Origin: Thermodesulfovibrionales bacterium
GTDB taxonomy: Bacteria; Nitrospirota; Thermodesulfovibrionia; Thermodesulfovibrionales; UBA6898
Length of the DNA: 40,647 nucleotides
NCBI GenBank assembly: GCA_044450345.1
Contig: JBIOIY010000024.1
Location: 1-40,647 of the forward strand
Reading direction: 5' to 3'
Shown here: positions 1 through 40,647 of the stretch, piece after piece
Numbering within the stretch: the first letter of the stretch is position 1
Layout of the letters: each line of letters begins with the position of its first letter
The notes under the pieces: model-generated
What the model was told of the DNA's origin: nothing
What the model saw: the letters and a program-made list of their open reading frames with translations, nothing else
Database searches by the model: none
Program-made: the position numbers and the translations under genes

Positions 1-1255
1 ACAGACCAGCAAGAAGATCATAAAGAAGATCAAGCGCTTTTCAGGGGTGAGCGACATTATCGAGAAGCAGACCCTGGCATTGGAAGACGTCAGCGGCAGG
101 CCGCTTGTGGCAGGCAACAAGGTCACCCTCCTGATAGACGGACCTGCGACATACGCCGCAATGCTGAAGGCTGTCAGAGAGGCAAAAAACAATATCAACA
201 TCGAGACCTTCATTTTCGAAGACGACGAAGTCGGAAGGCTCTTCGCTGAGGAGTTTCTGAAAAAGCAGGCCGAAGGCGTTCAGGTCAATATCATCTATGA
301 CAGCATGGGTTCGAAAAATACGCCGCAGGCCTTCTTTCAAAAACTGCGCGACAGTGGGATCAATGTCCTCGAATTCAACCCTGTCAATCCCTTGTTGACC
401 CTTGTCGGGGAGTCGCATTTGGCCCACCGGGACCACCGTAAAATCCTCGTTGTGGACGGCTCGATCGCCTTTACCGGCGGCGTCAACATAAGTCATGTTT
501 ACACCAGCCTATCCGGGATAGCTGGTGAACATAAGAAAGAGGAGATGAAAGAGAGAGAGATCGAGGAACCCTGGCGAGATACGCATGTGCAGATCGAAGG
601 ACCTGCCGCCGCTGAATTTCAGAAGCTTTTTCTGGATACCTGGAAGGACCGGAAGGGACCTGAACTTCAGGAGAAAGACTATTTACGGCAGCTGAAACCA
701 AAAGGAAGCGACTTAGTGCAGGTGATCGGCAGCGTCCCCGGAGAGCTGAACAGGGTCACCTTCATTATGTATGTCGCAGCGTTTCTGAATGCGCAGCGCT
801 CTGTCCATCTCACCACGCCATACTTCGTGCCCGACAGACAGGCGATGAGCGCTCTTATCGACGCTGCCAAACGCGGGGTCGATGTGAAGATCATCCTGCC
901 TGAGATGAGTGATTCGGGTCTAACCCTCTATGCCGGCCATTATCAATACTCAAACCTTCTGAAGTCAGGCGTAAAGCTTTATGAACGACAGCATGCGATG
1001 ATACATGCCAAGACCTCGGTGGTCGACGGGGTATGGTCCACGGTCGGATCCACGAACATGGACCTGTGGAGTTTTCTCCATAACGACGAGGTGAATGCGA
1101 TCATCATCGGCGGCGATTTTGCCGCTGAGATGGAAGCCTTGTTCGAACACGACCTGGAACAGTCAAAGGAAGTAGTCCCCGATGAATGGAGAAGGCGGCC
1201 TCTTTTACCCCGCATCAAGGAGTGGTTCGCTCACCTCTTCAGACGCTATCTGTAG
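1..1255 (+). CDS. cls: Cardiolipin synthase (phospholipase D family), 5' end outside the window
   Basis: Two HKD motifs (HRKILVVDG, HAKTSVVDG), plus WRDTHV and TPYFVP. The frame stays open upstream of GTG 47 to the window edge (QTSKKIIKKIKRFSGV). Confidence 0.9.
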   Translation, partial: QTSKKIIKKIKRFSGVSDIIEKQTLALEDVSGRPLVAGNKVTLLIDGPATYAAMLKAVREAKNNINIETFIFEDDEVGRLFAEEFLKKQAEGVQVNIIYDSMGSKNTPQAFFQKLRDSGINVLEFNPVNPLLTLVGESHLAHRDHRKILVVDGSIAFTGGVNISHVYTSLSGIAGEHKKEEMKEREIEEPWRDTHVQIEGPAAAEFQKLFLDTWKDRKGPELQEKDYLRQLKPKGSDLVQVIGSVPGELNRVTFIMYVAAFLNAQRSVHLTTPYFVPDRQAMSALIDAAKRGVDVKIILPEMSDSGLTLYAGHYQYSNLLKSGVKLYERQHAMIHAKTSVVDGVWSTVGSTNMDLWSFLHNDEVNAIIIGGDFAAEMEALFEHDLEQSKEVVPDEWRRRPLLPRIKEWFAHLFRRYL

Positions 1256-1331
1256 CGCCCGCTGCCTTTTCGACAGTCAATGTTCAAGCCCGAGAGAGGC
1301 GGGTCTTGCCGCGTTGTGAGGTTGTCTCGGG

Positions 1332-1364
1332 TTGTATATTTTAGTTACTTGGGGTTAATATATT
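1332..1364 (+). promoter_or_regulatory. Possible sigma70 promoter giving a leaderless or near-leaderless transcript for the 1370 ORF
   Basis: TTGTAT (1332-1337), 18 bp, TAATAT (1356-1361), overlapped by TATATT (1359-1364). ATG 1370 lies at the predicted +1 and has no good SD. Confidence 0.35.
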
Positions 1365-1369
1365 TTGTC

Positions 1370-1714
1370 ATGATAGAGAAAAGAGTTGTCATTTTTCTCA
1401 TTGCCTTTGCAATCGTCGTTCAGAACACCTGTCCTTATGGATGGGCGGCGAAAACGGCCTTTGTATCTCCTTATACATCTCACTGCCCTCACTGCCCAAA
1501 GAAGGAAGACCACAAGCCGGCGAAGTCAGATTCGCGGAATGATGTCAAAAAAGATTTATCAAGTATCAATCACCTTTTTATGATCCATATCGGCAAACTC
1601 GATACTGCATTCCAACTTCTTTCCCCGACAGAGCATGCTCCATCTATTAAGTCCGACGATTTTATGGATGTGTATTTAGAGCCGCTCTTAAGACCCCCCT
1701 GTCGTCTTTCCTAA
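1370..1714 (+). CDS. Small exported CxxC / C-terminal RPP protein (114 aa); DUF2946/CruR/CutF-like putative leader or arrest peptide
   Basis: From ATG 1370: signal/TM-like N-terminus (KRVVIFLIAFAIVV), HCPHC at aa 38-42, a hydrophilic linker, then LLRPP-CRLS at the C-terminus. Directly upstream of genes for His/Met-rich proteins. Confidence 0.65.
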   Translation: MIEKRVVIFLIAFAIVVQNTCPYGWAAKTAFVSPYTSHCPHCPKKEDHKPAKSDSRNDVKKDLSSINHLFMIHIGKLDTAFQLLSPTEHAPSIKSDDFMDVYLEPLLRPPCRLS

Positions 1715-1852
1715 TTACTAGAAGTACGAATAAGCCATCGAAACTGACGCAGACAACGTAGGGATGAGTGCCGATATAAGCGCGTTCACCTCAAACGATG
1801 CTTCAGTTCCGTGGAGACCGTTTTGCATTTATGATTTTTACTGGAGGCTTAT

Positions 1853-3046
1853 ATGAACAAGACTAAGATGATTTTCAATACCGCGATTGTGCTTTATTTT
1901 ATCATCGGGCTCGAAGTGCTGATAATGATAAGCCCGTTTGCGGGGTTCTTTTATTCGGTCTTCAACCCCGTACTGCTCAAACTATCTTCTCATTCCTCTA
2001 CGAGGTGGCTCAGTGCCTTTTACCTGCCCCATATGGTCCTGCCCCAGGACGGCTTCTTACAGTTTGTGCGGGTTATGGGGTCAGTCTTTTTCGTCATGGG
2101 CATCGCGATCTTTCTCATCTGCGCCATCCAGATATACACCGCAAAGCTCAGGCGAAAAGGAGCCGTGCTTGCAGGCCTGTATGCAGTGATACGCCACCCT
2201 CAATACCTTGGGCTCGGGATTGCGGGACTCGGGCTATCGATCCTCTGGCCGAGGTTTCTGACCGCCGTGTTGTGGCTCGTCATGATGGGAGTTTATTATC
2301 TTCTCGCTAAGGACGAGGAGCGGCGGATGCTGAATGCCCATGCAGAAACATATAGTAAGTATATGAAGAAGACTGGTATGTTCCTGCCGCGAGGGATCGG
2401 AAAATCGTTAACTCCCCTATCGCTTAGCGGAAAGCTCGTGCTTGCGCTCGGATTTGCCGGATTCGTGATGAGTGGGACGTTTCTGCTGCGGTCTTATACG
2501 GTCTCGCATCTCACTCTCTGGACAAAAGCAAAAAACGTCGTCGCCCTTTCAATCCTGCCCGAGGACGGCTTCAAGATGGAGCACCGCATGGAGAGCATCC
2601 TCGATCTCAAGGAAGTGAAAGAACGAATGCAGGACAATAAGAAGTACCTGGTCTACTTCCTGCCACGCGACTACATAATGCAAGGCATGATTGCGGATAC
2701 GGGTGGAGACTGGAAACTTTACAAGCGGCACCATACCGCGGCCATGATAACGGACTGGGTGTTTCACCCTTTCCGACATCTGCGCGAGGGACATCACGCC
2801 ATGCACAGCGGTATGCATATGCCGGATGGCAACAATGCGGGAATAGAGGGCGGGGTAATCCGGCGGCTCATCTTCCTTTCTATAGAGGATATTGAGATAA
2901 GGACCCCTGCGGACCTCTTTGCGATCAATGCCCTGCGCATGCCGCAGTTCATGGTGGACGTGGATGTGCACACCATGCAACTGCTTGATGTGAAGGACCT
3001 TGCGCATGGGAGCGGGTGGGGTACCGTACCGACCCCGGTATTTTGA
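1853..3046 (+). CDS. ICMT/PEMT-like membrane methyltransferase fused to a C-terminal domain with a His/Met-rich segment
   Basis: Several TM helices, GLYAVIRHPQY..EERR motif of the isoprenylcysteine carboxylmethyltransferase family, HHAMHSGMHM near the C-terminus, SD GGAGG at 1843-1847. Confidence 0.75.
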   Translation: MNKTKMIFNTAIVLYFIIGLEVLIMISPFAGFFYSVFNPVLLKLSSHSSTRWLSAFYLPHMVLPQDGFLQFVRVMGSVFFVMGIAIFLICAIQIYTAKLRRKGAVLAGLYAVIRHPQYLGLGIAGLGLSILWPRFLTAVLWLVMMGVYYLLAKDEERRMLNAHAETYSKYMKKTGMFLPRGIGKSLTPLSLSGKLVLALGFAGFVMSGTFLLRSYTVSHLTLWTKAKNVVALSILPEDGFKMEHRMESILDLKEVKERMQDNKKYLVYFLPRDYIMQGMIADTGGDWKLYKRHHTAAMITDWVFHPFRHLREGHHAMHSGMHMPDGNNAGIEGGVIRRLIFLSIEDIEIRTPADLFAINALRMPQFMVDVDVHTMQLLDVKDLAHGSGWGTVPTPVF

Positions 3047-3074
3047 AGCGATGATGATAAGAAAGGAGGATTAA

Positions 3075-4253
3075 ATGAAAAAAGCGATTTTGTTATTGGG
3101 CGTCTTGTTCTTGATAATCTCCGGACATGCCTTCGCAGGAGAAAAGAGCGTTGAAACAGAAAGGTATGCCTTCGTCACAAACGAAGGGGATAATAACCTC
3201 CTGGTCGTCGATCTTAAATCCGAAAAAACCGTCAAGGTCATCCCAACCGGAAAGACGCCCCATGCCCTCGTCTTCACTGCGGACGGGAAAGGTTATGTAA
3301 GCAACAGGGGTTCCAAAGAGCTGACTGTCATCGACGGTAATAAATTCGAAGTCATAAAGACCGTGCCTCTCCCGGCAACTTCTTTTCAACTGGCCCTGTC
3401 CCCTGACGGAAAGACCCTTTCCGTAGCCTATAAAGACGCCCTTAGGATCTCCTTTATCGACACGGCGACCGATGAGATCATAAAGACCATTCCCATAGGA
3501 AAAGAACCGGAAGGGGTCTTTAAAGGCGCGATGATGAGGCATCCGTACTGGTCTAAAGACGGCGGCTTTGTGTACGCGTCTGATGACGTCAACAACACTA
3601 TTGTGAAAATCGATGCAAAAACCGGGGAGATCAAAACGACCATCGCGTTGCCGGGTCCGAACCACTACCTTCATTCTTCCAGGGACGGCAAGCTGCTTTA
3701 CGCCGTGAACGAGGCGGAGAGAGGAGGAAGGACTTCTGTAACCGTGATAGACAGCGGAACCGACAAGGTGGTGAAGGACATTCCGGTCCCTCTTGGATCC
3801 GGCGAGCAAGGTATTCTGCATCATGGCGAATTCACAAAGGACGGGAAGTATTTCTTTGTCTGCAATGAGGGCGGCAGGACGGTGGCGATCATAGACACCG
3901 CCAAACTTGAGGTCGCAAAAACGATCAAGGCCGGCCCGGGGGCAGGGCATCCCGCTATGACGAAGGACGGAAAGTATATATTCGTCATTCAGCATAAGGA
4001 CAACACGGTCGCTGTTATCGACGTGAAGAAACAGGAGGTCGTGAAGAATATTTCCGTAGGAGACGGCAAAAAGCAGGCCCACGCCTCCTATTTCACGCCT
4101 GACGGCGCCTTTTTCTATATGGTCAACGCCGAAGACGGCACAATAAATAAAATCGACACGGCTAAAATGGAAGTGGTATCAAAGATCCCTGTGGGCAAGT
4201 CTTCGATGTTTTTCGGCATTAAGGAAGGGAAAGGGTTCCCGGCTACCGAGTGA
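3075..4253 (+). CDS. Secreted YVTN/YncE-type beta-propeller repeat protein
   Basis: Signal peptide ending AFA, repeated (S/T)xDGK..YV.N / V.VID..K.I.VG blade motifs, SD AGGAGG. Confidence 0.85.
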   Translation: MKKAILLLGVLFLIISGHAFAGEKSVETERYAFVTNEGDNNLLVVDLKSEKTVKVIPTGKTPHALVFTADGKGYVSNRGSKELTVIDGNKFEVIKTVPLPATSFQLALSPDGKTLSVAYKDALRISFIDTATDEIIKTIPIGKEPEGVFKGAMMRHPYWSKDGGFVYASDDVNNTIVKIDAKTGEIKTTIALPGPNHYLHSSRDGKLLYAVNEAERGGRTSVTVIDSGTDKVVKDIPVPLGSGEQGILHHGEFTKDGKYFFVCNEGGRTVAIIDTAKLEVAKTIKAGPGAGHPAMTKDGKYIFVIQHKDNTVAVIDVKKQEVVKNISVGDGKKQAHASYFTPDGAFFYMVNAEDGTINKIDTAKMEVVSKIPVGKSSMFFGIKEGKGFPATE

Positions 4254-4300
4254 GAAGACTGATATCGGAGGTAGTGCTAATCGCCTTAGGAGTCTGTCGT

Positions 4301-4329
4301 TTGCAGCGGACCTTTTTCCATGGTAGGAT
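4301..4329 (+). promoter_or_regulatory. Putative sigma70 promoter for the 4458 ORF
   Basis: TTGCAG (4301-4306), 17 bp, TAGGAT (4324-4329) with an extended -10 TG. Confidence 0.45.
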
Positions 4330-4457
4330 TCGATAAAGAGGGACGGACAAAGGCGTGAAACCGGGGTGAGAAGCAGAAGTCCGATTTCTCCAGGCGAAAA
4401 ACCGGAGAACGGGGGAAAAAAGAGGTAGACGCATACGGCTGGCGAAAAGGGAGGAGT

Positions 4458-5066
4458 ATGAGCGAACTGGAGAGAGGGCCGCAGATCCCGGACAGGAGGG
4501 AAAACAAGGATCTTGTCGGAGAGGCATGGTATGCAGGTATAAATTCTCCTTTGGAGGACGATTCAAGGGCTACATGCACGCTTCTCATGTCATATCTGGG
4601 TGTGGGGCCGAGATCAAAAGGCGTTGAATATATTCTCTCCGCCCTCGAAGGACCGGGAGACAACCATAAGAAGGCGAGATGTCTCGGTGAAGTGATGGAA
4701 TATCTGGCGAACGACCCGTCCGACTACTATCACCGGCTTCGGCCGAAGGACATCGACTATACAAGCGAGCACGGCTTTGACCATCGTGCCGACGACTTTT
4801 ATAAGGCCCTTGACATCGACCCGAAAGGGCAGATGGAAGTCATGGGCATCGTGCTCGAGATCAGCAATGGGATACTGAAATCCATCGTAGGCAACGGCCG
4901 GTTAACGGCGTCAAATAGCAGTCGCGTGTTCGAGGACGTACTCGACATGCATTCACAAACCGACCGGAAAGTTATTGCTGCCGCGATTTATAATTTCTTT
5001 ACAGCCCCGCTGCCGAGGCCGAAGACGTTCGGGCCTCCGGTCAAATTGCCGCCGTCTTCCTTTTAG
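4458..5066 (+). CDS. Hypothetical protein (202 aa)
   Basis: Strong SD (GGAGGAG) before ATG and protein-like composition. No family recognised. Confidence 0.65.
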   Translation: MSELERGPQIPDRRENKDLVGEAWYAGINSPLEDDSRATCTLLMSYLGVGPRSKGVEYILSALEGPGDNHKKARCLGEVMEYLANDPSDYYHRLRPKDIDYTSEHGFDHRADDFYKALDIDPKGQMEVMGIVLEISNGILKSIVGNGRLTASNSSRVFEDVLDMHSQTDRKVIAAAIYNFFTAPLPRPKTFGPPVKLPPSSF

Positions 5067-5215
5067 CGTCGTGCGGTCCGGGCGCCTTTCCAGGTCTTTA
5101 TCGTTTGTTCCCTTTCACTTCCTGCAGCCCCCTACCCAAGTAGGATTGACTATTTATTCCAAAGGCATCAAATTATAGGAGAAAGGTATAAGACAATACC
5201 CTGGAAAGGAACAAA

Positions 5216-5443
5216 ATGCATCATATCGAAGGACCAGAGCGGGACGCACAGAGACGGAAGGCCATTGAAGAGTTCCGCATCCAAAAAGTAGGGCTCCTTC
5301 TGCATATAATCGAAGAGTTGGACAACATGGAACTGGATGTCATGGAGATGGAAGCTGTACTTCGTTCCTGCGGCCTGGATTACAAATGTGCGATGAAGAT
5401 CGGCGCAGCCCTGAGGGATGAGGAGGAGGACGGCGGCAAATAA
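5216..5443 (+). CDS. Hypothetical small acidic helical protein (75 aa)
   Basis: SD AAGGA before ATG; followed by a hairpin and T-tract. Confidence 0.6.
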   Translation: MHHIEGPERDAQRRKAIEEFRIQKVGLLLHIIEELDNMELDVMEMEAVLRSCGLDYKCAMKIGAALRDEEEDGGK

Positions 5444-5460
5444 ACCGGAAGCGGTAATGC

Positions 5461-5486
5461 AAGGGAACTACGGTCCCTTTATTTTC
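5461..5486 (+). terminator. Possible intrinsic terminator
   Basis: AAGGGA-actacgg-TCCCTT stem-loop followed by TATTTT. Confidence 0.45.
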
Positions 5487-5574
5487 CTCGATCGTCATTG
5501 TACACTAGTACACCAGTTGAGAAGCACGTCGCGCTTCTCACGCGTAATGGATATGTGAAATCGAGGAGGAATGG

Positions 5575-6012
5575 ATGAAGTATCAGGTCGGCAGGCCCGG
5601 GAGGGTTGTGATAGTAAGGTTTGAAGATAGAGATGACGTTATCGGGAGCCTCGTGGGACTCGCAAAAAGAGAAAATATCAGGGCGGCGGTCTTCCATCTT
5701 GTCGGCGGCATGCGGCAGGGAAGCATCGTGGTGGGTCCGGAAAAAGATGAATTCCCTCCCATCCCGGTCTGGAAGAGCTTAGACGAGAGCCATGAAGTCG
5801 TCGGCACCGGTACGATCTTCTGGCTGGAAGAGACCCCGAAGGTACATTTTCACGGCGCCTTCGGCAAAAAAGATATGGTAAAGGTGGGATGTCTCAGGGA
5901 GAATTCCGAGACCTTCCTCGTGCTCGAGGCCGTCGTCGTCGAGGTAGAAGGCGTCACCGCCAGGAGAGAACTCGATCCGGTCTCCGGGATGGTGTTGCTG
6001 AAACTGGACTAA
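5575..6012 (+). CDS. PPC domain / DUF296 protein
   Basis: Typical E..GTG and HxH (VHFHG) motifs, size about 145 aa, SD GAGGAGG. Confidence 0.85.
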   Translation: MKYQVGRPGRVVIVRFEDRDDVIGSLVGLAKRENIRAAVFHLVGGMRQGSIVVGPEKDEFPPIPVWKSLDESHEVVGTGTIFWLEETPKVHFHGAFGKKDMVKVGCLRENSETFLVLEAVVVEVEGVTARRELDPVSGMVLLKLD

Positions 6013-6013
6013 T

Positions 6014-7077
<1,064 letters not shown>

Positions 7078-7090
7078 TCACTTTGCAGCA

Positions 7091-8461
7091 TTATTTCAGC
7101 CGGCGCATCACCGAGTCCAATTTTTCCTCAACGGTCGCCCGTATCCTCTCCAGCGACGTCTCGTTCGAGGCCTCGAACCTCATCACAAGGGCAGGTTGGG
7201 TATTGGACGCCCTTATAAGCGCCCATCCGTCACTGAAATGGATCCTCGCTCCGTCGATGGTGTTCACATCATATTTTGAAAAGGCATCCCTCATCATCTC
7301 CGTCACCCTGAACTTCAGGTCGTCCGGGCAATCAAATCGTATCTCGGGCGTTGAAAAAACACGAGGCAGTCCGGCCAATAATCTTTTCATCCGATACGGC
7401 TCGCCTGTTTTTTTGAGGATCTCCAGCAGCCTGAGTGTCGCGTAGATCGCATCGTCGTAGCCGAAATACCGGTCGGCAAAAAAAATATGGCCGCTCATCT
7501 CCCCCGCTGCAAGGGCCTTCTCCTCTTTCATCTTCTTCTTGATGAGGGAATGACCGGTCTTCCACATGATCGCTTTGCCTCCGTGACGTATGATATCGTC
7601 ATACATGATCTGGGAACACTTCACCTCTCCTATAATAGCGGCGCCGGGCGACTTCTCCAGGATGTCCCTGGCAAATACTATCATGAGCCGGTCTCCCCAT
7701 ATGATCTCACCGTCGGAGTCGACCACCCCTATCCTGTCGGAATCGCCGTCGTAGGCCACGCCCAGGTCCGCCGACTCGGACCTGACCTTTTCTCTTAGGG
7801 GCTGAAGGTTCTCCGGCACGACAGGGTCCGGATGATGGTTTGGGAAATTGCCGTCGGGCTCGCAGAACAACCTTATGACCTTCGCGCCGAGTTCTTCCAG
7901 TATGCGGGGGGCGACGAGTCCGGCGGTACCGTTTCCTGCATCAAGCACAACCTTAATGCCCGAGAGGTCGGGGAAATCTTTTTTAAGATAATCCACATAA
8001 TCGCCGAGTATCTCCTTTTTCTCGACAGTGCCGTTCCCCTCTGCAAATTCTTCCGCCTCGGCGATCTCCCTGAGATGCTGTATCCCTTCTCCGAAAATAG
8101 TCTCTTTCCCGATGCTCAGTTTGAAGCCGTTATATTCCGGCGGGTTGTGGCTCCCTGTTACCATCACACCTCCGTCGACATCAAGCCTGTGGAGAGAAAA
8201 ATACTGGACCGGTGTCGGACACTCGCCGATATCTATAACTCCGGAACCGGTCGAGACAATACCTCTTATGAGTTCTTTTGCGATGGCCCCTGAACTCAGT
8301 CTCACGTCCCTGCCCACAGAAAGGCTGACACTTTTTTTCCCCGAAGCCCTCACGGCGAGGGTACCAAAGGCCCTGCCGATGAGATACACCGATTCGGGCG
8401 TCAGGTCCTTTGACCAGACACCTCTGATGTCGTATTGTCTGAATATCTTCTTCTCTACCAT
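7091..8461 (-). CDS. Phosphomannomutase/phosphoglucomutase (AlgC/ManB type)
   Basis: TGSHNP phosphoserine loop, DGDSDR metal loop, GEMSGH sugar loop, RASNTQP. Confidence 0.95.
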   Translation of the reverse strand: MVEKKIFRQYDIRGVWSKDLTPESVYLIGRAFGTLAVRASGKKSVSLSVGRDVRLSSGAIAKELIRGIVSTGSGVIDIGECPTPVQYFSLHRLDVDGGVMVTGSHNPPEYNGFKLSIGKETIFGEGIQHLREIAEAEEFAEGNGTVEKKEILGDYVDYLKKDFPDLSGIKVVLDAGNGTAGLVAPRILEELGAKVIRLFCEPDGNFPNHHPDPVVPENLQPLREKVRSESADLGVAYDGDSDRIGVVDSDGEIIWGDRLMIVFARDILEKSPGAAIIGEVKCSQIMYDDIIRHGGKAIMWKTGHSLIKKKMKEEKALAAGEMSGHIFFADRYFGYDDAIYATLRLLEILKKTGEPYRMKRLLAGLPRVFSTPEIRFDCPDDLKFRVTEMMRDAFSKYDVNTIDGARIHFSDGWALIRASNTQPALVMRFEASNETSLERIRATVEEKLDSVMRRLK

Positions 8462-8498
8462 CTTCTCAGCGCTTGCGCCGCTCCTCTCAGGCCCCGGG

Positions 8499-8528
8499 AT
8501 TTTACCATAATGCGGGACCGTTTACCAA
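8499..8528 (-). promoter_or_regulatory. Putative internal promoter for PMM-galE
   Basis: Minus strand TTGGTA, 18 bp, TAAAAT with an extended -10 TG, in the 100 bp gap after wecA. Confidence 0.45.
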
Positions 8529-8562
8529 CCGGAGGGATCATCCCCGGCACAGGCCTCTCCCC

Positions 8563-9981
8563 TCAGATTAAACTCGACAGTTCCTCTGAGATCGCCCTGA
8601 CCAGTTCAGTCGTGCAAAGGAATTCGTCCCCCATTTCCTTGCTTAGATACACATTACCAATGGAGCCGTTACCGCGCCTGATGGGAAACGAAAGGATGAG
8701 CGGGTTCCGCGAACCTGCGGCCATGTCCGAATTATAGACGAAAGATGGGGCATCCTTGTCCACGGGGTAAAGATAAATTTCTACAGCGCTGAAATTGTAT
8801 TCCTTCATCAGCAGGGTCAGCTGAGGCTTCAACTCCTCCAGCGACGAGCTTTTCTTCGCACTCTGCCTGAACCTCTTTATTACGTAGCCGAAGTATTTTC
8901 TTTTCCGGCCGATGTCGTAGTTCCTGGCAATGTCCCTGAAGAAGGGCAGAAACTCAATATACCCTAAGGCGCGGAGACCAATGACCCCCAGCACCGCAAG
9001 CAGGATCAAGCCGAGGAAGTCAATGTTGAGTTGTCGCCTGATCAGCAACAGCACCGCCATCATAACGCTGATATTGAAAAAGTAGAGAAGGAAAAGGACC
9101 TTCCTCTTGGACAGCCCCTTTTCAAGAAGCTTGTGGTGGATGTGTTCCTTATCGGCGTTGCCGAGGGGGATGCCGCGGTAATACCGCCTTATGACGGCAT
9201 AGAGCATGTCCATGAGAGGGAGACTGAAGGCGACGATAGGGATCATGATCGTAGCGATAGCGGTCGCCTTACGTGAAGAAAGTATCGAGAGGGCCCCCAG
9301 GAAAAATCCGAGGAAGAGGCTCCCTGAGTCTCCCATAAAGATCGATGCCGGCGGAAAATTATAGACGAGAAAACCGGCGAGACTGCCCGCCATGATGATG
9401 AAGGCCAGCTGCATATGCGTGTCGGAGGCGCCGAGGGAGAAAAGCGTAAGAGATATCAGTATCCCGGTCCCCGCGGCGAGGCCGTCCATGCCGTCTATGA
9501 GGTTTATCGCATTTGTCACAACAACGACCCATAGCACCGTAACCGGGAAGCTCATCCATCCCAGGGCGATCGGTGCGCCGAAGGGATTGCTTATGACGGT
9601 GATGCGTACCCCCCAGAAGAAGATGACCGATGCAGCCAGCACTTCAGCGAAAAGTTTGTTCCTTATTGTCGCACCTTTCAGGTCGTCGTAAAGCCCCATG
9701 CAAAATACCATCGCAGAGGCGACGAGGATGCCTGTCAGTCTGTTATGAAAACTGTCCCATTCCCCCCTCGTCAGGGAGAAAACGGCGGGCATCATGAAGG
9801 CGACAAATATGCCTGCGCCGCCGAGCCTTGGGATCTTGCCGGAATGCACCCTCCTGCCTGAACCGGTGTCAATCGCGCCGAGTTTGAACGAGAGGATACG
9901 CATCAACGGCGTGAGCCCGAGGATCAGGACAAAGGCCGCGGCAAAATAGGAGATGAAATAGTAGATCAGTCGTACGGTCAT
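8563..9981 (-). CDS. wecA: Undecaprenyl-phosphate GlcNAc-1-phosphate transferase (WecA/MraY family) with an extra C-terminal soluble domain
   Basis: GLYDD, NAINLIDGMDGL, IFMGDSGS, DKEHIHHKL motifs, about 11 TM helices. Confidence 0.88.
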   Translation of the reverse strand: MTVRLIYYFISYFAAAFVLILGLTPLMRILSFKLGAIDTGSGRRVHSGKIPRLGGAGIFVAFMMPAVFSLTRGEWDSFHNRLTGILVASAMVFCMGLYDDLKGATIRNKLFAEVLAASVIFFWGVRITVISNPFGAPIALGWMSFPVTVLWVVVVTNAINLIDGMDGLAAGTGILISLTLFSLGASDTHMQLAFIIMAGSLAGFLVYNFPPASIFMGDSGSLFLGFFLGALSILSSRKATAIATIMIPIVAFSLPLMDMLYAVIRRYYRGIPLGNADKEHIHHKLLEKGLSKRKVLFLLYFFNISVMMAVLLLIRRQLNIDFLGLILLAVLGVIGLRALGYIEFLPFFRDIARNYDIGRKRKYFGYVIKRFRQSAKKSSSLEELKPQLTLLMKEYNFSAVEIYLYPVDKDAPSFVYNSDMAAGSRNPLILSFPIRRGNGSIGNVYLSKEMGDEFLCTTELVRAISEELSSLI

Positions 9982-10009
9982 AACGCCTTATCCGGACGTA
10001 AAAAAGTTT

Positions 10010-11152
10010 TCATGATAATTTCCGGCGTCTTCTCGCAACAAGAAAGAAGGGGTTTAATATATAGTAGACGACAGCCTTTCCTGAGCTGACCGGCAAGTGA
10101 TACCGCGAAACGATCTCACCCATCGAAGGGAAAAATCTCCGGAGGAGCACCCGAAAAGAACCGGCCAGGTCATCCCGTAAAAAAGCAAACATCATTTTAT
10201 GGACGGGATCAGGGTCGGTCCCTGAAAGCAGCATCTTTAGCGCCGACCTGTAAAGAAACCTTGCCCTGAGACCTTTTATTCGTGCATACGCCCCGGGGAC
10301 CGGCGCGCCGAGGAGTTCAGCCGACATCGCCAACACCGTTCTCAGGACATTTTCGAACTTGAACCTTCCGGCATCGGAGAACATCCTTTCCCAATCAATT
10401 TCATCGCGATAATATTTTATCAACTCTGCCGCCATTCCCAGGAAACGCAGATTGCAGAAGCCCTTTGAAAAGAGTCTGAACGAATTATAGAGTATGTTCT
10501 TTTCAGGTGATAAAAAAAGATATGACTTCCCCTCCATGCTCGCGGCCCTGGATTCTTCCCACCAGAATTCCGGAGGGGCCGTAAAGTACCTGAAGAAGAG
10601 GTTCCAGTGGGGCTCTATGACATACCCGTCCTTCGAAAGGCTGATATGGTACAGCTCCCGGATAAAGAAGTCGCGGTAGTCATCAAACCCCTTATCCAGC
10701 AGGACGTATCCGTCAGATTCGAGAAAATCCTTCATTCGTTGAATATCCCTGACCTTGACGAGAATGTCTATGTCGCCTGAAGGATAAAGTCCAATGTCGC
10801 CGAAGATCGCTTCCGCTGTCATCGGTCCTTTCAGGGAGATGACGTCAATACCCCTGCCGTTCAGTCCTTCAATGATCCTGTCGTGCTCGGAAATAGTAAG
10901 GATGTTACAGCGTAGGCTGCAGTAATATGCATTTTTGAACTTCCCCAGGAGATCTCCCGGGACGTTCTTCAGTTTCCCGAGGTTTTTATAGACGAGGTTA
11001 AAGGTGCCCTGCTTCCCGGAATCGGACAACAGAGAAGCCCAGTCTACCCCCTCTTCGATAACCGCCTGCGCCCTGGAAAGCACCTTCTCATTCGGGGAAA
11101 TGCGGGATAATAACAGGAGGAGTTCGGTTTCTCTGCTCAGTTCGGTATTTAT
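10010..11152 (-). CDS. Uncharacterised nucleotidyltransferase family protein (NTP_transf_5)
   Basis: LKG...SGDIDILV and EPHW motifs. The frame extends 23 codons beyond GTG 11083 to an ATA that overlaps the upstream stop. Confidence 0.8.
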   Translation of the reverse strand: MNTELSRETELLLLLSRISPNEKVLSRAQAVIEEGVDWASLLSDSGKQGTFNLVYKNLGKLKNVPGDLLGKFKNAYYCSLRCNILTISEHDRIIEGLNGRGIDVISLKGPMTAEAIFGDIGLYPSGDIDILVKVRDIQRMKDFLESDGYVLLDKGFDDYRDFFIRELYHISLSKDGYVIEPHWNLFFRYFTAPPEFWWEESRAASMEGKSYLFLSPEKNILYNSFRLFSKGFCNLRFLGMAAELIKYYRDEIDWERMFSDAGRFKFENVLRTVLAMSAELLGAPVPGAYARIKGLRARFLYRSALKMLLSGTDPDPVHKMMFAFLRDDLAGSFRVLLRRFFPSMGEIVSRYHLPVSSGKAVVYYILNPFFLVARRRRKLS

Positions 11153-11910
11153 CTTATACCCCTTCTTACAAAAAACTGCGGTATTTTTGAAAGGTTCTTA
11201 AACGGGATGGTATAGAATTTTTCCCGCAAATGGTTGACCCTCCAGGCCTTGTAATCTTCAGTGGTCTTGATGACCATATTTTTCACGCTCCGGTTGGACG
11301 CACCGCCGGTCCTCATCTTTATCAGCACCTCGGGGATATACCAGGTCGAAATCTTCTCCTTTTCCAGAAACCGGAGCATCAACTCATAGTCCGATGCTAT
11401 CCTGAAATCAGTATTAAAAGAACCGTACCTTTCATAAATCTCTTTTCTTACGAAAAAAGTCGGGTGAGGAGGCATCCAGCCCCTGCCAAACATCCCTTTC
11501 TCATAAGGGCGGGACTTCCAGTACCTGATAATTCTTTCAGGATTATTCTTATCGACGTACAACAGGTCTCCGTAACAGCTGTCCGCATTGCTTCGGCTCA
11601 TGGCTGCCGCGACTTTTCCGATGACGGATGCATCGGCATAGATGTCGTCGGCGTGAAGAAACCCGATCACGTCACCGGTCGCCAGCCGGATGCCCTTGTT
11701 GAGCGCGTCGTAGATGCCGTTGTCGGATTCGCTGGTCCATCTCGAAATCCGGCCTTCATATTTTTTGATAATTTCCACCGTGCCATCCGTAGAGCCCCCA
11801 TCGACTATGATATGCTCTTTGTTGTCATACGTCTGGCCCAGAACCGACTGAATAGAGTCCTCGATAAACTCTCTGCTATTAAGAACTGCGGTGATTATGG
11901 AGATTTTCAT
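11149..11910 (-). CDS. GT2 glycosyltransferase (WcaE-like)
   Basis: KISIITAVLN, DGGSTDGT, DNGIYDALNKG, LHADD, PPHPTFF. Confidence 0.9.
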   Translation of the reverse strand: MKISIITAVLNSREFIEDSIQSVLGQTYDNKEHIIVDGGSTDGTVEIIKKYEGRISRWTSESDNGIYDALNKGIRLATGDVIGFLHADDIYADASVIGKVAAAMSRSNADSCYGDLLYVDKNNPERIIRYWKSRPYEKGMFGRGWMPPHPTFFVRKEIYERYGSFNTDFRIASDYELMLRFLEKEKISTWYIPEVLIKMRTGGASNRSVKNMVIKTTEDYKAWRVNHLREKFYTIPFKNLSKIPQFFVRRGIR

Positions 11911-11933
11911 AAGATCGGTAATGGGTGAGGAGA

Positions 11934-12944
<1,011 letters not shown>

Positions 12945-12948
12945 CTTC

Positions 12949-13773
12949 TCAGTGCAAACTCCTTCTTCTGATCTCTTTTACCTTGAGTGTGATCATGTAC
13001 TCATAAACCGACAATAAGCCGCTGTACACAAATCCCTGATACCCATCAAGGAAGCCGAGCCGCAGAAAATACATATACAAAAATCGAAACACAGGTCTTA
13101 ACGGTAGTCGATAGGAGAGCTCCTTTAAAGCCTTCCGTTTCCGGAAAGGTTCGGAAGAAAGCAGTCCAGGCCAATCGATGCGGCCTTCTTCAAGATGGCG
13201 GACCATCTCCTCCGCCTCCAGCGAAGAGTAGCGATTATGCCTTTCGAACCAGTCTTCAAATCCCTTCGAAAACGAATAATGCAGATAGGGGCTCCTCAGG
13301 ACACCGATCCGCGACTGATCGATATCCTCTTTCTGCCCGTGGCCTACCTGCTTAAACCTGAAATTCGGAATCCTTGTCAACCTTACCTGATAATTGGGAT
13401 ACATGCCGGAATACCTGAGCCACTTCTCGAAGAGTATCATCTTCGAAGGCATGCGATACGCGTCCAAGTTCTGGTCCGGCTCAATAGCGGCGATTTCCGA
13501 GCGCAGCTCCCCGGTTACGATCTCATCAGCGTCAAGATGGAGGACCCACTTATGTTTAAAAGACACATTCTCCAAAGCAAAGTTCCGCTGGTCTGCAAAA
13601 CTGTCGAATTTGCGCTGGTAGATTCTCGCCCCAAATGATTCCGCAATTTCAGTCGTCTTATCCTCACTGAACGAATCCAGCACAACGACATCGTCGCACC
13701 ACGAAACGGCATCAAGACATGCCGGTAGGTTGCTCTCTTCATTAAGGGTCAGAATAAGAACAGATGTAAGCAG
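12949..13773 (-). CDS. GT2 glycosyltransferase (beta-1,4-glucosyltransferase-like)
   Basis: In-frame N-terminus LTSVLILTLNEESNLPACL..WCDDVVVLDSFSED upstream of GTG 13683; LDADE; GFLDG. Probable CTG start at 13773. Confidence 0.88.
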   Translation of the reverse strand: MLTSVLILTLNEESNLPACLDAVSWCDDVVVLDSFSEDKTTEIAESFGARIYQRKFDSFADQRNFALENVSFKHKWVLHLDADEIVTGELRSEIAAIEPDQNLDAYRMPSKMILFEKWLRYSGMYPNYQVRLTRIPNFRFKQVGHGQKEDIDQSRIGVLRSPYLHYSFSKGFEDWFERHNRYSSLEAEEMVRHLEEGRIDWPGLLSSEPFRKRKALKELSYRLPLRPVFRFLYMYFLRLGFLDGYQGFVYSGLLSVYEYMITLKVKEIRRRSLH

Positions 13774-13774
13774 G

Positions 13775-14356
13775 CTATGCCTCAGTCCGCGATGGAGATT
13801 GTGTCCGAAAAGATCTCTTACGGATCACCCTGGCGGGGTTGCCTGCCACAACAGACCACGGGTCAACGTCCTTCACAACCACGGCCCGCGCACCTGCGAC
13901 TGCGCCCTCCCCCATACTCACCCCTGGGCCGACATATGCGTCAGTGCAGACCCATGCCTGATCCCCAATAGAGACCGGCGGCTTAAGCAGCGGCATTGCA
14001 GGATCGGTATAGTCATGCGTCCCGGCGCAAATATGCGCCTTATGGGAAACAGTAGAATATTTCCCTATGGTTACCTTGCCGAGATTATAAATTAATGCAT
14101 ACTCTCCTATTGAGGACCAGTCACCGATTTCCAGGTTCCACGGCATATAAATAATGGCTGAATTATAGATGTGGACCCGCCGCCCCACTTTTGCGCCGAA
14201 CAACCGTAGCAAAAACCTTCTCCAGCCGAATAAAGGACGGGGGCTGCACCGGAAAAAAGGCGAACAGAGTGACCACAAGACCCTCATCGTTATCTCTTTG
14301 GCAGAATATTTTTGCGCTCTCCTGTTTGCCGCGATGTCCAGTTTATCGGGTTGCAT
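13775..14356 (-). CDS. WcaF-like hexapeptide-repeat acetyltransferase
   Basis: LLRLFGAKVG, YMPWNLEIGD, ICAGTHDY, AGNPAR. Confidence 0.88.
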   Translation of the reverse strand: MQPDKLDIAANRRAQKYSAKEITMRVLWSLCSPFFRCSPRPLFGWRRFLLRLFGAKVGRRVHIYNSAIIYMPWNLEIGDWSSIGEYALIYNLGKVTIGKYSTVSHKAHICAGTHDYTDPAMPLLKPPVSIGDQAWVCTDAYVGPGVSMGEGAVAGARAVVVKDVDPWSVVAGNPARVIRKRSFRTQSPSRTEA

Positions 14357-14377
14357 GGATAAGTTTTCTTCCTATGC

Positions 14378-15529
14378 TCAGGCAGCGCCTTGTAGACCGG
14401 AAGTTCCGCTGGAAACAATTTCAAACATGCGTAGCAGCGGCCGGGAGCAAATGTCCCAGTGATATCTTTCAGCATTCTGTCGGGCCGCTTCAGATAATTC
14501 CTGCCATGCGGCGTCATCAGTAAGCAGTTTTGCGATGGCTTTTGCCGTCCCTTCAATATCGTCCGGCTCCGGATAAACGCCGCCTCGTCCACACACCTCG
14601 GGTATTGCGCAGCAGTTGGAACTGACTACCGGCGTCCCGAATGCCTGGGCTTCGACGGCCGGGATGCCAAAGGATTCTGATCTGCTCATAAGGCAGAATA
14701 CTTTTGACTGTGCATAATACTTGTTGAGATCGTCACGTGACGCATAGCCTTTGATTTCAACGATATTATCCATCTTAAGCTCAGGAATAAGTTTCCGAAT
14801 TTTTTGTTCATATGAATGATCGGACCAGGGACCTACAAGGATCAATTCGGCCGGGATTTTATAAATACGTCTGACAAACTCAACCGACCTGATCAGCATG
14901 TCTATCCCTTTATGGGAAGCCATAACCGACACGCAGATGATTTGAAACGGCTTTTTGGAGTCCTTGACCGTTGAGAATTCCCCTGCCCTGAACGTGTCTT
15001 CGTCTAAGCCGGTGTAGACTATTTCCGAGGCCCGTTCGGTGATCCCTGCATTATTGCGGTACATCTGACGCATATAGTCGGACAGAAACAACATCATGAC
15101 AGCTTTCTTCATTGCTTTTTTGTATCCCCACCGCTGCAACATCGATTTGCGATGACCGAATATGCCTTGGTCTATTCCTTTTATAAAAGGCACCGGATTC
15201 ATGGCATACGATATTTGAGGAAATTCGAGCATCGGAGTTATGGTCCCCGAGGCTGTAAGGACAAAATCAACTCTTAATTTTCTGGCGATAGCTGCAAGAT
15301 TGGTCTGTTCCCACCACAATCTTCCTGCCCACTGAGCTGTAATTTCCGGACATTCCCGCCAGGAGACATTTTTGCAGGCGTCGCGACATATGTCCCTGTT
15401 CATACCGTGAAATAAGACGACATATTCATGACGGCCCTGCGTCCATTCGGAAAGTTTTGCCAGATGTCCGAGAAGGACATGCCTGCCGCTGAGGTTTGTG
15501 GCTGAAAGGGCATTGACAAGCACTCGCAT
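14378..15529 (-). CDS. GT4 glycosyltransferase
   Basis: SESFGIPAVEAQAFGTPVV GT4 signature. Confidence 0.9.
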   Translation of the reverse strand: MRVLVNALSATNLSGRHVLLGHLAKLSEWTQGRHEYVVLFHGMNRDICRDACKNVSWRECPEITAQWAGRLWWEQTNLAAIARKLRVDFVLTASGTITPMLEFPQISYAMNPVPFIKGIDQGIFGHRKSMLQRWGYKKAMKKAVMMLFLSDYMRQMYRNNAGITERASEIVYTGLDEDTFRAGEFSTVKDSKKPFQIICVSVMASHKGIDMLIRSVEFVRRIYKIPAELILVGPWSDHSYEQKIRKLIPELKMDNIVEIKGYASRDDLNKYYAQSKVFCLMSRSESFGIPAVEAQAFGTPVVSSNCCAIPEVCGRGGVYPEPDDIEGTAKAIAKLLTDDAAWQELSEAARQNAERYHWDICSRPLLRMFEIVSSGTSGLQGAA

Positions 15530-15602
15530 CGTAAACTCTTACCCCAGCCGTCTCATTTCGTCTTGCCTCTCCATGTCTCACTCCCGAATCCTAAATAGGA
15601 GT

Positions 15603-16760
15603 TCAGCGTAGCGCGTTTTTTTTTTGAAGGACTTCTTCATACACACCCAGCAATTCCCTGCCCATTTTTCCCACCGTAAATTTTGCGGCCTGTTTTAACC
15701 CTTTTGCCACTAAATCGTTTGCCAGCTGCTCGTCCTGAAGCACAGCATCGCATTTTTTTGCCATTTGCACCTCGTCTTCAGGCGGACAGATCAAAGCGGC
15801 ATCGCCCACCACTTCAGGGAGCGACGCAGCATCGGAACACACCACCGGACACCTATAAGTCATCGCTTCGAGGGGCGGCCACCCGAAACCCTCGTATACG
15901 CTGGGGAATAAAAAAAGGCAGGCATTTCTGTATAAATTCTCCAGTGCCGTCTCATCAGGGTCTGCGACAAATTCGATCGCCCCGGAGAGGCCTCTTTCTT
16001 CAACCGCTCTGAGGAGTTCTTTAGTCGGCGCGGGACCCGCCATTACGAGACGCATCTTACATTTTTCCCGGACACGTGAAAATACCCTTACCACACCAGT
16101 CCTGTTTTTATAAAACGCGTTGTTGCCCACGTGCAGCATATAGGCATCATCCCGCCATCGGCGTTCATGCCATGGGGCAGGAGGGGAGTCTGCGGCCCTC
16201 TCCGATATCTCCTTCGGAACGGCCGAGTATATCACGCTGATTTTTTCTGCCGCAACGCCTGCAAGACGGTGGATGTCAGAGGCCGTGTTTCTGCTGACTG
16301 CAATGATCCCGTCGGCATTTCGCATTCCTTCAAGACTGCGGCGGATGAGCCACAGGCCGGTCCGGCTCGGACGGAAATCACCAAGTGAGCCCTGTGCCTG
16401 AAGCAGGGGGATGACGTCGTGAGAAGTGGCGACGACCGGCAGTCGGGGCAACCACTTCGCCACATACGAATGGCTGCCGTCCAGGATATGGATTATATCG
16501 GCCTTGCACCCCAAAAGACGAACCCGCGTAAAGAGCATTATCCATAACTGATGCACCCAATTTCCCAGCCGTCCCGGAAACATTGCAATTATCCAATTAG
16601 GAAAAGCCAGGCGAACACAGGCTACATTCAAAAAAGTATTTGTTCGCGAGACCGAAAGCGCATCTTTCACCATCGTGCAATATATAGCCATACTCCCCCT
16701 CAGGCCGGCAGGGTTAGTATCGAGAAGAACCACACTCAGTGAATCACTTTTTGAATTCAT
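15603..16760 (-). CDS. GT4 glycosyltransferase
   Basis: HDVIP, FPSVYEGFGWPPLEAM..SLPEVVGDA. Confidence 0.92.
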   Translation of the reverse strand: MNSKSDSLSVVLLDTNPAGLRGSMAIYCTMVKDALSVSRTNTFLNVACVRLAFPNWIIAMFPGRLGNWVHQLWIMLFTRVRLLGCKADIIHILDGSHSYVAKWLPRLPVVATSHDVIPLLQAQGSLGDFRPSRTGLWLIRRSLEGMRNADGIIAVSRNTASDIHRLAGVAAEKISVIYSAVPKEISERAADSPPAPWHERRWRDDAYMLHVGNNAFYKNRTGVVRVFSRVREKCKMRLVMAGPAPTKELLRAVEERGLSGAIEFVADPDETALENLYRNACLFLFPSVYEGFGWPPLEAMTYRCPVVCSDAASLPEVVGDAALICPPEDEVQMAKKCDAVLQDEQLANDLVAKGLKQAAKFTVGKMGRELLGVYEEVLQKKNALR

Positions 16761-18202
16761 CTTCTGTTGCGCGGCAGGGATTGACTTCGCAGTACTGCCG
16801 CCCGTGCCACATATTTTTGCTTCTCACTCACGGGTAAGGTAATAATCTTAGAGGGATCGAGATTCTCTTTAGACCTGCCGGCAGAAAGCAGGAGACCTGT
16901 CAGGAATGAAAAGAAGGACAGAATAAACGGGTCGCCGAAGATCTGGTGAGATACGATAAAGCTTCCGGCATTCGCAAAGAAAATGCCGGTCAAGCCTGCC
17001 ATCAGGGCAAAGTCCTCGCTTTTTGGGTCTAGCCGTTTCAGCACGAGTATCAGGATCGTCCTCACAAGCCTGTAGGTCAGAAACAAAAAGCATGTCAACC
17101 CGGGGACCCCTAATTCAACCATCAGTTTGTCGAGGCCGCCCTCCTGCCAGACACGAGGTCTTTCTATCATCAGATTATGGGCTCCTGTAGCCGCCGATCC
17201 GAGCCCCTCTCCAAAGAAGCCGGATTGCTGGTATGTCTCGACCACACCAGCGTAGCTGCCGGCGTTTAAGCGTTGTGGGACATCCCCCATCCGATGAAAA
17301 TAGTAGTTTTCAGTAGCGGTATCGCTGCCCATAAAATCATAGACACTATATCCCAGCAGGACCACGCCCAACAGTATTCCCGCGACAACAACCGTCCTGG
17401 TCCTGCGCCGCGCCTGCCAGTAGAGCCAGGTGAAAACCATGACGAACAGCGGGAACATCATGACCATCTTCCTCCTACCGCAGAGCATCGCCATGCCGAT
17501 TCCCCATGCGGCAATTACAATCCACGCAAACCGTTTGCCGCCCCTGCCTGAGACGGCAAGAATAGTGGCAAGCATTGCCGCAACGATGGCGTGCCAGCCC
17601 ATTACATCAGGACTTCTGTAAAATCCGGCTATCAATTTTATGATGGCGTCATCGCTGTATCTGATCCATTCCATGTTCAAAACCTTAGTCCCTAGTGTCG
17701 GCCAATCCGTGAACAGGTTGAAGTATTCCAGGGCAGTTCCGATGAGCATTACCGATGTCACGACGCAATAGAAGGCGAGCACTTTCCTCGTCTCAAAAAC
17801 GTTTCTCTTGTAGACATTGCCAATCAGCCAACCGAATATCAGCGTGAGGTATGACAATAGCCCAATAAGAATCAACAGCCCTCCCCCGAGGCCGTTAGAC
17901 AGAGACACTATTGCACCAGGAACCAGAGAAATCAAAAAAAGCGTGACGGCAAAGGACAACTTTTTGTGAGACCTCTTGAACCAGAGCCAGAGGGGGAGCC
18001 CCTTGCTGAAGGCGTTGAAGATCATCGCAAAAAAAACGGGGGTCGTGGCCAGGACCAGATATCCAGGGGCGCCGGGAGTCATTTTGCGTATCGGGTCCTG
18101 GAGGGCCCCGATGAGAATCATCAGTAATACGCCTCGCCTCCAGTTAGAGAGGGCCATAAACGATGACACCGCTACGAGCGCAAAAAAGCCATAAAGGTAC
18201 AT
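16757..18202 (-). CDS. Multi-pass membrane protein, Wzy polymerase / O-antigen ligase-like
   Basis: About 11-12 hydrophobic segments, CGRRK loop, periplasmic loop ending G.GLG...ELGVPGL. Start inferred at ATG 18202. Confidence 0.7.
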   Translation of the reverse strand: MYLYGFFALVAVSSFMALSNWRRGVLLMILIGALQDPIRKMTPGAPGYLVLATTPVFFAMIFNAFSKGLPLWLWFKRSHKKLSFAVTLFLISLVPGAIVSLSNGLGGGLLILIGLLSYLTLIFGWLIGNVYKRNVFETRKVLAFYCVVTSVMLIGTALEYFNLFTDWPTLGTKVLNMEWIRYSDDAIIKLIAGFYRSPDVMGWHAIVAAMLATILAVSGRGGKRFAWIVIAAWGIGMAMLCGRRKMVMMFPLFVMVFTWLYWQARRRTRTVVVAGILLGVVLLGYSVYDFMGSDTATENYYFHRMGDVPQRLNAGSYAGVVETYQQSGFFGEGLGSAATGAHNLMIERPRVWQEGGLDKLMVELGVPGLTCFLFLTYRLVRTILILVLKRLDPKSEDFALMAGLTGIFFANAGSFIVSHQIFGDPFILSFFSFLTGLLLSAGRSKENLDPSKIITLPVSEKQKYVARAAVLRSQSLPRNRR

Positions 18203-18206
18203 ACTT

Positions 18207-19430
18207 TTATCTGTCTCCCTTAAACAAGATACCTGCTGGTCCGCTCCGATCGGGACACACATACCTTATTGCATCGATGCAGCCCGATACAACAGCTGAT
18301 ACACTGTACCGCCCCACCATCTTTTCTGCGCTTTCGCCCATTTTGCGCAGGGTTTCAGGTGTTGAGACGAAAGAGACCATGATATAAGATAAAGCCTTCA
18401 CGTCTCCGAACGGGAAGACCTCCCCGGTGTTTCCGGGAAGTATGAGGTCCGGATAGCACCCAACGCGGTCGCTCACAATCGCCGGTCTTCCGCAGGCCAT
18501 CGCCTCGTTCACGACGAGTCCCCAGGTCTCTCCATAATCCGAAGGCAGTATGAGGCAGTCCGAAGCCACGTATGCCCTCACGATCTCCCTCTGGTTCAGG
18601 AACCCGGTAAAAGTGACAGGCAGATTGCTCGCCCGCGCGATTTCCTCACATTTTGCTCTGAGCTCACCGTCGCCCGCCATTAGAAGATGGATGCTCTCCT
18701 TTGCAGTCCTTTGAATTGCAAGGGATAACGCCTCGATCAGATCAAGAGGCCGCTTTTTTTCGATAAACTTGGCGCAATAGAGAAAGGTGACGGCGTCCTC
18801 CGGGATTCCCCATCCGGACCTTATGCGGTTTCGTTCGGGGCTCGAAACATCCGCTTGAGCGTGCAGCCTTCCGTTGTCCACTCCGTACGGGGCCCAGAAA
18901 ATCTTTTCCTCCGGGACACCGTAATTCAGATAAAAATCTCTGTTGCTCTTGCCAATGGCGAGAAAGGCCGCATACTGTCTTAAAAGGATCTTATGAATGA
19001 CCCTGACCCACCAGGGACGCGGACGCATCGCATTAGATTCCCCGCGAACAATGCACGGCACTCCAAGACGTCGGCATGTCAAAAGCAGTTGGAGACAGCT
19101 CTTGACGTTCCATCCGTTTACGATGAACGCATCGAATCCTCCATCCCTTACGATCTTGCCTATGCCGGGGGTATCGCATCCCCTGAACCGTGTCACCGAG
19201 GGCATCTTGGCAACATTATTGAGGACTTCATATCTATAGCCGTCCAGCAGCGGTATGTCCCATTTGAATTTCACGCCGAACCCGTCACCCTGCTGCAACT
19301 CATCCGGCATCATGCAATAAAAGACGGTGAGGTCGATGTCCGCTTCCTGAGCGAGGGCCTGAACCCAGGGCACCTGGTACTGAATCGGATGGGTCGTCAA
19401 GAATCCTATTTTAGTGACCGACGAGTGCAC
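18207..19430 (-). CDS. GT4 glycosyltransferase
   Basis: THPIQYQ, ETWGLVVNEAMACG. Start inferred at GTG 19430 (SD AGGGA). Confidence 0.9.
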   Translation of the reverse strand: MHSSVTKIGFLTTHPIQYQVPWVQALAQEADIDLTVFYCMMPDELQQGDGFGVKFKWDIPLLDGYRYEVLNNVAKMPSVTRFRGCDTPGIGKIVRDGGFDAFIVNGWNVKSCLQLLLTCRRLGVPCIVRGESNAMRPRPWWVRVIHKILLRQYAAFLAIGKSNRDFYLNYGVPEEKIFWAPYGVDNGRLHAQADVSSPERNRIRSGWGIPEDAVTFLYCAKFIEKKRPLDLIEALSLAIQRTAKESIHLLMAGDGELRAKCEEIARASNLPVTFTGFLNQREIVRAYVASDCLILPSDYGETWGLVVNEAMACGRPAIVSDRVGCYPDLILPGNTGEVFPFGDVKALSYIMVSFVSTPETLRKMGESAEKMVGRYSVSAVVSGCIDAIRYVCPDRSGPAGILFKGDR

Positions 19431-19440
19431 TGAAAAATCC

Positions 19441-20226
19441 CTAACTTTCAGCAGACGTGAACGGTTTCCTGAACCAGAAACAGCCGCAGCCGTAATCCTG
19501 AGCATCTGCAACCCGCTGATCGGCACCGATAATCAAACCGCCATCTTTTGGATCGTCCGGCACAAGTGCGAACTCCATCAGCCGGAATGCCACGAAACAA
19601 TCAATGATCTGCTGATAACTATAGATCCTGTGAGCATTGAATACGACCCTCGGCCTCCCGACGGGGACCACAAACAGCAAATCTCCCCCCGGTGCAAGAA
19701 CCCTCCTTATTTCGGCGACAGCCTTCAGGTCGCCTTCCGGATCAATGGGGTCACCGTATCTCCCCAACCCGATATGCTCAATAACGTGCATGCAGGACAA
19801 GGACAAAACTGAATTATCATCGAACGGAAGGGCCGTAATGTCGGCATGTAGACATTCCAGATTGTCCAGATGAATGCTCGCCGGACGGTAATCATAAAAC
19901 GTGACAGGAATAAAAGCTGATACAAGCGAAACAAAATAAAGCGATGAAGAGATATCTATGTGAAATGTCGGCTTCATTGATGCCAGAGCACGCGCGGCCC
20001 ATCCCGTGTGATAAATATAATGCCGATCGAAATATGAGTTAGAAGTCTTATCCCTAAGGCAAGGCTGTCGGTCTTTCCATCTTATATGGAACCGTTCATC
20101 CTTACTTAGAGATTTGAAAGCGGCAAACTCTCTTCTAAATTCTTGCTGCCGGTAAAACATCAACCATTTACTATACGCCTTCATTATAAAGGGTATTTTC
20201 GCAATTGTATTTTTCACATACGCCAT
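19441..20226 (-). CDS. DUF268-type class I SAM methyltransferase
   Basis: SCMHVIEHIGLGRYGDPIDPEGD and VFNAHRIY, characteristic of DUF268. Confidence 0.8.
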   Translation of the reverse strand: MAYVKNTIAKIPFIMKAYSKWLMFYRQQEFRREFAAFKSLSKDERFHIRWKDRQPCLRDKTSNSYFDRHYIYHTGWAARALASMKPTFHIDISSSLYFVSLVSAFIPVTFYDYRPASIHLDNLECLHADITALPFDDNSVLSLSCMHVIEHIGLGRYGDPIDPEGDLKAVAEIRRVLAPGGDLLFVVPVGRPRVVFNAHRIYSYQQIIDCFVAFRLMEFALVPDDPKDGGLIIGADQRVADAQDYGCGCFWFRKPFTSAES

Positions 20227-20285
20227 AATAGCACCCACCTCAGGAGAAACATAATATATCCTATCTTCTGAAGATGTTTTCGAGT

Positions 20286-21068
20286 TTATTTCTCGAATTT
20301 TATATAAACATCTCCAGATCCCAGAGGAGAATTTCTCGCCTGCTCCTTGAGAATGTCAATCAATTCTCCAGAATCTCGCCAGTCTTGAAGTGCCAATATC
20401 ATGGACTCACTTAATGAATAGTTCCCAGTTATGTTGCCGAGCGATGACAGATAAATAATACACTTAATAGTTGATTCTATATATTCATTGGCAAATTCTA
20501 TCGAAATAGTTTGCACCGGCTTGCTTAACCCTTTTAATACTGGGTATTCGTAACCTTCCACATCTATTTTAATAAATGATGGAATACCATAGGTTTGAAT
20601 TAAGTTATCGAGTTTGGTCATCTCCACAGACTGCACCTTATTCCAACTAAAGGAAGCAAATCTGCCGCTCTGCCGGACAGCTGTTACCCACTGTTCAGAC
20701 AAAGAAGACAGGGTGTGGGCCTCGCTTACAAGCATCTCGGCGCTGCCTTCTTTTTCTCCCAGCGCTTTCTGAATCAAAGTAACAGACTTATTCTTGCCGA
20801 AAAATTTCTTTAGAACTTTCATGCATATATCTTGCGGCTCCACTGCAACGACTACTGCGTCCAGCTTGAGGAACACTTTTGTTCTGCTTCCAAGGTTTGC
20901 GCCAATATCGAAACAAATATCATTGGGTTTTATAAATTGTCGGTAAAAATTTAACATTTTCTGATCTTGTTCCGTCCATTGCGTCAATGGTCGACTTAAC
21001 CTTCTATTTTGAATCAATTCATATAAGAAAGTCCGTTTGGCAGCTTGTTTAAGCAATTGATGTATCAT
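20286..21068 (-). CDS. FkbM-family methyltransferase
   Basis: FDIGANLG, VEPQ, FIKIDVEGYE..VLKG. Confidence 0.9.
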   Translation of the reverse strand: MIHQLLKQAAKRTFLYELIQNRRLSRPLTQWTEQDQKMLNFYRQFIKPNDICFDIGANLGSRTKVFLKLDAVVVAVEPQDICMKVLKKFFGKNKSVTLIQKALGEKEGSAEMLVSEAHTLSSLSEQWVTAVRQSGRFASFSWNKVQSVEMTKLDNLIQTYGIPSFIKIDVEGYEYPVLKGLSKPVQTISIEFANEYIESTIKCIIYLSSLGNITGNYSLSESMILALQDWRDSGELIDILKEQARNSPLGSGDVYIKFEK

Positions 21069-21997
21069 TTGTTATTCTCGCTATACAGGTATTTCCCGAA
21101 TCCGCAACTGTGCACTCGGAAATCGTCCATCTCCGGATCCTTGCTCTCCACTCCGTAATACTGTTCATTCTTGTAATTGATCATATATTTAGGCACCCTT
21201 CCGTAAAAGGAGGCCCACTGGGTAAAGGTGCTGGGTGCCCCCACAATATAATCACAACTGGCGAGAGTATAAAGATCCTCCATGAAATTACCGGGACCGA
21301 ATTGAAATGTAAACTCACCGAAATAGTCAGGAGACTGTCTCTCGTTCGAGCATATAATCAGTTTAACAGGTTTTCCGTTAAAAAGGCCGATGATCTTTCT
21401 CAGGACAGCCGCATATTCCTCGGCCGTATAGTACATCAGCCCATTGCTGTGGATCTTATAATCGCCCTGGCGCATATGAACGCCTATAAGAATATCTCCG
21501 TCTTTCCGCACGTCGGCAATATAGTCGGCAACCCTTCGTTCAACAGCCACTACAGGGCGGAAATAATCCCTAATGATTTCGCTGTGCTTTATGAAGTTCT
21601 TATGATCCAGAAAATAGAACCCATCTAAAAAGGTCGTTGCCCCGGACTTCATCCGGGCCATGAGGCGGACTGCCGTCGGATCTTTGCTGCAGAAATCGAA
21701 CTTCTGCTGCCAGCCCAGCCTCACTGACGAGAAGATATTGATTTTTGAATTTATTCGCATGAGGTAATTTGCCGCTTTGAAAAGGCCATGCCTGTATCCA
21801 CGCCTTTTCCCATAAAACCCCTTAGTCGGGGGGTAATGACAGAGCAGGCTTTCCGCAGTGGAACGAAACCAGCAGGCATATTCCTCAAAGGCAGGGTTGA
21901 TGACCGTAACATTATGCTCGACAGCAAAGGCAAGCACATTAGCAAAAGTAAAAAGCCTGTTACCTAACTCTCCGTATTTTTCTGCAATTATCAGCAT
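21065..21997 (-). CDS. GT11-like (alpha-1,2-fucosyltransferase-like) glycosyltransferase
   Basis: GELGNRLF, GVHMRQGDY (HxRxGDY), STFTQWA. Start inferred at ATG 21997. Confidence 0.75.
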   Translation of the reverse strand: MLIIAEKYGELGNRLFTFANVLAFAVEHNVTVINPAFEEYACWFRSTAESLLCHYPPTKGFYGKRRGYRHGLFKAANYLMRINSKINIFSSVRLGWQQKFDFCSKDPTAVRLMARMKSGATTFLDGFYFLDHKNFIKHSEIIRDYFRPVVAVERRVADYIADVRKDGDILIGVHMRQGDYKIHSNGLMYYTAEEYAAVLRKIIGLFNGKPVKLIICSNERQSPDYFGEFTFQFGPGNFMEDLYTLASCDYIVGAPSTFTQWASFYGRVPKYMINYKNEQYYGVESKDPEMDDFRVHSCGFGKYLYSENNK

Positions 21998-22019
21998 ACC
22001 TATGATTACAATAGATCCT

Positions 22020-22961
22020 TTACGAAATATACTTGCATGATTCTTCAGCATCACTTATCGTGGGGGAGATATAGCGCGGCCCGCGTAAATATAACAATAA
22101 TGCCAACAACATTGCTCTCATTTCCCCAGTAAACTTCACAGGGATCCACCAGGGATGTCGAAGATGGAATCTGGTCATGACCTCTCTGAAAGGACGTCGC
22201 AACATATATATCAAGGTCTTCAGAGAAATCCCCTGTCGCAAAGCAAAATAGTAATCGCCCACTCCATGATATGGAGAGGAAGAGGTGAGATGATTACCGT
22301 AAGTCCGGGTCCCCCCGCTCGCAATTCTCAGATGCTGGATGCTTGCCTTCGGCTCGAAGATTATCTTCCCCCCGGCACGAATAACTCTTTGTGCAAATTC
22401 AGTTTCAAACCGGTATGCCACACCCATAAAGTTCTCATCAAACCCACCGATCTCAAGCGCTCTTCCCCTGACAACGCATAGGTTTCCCGCCATAACGTCG
22501 CTAATGAAACTTCTCCTGCCGCTGTTGAAAAGAAAACGGCCGCCCGATTCTTCCCCATTGAGTTCTTCTTCACCCGGCTGCCGTACCTGACCGGCGATAC
22601 ACCAGACGCCGGGATCACTAAGTTCGTTCATGACGGCCGCGTAAACGCTCACAATATTATCAACGGGGATGATGTCATCATCGAGGAATAAAACGTAATT
22701 AGTTTTTGCCTCAATGAGGCCGGTATTCATGGCCTTGGGGATAGATGGAATCTTCAGCCTTATCCACTGAATGATGCCGTCTGTTGACCATTCTTGCAGC
22801 CTTTTTTCGGTAGGTATCTCATGCTTAACGGTTTGGTCCACAACCAGCAGTGCCCCAGCTCGCACCCGCAGTGACAAGAGCTGATTGAGCGTCTGGACTA
22901 AAACCTCCTCCCGACCATAAGTGGGAATTACAATAGAAATGTCACGCGGGGCGACGCTCAT
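22020..22961 (-). CDS. GT2 glycosyltransferase
   Basis: SIVIPTYGR, FLDDD, GGFDENF. Confidence 0.9.
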   Translation of the reverse strand: MSVAPRDISIVIPTYGREEVLVQTLNQLLSLRVRAGALLVVDQTVKHEIPTEKRLQEWSTDGIIQWIRLKIPSIPKAMNTGLIEAKTNYVLFLDDDIIPVDNIVSVYAAVMNELSDPGVWCIAGQVRQPGEEELNGEESGGRFLFNSGRRSFISDVMAGNLCVVRGRALEIGGFDENFMGVAYRFETEFAQRVIRAGGKIIFEPKASIQHLRIASGGTRTYGNHLTSSSPYHGVGDYYFALRQGISLKTLIYMLRRPFREVMTRFHLRHPWWIPVKFTGEMRAMLLALLLYLRGPRYISPTISDAEESCKYIS

Positions 22962-23518
22962 TGTCTGAACCGCAGCACTCTCGCGGGACTGCCTGCGACC
23001 ACTGCCTTTTCTGGCACGTCACGTGTAACAACAGCAGCGGCTCCTACAATTGCTCCATCCCCGATCGTCACGCCGGATAGAATCACCGCCTTTGTCCCCA
23101 GCCATACATCCCGCCCTATGGTCACTTTCCCGGAACTACAGAGTTGCTGGTCTATCCTAAGACCGGCAGATATCCCGTGAGAGTGGTCCGTGATAAAACA
23201 GTGCGGCGCAATAATCGTATGATCCCCTATAGTGACCTTCTCTTGAATATCAAACTCCGTCCCCTTTCCGATGAAAACGTAATCACCCAGAATCAATGCC
23301 GCCGCATCATCGACAGCCTTGATATAAACGTCGCTTTCGATCAAACAGCGCAGGCCGATAGTGAGACACCAAGGCCTAACAACCCGGCACCTGACGTCGA
23401 CAAAAACCTTCTTATTGACCATGGCCCCCCTCAGCGACAACATCCGCGCCCGGAGACGGCCAGCGGCGAGCCGGCGGGAAGAACTCATATCTTCCATAAC
23501 GCGATGGATTTTCTTCAC
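22958..23518 (-). CDS. Hexapeptide-repeat O-acetyltransferase
   Basis: LbH repeats, FITDHSH, DVWLG...GVTIGDGAIVGAAAVVTRDVP..AGSPAR. Confidence 0.88.
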   Translation of the reverse strand: MKKIHRVMEDMSSSRRLAAGRLRARMLSLRGAMVNKKVFVDVRCRVVRPWCLTIGLRCLIESDVYIKAVDDAAALILGDYVFIGKGTEFDIQEKVTIGDHTIIAPHCFITDHSHGISAGLRIDQQLCSSGKVTIGRDVWLGTKAVILSGVTIGDGAIVGAAAVVTRDVPEKAVVAGSPARVLRFRQ

Positions 23519-24309
23519 GCGGCTGCCCTCCCCGAGACCATAAGCTGATAGCCGAGGACACGCCTTACTCCGGGAATACCGAGTGTAAGCTTGTCCAATG
23601 CCCTCAGAAGGGAAAAGGGCAGGACTCGATGGAGATAGCGCAGCTTCATATGACCGCTGATCCAGGGGGACTCAAAATACCTGACCCTGACATCTTGAAG
23701 GCCCGCCTCCGTGAATATGTCCCTTAACTCATCCCCCAGAAAAGCATAAAAATGGCCGTCGCCGTCAGCCGAGAACTGTTGGTCTGCATATTCCTCTATG
23801 GCTCCGAGTTCTTTAAAAGCAGGAAGAGAATTCTTAAGATATTCACCGTTTGGTGTCGTCATCACCAGACGTCCGCCCGGCATTAACCAGTCGGCCAGTC
23901 TCCGGACGAATTCAAGTGGATACACGAGATGCTCCACAACCTGGTTGGCAAATATGATATCGAATTTCTCCTCCATGTGTATCTCCATCGCGTTGCCGCA
24001 AATAAAGCGAACATTCCCTCTTTCATAGCGTGAAGCCGCATAATCCAAAAACTGACTCCTGATATCCACAGCCCATACATTGTGTCCTCTTTCGGCAAGG
24101 AGAAGGGCAAGGGTGCCTTGCGCGCATCCCACATCCAATATGTTGAGGCGACCGTTGCCTTCCGTCAGAGAAAAATACAGGGCCAATTGGTTGTGATACA
24201 GGTTCCAAATCTGTCGTGCGATGTTCGCGTCCCACATCTCCTGCATATCGTGGTTGTAAAGACCGACGACATCTTCAGGCCAGTCGGGGTTGAATATGGG
24301 ACGCTTCAA
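23515..24309 (-). CDS. Class I SAM-dependent methyltransferase (UbiG-like)
   Basis: ILDVGCAQG, VVEHL, PGGRLVMTTPN. TTG 24309 overlaps the upstream TGA. Confidence 0.85.
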   Translation of the reverse strand: MKRPIFNPDWPEDVVGLYNHDMQEMWDANIARQIWNLYHNQLALYFSLTEGNGRLNILDVGCAQGTLALLLAERGHNVWAVDIRSQFLDYAASRYERGNVRFICGNAMEIHMEEKFDIIFANQVVEHLVYPLEFVRRLADWLMPGGRLVMTTPNGEYLKNSLPAFKELGAIEEYADQQFSADGDGHFYAFLGDELRDIFTEAGLQDVRVRYFESPWISGHMKLRYLHRVLPFSLLRALDKLTLGIPGVRRVLGYQLMVSGRAAA

Positions 24310-25238
24310 AGTATAAAGATCAGCCTGGCGGCAGCCTTGAAATGAAGGGGGAATTCCCTGAGTGCGCTGACAAAATATTTTTTGGCGATAGGGTTTTTTC
24401 TTTGAGTCAGGCAGGTCCCTATAAAATAGAACGCCTGCGCCCTTCTGATACGGCTTCCCCCTTTTCGTATTCGGGACGGCCCGATTGAATTTGCACTCCG
24501 AAGCGCTGGAGCCTCGTTCAAGCCATTCCGTCTGAGGCGACCGCATTCAAGTATCAGTTTTGCCGTCTTCATCTGCTCTTTCCGATAAACACCACTTAAC
24601 GAATCGATGTCCAGTATCGTTTCATACAGTACCTCGGGGACTATGTAATGAGTGCCATACTCAACAAGCCGTGTCCACAAATCCAGATCCTGCGCAAAAT
24701 AGAAGTTCGCCCGATATCCTCCCACCTTTGAATACAGATCCCTTGAGAACATGGTGGTGCCATGGTGTGATGGACCTTGTATTTGACCCAAGTCAAGTGT
24801 CAGCAACCGTTTTGTGGCTTCGGCCTCGTCCGGCACGACATCATAAAGGTGCTCCATCCCCGGTCCGTAATAGCGGCAGCCGCATGAAACCAATGAAGCA
24901 GCATTCCGAGCCTTGACATAGAACAACTGCTTTTTCAACCTGCCAGGCAGTGATATATCTCCCGCATCATGCCTGGCTATATACCTTCCCCTTGCGGCAG
25001 CGCAACCGCGGATCAGTGCTTTCGTCAGCCCCGTGTTTTCCTGGTGAATAAGCCGGATGCGCGGATCGCTGGCAGCGTATTCCGCGAGAATTTTAGGTGA
25101 TTCGTCAGTTGATCCATCGTCGACAATGATAAAGTCGAAATCAACCCCTTCCTGCAAGACGATGCTGTCGAGAGAACGCCGTAATCTGGCCTCACCATTA
25201 TAGACGGACATAACGACAGAGACCTCAGGGTTTTTCAG
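24306..25238 (-). CDS. GT2 glycosyltransferase
   Basis: PEVSVVMSVYNGE, DDGSTD, ARHDAGD, QDLDLW. Probable CTG start at 25238 with a GGAGG SD. Confidence 0.88.
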   Translation of the reverse strand: MKNPEVSVVMSVYNGEARLRRSLDSIVLQEGVDFDFIIVDDGSTDESPKILAEYAASDPRIRLIHQENTGLTKALIRGCAAARGRYIARHDAGDISLPGRLKKQLFYVKARNAASLVSCGCRYYGPGMEHLYDVVPDEAEATKRLLTLDLGQIQGPSHHGTTMFSRDLYSKVGGYRANFYFAQDLDLWTRLVEYGTHYIVPEVLYETILDIDSLSGVYRKEQMKTAKLILECGRLRRNGLNEAPALRSANSIGPSRIRKGGSRIRRAQAFYFIGTCLTQRKNPIAKKYFVSALREFPLHFKAAARLIFIL

Positions 25239-26277
25239 CGTCCGCCTCCATCCACGACTGTTTACGGGTAAACTGACCCGGGGTCCGGCTGATAAAGCTC
25301 CGTCCCTTCTCTGCCACACGTGCGGCACTCGTCCAGCCGAATATCCCAGCAAGCAACCGGTAGGCGCGCATATCGACGGTTGCCCGCCCGCTTGCCTTTA
25401 CCGCCAGAGAAAAAAGCTCCCGTGCCGCAGTGGCATCGCCAAGGATACCGCACTGCCGCACGTTAAAAAATACCCAACGGACAAAATGCTTCATTTCGGG
25501 GGCATTCAGCCCCGTACCAGCCCTCAGCGCGTGCTGGTACAGCAAGGTGAAAAACCTAACGCGATCTGCAGGCGGCAACCACTTGCTACCGCCTGTCTGA
25601 CGAAGCTCGCCATGATGGCGCTGCTCGCAAACGAATTCTTTGCAATGGACAAGTCGAGTGCCAAGAGCGCCGATCCTGGCGTCATATTCCCAGTCCTGTG
25701 AGTAACGAAGATCAGTCCAGGGGCCTACGGCATCCGTCACAGTCCTTCTGAAGAGAGGACAGTCGGTATTCCACCAGCGGTCCGCAAGCAGCCACGGGAA
25801 AAGGGTCGGCAACTCTCTGCCGGACCATTTATAAGGTTCCGGACGAGGTGGTCCGTCTTCGGGACAGAACCGGATACATCCATATGCTGCCCCGCATTCA
25901 GGATGTTCTCTCAGGGCCTTCACCTGTATCTCGAATTTGCGGGGCAAAAGACGGTCGTCGCTGTCCAAGTATTGAATGAATTCGCCCTTAGCCAGTCGAC
26001 GCCCGGCCTCACGTGCAGGTCCCGCACCGCGATTTTTGTTGTGTATATAGAAGATTTCGCCCGGATGTGTTTCTGCAAGCTCTCTGCCGACCAGCGGGGT
26101 CTCATCCGTAGAGCCGTCATCAGAAATGATTATCTCGATCGGTCTGTAGGTCTGTGCAAGAACGCTCCCGACGGCTTCACTCAGCAGTTTCGGACGGTTG
26201 TAAACCGGTATTATCGTGGACACTAAACCTTCGATTATTTCTGCCAAGCTATCATCCCCATATATCTCTCGCCGCAT
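25225..26277 (-). CDS. GT2 glycosyltransferase
   Basis: VSTIIPVYNR, DDGSTD, YLDSDD, QDWEY. The start may be TTG 26247. Confidence 0.88.
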   Translation of the reverse strand: MRREIYGDDSLAEIIEGLVSTIIPVYNRPKLLSEAVGSVLAQTYRPIEIIISDDGSTDETPLVGRELAETHPGEIFYIHNKNRGAGPAREAGRRLAKGEFIQYLDSDDRLLPRKFEIQVKALREHPECGAAYGCIRFCPEDGPPRPEPYKWSGRELPTLFPWLLADRWWNTDCPLFRRTVTDAVGPWTDLRYSQDWEYDARIGALGTRLVHCKEFVCEQRHHGELRQTGGSKWLPPADRVRFFTLLYQHALRAGTGLNAPEMKHFVRWVFFNVRQCGILGDATAARELFSLAVKASGRATVDMRAYRLLAGIFGWTSAARVAEKGRSFISRTPGQFTRKQSWMEADAEKP

Positions 26278-27046
26278 CCAGGAAAGTTTTGACGATTATG
26301 CGGTTGTCGGAGGCGAGACGTTTAACCAACCCTCCGAAGGCATCAAGGCTGCATGAGAGACGATGCCCTCCACCTATGCCGTGGAAGACAAAAACAAGCC
26401 ATAGCCGACGTTCGATGGCCTGATCTACACTCGATAAAAGTCCCTCCGCACTGCAGCCGTCACCCTCCACCCCTCTAACCTGATATTTGTCCAACGGGAT
26501 GGAAGGCAGAGATTCGATCGGCAATCCTCCGCAGCGCGCGGCGAAGAACAATTCTCTCACGACGTCCGTATAATTCTTCTCCCCTGATCCAAAATCCAGG
26601 TCCCATTTATCCACCCATCCCATCAGCCGTGTTCGATCAAGTTTTAGCGACCTCAATGTTCTCTTGAGCAAGCCGGGCCTTCCCACGACAGGATAGCTGC
26701 AGGGGAACGCAAAAGTGCGCTCCTTTTTGCCGTCCAGCATCTCCAAAATATTGTTCGCAACCTCAAGCTCCATACGCATGCGGTCGAGAGAATAGTTCTC
26801 AATCGCGTTACCTTCACGCACCCATTTCTTGCTTCTCACCGCAGGATGAAAAATGGTGTGGTTGCCAAGCTCATGCCCCGATGCCGCCGCCTGACGCCAT
26901 TCATTCGTTCTTCGATGGAAACAGTCAGCTGAAAGCGGAACGTAGAAGCTTGCCTTCAGATTATTTCTGTCGAGCAGCGGCATCACACTGTCAAGATGAA
27001 CATCAAGTCCATCGTCAAAGGTGAGAGTAATTACTATCTTGTCCAT
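26252..27046 (-). CDS. Polysaccharide deacetylase (CE4/NodB-like)
   Basis: TLTFDDG and HELGNHTIFH motifs. Start inferred at ATG 27046. Confidence 0.85.
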   Translation of the reverse strand: MDKIVITLTFDDGLDVHLDSVMPLLDRNNLKASFYVPLSADCFHRRTNEWRQAAASGHELGNHTIFHPAVRSKKWVREGNAIENYSLDRMRMELEVANNILEMLDGKKERTFAFPCSYPVVGRPGLLKRTLRSLKLDRTRLMGWVDKWDLDFGSGEKNYTDVVRELFFAARCGGLPIESLPSIPLDKYQVRGVEGDGCSAEGLLSSVDQAIERRLWLVFVFHGIGGGHRLSCSLDAFGGLVKRLASDNRIIVKTFLDAARDIWG

Positions 27047-27060
27047 AACTTCTTCACTTC

Positions 27061-28869
27061 TCACATAAGCCAGTGTTCGCACCATTTATCGAGAACGGCA
27101 AGCAGCCATATTTTGAGCTCCCAGTTGGAGTCGGAGCGTCTTCTGATTATTTCATCCAGTGCCTTATTGTTCACAATCCCGGAGTCTACCAGGGCGCCCT
27201 TTTTTATGTCCCTTATCTTATACACGACGGGCCAGAAGATGCTGACCGGACAACTGAAACCCTGCTTGGGCTTATCCATTACAGAGGCGGGGACTTTGGA
27301 GGCCAATAGATTGCGAAGAAGATATTTTTTTCTACCGTCTCTGACACAGAGGTCGTCCGGAAGAGAGAACGCAAATTCAACTATGCGGTGGTCCAGAAAA
27401 GGCACGCGGACCTCCAGGGAATGGGCCATAGAGGCACGGTCAAGCCGCATCAGGTTGTTGGAAGGCATATATGTCATCGCGTCAAGATACTGCCATCGCT
27501 TGTACCTGCCGAGGTCTCCCCGGTAATAGTCATACATAAGCGAAGTTTCAGATTTCGGCAGAGCACCTATGTTCGTATCACCGAAAAGCGTCTTTAGCTC
27601 ATCAAGAGAAAAAAATGGAGAAGTGAGAAGCCGGTAATAGTCAAGGCTGTTGCACTTCCTTGCAAGAAGACCTTTTTCGATTCCCAGAAAACGCAGAATG
27701 CCGGAGATGGAGAAAGCCGCCCGCCGCCACTTCTCACACCCTTCCATTTCCGAGTACCAGTTATACCCACCGAAAAGCTCATCCCCGCCGTCACCCGAAA
27801 GCGCGACAGTTGTGCGCCTGCGGGCATTTCGGCAAACAAGGTATGTCGGAAATATCGATGTGTCCCCGAGGGGCTCGTCGTAAAATGAAAAAAGTCTCTC
27901 TAACTCTTCAAAATTGTCCACACGGACCAGATCCTCGAAATGGCTCGTATTGAAATGTCGGGCAACAATTCTTGCATCCTCGAGCTCATTCTGGCCCCAG
28001 TCTTCAAACCCCACGCTGAATGAACGGATCCCCGGCGAGATGGCAGATGCATATGCGGTAATGGCGGTCGAGTCGATCCCTCCGCTCAGAAGCACCCCGA
28101 TAGGGACATCGCTCACGAGGTGCTGGCGGATAGAAGTCTCCAACAGTTCTTCCAAACGGTCCAGCGCGTCAGCTTCGGACCAGCGTTTTCTTTGCGGTTC
28201 GAGGCGCCAATACTCATTAATGGAAAGCTCCTTTTTCGAAGGACTGTAAAAGAAATACTTTCCGGGCGCGAGCTGTTTGACCCCCTGCCAGATAGAATCT
28301 TCACCTATGATATATCCATAGAGCATATAGGAAAAAAGGGCCTGATAACAAATCGCTTTGCTATACGAAGGAAGGGAAACAATCGCCTTAGGTTCCGAAG
28401 CAATCGCCAGGTTTCCATTGATCAGGGCATAATAAAGCGGTTTTATCCCGAGCCGGTCTCGCGCGACAAAGAGCGTTCCCGCTTTCTTGTCCCACAGCGC
28501 AAAGGCGAACATCCCGGCAAACCGCTTGAGACAATCGGCGCCCCACTGCTCATACCCATGGATGATAACTTCCGTATCGCTTTGAGACCTGAACCTGTGT
28601 CCAAGGGCTTCAAGCTCCTGCCTCAATTCCTGAAAATTATAGATCTCTCCGTTGAACGTAATCCAGATCTTGCCGTCTTCATTGGACATAGGCTGTTTGC
28701 CGTCCTCCGAAAGATCGATAATTGAAAGACGGCAGTGGGCAAGGTAGACATCATGGTCACGATCGTAGTACTCCCCGAAAGCATCGGGGCCTCGATACCG
28801 CAACAGCAGGGCGGTGTTTCTAAGGTCCGCCCCGCCTTTATTTCCTATGTACCCGAAAATCCCGCACAT
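27061..28869 (-). CDS. asnB: Asparagine synthase (glutamine-hydrolysing)-like amidotransferase, probably amidating the glycan
   Basis: MCGI N-terminus, RGPD, NGEIYN, RDRLGIKPLYY, LSGGIDS, SGDGGDELFGGY, EVRVPFLD. Confidence 0.9.
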   Translation of the reverse strand: MCGIFGYIGNKGGADLRNTALLLRYRGPDAFGEYYDRDHDVYLAHCRLSIIDLSEDGKQPMSNEDGKIWITFNGEIYNFQELRQELEALGHRFRSQSDTEVIIHGYEQWGADCLKRFAGMFAFALWDKKAGTLFVARDRLGIKPLYYALINGNLAIASEPKAIVSLPSYSKAICYQALFSYMLYGYIIGEDSIWQGVKQLAPGKYFFYSPSKKELSINEYWRLEPQRKRWSEADALDRLEELLETSIRQHLVSDVPIGVLLSGGIDSTAITAYASAISPGIRSFSVGFEDWGQNELEDARIVARHFNTSHFEDLVRVDNFEELERLFSFYDEPLGDTSIFPTYLVCRNARRRTTVALSGDGGDELFGGYNWYSEMEGCEKWRRAAFSISGILRFLGIEKGLLARKCNSLDYYRLLTSPFFSLDELKTLFGDTNIGALPKSETSLMYDYYRGDLGRYKRWQYLDAMTYMPSNNLMRLDRASMAHSLEVRVPFLDHRIVEFAFSLPDDLCVRDGRKKYLLRNLLASKVPASVMDKPKQGFSCPVSIFWPVVYKIRDIKKGALVDSGIVNNKALDEIIRRRSDSNWELKIWLLAVLDKWCEHWLM

Positions 28870-28870
28870 C

Positions 28871-29956
28871 TCAATTAATCCTTCTGACTATGTTAACGCG
28901 GTCATATTTTTCAGGATACCCCAGCAGCGGGTCAGGGCCGTTCTTATCTCCGGACCTTCTTCCCCGCATTTCCTCGATCCGTGTTCGTGCCGGGATGCCG
29001 AGCCGGTCGGGAAGGATTCGCAACGTGTTGATGTTGTCCGCACTATGCCTGTCCGACTGAGGAACATGCCAGAGGTGGATGAAAGGGATGTAACCATAAG
29101 AATAATGCTTCAGCGAAAGACACCGATCGAAAAACTCACAGTCTTCGCCCCCCCAGTTGACAAACCCCTCGTCGAATCCTCCTATAGAAAAGAAAGCATC
29201 TTTTCTTACCGCAATAGTGCCCCCTTGCCAATTCTGAAGCACGATCTTAGGGGTAGTATCTCCGGTAAAATTCCGCCCTGTTTCAATTGATCGAGAATCC
29301 GTTTCGTCCAGATAAAACAGAAACCGCTGCAAGGCGGTCATTTCCAGGTCGTCGATAACAAAACTCAGCGCAACTTCTTTCAGATAGTGTTTCGGCATGC
29401 ATATGTCGGCATCATGGAAAACCAATATGTCCCCATTTGCCTCTCGGACCCCAATATTGTATGCCCATGACTTGTACCATCCTATCGGGTCCGACGGATG
29501 GACCGCACGAACATATTTGACCCAGCCCGGAAGCCCCTTAACTTCCTGTTCGCGGGACTGTTCCACAAGAATACACTCAAAATCTGCACCCTCCTGGCCG
29601 GCCAAAGAACTCAAGACAGTCATAAGGGCATCCAGGCGCTCCTCTCCCCTAAAAGCGATGATGACCGATATGAGCGGCTTTCTGCGGGCCTCCGGGTGAT
29701 CGGAAAATTTTATGGGCCATCTATGGAATGCCCTCCGCATCATGCTCTTGCCCAAAAATGGATAGATCCTGCAGGTCAGCAGGTCGCTCGTCCATCTGCC
29801 CCCGCACTTCATACCCGGGCCATCCGGGGAACTTTCAGTTGTGTCGCTTCTATTCGACAGGCGTTCCCACCGGTCTGTGACATATATGTGCCACGCATAG
29901 CGGGGCAGGTCTATAAGAGTGACACCCAGATTTTTTCTTATTTCATCGATCTTCAT
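28871..29956 (-). CDS. GT2 / GT7C-domain glycosyltransferase
   Basis: ISVIIAFR, FHDAD, GGFDEGFVNWGGED, HLWH. Confidence 0.85.
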   Translation of the reverse strand: MKIDEIRKNLGVTLIDLPRYAWHIYVTDRWERLSNRSDTTESSPDGPGMKCGGRWTSDLLTCRIYPFLGKSMMRRAFHRWPIKFSDHPEARRKPLISVIIAFRGEERLDALMTVLSSLAGQEGADFECILVEQSREQEVKGLPGWVKYVRAVHPSDPIGWYKSWAYNIGVREANGDILVFHDADICMPKHYLKEVALSFVIDDLEMTALQRFLFYLDETDSRSIETGRNFTGDTTPKIVLQNWQGGTIAVRKDAFFSIGGFDEGFVNWGGEDCEFFDRCLSLKHYSYGYIPFIHLWHVPQSDRHSADNINTLRILPDRLGIPARTRIEEMRGRRSGDKNGPDPLLGYPEKYDRVNIVRRIN

Positions 29957-29959
29957 GGA

Positions 29960-30925
29960 TCAACCCGTTCCGGCAAAAAAATTCGCAAATAAACGCTTAC
30001 CCTTCGAAAGTGCTTTGCGGGTCGGAAAATAAACTGTTGAGTAATAAAGCCGCCTGATATCAAAACTGCGAGGATAGATGAGTCCGGCCCTCAATAAATT
30101 CAGGGCAGCGCGGAAATCGGATCCGCTTGTATTGTACCGCACCCTCATAAGGTATTTGCCGGCAACAGCGGCTCGCCTGACCCTGCCGGAAGCAAGCTTG
30201 AGGTCTCCGGAACTATCGATCATTAAACCATAGTCATGAGCAATTCGCGCAGCCTCTCTGTCCCTCTGCTCCTCGTGTACGCGCCGGGCCGAAAAAAGTG
30301 CGTCTATTTTCCTGATATCCGCTTTGAAAGCCATCCTCAGCCACAGGTCCGTATCGGCAGCATACGGCATCTCCTTCCTCCAGCCGCAGAGGGATTTGGC
30401 AAGTTCCAGCCGAAAAAAGGCCGACGGCTGAGGGATCCATGTCTTAATCGAAAGAAAGTCCTCAAGCGTAAAGGGCGCAAGTTGTGTCCTTGAAAGCTCC
30501 CCGCCCTGTGCGTCCACCTTCACGATATCGCCGTATACGAGACCCGCTGCCGGATTTTCTTTCAGAGCCCCGACAGCTCCGGAAATCGCCCCAGGCAGGT
30601 AATAATCATCCGAGCTCTGGATAGCGCCGATTTCCCCGCGGGCCTGTGCAAATCCCTTATTCACCGCTTCGACGACGCCGCTGTCGGCCTCTGAAATCCA
30701 TGTTACTTCGGGTACGCTGTCATATTGATGAAGAACTGCGGAAGTCTGGTCGGTTGACGCACCGTCGATGACGATAACTTCGATCGGGCGATAATCCTGA
30801 GATAGAATAGAATCGATGGTTTCCTTTATGAATCGCCCCTGATTGTAACTGGGGACGATGATCGAAACGAGGGGGTCTTCTGAAAGCGGTTTTAGACTAT
30901 TCACGGGAGAGACTTTTTCTTGCAA
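29960..30925 (-). CDS. GT2 glycosyltransferase
   Basis: PLVSIIVPSYNQG, DGASTD, SSDD, PQPSAF. Exact start uncertain (30925 or 30904). Confidence 0.88.
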   Translation of the reverse strand: MQEKVSPVNSLKPLSEDPLVSIIVPSYNQGRFIKETIDSILSQDYRPIEVIVIDGASTDQTSAVLHQYDSVPEVTWISEADSGVVEAVNKGFAQARGEIGAIQSSDDYYLPGAISGAVGALKENPAAGLVYGDIVKVDAQGGELSRTQLAPFTLEDFLSIKTWIPQPSAFFRLELAKSLCGWRKEMPYAADTDLWLRMAFKADIRKIDALFSARRVHEEQRDREAARIAHDYGLMIDSSGDLKLASGRVRRAAVAGKYLMRVRYNTSGSDFRAALNLLRAGLIYPRSFDIRRLYYSTVYFPTRKALSKGKRLFANFFAGTG

Positions 30926-31937
30926 TTATTTCTTTTACTGTCGTGAGATCTTGCAGCCAGGCATGAACAAGTCCCAGTTCCTTTTCCGGGAAAAAGCCGG
31001 CCGTAACCAGGGCCTCATAACAACTCAGCACGTTACCGCCAAGAGAACCGGTCCCTCCCTTAAGGGACAGTCCCTCAAGGATTTCGACGAGTTCTTTATT
31101 TCTGATGTAGCCGGGGACCTCGTCATTGAAATCCCGCATCAGGTTATGTTCGTTCCTTTCCTGAATCACCTCCGAAGCATGGAAAACAACGCCATATCCC
31201 ATCTCCCAAAGACAACGCTGGGCGATGAAACCTCTCCAGATATCGGTCATGCGAAAGGAACAATAACTCGGGAGGTACATAAGGGGAAACGCCTCAGGCC
31301 ACCACCATGTGCTTTGACTGTTGAACGGACACCAGGAACCTGGTGCAAGGTAAATACTGGGTCCCCGGCTGAAGGTAAAAGGCCTGTCAAGTAACAGCCG
31401 CCAGATGGCATCCACGTCAGGCGAGTTGTCTGCAAGGCCTTGCTGAATCGGGGCATCGACCTCACACAACTCACCTCTAATCAGCGCCTTTTCGCTCACA
31501 GCAATCTCGTCAAGCGGAAACCCCCGCGGCCATATACGCTCTTCAGAAAAAAAGCGGTATGCGTTAACCCATCCCTTCTCCATGACTTTCGCTGCCTTCA
31601 CGGACTTTATTCTCATTTTCCAATCTTCCATGGGAGCATTATCGTCGTCGGTCTCATAAATGCACGGAGTTCCCTGAGTTAACGCAGCCAGATAACCGAT
31701 ATTCTTTCGGGAGTAGTGATTTTCAGGCAGCAATTTGGCAAGAGCAAACTGTGAGTCTATCTGGTCCTGAAGCGAAAGAAACAACGCATTTTCAAGATCA
31801 AAGGAAGCAGGCCCTTTCCTGTCGCCAACGATAACAAGAACACCCATGTATCCAGCGATTCTTTCCGCAAATCGCCTTACAGAAACGTTGGGCTCCTGAA
31901 TTGTTGTTATCACGACATAATTGCGGTCAGGGTTCAT
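30897..31937 (-). CDS. STELLO/DUF288-like glycosyltransferase
   Basis: VVITTI, GDRKGP, HYSRKNIGYL, YETDDDN, WPRGFPL, PDVDAIWRL, PFNSQ, FRMTDIWR. Start inferred at ATG 31937. Confidence 0.8.
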   Translation of the reverse strand: MNPDRNYVVITTIQEPNVSVRRFAERIAGYMGVLVIVGDRKGPASFDLENALFLSLQDQIDSQFALAKLLPENHYSRKNIGYLAALTQGTPCIYETDDDNAPMEDWKMRIKSVKAAKVMEKGWVNAYRFFSEERIWPRGFPLDEIAVSEKALIRGELCEVDAPIQQGLADNSPDVDAIWRLLLDRPFTFSRGPSIYLAPGSWCPFNSQSTWWWPEAFPLMYLPSYCSFRMTDIWRGFIAQRCLWEMGYGVVFHASEVIQERNEHNLMRDFNDEVPGYIRNKELVEILEGLSLKGGTGSLGGNVLSCYEALVTAGFFPEKELGLVHAWLQDLTTVKEIIARKSLSRE

Positions 31938-31941
31938 GATC

Positions 31942-32730
31942 TCATCCCGCACCCGCCCTTCGTTCGGCACCTTGAAATCTCGCCTCAACAAGATGACGGT
32001 TGGCAAAGAGCATGTCGCACTCTAAGAGTTTACCTTTATCGTCCGTGCGGAATTCGGTCATTCTCAGCAGATCGAATTCATTGCAGTTCAGATATTCGAA
32101 CACCTCATCGAATAACGGGCCGTTCTTGTAGAGCTTCTGAAACTGCGCTTCGAGATATATATATTCGATATTTGGAAGAGCGCGCCCGGCCCCTTTCAGC
32201 ACTTCCAATTCATAGCCCTGAACATCCAACTTCAGCAATTTTAACCGCTCGATTTTTCTTTCCGCGCAGTAATCATCAAGCCTTTGCACTTCCACGGAGA
32301 TTGACTTTTGCACCGAATAATCGACCCCGTATAATTTATTGACAAGCAAGTCTCCCTGCTCGAGAAAAGAACTGACCTGATTATACTTGCTCACAAAAAA
32401 AGGCTTCTGCCCGTTTTCGCTACCGAGTGCGATATTGCTGCAATACAAATCATTATAATATTTGAAAAACTCCCTAATAAAATCATAGAGGTCGGGAAGA
32501 GGTTCAAACGCGTGAATGACTGCATACGGTTGCCAGGCGAGAACGCATTCAATGAACCGGCCCCTGTTTGCACCTACATCTACTATAACGTCTTTCTTCC
32601 TCAATCCGCAGACCTCGATATCGGGATAATAGGATCTATACTCGATTGGGTGTTTTTTCAAAGCAATTCTCAGCCGATTTCTGGTTCTCAGTGGAATCAT
32701 CTTTTTAATAAAGTCGGCTGCTGCAGTCAT
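31942..32730 (-). CDS. FkbM-family methyltransferase
   Basis: VDVGANRG, FEPLP, LKLDVQGYEL.VLKG. ATG 32730 overlaps the wzt stop (ATGA). Confidence 0.9.
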   Translation of the reverse strand: MTAAADFIKKMIPLRTRNRLRIALKKHPIEYRSYYPDIEVCGLRKKDVIVDVGANRGRFIECVLAWQPYAVIHAFEPLPDLYDFIREFFKYYNDLYCSNIALGSENGQKPFFVSKYNQVSSFLEQGDLLVNKLYGVDYSVQKSISVEVQRLDDYCAERKIERLKLLKLDVQGYELEVLKGAGRALPNIEYIYLEAQFQKLYKNGPLFDEVFEYLNCNEFDLLRMTEFRTDDKGKLLECDMLFANRHLVEARFQGAERRAGAG

Positions 32731-34028
32731 TTCGGCAACGGAACAACATCCCATTCGACGTCAATCCTTACGAGCCCCATGTCCTTTTCATCAAATTCCC
32801 CCTTTGCCCCGTCAGATATCGCTGCGATGCTGAAGCTGGCTGCGTCCACTACCCAATCCAACGCATGCCCGTTTTCGGCAGAGTAAGCACCCAATTGCAA
32901 AGAATAGTGATTTGGGAGTAATGAATTGCCTTTAATCTTACAAAGTATATATTGCTCATCTACCGACTTGCTGAAATCCAACGGTGGCGTATGAACCGTT
33001 GAAAGTCGAACCCCATCCGTGCAAATACCGATGCCAACCCTGGCCTGACTCACATCCTCGGCAGCTTGAACGCCAAGCTTTATGTAAATATCCTCTTTGA
33101 AGAACATCATGGCGGACGGTTGTAGCGCACTGTTCATTACTTCGACCGATTTGATCTGAAGGCACGATTTTATGGCATGCTGATGGTCGACAATAACGAC
33201 TGTTGCATCCGCCACAAAATTCTCCCGGAGATACTTCCCTATAACAGAAAAAGGGAAGCCGATGTCGATTATTCTTCCTTTGTCGAGCCACGTTGCGGAC
33301 GTGCAAAGCCTCTTGATGCTCGCCATATTGTGGCTCACATATAACACTGTCCTGCCGCTGCGGGCGACCTCCCCCATCTTCCCCAAACACTTCTTTTGAA
33401 ACTGCGCATCCCCCACCGCCAGCACCTCATCGACAATCAGTATCTCCGGCTCGAGGTGCGCTGCCACCGCAAAGGCCAGTCTCACATACATGCCGGAAGA
33501 GTAGCGCTTTACCGGGGTATCGATGAATTTCTCCACCTCCGCAAAAGAGACGATCTCGTCGAACTTTCTCCTGATCTCATCTTTTGTCATCCCCAGGATC
33601 GCCCCGTTCAGGAAGATATTTTCCCTGCCGGTCAGTTCCGGGTGAAAACCGGTGCCTACTTCCAGCAGACTCGCTATGCGACCTTTAATCTTTATCTCTC
33701 CCCTTGTAGGAGTCGTGACCCTTGACATAATTTTGAGCAGCGTGGATTTGCCTGCGCCGTTTCTCCCTATGATACCGAGGACCTCACCCTGCTTCACCTC
33801 GAAGCAAACGTCGCGTAACGCCCAGAAACGGTCCTCGCCTTCGGCGTTCATAGTTGCTTGTTCTTCGTTCTTCGTTAACGGCATAAAATCAAGAGGCAAA
33901 TTGGGATCAGGGTTGCCGCGCATTCTTGCCCACCAGCTTTGTATGTCCTTACGCAGGGTAGCATGGCTGATCGCGCCGTAGCGATACTGTTTCCAGAGGT
34001 TCTCAACCTTAATTACGACTTCGCTCAT
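32727..34028 (-). CDS. wzt: Polysaccharide ABC exporter ATPase with C-terminal carbohydrate-binding (Wzt_C) domain
   Basis: GRNGAGKST, YSSGM, DEVLAVGD, VSH, and a ~160 aa beta-rich C-terminal extension. Confidence 0.93.
   Translation of the reverse strand: MSEVVIKVENLWKQYRYGAISHATLRKDIQSWWARMRGNPDPNLPLDFMPLTKNEEQATMNAEGEDRFWALRDVCFEVKQGEVLGIIGRNGAGKSTLLKIMSRVTTPTRGEIKIKGRIASLLEVGTGFHPELTGRENIFLNGAILGMTKDEIRRKFDEIVSFAEVEKFIDTPVKRYSSGMYVRLAFAVAAHLEPEILIVDEVLAVGDAQFQKKCLGKMGEVARSGRTVLYVSHNMASIKRLCTSATWLDKGRIIDIGFPFSVIGKYLRENFVADATVVIVDHQHAIKSCLQIKSVEVMNSALQPSAMMFFKEDIYIKLGVQAAEDVSQARVGIGICTDGVRLSTVHTPPLDFSKSVDEQYILCKIKGNSLLPNHYSLQLGAYSAENGHALDWVVDAASFSIAAISDGAKGEFDEKDMGLVRIDVEWDVVPLPK
33846..33876. 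repeat. Degenerate heptamer array inside the wzt coding sequence
   Basis: GTT at 33846, 33853, 33860, 33867, 33874. The minus strand reads AACGAAG AACGAAG AACAAGC AACTATG AAC. Confidence 0.6.
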
Positions 34029-34042
34029 TCGACCATATTCAC

Positions 34043-34900
34043 TTATACGGTATCCATAAAACTCTTCTCAACCCGGCTGAAGAGTATTATGCCTAATATG
34101 AGTACCAGCACCGTTGTTACGACGCTCAACCCCATCTGCCAGAGGTGGACCGTGCCCGCTCCGAGAAAGGCATACCGAAAAACCTCAATGACCGCTGCCA
34201 TAGGGTTCATTGCAATGATCCATTGCCATCTTTCGGGAACGCGCGACAGCGGATATACTACGGGCGTCGCATACATCCATAGTTGGACGCCAAAACCCAC
34301 CAAATAGGTCAGATCTCTATATTTGGTGGTAAGAGAAGAAATGATAATCCCGAACCCCAGTCCCAGAGCTGCCATCTGAAGTATTAGAAGCGGAAGCAGG
34401 CAAAGAGCAGGTTTCGGAGCTATGGCAGCCCCTCTTACCAAAAAAAAGAAATAAAGCCCGAGGAAAAGCAGCGACTGAACAGCAAAGGTTATCAGGTTGG
34501 TTATGACTACCGAAATGGGTACTGTCAGCCTGGGGAACCAGACCTTTCCGAAGATGCCGGCGTTGCCTGCGAAGGTATTCGACGTGCTGTTCAGGCAGCC
34601 TGCAAAATAGTTCCATGCAACAACGCCTGAAAGATAAAAAAGGGGTTGGGGCAGCCCGTCTGTGGGGATTTTCGCAATCCTGCCGAAAATAATGGTGAAC
34701 ACCACCGTTGTAAAAAGCGGCTGGATCAGGAACCACAGAGGTCCAAGCACTGTCTGCTTATACACGGCCACAAAGTCCCTGCGGACAAAAAGCATGATGA
34801 GGTCGCGGTAGCGCCATAGTTCGGACAGGTGGATATCGAACCATCCTGAGACAGGACGGATAATGGAGGTCCACGTTTGCGTTTCGTTCGTGTTGTTCAT
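34043..34900 (-). CDS. wzm: Polysaccharide ABC exporter permease
   Basis: LWRYRDL..FVRRD..YKQTVLGPLW..QP, KYRD, YATPVVYP, NP. Start inferred at ATG 34900. Confidence 0.93.
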   Translation of the reverse strand: MNNTNETQTWTSIIRPVSGWFDIHLSELWRYRDLIMLFVRRDFVAVYKQTVLGPLWFLIQPLFTTVVFTIIFGRIAKIPTDGLPQPLFYLSGVVAWNYFAGCLNSTSNTFAGNAGIFGKVWFPRLTVPISVVITNLITFAVQSLLFLGLYFFFLVRGAAIAPKPALCLLPLLILQMAALGLGFGIIISSLTTKYRDLTYLVGFGVQLWMYATPVVYPLSRVPERWQWIIAMNPMAAVIEVFRYAFLGAGTVHLWQMGLSVVTTVLVLILGIILFSRVEKSFMDTV

Positions 34901-34974
34901 AATGGGTTTAGTTACAGGAAGAAAAAAGGAATAAGACAACGGCCGTCATCATAGAAAACAATAACCCTTCACAG

Positions 34975-35985
34975 TCATTGCCTGTAGTATGATTTGTACC
35001 ATTCCACAAACTTCTTCAGCCCCTCTTCCAGGGGAGTCGAGGGTTTAAAGCCCACATCTCTCATCAGGTCGTCGACGTCGGCATAGGTCGCAGGCACGTC
35101 CCCCGGCTGCATCGGAAGAAAGTTCTTCACCGCCTTCCTGCCGAGACAGTCCTCGATGACCTCTATGAAGGTGAGGAGTTCGACTGGGTTATTGTTGCCG
35201 ATGTTGTATAGCCTGTAAGGCGCATAGCTCGTCGCAGAATCGGGCCTGGCAGGGTCCCAAAGGGGGTCTGGTGCCGGTGTCCTGTCGACCACCCTCACTA
35301 CCGTCTCGATGATATCGTCGATGTAGGTAAAATCCCTTTTCATCCTGCCGTGATTGAAGACATCGATCGGCCTGCCTTCACTGATCGCTTTCGTGAAGAG
35401 AAAATATGCCATGTCCGGCCTGCCCCACGGCCCATATACCGTAAAGAATCTGAGTCCGGTGCAGGGGAGACCATAGAGGCTCGAATAGGAATGAGCCATC
35501 AGTTCATTCGCTTTTTTTGTCGCAGCATAGAGAGAGACGGGATGGTCGACATTGTGGTGGACCGAGAAAGGCATCGCCGTATTGGCCCCATACACTGAAC
35601 TCGATGAGGCGAAGACGAGGTGTTTTACGCCGGTGCGTCGGCATCCTTCCAGGACGTTTAAAAACCCGGAGAGGTTGCTGTCTGCATAGGCAAAGGGGTT
35701 TATCAGGGAATACCTCACGCCCGCCTGTGCTGCCATATTCACGACCGCATCGAACCGTTCTTCCGAGAAGAGCCTTGTCATCGCATCCCGGTCCGCGAGG
35801 TCTATCCTCACGGGCTTGAAGTTCCTCTCCATCGACATCTGTTTGATCCTCGCAAGTTTGAGGTCGACGTCGTAATAATCGTTCAGGTTGTCGAGTCCGA
35901 CCACATCATCCCCCCGACCGGCGAGTCTTTGCGATATGTAGAAGCCTATGAATCCGGCTGCCCCCGTCACCAAGATCTTAGACAT
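34975..35985 (-). CDS. UDP-glucuronate 4-epimerase (Uge/CapI type)
   Basis: [52 protein letters not shown]. Confidence 0.92.
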
Positions 35986-36020
35986 GGAATCTCCCCTTTT
36001 TCCGGGGAGTAATTATTTTT

Positions 36021-36422
36021 TTATAAAAGCCGCTCTTCATCGCTTTTGTCCGAACCAATATTTGACACTTTGAACTGCGCACCGGAGGCCGTCCCCTGCG
36101 GGGAATTCACCAGGACTGTTTCGCGTCTGAGCATCTCTATCTCTCTCTTCAGCCTTTCGAACTCGTCCAGTTTCTTCTGCAGGAAACCGTAGGTGTGCGC
36201 AAATTTCGTGCTTATCCCTTTCGGCGTAAGCGCATACATATAGGCGCTCTTGTTCTTCGAGTTCTTGAAGCGCCTCGCCTTTATGTATCCCTTCTTCAGG
36301 AGGGCGTTGACTACGTAGTTCACCCTGCCCAGGCTCAACCCCATCTTCCTCGAAAGCTCCCGCTGGGAGAGCGAGCCGTCCCTTGCTAATTCACGTAGGG
36401 TATTGAAATGGGTCTCATCCAT
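36021..36422 (-). CDS. EPS-associated MarR-family (wHTH) transcriptional regulator
   Basis: SQRELSRKMGLSLGRVNY..L..KG..K..F..SKNK..Y.Y.LTPKGI..K signature; first gene of the glycan operon. Confidence 0.88.
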   Translation of the reverse strand: MDETHFNTLRELARDGSLSQRELSRKMGLSLGRVNYVVNALLKKGYIKARRFKNSKNKSAYMYALTPKGISTKFAHTYGFLQKKLDEFERLKREIEMLRRETVLVNSPQGTASGAQFKVSNIGSDKSDEERLL

Positions 36423-36433
36423 ACGAAGCCAGA

Positions 36434-36464
36434 AGTAAATAGTAAGAAGTGAGAAGTCGGGAGT
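36434..36464. repeat. Degenerate heptamer array in the operon leader
   Basis: AGT at 36434, 36441, 36448, 36455, 36462; same family as the arrays at 6014 and 40003. Confidence 0.65.
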
Positions 36465-36494
36465 TTACTTTAAAATATGAAAAGTGCGGAGTGC

Positions 36495-36554
36495 AAAAAA
36501 CTGATTTCAGACAGGCTACCGCCGCTTCCTGTCAGACAACAGAACAAATTCAGC
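36495..36554 (-). terminator. Putative leader attenuator: hairpin enclosing ops, followed by U6
   Basis: mRNA UCUGACAGG..CCUGUCUGA stem with one mismatch, outer CUGA/UCAG pairing, then UUUUUU (A6 at 36495-36500 on +). Confidence 0.5.
36512..36523 (-). promoter_or_regulatory. ops element (RfaH loading site)
   Basis: The minus strand reads GGCGGTAGCCTG, an exact match to GGCGGTAGnnTG, in the 5' leader of the glycan operon and next to an RfaH-like gene. Confidence 0.8.
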
Positions 36555-36567
36555 GGGCTCTTTGTGC

Positions 36568-36582
36568 GTTCAGCCACTGAAC
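36568..36582. promoter_or_regulatory. Palindromic operator over the predicted transcription start (candidate MarR site)
   Basis: GTTCAG-cca-CTGAAC perfect inverted repeat just downstream of the -10 box. Confidence 0.55.
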
Positions 36583-36584
36583 TA

Positions 36585-36614
36585 ATAATACCCAATCCCG
36601 ACGAAAAAGGTCAA
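36585..36614 (-). promoter_or_regulatory. sigma70 promoter of the polysaccharide operon
   Basis: Minus strand TTGACC (36614-36609), 18 bp, TATTAT (36590-36585). Confidence 0.7.
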
Positions 36615-36652
36615 GAATTGACAAGGCGGGTCCGGAAAGGGGGCTTGCGGAA

Positions 36653-37135
36653 TCAGATCTTTCCCAAAGACCTGTTCTCGACTTCGAGCCTGAAATAGAG
36701 CGTTTCGAGGAGTATCGTGGCCCGCTTTCTCCCCGGTATATGCCGTTCGAAGATGCCGTAGAAGTCCTTGAATGGGCCCTCCTTTATCAAGACCCTTTCC
36801 CCGCTGTCAAATTTTTCTGACGGAAGCATGACGATGTCGCCCACCATCCTCTCCCGTATGACTTCTATTATCTCGGGAGGGACCGTAAGCGGGGTCTCCT
36901 TGCCGACGATATATTTCACGCCACGCGTATACCGTATCATATGGCCCTGTTCCCCTTCGTCGAAAAATGCGAATACATAACACGGGAAGAGCTGTTCTAC
37001 CGCCTCGATATATTTTTTCCTTATGTACTTCTTAACTTCTATTTTCGGGTTTAAGGTCTCTATCCCGGCACTGCTTAGAAGCTGCGCAACCGCCCCTTCC
37101 GACTTCGGCTTCGTGTAAATGGCGTACCAGTTCAC
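36653..37135 (-). CDS. NusG paralogue, RfaH/UpxY-type transcription antiterminator
   Basis: WYAIYTKP, LFPCYVF, IRYTRGV (NGN domain) and G.RV.I.EGPF..F.G (KOW domain). Lies beside a glycan operon, not in the secE-rplK context. Confidence 0.88.
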   Translation of the reverse strand: MNWYAIYTKPKSEGAVAQLLSSAGIETLNPKIEVKKYIRKKYIEAVEQLFPCYVFAFFDEGEQGHMIRYTRGVKYIVGKETPLTVPPEIIEVIRERMVGDIVMLPSEKFDSGERVLIKEGPFKDFYGIFERHIPGRKRATILLETLYFRLEVENRSLGKI

Positions 37136-37282
37136 CCGCCGGTCCGCCCCTTCAGGACGTCAATGAGCCCCAACGGCCATAAATCTTTCATACGATATTT
37201 TTCGGCTAATTCGTGGACAATGTCAAATAAATCTTGTCACCCAATTCGTCGTGCCGTGCGCAAAGACCGTCCTGAGGGTCTG

Positions 37283-37312
37283 TTGACTTCAGGCCCCTCT
37301 GCTGGTTATCGT
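37283..37312 (+). promoter_or_regulatory. Putative sigma70 promoter, leaderless HAD-uvrB transcript
   Basis: TTGACT (37283-37288), 18 bp, TATCGT (37307-37312); GTG 37319 lies 6 nt downstream with no SD. Confidence 0.5.
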
Positions 37313-37318
37313 TAACTT

Positions 37319-37999
37319 GTGAAATACATACTGTTCGATATCGACGGGACCCTTATCGATTCAGGCGGTGCGGGGACGCGGTCGCTCGACCTTGCCTTTG
37401 AAGAGATATTCTCGATCCCGGAGGCATTCAGAAACATAAGCATGGCGGGGAAGACAGACATGCAGATACTGAAAGAGGGACTGAAACTGCACCGCATCGA
37501 CAGCCCAAACGGGGTGATCCCGATATTTTTCAGGACCTATATCAGACACCTCAGAAAAAATATCGATACCGGAAAAGGCCATGTCAAACCCGGCATAAAG
37601 AATGCACTCCGGCTCCTGAGTTCCAGCAGAGGGTGCATACTCGGTCTTCTCACCGGGAATATCGAAGAAGGGGCCATGGTCAAACTTCAGGCATTCGGTC
37701 TCGACACATTCTTTGAGACCGGCGCATACGGAGACGATTCGGAAGACAGGAACAAACTCCTTCCGGTGGCAGTGGACAAGTTATATAAACGGACCTCTCT
37801 TACGGTGGGCTTCAAAGACTGCATAGTGATAGGCGATACTCCGAGAGACATAGAATGCTCAAAGCCATACGGGGCGCTCGCCGTTGCGGTGGCGACGGGT
37901 CCCTATGCCTTCGGCGTTCTTGCGGATGCAGGAGCGGATGTGGTTTTCGAGGACCTTTCGGATACGGACAGGTTCATTTCCGCACTTCAGTGCCCGTAG
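37319..37999 (+). CDS. HAD-superfamily hydrolase (phosphoglycolate phosphatase-like)
   Basis: FDIDGTL, LLTGN, IGDTPRD. Confidence 0.9.
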
Positions 38000-38009
38000 A
38001 TACGTGAGT

Positions 38010-40025
38010 ATGTCTGATTTTCATCTCAACTCAGAGTTCACACCCAGGGGCGACCAGCCCAGGGCTATCGAGGAACTTACCCGGGCAACGAAAGGCGGGA
38101 AGAAGCATCAGGTGCTGTTAGGCGTGACCGGCTCAGGGAAGACCTTTACGGTCGCACACGTCATGGCCAACATGGACAGACCTACGCTCGTTATCGCGCA
38201 TAACAAGACGCTTGCCGCACAGCTCTACGGAGAATTCAAGGAGTTGTTCCCGGAAAACGCCGTAGAGTTTTTTGTCAGCTATTACGACTATTACCAGCCG
38301 GAGGCCTACCTCCCGACGACCGACACCTACATAGAAAAAGACGCGATGATCAACGACGATATCGACAGGCTGAGGCATTCGGCCACGCGTGCGGTGCTCG
38401 AACGGAGGGACGTTATCGTCGTTGCCTCGGTGTCCTGCATATACGGCATCGGCTCGCCCCAGGACTATATGGACATGCACCTCGTCCTGGAAGAGGGGAT
38501 GCACACGGGACGTGATGAACTTTTAGGCAGACTCGTCGAGATGCAGTATGCAAGGTCCGACAGCGAGTTCAAAAGGGGGAGCTTCCGGGTAAGAGGCGAC
38601 ATTGTAGAGATCTATCCGCCCTTCGCACTGGACAGAGTGATCAGAGTTGAGTTTTTCGGCGACGACATAGACGCGATGAGCGAGGTAGATCCGCTCACAG
38701 GCACCAGGATAAGGAAGCTCGACAAGATGGCCCTCTTTCCGAACAGCCACTGGCTCACGCCGAGAGACCGGCTCGAATCTGCGTTAATGGGCATTGAGAA
38801 AGAGATGAAGGAATCCGTCGAGAGGTTCCTGAAACAAGGGAAGATCGTCGAGGCCAGACGGATCGAGGAGCGTACCAGGTTCGACATGGAGATGCTGAAG
38901 GAATTCGGCTACTGCCACGGCATAGAAAACTATTCGAGGCACCTGAGCGGCCGGGCGGCAGGAGACCCGCCATATACGCTGATAGACTACTTCCCCGATG
39001 ATTTTTTGATCGTGATCGATGAGTCCCACGCGACAGTCCCCCAGATCAGGGGCATGTACGAAGGGGACCGGTCGAGGAAACAGACCCTTATCGACTTCGG
39101 GTTCAGGCTTCCCTCGGCGCTCGACAACAGGCCGTTTAAGTTCGACGAGTTCGAAAGAAGGGTTGTCCAGGCGATATACGTCTCAGCAACCCCGTCCCAT
39201 TATGAAATAGAAAAGTCAGGAGGCGAGGTTGTCGAGCAGATCATACGGCCCACGGGATTGATAGATCCGAAACCTACGGTAAGGCCCGTTCCGGGTCAGG
39301 TCGACGATCTGCTGGGAGAGATCAGGAAAAGGGCCGAAAAAGACGAACGGGTGCTCGTCACCACCCTCACCAAAAAGATGGCGGAAGACTTAGCGGACTA
39401 TTACACTGAACTCGGCGTCAGGGTGCGTTACCTCCACTCAGATATAGACACGCTTGAACGGGTCGAGATCATCAGGGACCTGAGACTCGGCAAATTCGAT
39501 GTCCTGATAGGCGTCAACCTGCTCAGAGAGGGACTCGACCTGCCTGAGGTCTCGCTCGTCGCTATCCTCGATGCGGACAAGGAAGGGTTTCTCCGCTCGG
39601 AGCGGTCCCTTATACAGACTACCGGGAGGGCCGCCCGGAACGTCAACGGCGAGGTGATATTCTATGCCGATGTCATCACCGGTTCCCTGAAAAAAGCGAT
39701 TGATGAGACCACACGGAGGAGACGCATCCAGGAAGAATATAACCGCAAGATGCATATCACCCCCGAGACGGTGAAGAGTAATATCAAAGACATCGTCGGC
39801 TCGATTTACGAATCGGATTACTGGACAGTGCCTGCTGCGGCAGAGGAAGAGGCCGAATACTCCCTCAGCGACGACACCCTGAGGCGGCTCGATAAGGAGA
39901 TGAAGGACGCCGCAAAGGGACTCGACTTCGAACGCGCCGCAGCGATAAGGGACAGGATAAAAGAGATCAAAAAGAAGATGATCGAGATCGGGGTGAAGGA
40001 GCAGCGAGTAGTGAGCAGTAAGTAG
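38010..40025 (+). CDS. uvrB: Excinuclease ABC subunit B
   Basis: [37 protein letters not shown]-terminal UVR motif [11 protein letters not shown]. Start at ATG 38010. Confidence 0.98.
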
Positions 40026-40139
40026 TAAATAGTAAGAGATAAGGAGAAAAGAGCAATTTAGTACAGGGATAAGAGCAATAAACAGCGAGATTTTTCTTTC
40101 GACTATTCACTGCTTACTATTCACTATTAACTATTTACG
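40003..40139. repeat. Inverted pair of degenerate heptamer arrays at the convergent uvrB/S1 junction
   Basis: AGY at 40003, 40010, 40017, 40024, 40031; ACT at 40102, 40109, 40116, 40123, 40130 (ACG at 40137). Confidence 0.75.
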
Positions 40140-40155
40140 ACCTTCAGGGCCGCTC

Positions 40156-40647
40156 TTATCCCGCCTTCCTCTTTTCTTCAAGCTTTGCCTTGAGGATATC
40201 ACCCAGACTGCCGAGGCCGGAAGATTCGGCCTGCTTCGAGGAATCCACATACTGCGAGTATTCCTCTTTCGCCTCGTTGTCCGTGACTGCCTTTCGGCTC
40301 AGCCGGATCTTTTTGCTGCTCTCATCGACCTCGCTCACTACAGCCTGGATCTTGGCGCCGGAGGGGAACGCGCGCTTCACGTCCGCTCCGCCCGTCGCAC
40401 CTATCTCGGAGTTGGGGATAAGACCCGAGAGGCCGTTGTCGATCTTCACAAAAATGCCGAAGGGCATAACCTTATCGACCACGCCTTCGACGAGGGAGCC
40501 CACCGCAGGGAGAACAATGACCTGAGGTACCGGTTTCGGCTGAAGAGAAAGCGATATCTTTCGCTTCTCCAGGTCGACCCCGAGCACATATACCTCGACC
40601 GTCTGTCCCATCTCGACAACCTCTTTCGGATGGTTGATGCGTCTGCC
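40156..40647 (-). CDS. rpsA: C-terminal part of a 30S ribosomal protein S1-like multi-S1-domain protein (5' end outside the window)
   Basis: RINHPKEVV..GQTVEV.VL.VD..KRKISLS, then FGIFV...GLIPNSE, ending LGSLGDILKAKL. Confidence 0.75.
   Translation of the reverse strand, partial: GRRINHPKEVVEMGQTVEVYVLGVDLEKRKISLSLQPKPVPQVIVLPAVGSLVEGVVDKVMPFGIFVKIDNGLSGLIPNSEIGATGGADVKRAFPSGAKIQAVVSEVDESSKKIRLSRKAVTDNEAKEEYSQYVDSSKQAESSGLGSLGDILKAKLEEKRKAG

Follow-up and report, generated by a model that had tools for sequence, protein, structure and literature searches.

An open reading frame (ORF) of 114 amino acids (aa) in the 40,647-nucleotide stretch of Nitrospirota DNA analyzed here (the window) belongs to a leader peptide family that probably acts in cis as a co-translationally exported, CutF-like sensor, a ribosomal pause near the end of the leader turning on the cargo gene that follows. 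Computational comparison of homologues showed that a signal, cysteines, a Pro-Pro pair (PP) near the stop codon, and their spacing are family-wide, and that the leader holds first place before a co-oriented gene. It also showed that nucleotide bias makes the pause codons and the stop region anti-Shine-Dalgarno (anti-SD) in most homologues. This kind of system is already known; what is new is a bias toward CCT at the first proline codon, which writes the anti-SD into the pause codons. The features of the locus are as follows.

1370..1714, + strand: leader ORF, 114 aa, of an unnamed Nitrospirota family (here, the QNTCP family), from homologue searches and alignment
1370..1447, + strand: signal-peptide-like region, residues 1 to 26, including the near-invariant QNTCP (1421-1435), from alignment, hydropathy, and n-region charge
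1481..1498, + strand: HCPHCP, with C42 near-invariant and C39, the first Cys of CxxC, variable
1691..1699, + strand: Arg-Pro-Pro, candidate pause site, codons AGA CCC CCC in the window, from alignment and codon tally
1730..1736, + strand: 7-nt intergenic stretch predicted, in a folding model of this locus, to pair with the 3' half of the Shine-Dalgarno sequence (SD) and the spacer (1846-1852)
1739..1811, + strand: predicted intergenic hairpin, arms 1739-1751 and 1799-1811, from compensatory changes in the closest relatives
1843..1847, + strand: SD GGAGG of the methyltransferase-like gene, from the sequence
1853..3046, + strand: conserved cargo, a 397-aa membrane protein, from PEMT/ICMT matches, fold, and motifs
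3075..4253, + strand: secreted eight-bladed beta-propeller, 392 aa, with nine invariant His, from fold and alignment
4292..4311, + strand: terminator-like hairpin 3' of the propeller, from a terminator scan whose count of 3 is at chance level (3.8 expected)

The QNTCP leader family

The leader translation starts with a basic and then hydrophobic N-terminus, carries HCPHCP at residues 38 to 43, and ends in LLRPPCRLS, with 65 residues separating C42 from R108. The original prediction had described this 114-aa ORF with a signal-like N-terminus, HCPHC, and LLRPP-CRLS encoded with AGA CCC CCC, followed after 138 nt by an ICMT-like membrane gene (ATG at 1853) with a His/Met cluster and then by a secreted His-rich propeller; all of these were confirmed in the window. 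The reading frame stays open as far back as 1256, and starting from an upstream ATG, at 1280, would lengthen the product to 144 aa; homologues start at the methionine at 1370 and not at the 1280 ATG. Near-identical leader ORFs (96% and 78% identity) occur in other samples. The signal would be cleaved after Ala26, judging from a G-x-A pattern, and C21, C39, and C42 probably form a three-Cys site. C21 was also considered as a lipoprotein cysteine, for which Q-N-T-C is a poor fit to the usual lipobox. Searches of Pfam and NCBIfam returned no family for the leader, plasmid records gave no match to leader or cargo, and a promoter scan (6 sites observed, 2.9 expected) found no plus-strand site 5' of the leader.

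A single-sequence search returned 11 homologues, and the family was found in 37 of 401 Nitrospirota genomes, with 79 clusters at 50% identity. The phylum search gave 40 matches, from which G282:C105, at a contig end, and the duplicate of the window were left out. For motif counts (n = 37), two of the 39 leaders were dropped, one incomplete at the end of its contig and the other truncated to 51 aa, and for RNA counts (n = 35) two further leaders without a called downstream start. PP is invariant and stands 2 to 6 residues before the stop codon in 37/37 complete leaders. Given the 11 homologues, the spread over 37/401 genomes, and this position of PP, the ORF is more than a chance one.

The leaders as extracted are 106 to 126 aa long. 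Mean column identity in the alignment of 37 is 39%, and Q18, N19, C21, K28, P109, and P110 are invariant. C42 is conserved in at least 90% of leaders and C39 is often absent; three cysteines are present in 26/37 and at least two in 36/37. The Cys/His motif, with C21 invariant and C42 nearly so, is a candidate metal-binding site. CxxC itself, which had been taken for the invariant sensor, occurs in 24/37 genome leaders and in 22 of the 61 representatives that have both QNTC and PP, so that the invariant element is C21 of QNTCP. The sequence between the cysteines and PP drifts, while the distance is held: C21 lies 80 to 86 residues from the R/K position in 37/37 leaders, and CxxC, in the 24 leaders that have it, 56 to 66 residues (mode, 64). 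The residue preceding PP is R in 20, K in 16, and H in one; the R/K class is thus kept in 36/37 across AGA, CGA, CGG, AAA, and AAG codons. Two places before the first Pro, L is found in 25/37 and R never. By proxy, a Sec signal is present throughout, with an 11-residue hydropathy of at least 2.7 in 37/37 and K/R in the n-region in 36/37.

A co-oriented gene starts 38 to 369 nt 3' of the leader in 35/37 complete leaders. Directly 3' lies an ICMT-fold membrane gene in 30/39 cases; other first genes are ALDC-like (four), ABC/MacAB-type (two), and TolC/RND (one), and the truncated 51-aa copy precedes a chromate transporter. The leader thus precedes several kinds of first gene, as a portable regulator would. 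Reciprocally, once four weak or contig-end cargo fragments are set aside, 13 of 43 close cargo homologues lack such a leader directly upstream.

Cargo, neighboring genes, and metal identity

The cargo comprises an ICMT-fold N-terminal part (about residues 1 to 183) and a C-terminal domain of ~180 aa, which contains a variable His/Met loop (residues 309 to 323; 2777-2821) and gave no Pfam match and no usable Atlas match. Its fold is like that of Ma-ICMT (PDB 4A2N; Z 9.2, 154 residues aligned, rmsd 3.9), and the motifs G-[LI]-Y..RHP-x-Y and EE..L..Y..YM.KTG are common to it and the ICMT, PEMT, and MddA methyltransferases (E 1.6e-8). In contrast to the equivalogs of these families, it carries the extra C-terminal domain and scores far under the cut-offs of the named equivalogs, and a Foldseek search with the cargo gave no match at E up to 0.001. 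Its modeled ICMT fold and conserved cofactor-pocket motifs make it a putative methyltransferase. The same fold is also used by sterol and steroid reductases. Cargo-like membrane proteins are widespread (2,972 matches); the related-locus search with the cargo protein alone returned one locus only.

The propeller, which has a signal-like N-terminus, follows the cargo in 1/39 genome loci and 1/10 metagenome loci. The conserved unit is therefore leader plus methyltransferase, and the propeller is a variable passenger of QNTCP-leader loci. The conserved cargo pair of the original prediction is thereby not supported; of the upstream signal-CxxC-RPP ORF envisaged at loci with ICMT and propeller, the ICMT linkage and PP are conserved, CxxC is less so (24/37), and the propeller linkage is not. 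Structural matches to the propeller are generic propellers. Its assignment as L-NosZ, NirF/NirN, AztD, or thiocyanate dehydrogenase was considered and rejected, sequence scores being far below cut-offs; the matches to lactonase-type NosZ (144 bits; cut-off, 700) and to thiocyanate dehydrogenase entries are weak.

Copper was the metal named in the original prediction, and a strict copper sensor whose methyltransferase-like protein and His-ringed propeller handle copper would be a mechanistic sub-case of the CutF-like reading. All characterized CutF and CruR cases sense copper, and the CxxC/His motifs, the His/Met loop of the cargo, the nine invariant His of the propeller, and its weak NosZ and thiocyanate dehydrogenase matches are consistent with this. 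However, no copper-specific family was found among the 44 + 34 downstream proteins and 24 + 15 neighbors scanned (overlapping sets; the scan covered 34 of the 56 remaining downstream ORFs of at least 110 aa), and multicopper oxidase, Cu-ATPase, PCuAC, Sco, and CusF were all absent from the downstream proteins scanned. The sole RND permease scored higher as a multidrug than as a CusA-type transporter. Recurrent neighbors are chromate, molybdate (MOT1), TauE, ArsP, DsrE, efflux, ArsR, MerR, and ZraP-like genes, which point to general metal/metalloid stress and not to copper in particular. Elsewhere in the window's genome, another leader precedes a NosL-domain, Met-rich protein, a likelier copper locus. 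A sensor strictly for copper is rather unlikely on this evidence.

Pause codons and RNA structure

The first Pro codon of PP is CCT in 25/37 leaders, compared with 21% in the neighboring-gene background, and the pause codons are read as anti-SD on this account. The equally conserved Pro of QNTCP is CCT in 7/35, the first Pro of other PP pairs in 22 to 32%, and the 11 conserved Pro columns of the cargo in 0 to 39%; some control columns are ~70% one codon, namely CCG or CCC. Exceptions to CCT (8 among 29) are scattered over the tree. The Arg codons before PP are AGA or CGA in 17/20. Native codons pair better with the cognate ribosome-binding site (RBS) than synonymous recodings do in 25/35 loci, and 26/35 have an anti-SD-like word within the stretch from the R/K codon to 12 nt past the stop, compared with 3 to 11 of 35 for equal upstream windows. 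P values are overstated because the genomes are related. Cognate leader-RBS pairs had no advantage over non-cognate pairs (19/35, permutation P = 0.33), and there is therefore no leader-RBS covariation beyond the common SD. Another Nitrospirota leader family, unrelated but likewise ending in x-[R/H/Q]-PP, has CCT in 19/28 and the duplex in 17/23, while the true RAPP leaders of the phylum lack the first-Pro bias (9/28).

In folding models, a ribosome-footprint mask at PP lowered the cost of opening the RBS in 20/35 loci and raised it in 5, compared with 9 lower and 9 higher for a control mask 45 nt upstream of PP. Pairing of the SD with the PP codons exceeds a probability of 0.3 in only 14/35. 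The window is an exception to the codon pattern: its CCC CCC pair worse than the recoded version (-7.2 versus -10.6 kcal/mol), and its SD is paired whether the footprint is present or not (unpaired probability, 0.13), with no modeled switch. Because the codon anti-SD is degenerate there, a switch in the window must use intergenic structure or Rho, or has decayed. The window's intergenic region folds no better than shuffled sequences (z 0.60 and -1.24). The hairpin at 1739..1811 was counted on a structure derived from the window and locus L127, which favors the hairpin, and RNAalifold on eight close loci recovered only an inner helix. A search of 1200-4500 against Rfam at E up to 1 gave no match.

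An alternative is an attenuation mechanism of the CruR type. The paused ribosome would shield a Rho-loading site at the 3' end of the leader, the ligand would free the pause, and Rho would terminate transcription between leader and cargo. Under this reading, the preference for CCT would provide a pyrimidine-rich loading site and not SD pairing. C exceeds G in the 78 nt around PP in 34/35 leaders (32/35 with the PP codons excluded), with the excess stopping ~20 nt 3' of PP, the intergenic regions are long, as for cruR, and the window's genome contains rho, as well as efp. Attenuation also fits the window, where the SD model shows no switching. We nevertheless consider it unlikely, since efflux- or detoxification-like cargo would be expected to be induced by the ligand and not shut off, the AGA/CGA bias adds purines that extend SD pairing and are of no help to a C-rich site, and the RAPP leaders of the same phylum do not have the first-Pro bias. 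Attenuation and SD masking can coexist.

Placing the mask at the stop codon was nearly as effective in opening the RBS (mean, 6.4 kcal/mol) as placing it at PP (6.1 kcal/mol), as expected if the PP codons were retained because they pair in the RNA and leader and cargo were coupled in translation in the ordinary way, without a regulated pause. The peptide would then be a small secreted or membrane-anchored Cys protein, such as a metal or thiol chaperone; conservation of QNTCP-G-x-A-x-K far exceeds the need of a plain signal peptide, and [R/K]PP is not a proven arrest sequence. This explanation is quite improbable given that the Cys-to-PP distance stays fixed while the intervening sequence drifts, as for a nascent-chain sensor, that one leader family heads unrelated cargo, and that R/K is kept as an amino acid class across five codons. 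Finally, a real switch elsewhere with a decayed, constitutive or silent locus in the window would accord with the degenerate anti-SD codons, the absent modeled switch, the 13/43 leaderless cargo homologues, and the 51-aa truncation, but is very improbable, since the window retains its peptide motifs, other samples contain near-identical ORFs, and at L123, the nearest locus with CCC CCC, the modeled cost falls from 8.5 to 4.2 kcal/mol once the footprint is applied.

Proposed mechanism

In the CutF-like reading that we prefer, the ribosome would pause at [R/K]PP in an EF-P-sensitive diprolyl pause and not in a RAPP-type arrest. During the pause, C39/C42, 66 to 69 residues back, would lie outside the membrane beside C21, the cysteine at the signal-peptide end. 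A thiophilic ion or metalloid that binds to this Cys site would prolong the pause. The paused ribosome would cover the anti-SD and the C-rich stretch that could load Rho, and the covering would allow downstream detoxification-type genes to be expressed, the main target being a presumed SAM-dependent membrane methyltransferase. With the RNA switch written into the pause codons, the roles of peptide and RNA would be separable by single synonymous changes.

A more far-reaching proposal, which we advance tentatively and regard as doubtful, is that metal-type arrest leaders have a second grammar, [L/E]-[R/K/H/Q]-P-P, whose Pro-Pro codons serve both as the pause site and as the anti-SD of the next gene, as in two unrelated Nitrospirota families and not in RAPP leaders. 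In the QNTCP family, a three-Cys sensor that takes in the signal-end Cys would respond to a signal other than copper (As(III), Hg, Cd, selenite, or reactive sulfur) and induce a new membrane methyltransferase, which would methylate and thereby detoxify it. The locus also flags the cargo membrane protein and the His-ringed propeller as probable metal/metalloid stress proteins.

Relation to characterized leaders

The metal-sensing arrest leaders worked out in the literature surveyed, as far as the accessible text of these sources extends, are CruR and CutF, both copper responsive and both from Proteobacteria. With the QNTCP family, anaerobic Nitrospirota provide a test case unrelated in sequence to these two, with another pause motif and a longer distance from sensor to pause.

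For CutF of the Rhodobacter capsulatus cutFOG operon, the accessible text of the sources describes a PPP/EF-P pause and an SD-shielding stem-loop (PMC9973294; bioRxiv 10.1101/2025.02.05.636593). Like CutF and CutF-like proteins, the leader is shorter than 150 aa, has a Sec-type signal and a Cys motif, and carries PP within its last 15 residues in a non-RAPP context (PEPEGPPPRL in CutF; LEPLLRPPCRLS in the leader); both have a co-oriented downstream gene and a predicted SD masking that the paused ribosome would lift. The leader shows the properties on which CutF-like proteins are filtered in the text of PMC9973294, namely, length and PP position, a signal (by proxy), a co-oriented gene within 1,000 nt, and a Cys/His motif. 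CutF, from which the leader family is separate, differs in having three prolines where the leader has two and in its anti-SD, which for cutO lies in an intergenic stem-loop and in the leader family in the pause codons or at the stop. The sensor cysteines of the leaders, 56 to 66 (CxxC) and 80 to 86 (QNTC) residues from the motif, are also unlike CutF, and the cargo is a multicopper oxidase for CutF and a membrane methyltransferase-like protein here. Nitrospirota, the phylum of the leader family, is absent from the main text on CutF-like proteins in PMC9973294, whose list has 5,334 entries.

CruR (Bp2923) of Bordetella pertussis resembles the leader, in the accessible account of PMC9426467, in being exported, heading its operon, and having a CxxC-type motif and a near-terminal Pro-Pro, together with a long intergenic region (162 nt for cruR) and a 3'-end C>G bubble. 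The same account gives a conserved 45 residues (within 1-2) from CXXC to the arrest motif in the DUF2946 family, whereas the leader has about 64, and CxxC is invariant in DUF2946 and not in the leader. The CruR signal is dispensable, while in the leaders conservation is highest at the end of the signal region, and the CruR cargo is a TonB-dependent importer, unlike that of the leader (PMC9426467). The DUF2946 search proposed with the original prediction was negative, with 0/37 leaders matching Pfam PF11162 at E up to 1, and the leaders do not belong to that family. PF11162 was likewise absent from the window's own genome and was found in 4/401 phylum genomes, all at other loci; profile comparison of the leaders with those four sequences gave a probability of 0.14%, from a small alignment and weak by itself.

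Arrest has been demonstrated for CruR in PMC12992588, in whose accessible text the Arg of RAPP, two positions ahead of the first Pro, is irreplaceable. The RAPP/RGPP peptides ApdA, ApdP, ApcA, SecM, and the Streptomyces metal-linked leaders share with our leader a small secreted upstream ORF and a near-C-terminal Pro-Pro, and SecM shares with our model control through SD unmasking (PMC12992588; PMC10987492; PMC7897499). In contrast to these peptides, the leader lacks the irreplaceable Arg, having Leu there in 25/37 and never Arg; its own Arg is one place off and replaced by Lys in 16/37, which does not agree with RPP being a RAPP variant. Pause data in the accessible text of PMC8129111, PMC4140641, and bioRxiv 10.1101/2024.08.03.606492 cover RPPP, FPPC, and FPPR and not LRPP. 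Of the predicted analogy to CutF and CruR, the exported Cys/PP layout, the linkage to cargo, and the RNA-level signs of cis control were upheld; copper in particular, the cargo pair, the RAPP variant, and CxxC as the invariant sensor were not.

By language-model features (ESM Atlas), the nearest proteins to the leader are CzcI (PF28244), which is counted as CutF-like in the text of PMC9973294, and unnamed 114- to 115-aa Bacteroidota clusters, at 0.95 to 0.96. The CzcI cluster has only 128/256 features in common with the leader, with no alignment or E value, and serves as a lead only.

Leader family and gene order

The predicted order of a leader, a membrane gene, and a propeller gene was confirmed in coordinates and strand, with a cardiolipin-synthase-type gene upstream ending at 1255.

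1370-1714, forward strand: leader ORF, 114 aa
1853-3046, forward strand: methyltransferase-like cargo ORF, 397 aa
3075-4253, forward strand: propeller ORF, 392 aa

Two ORFs beyond the operon, 4458-5066 and 5216-5443 (forward strand, 202 and 75 aa), could not be assigned to a family by Pfam or NCBIfam at useful E values.

Pfam and NCBIfam likewise contained no family for the 114-aa leader. A single-sequence search returned 11 homologues, and their profile matched 37 of 401 phylum genomes, a set taken as Nitrospirota from the names of cargo homologues. A wider profile gave 79 clusters (50% identity) among 1.84 billion representatives, which by inspection have a layout in common. Judged from these sequences, the QNTCP leader is a real, unnamed family. 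Among 37 complete leaders, Q18, N19, C21, K28, P109, and P110 are fully conserved, and T20, P22, G24, A26, and C42 are conserved in at least 90%. The PP pair is followed by 2 to 6 residues and preceded by R (20 leaders), K (16), or H (1), with L at the second position before it in 25. C21 lies 80 to 86 residues from the R/K in all 37, and 26 have three Cys within 42 residues from C21. CxxC, previously taken as a conserved hallmark, is present in only 24 of the 37 leaders and 22 of 61 representatives.

Thirty of 39 extracted leaders directly precede a homologue of the gene at 1853. The commonest second cargo, found in 11 of those 30 loci, is an acetolactate-decarboxylase-like (ALDC-like) secreted protein, which is itself the first gene of 4 operons. 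Other first genes are of the ABC/MacAB type (2 leaders) or a TolC/RND set (1); one truncated leader copy heads a chromate transporter, and one further leader lies at a contig end. Reciprocally, when ∼1.5 to 2 kb upstream of each cargo homologue was inspected, a leader was directly upstream of 30 of 43 close homologues. Several of the 13 lacking one are inner genes behind TauE or ZraP-like genes, and none of eight distant paralogues has a leader upstream. The propeller turns up only rarely, with 7 copies spread over 6 of the 401 genomes. In the window it comes after the cargo, as it does in 1 of 10 metagenome loci (L123) and in one locus with a different PP leader (G376:C1); three more copies sit just upstream of a QNTCP leader. 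Therefore, we conclude that the conserved unit is the leader plus the methyltransferase-like gene, set in variable islands. The proposed linkage of leader and cargo thus holds for the ICMT-like gene but not for the propeller.

In G376:C1, an LDVC-family leader (L145:4732-5022) and a DsrE-like gene head the methyltransferase-like gene and propeller; therefore, the leader before this cargo was exchanged. One island (G181:C75) has tandem QNTCP leaders (L040:559-891 and 3337-3663), one heading a methyltransferase-like gene and chromate transporter and the other an ALDC-like gene. ALDC-like proteins (L043:2347-3138, L124:965-1684, and 13 more) match alpha-acetolactate decarboxylase weakly (PF03306, E values of 1e-6 to 1e-10) and are possibly metal-binding proteins. 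Several genomes carry a cargo gene interrupted by a frameshift or stop (loci L032, L053, L059, and L107), and one leader is shortened to 51 aa (L064), which suggests island turnover or assembly errors.

Cargo proteins and island contents

The N-terminal part of the cargo is predicted to adopt the ICMT fold (Z of 9.2 to Ma-ICMT) and keeps the ICMT-type motifs RHP-x-Y and EE..Y..YM.KTG. An additional membrane helix (191 to 218) is followed by an alpha/beta domain that has no family match and is probably periplasmic. H309 is the sole invariant residue of the variable, poorly predicted His/Met loop. The predicted propeller structure has eight blades (pLDDT of 87), with best TM-scores (0.72 to 0.75) to NirF, NirN, and cytochrome cd1. 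Histidines 63, 156, 197, 200, 249, 250, 292, 307, and 336 are invariant in eight homologues (58 to 83% identity), which suggests a metal or heme site, neither being specified.

Recurrent island families include chromate and MOT1 molybdate transporters, TauE, ArsP, DsrE, ArsR- and MerR-type regulators, ECF sigma factors with anti-sigma factors, a ZraP-like protein, efflux systems, and split-Soret-type cytochromes. The copper side of the original copper/metal-operon reading was not supported, as the scan of island proteins, which covered 34 of 56 remaining downstream ORFs, turned up no copper-specific family. An integrase-like N-terminal part is fused to two TOBE (molybdate-binding) domains at L145:507-1610 and in the upstream gene of L100.

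Proposed mechanism

By analogy, the QNTCP leader is most likely a CutF-like switch, of which we infer all steps past sequence conservation. The leader would be exported cotranslationally, the ribosome would pause at [R/K]PP, and a ligand bound by C21/C39/C42 on the far side of the membrane would prolong the pause and turn the cargo on. The ribosomal exit tunnel holds ∼30 to 35 residues. Crossing the membrane takes ∼17 residues, according to PMC9973294. The sensor geometry fits because 66 to 69 residues exceed tunnel and crossing combined.

By the rule-based filters the leader counts as "CutF-like," but it departs from DUF2946/CruR in the hallmarks tested (a PF11162 match, a terminal RAPP, an invariant CxxC, and the 45-residue spacing). 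A RAPP-type pause, of which RPP had been considered a variant, is unlikely because the RAPP Arg is irreplaceable (PMC12992588), and R never occupies the second position before PP in the 37 leaders. The better model would be a diprolyl pause sensitive to EF-P, like that of CutF, and the genome (G000; 3.19 Mb, 91% complete) has an efp gene. A hydrophobic F-V-F-like patch is kept ∼38 to 41 residues before PP (window 1577-1579, leader residue 70), about as far from PP as the CXXC of CruR is from RAPP; while the ribosome is paused, it could contact the translocon or the tunnel exit.

Nothing was found in the literature on the QNTCP family, although the protein list of PMC9973294 may include members. 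"Nitrospir" is absent from the main texts of PMC9426467, PMC9973294, and PMC10987492 and occurs once in PMC12992588.

Candidate pause codons as possible anti-Shine-Dalgarno sequences

In most homologues, the R/K-P-P codons carry the sequence ..A CCT CC, which is complementary to GGAGGT; we found no literature on proline codons that double as an anti-Shine-Dalgarno sequence. CCT is the first Pro codon in 25 of 37 leaders, compared with 21% in neighboring genes, 7/35 for the QNTCP proline, 70/277 for other leader prolines, 22 to 32% for the first Pro of PP pairs in long ORFs, and 0 to 39% in 11 conserved cargo Pro columns. On a tree of 29 pairs, 8 non-CCT codons require 8 changes and are therefore independent departures. 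In 25 of 35 loci, the native codons paired with the cognate ribosome-binding site (RBS) better than did synonymous recodings, but cognate leader-RBS pairs were no better than noncognate pairs (P = 0.33). In ensemble folding, a ribosome footprint at PP lowered the predicted RBS-opening cost in 20 of 35 loci and raised it in 5, versus 9 and 9 for an upstream control footprint. A footprint at the stop codon was predicted to open the RBS almost as well. The clearest candidate switch is L132 (12.6 to 6.0 kcal/mol; control, 13.7), while L131 and L123 are weaker cases because the control also opens their site.

The bias recurs in an unrelated [E/D]-[R/H/Q]-P-P leader family (42/191 genomes), where CCT is the first Pro codon in 19 of 28 members (37% CCT at its other prolines). 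In RAPP-type leaders (24/191 genomes), the first Pro is CCT in only 9/28, without bias, and the second in 19/28. Because all the genomes compared are kin, these tests overstate the effect. In the QNTCP leaders, the region around PP is C-rich, with C outnumbering G in 34 of 35, as would suit a Rho-loading site like that of cruR.

Other PP-ending leaders in the genome

Genome G000, whose contig C24 is the window, encodes two more PP-ending exported leaders from other families.

G000:C35:6918-7205 (L147:2419-2706), reverse strand in G000: LDVC-type leader, 95 aa, LDVC..PC..ERPPKS
G000:C45:7830-8126 (L148:2331-2627), reverse strand in G000: RAPP leader, 98 aa, His cluster, CPAC, RAPPV

Downstream of the LDVC-type leader lies a gene for a Met/His-rich protein of 509 aa that begins with a NosL domain. 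The family of this leader occurs in 42 of 191 phylum genomes, where it often stands before split-Soret-like or thioredoxin-like genes, and it has the same first-Pro CCT bias. The RAPP leader, which PF11162 does not detect in this genome and whose family occurs in 24 of 191 phylum genomes, stands before a gene of 488 aa that reads as porin-like and another for what is probably a metal-binding ABC protein. Both loci look suited to uptake, which would leave the QNTCP leader for excess or toxicity.

The window's own RNA

At the RNA level, the window stands apart from most of the family: its Pro codons are CCC CCC, and they pair worse than recoded ones. Its Shine-Dalgarno sequence is predicted to pair with 1730-1736, outside the reach of a ribosome at PP, and to remain paired under every mask. 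An intergenic hairpin with compensatory changes is common to the window and six close relatives; 85.6% of cells are paired, with 13 double changes and 0 of 500 shuffles, counted over seven sequences from two clades on a structure that we set. The 3′ arm of this hairpin is predicted to compete with the fold that masks the Shine-Dalgarno sequence.
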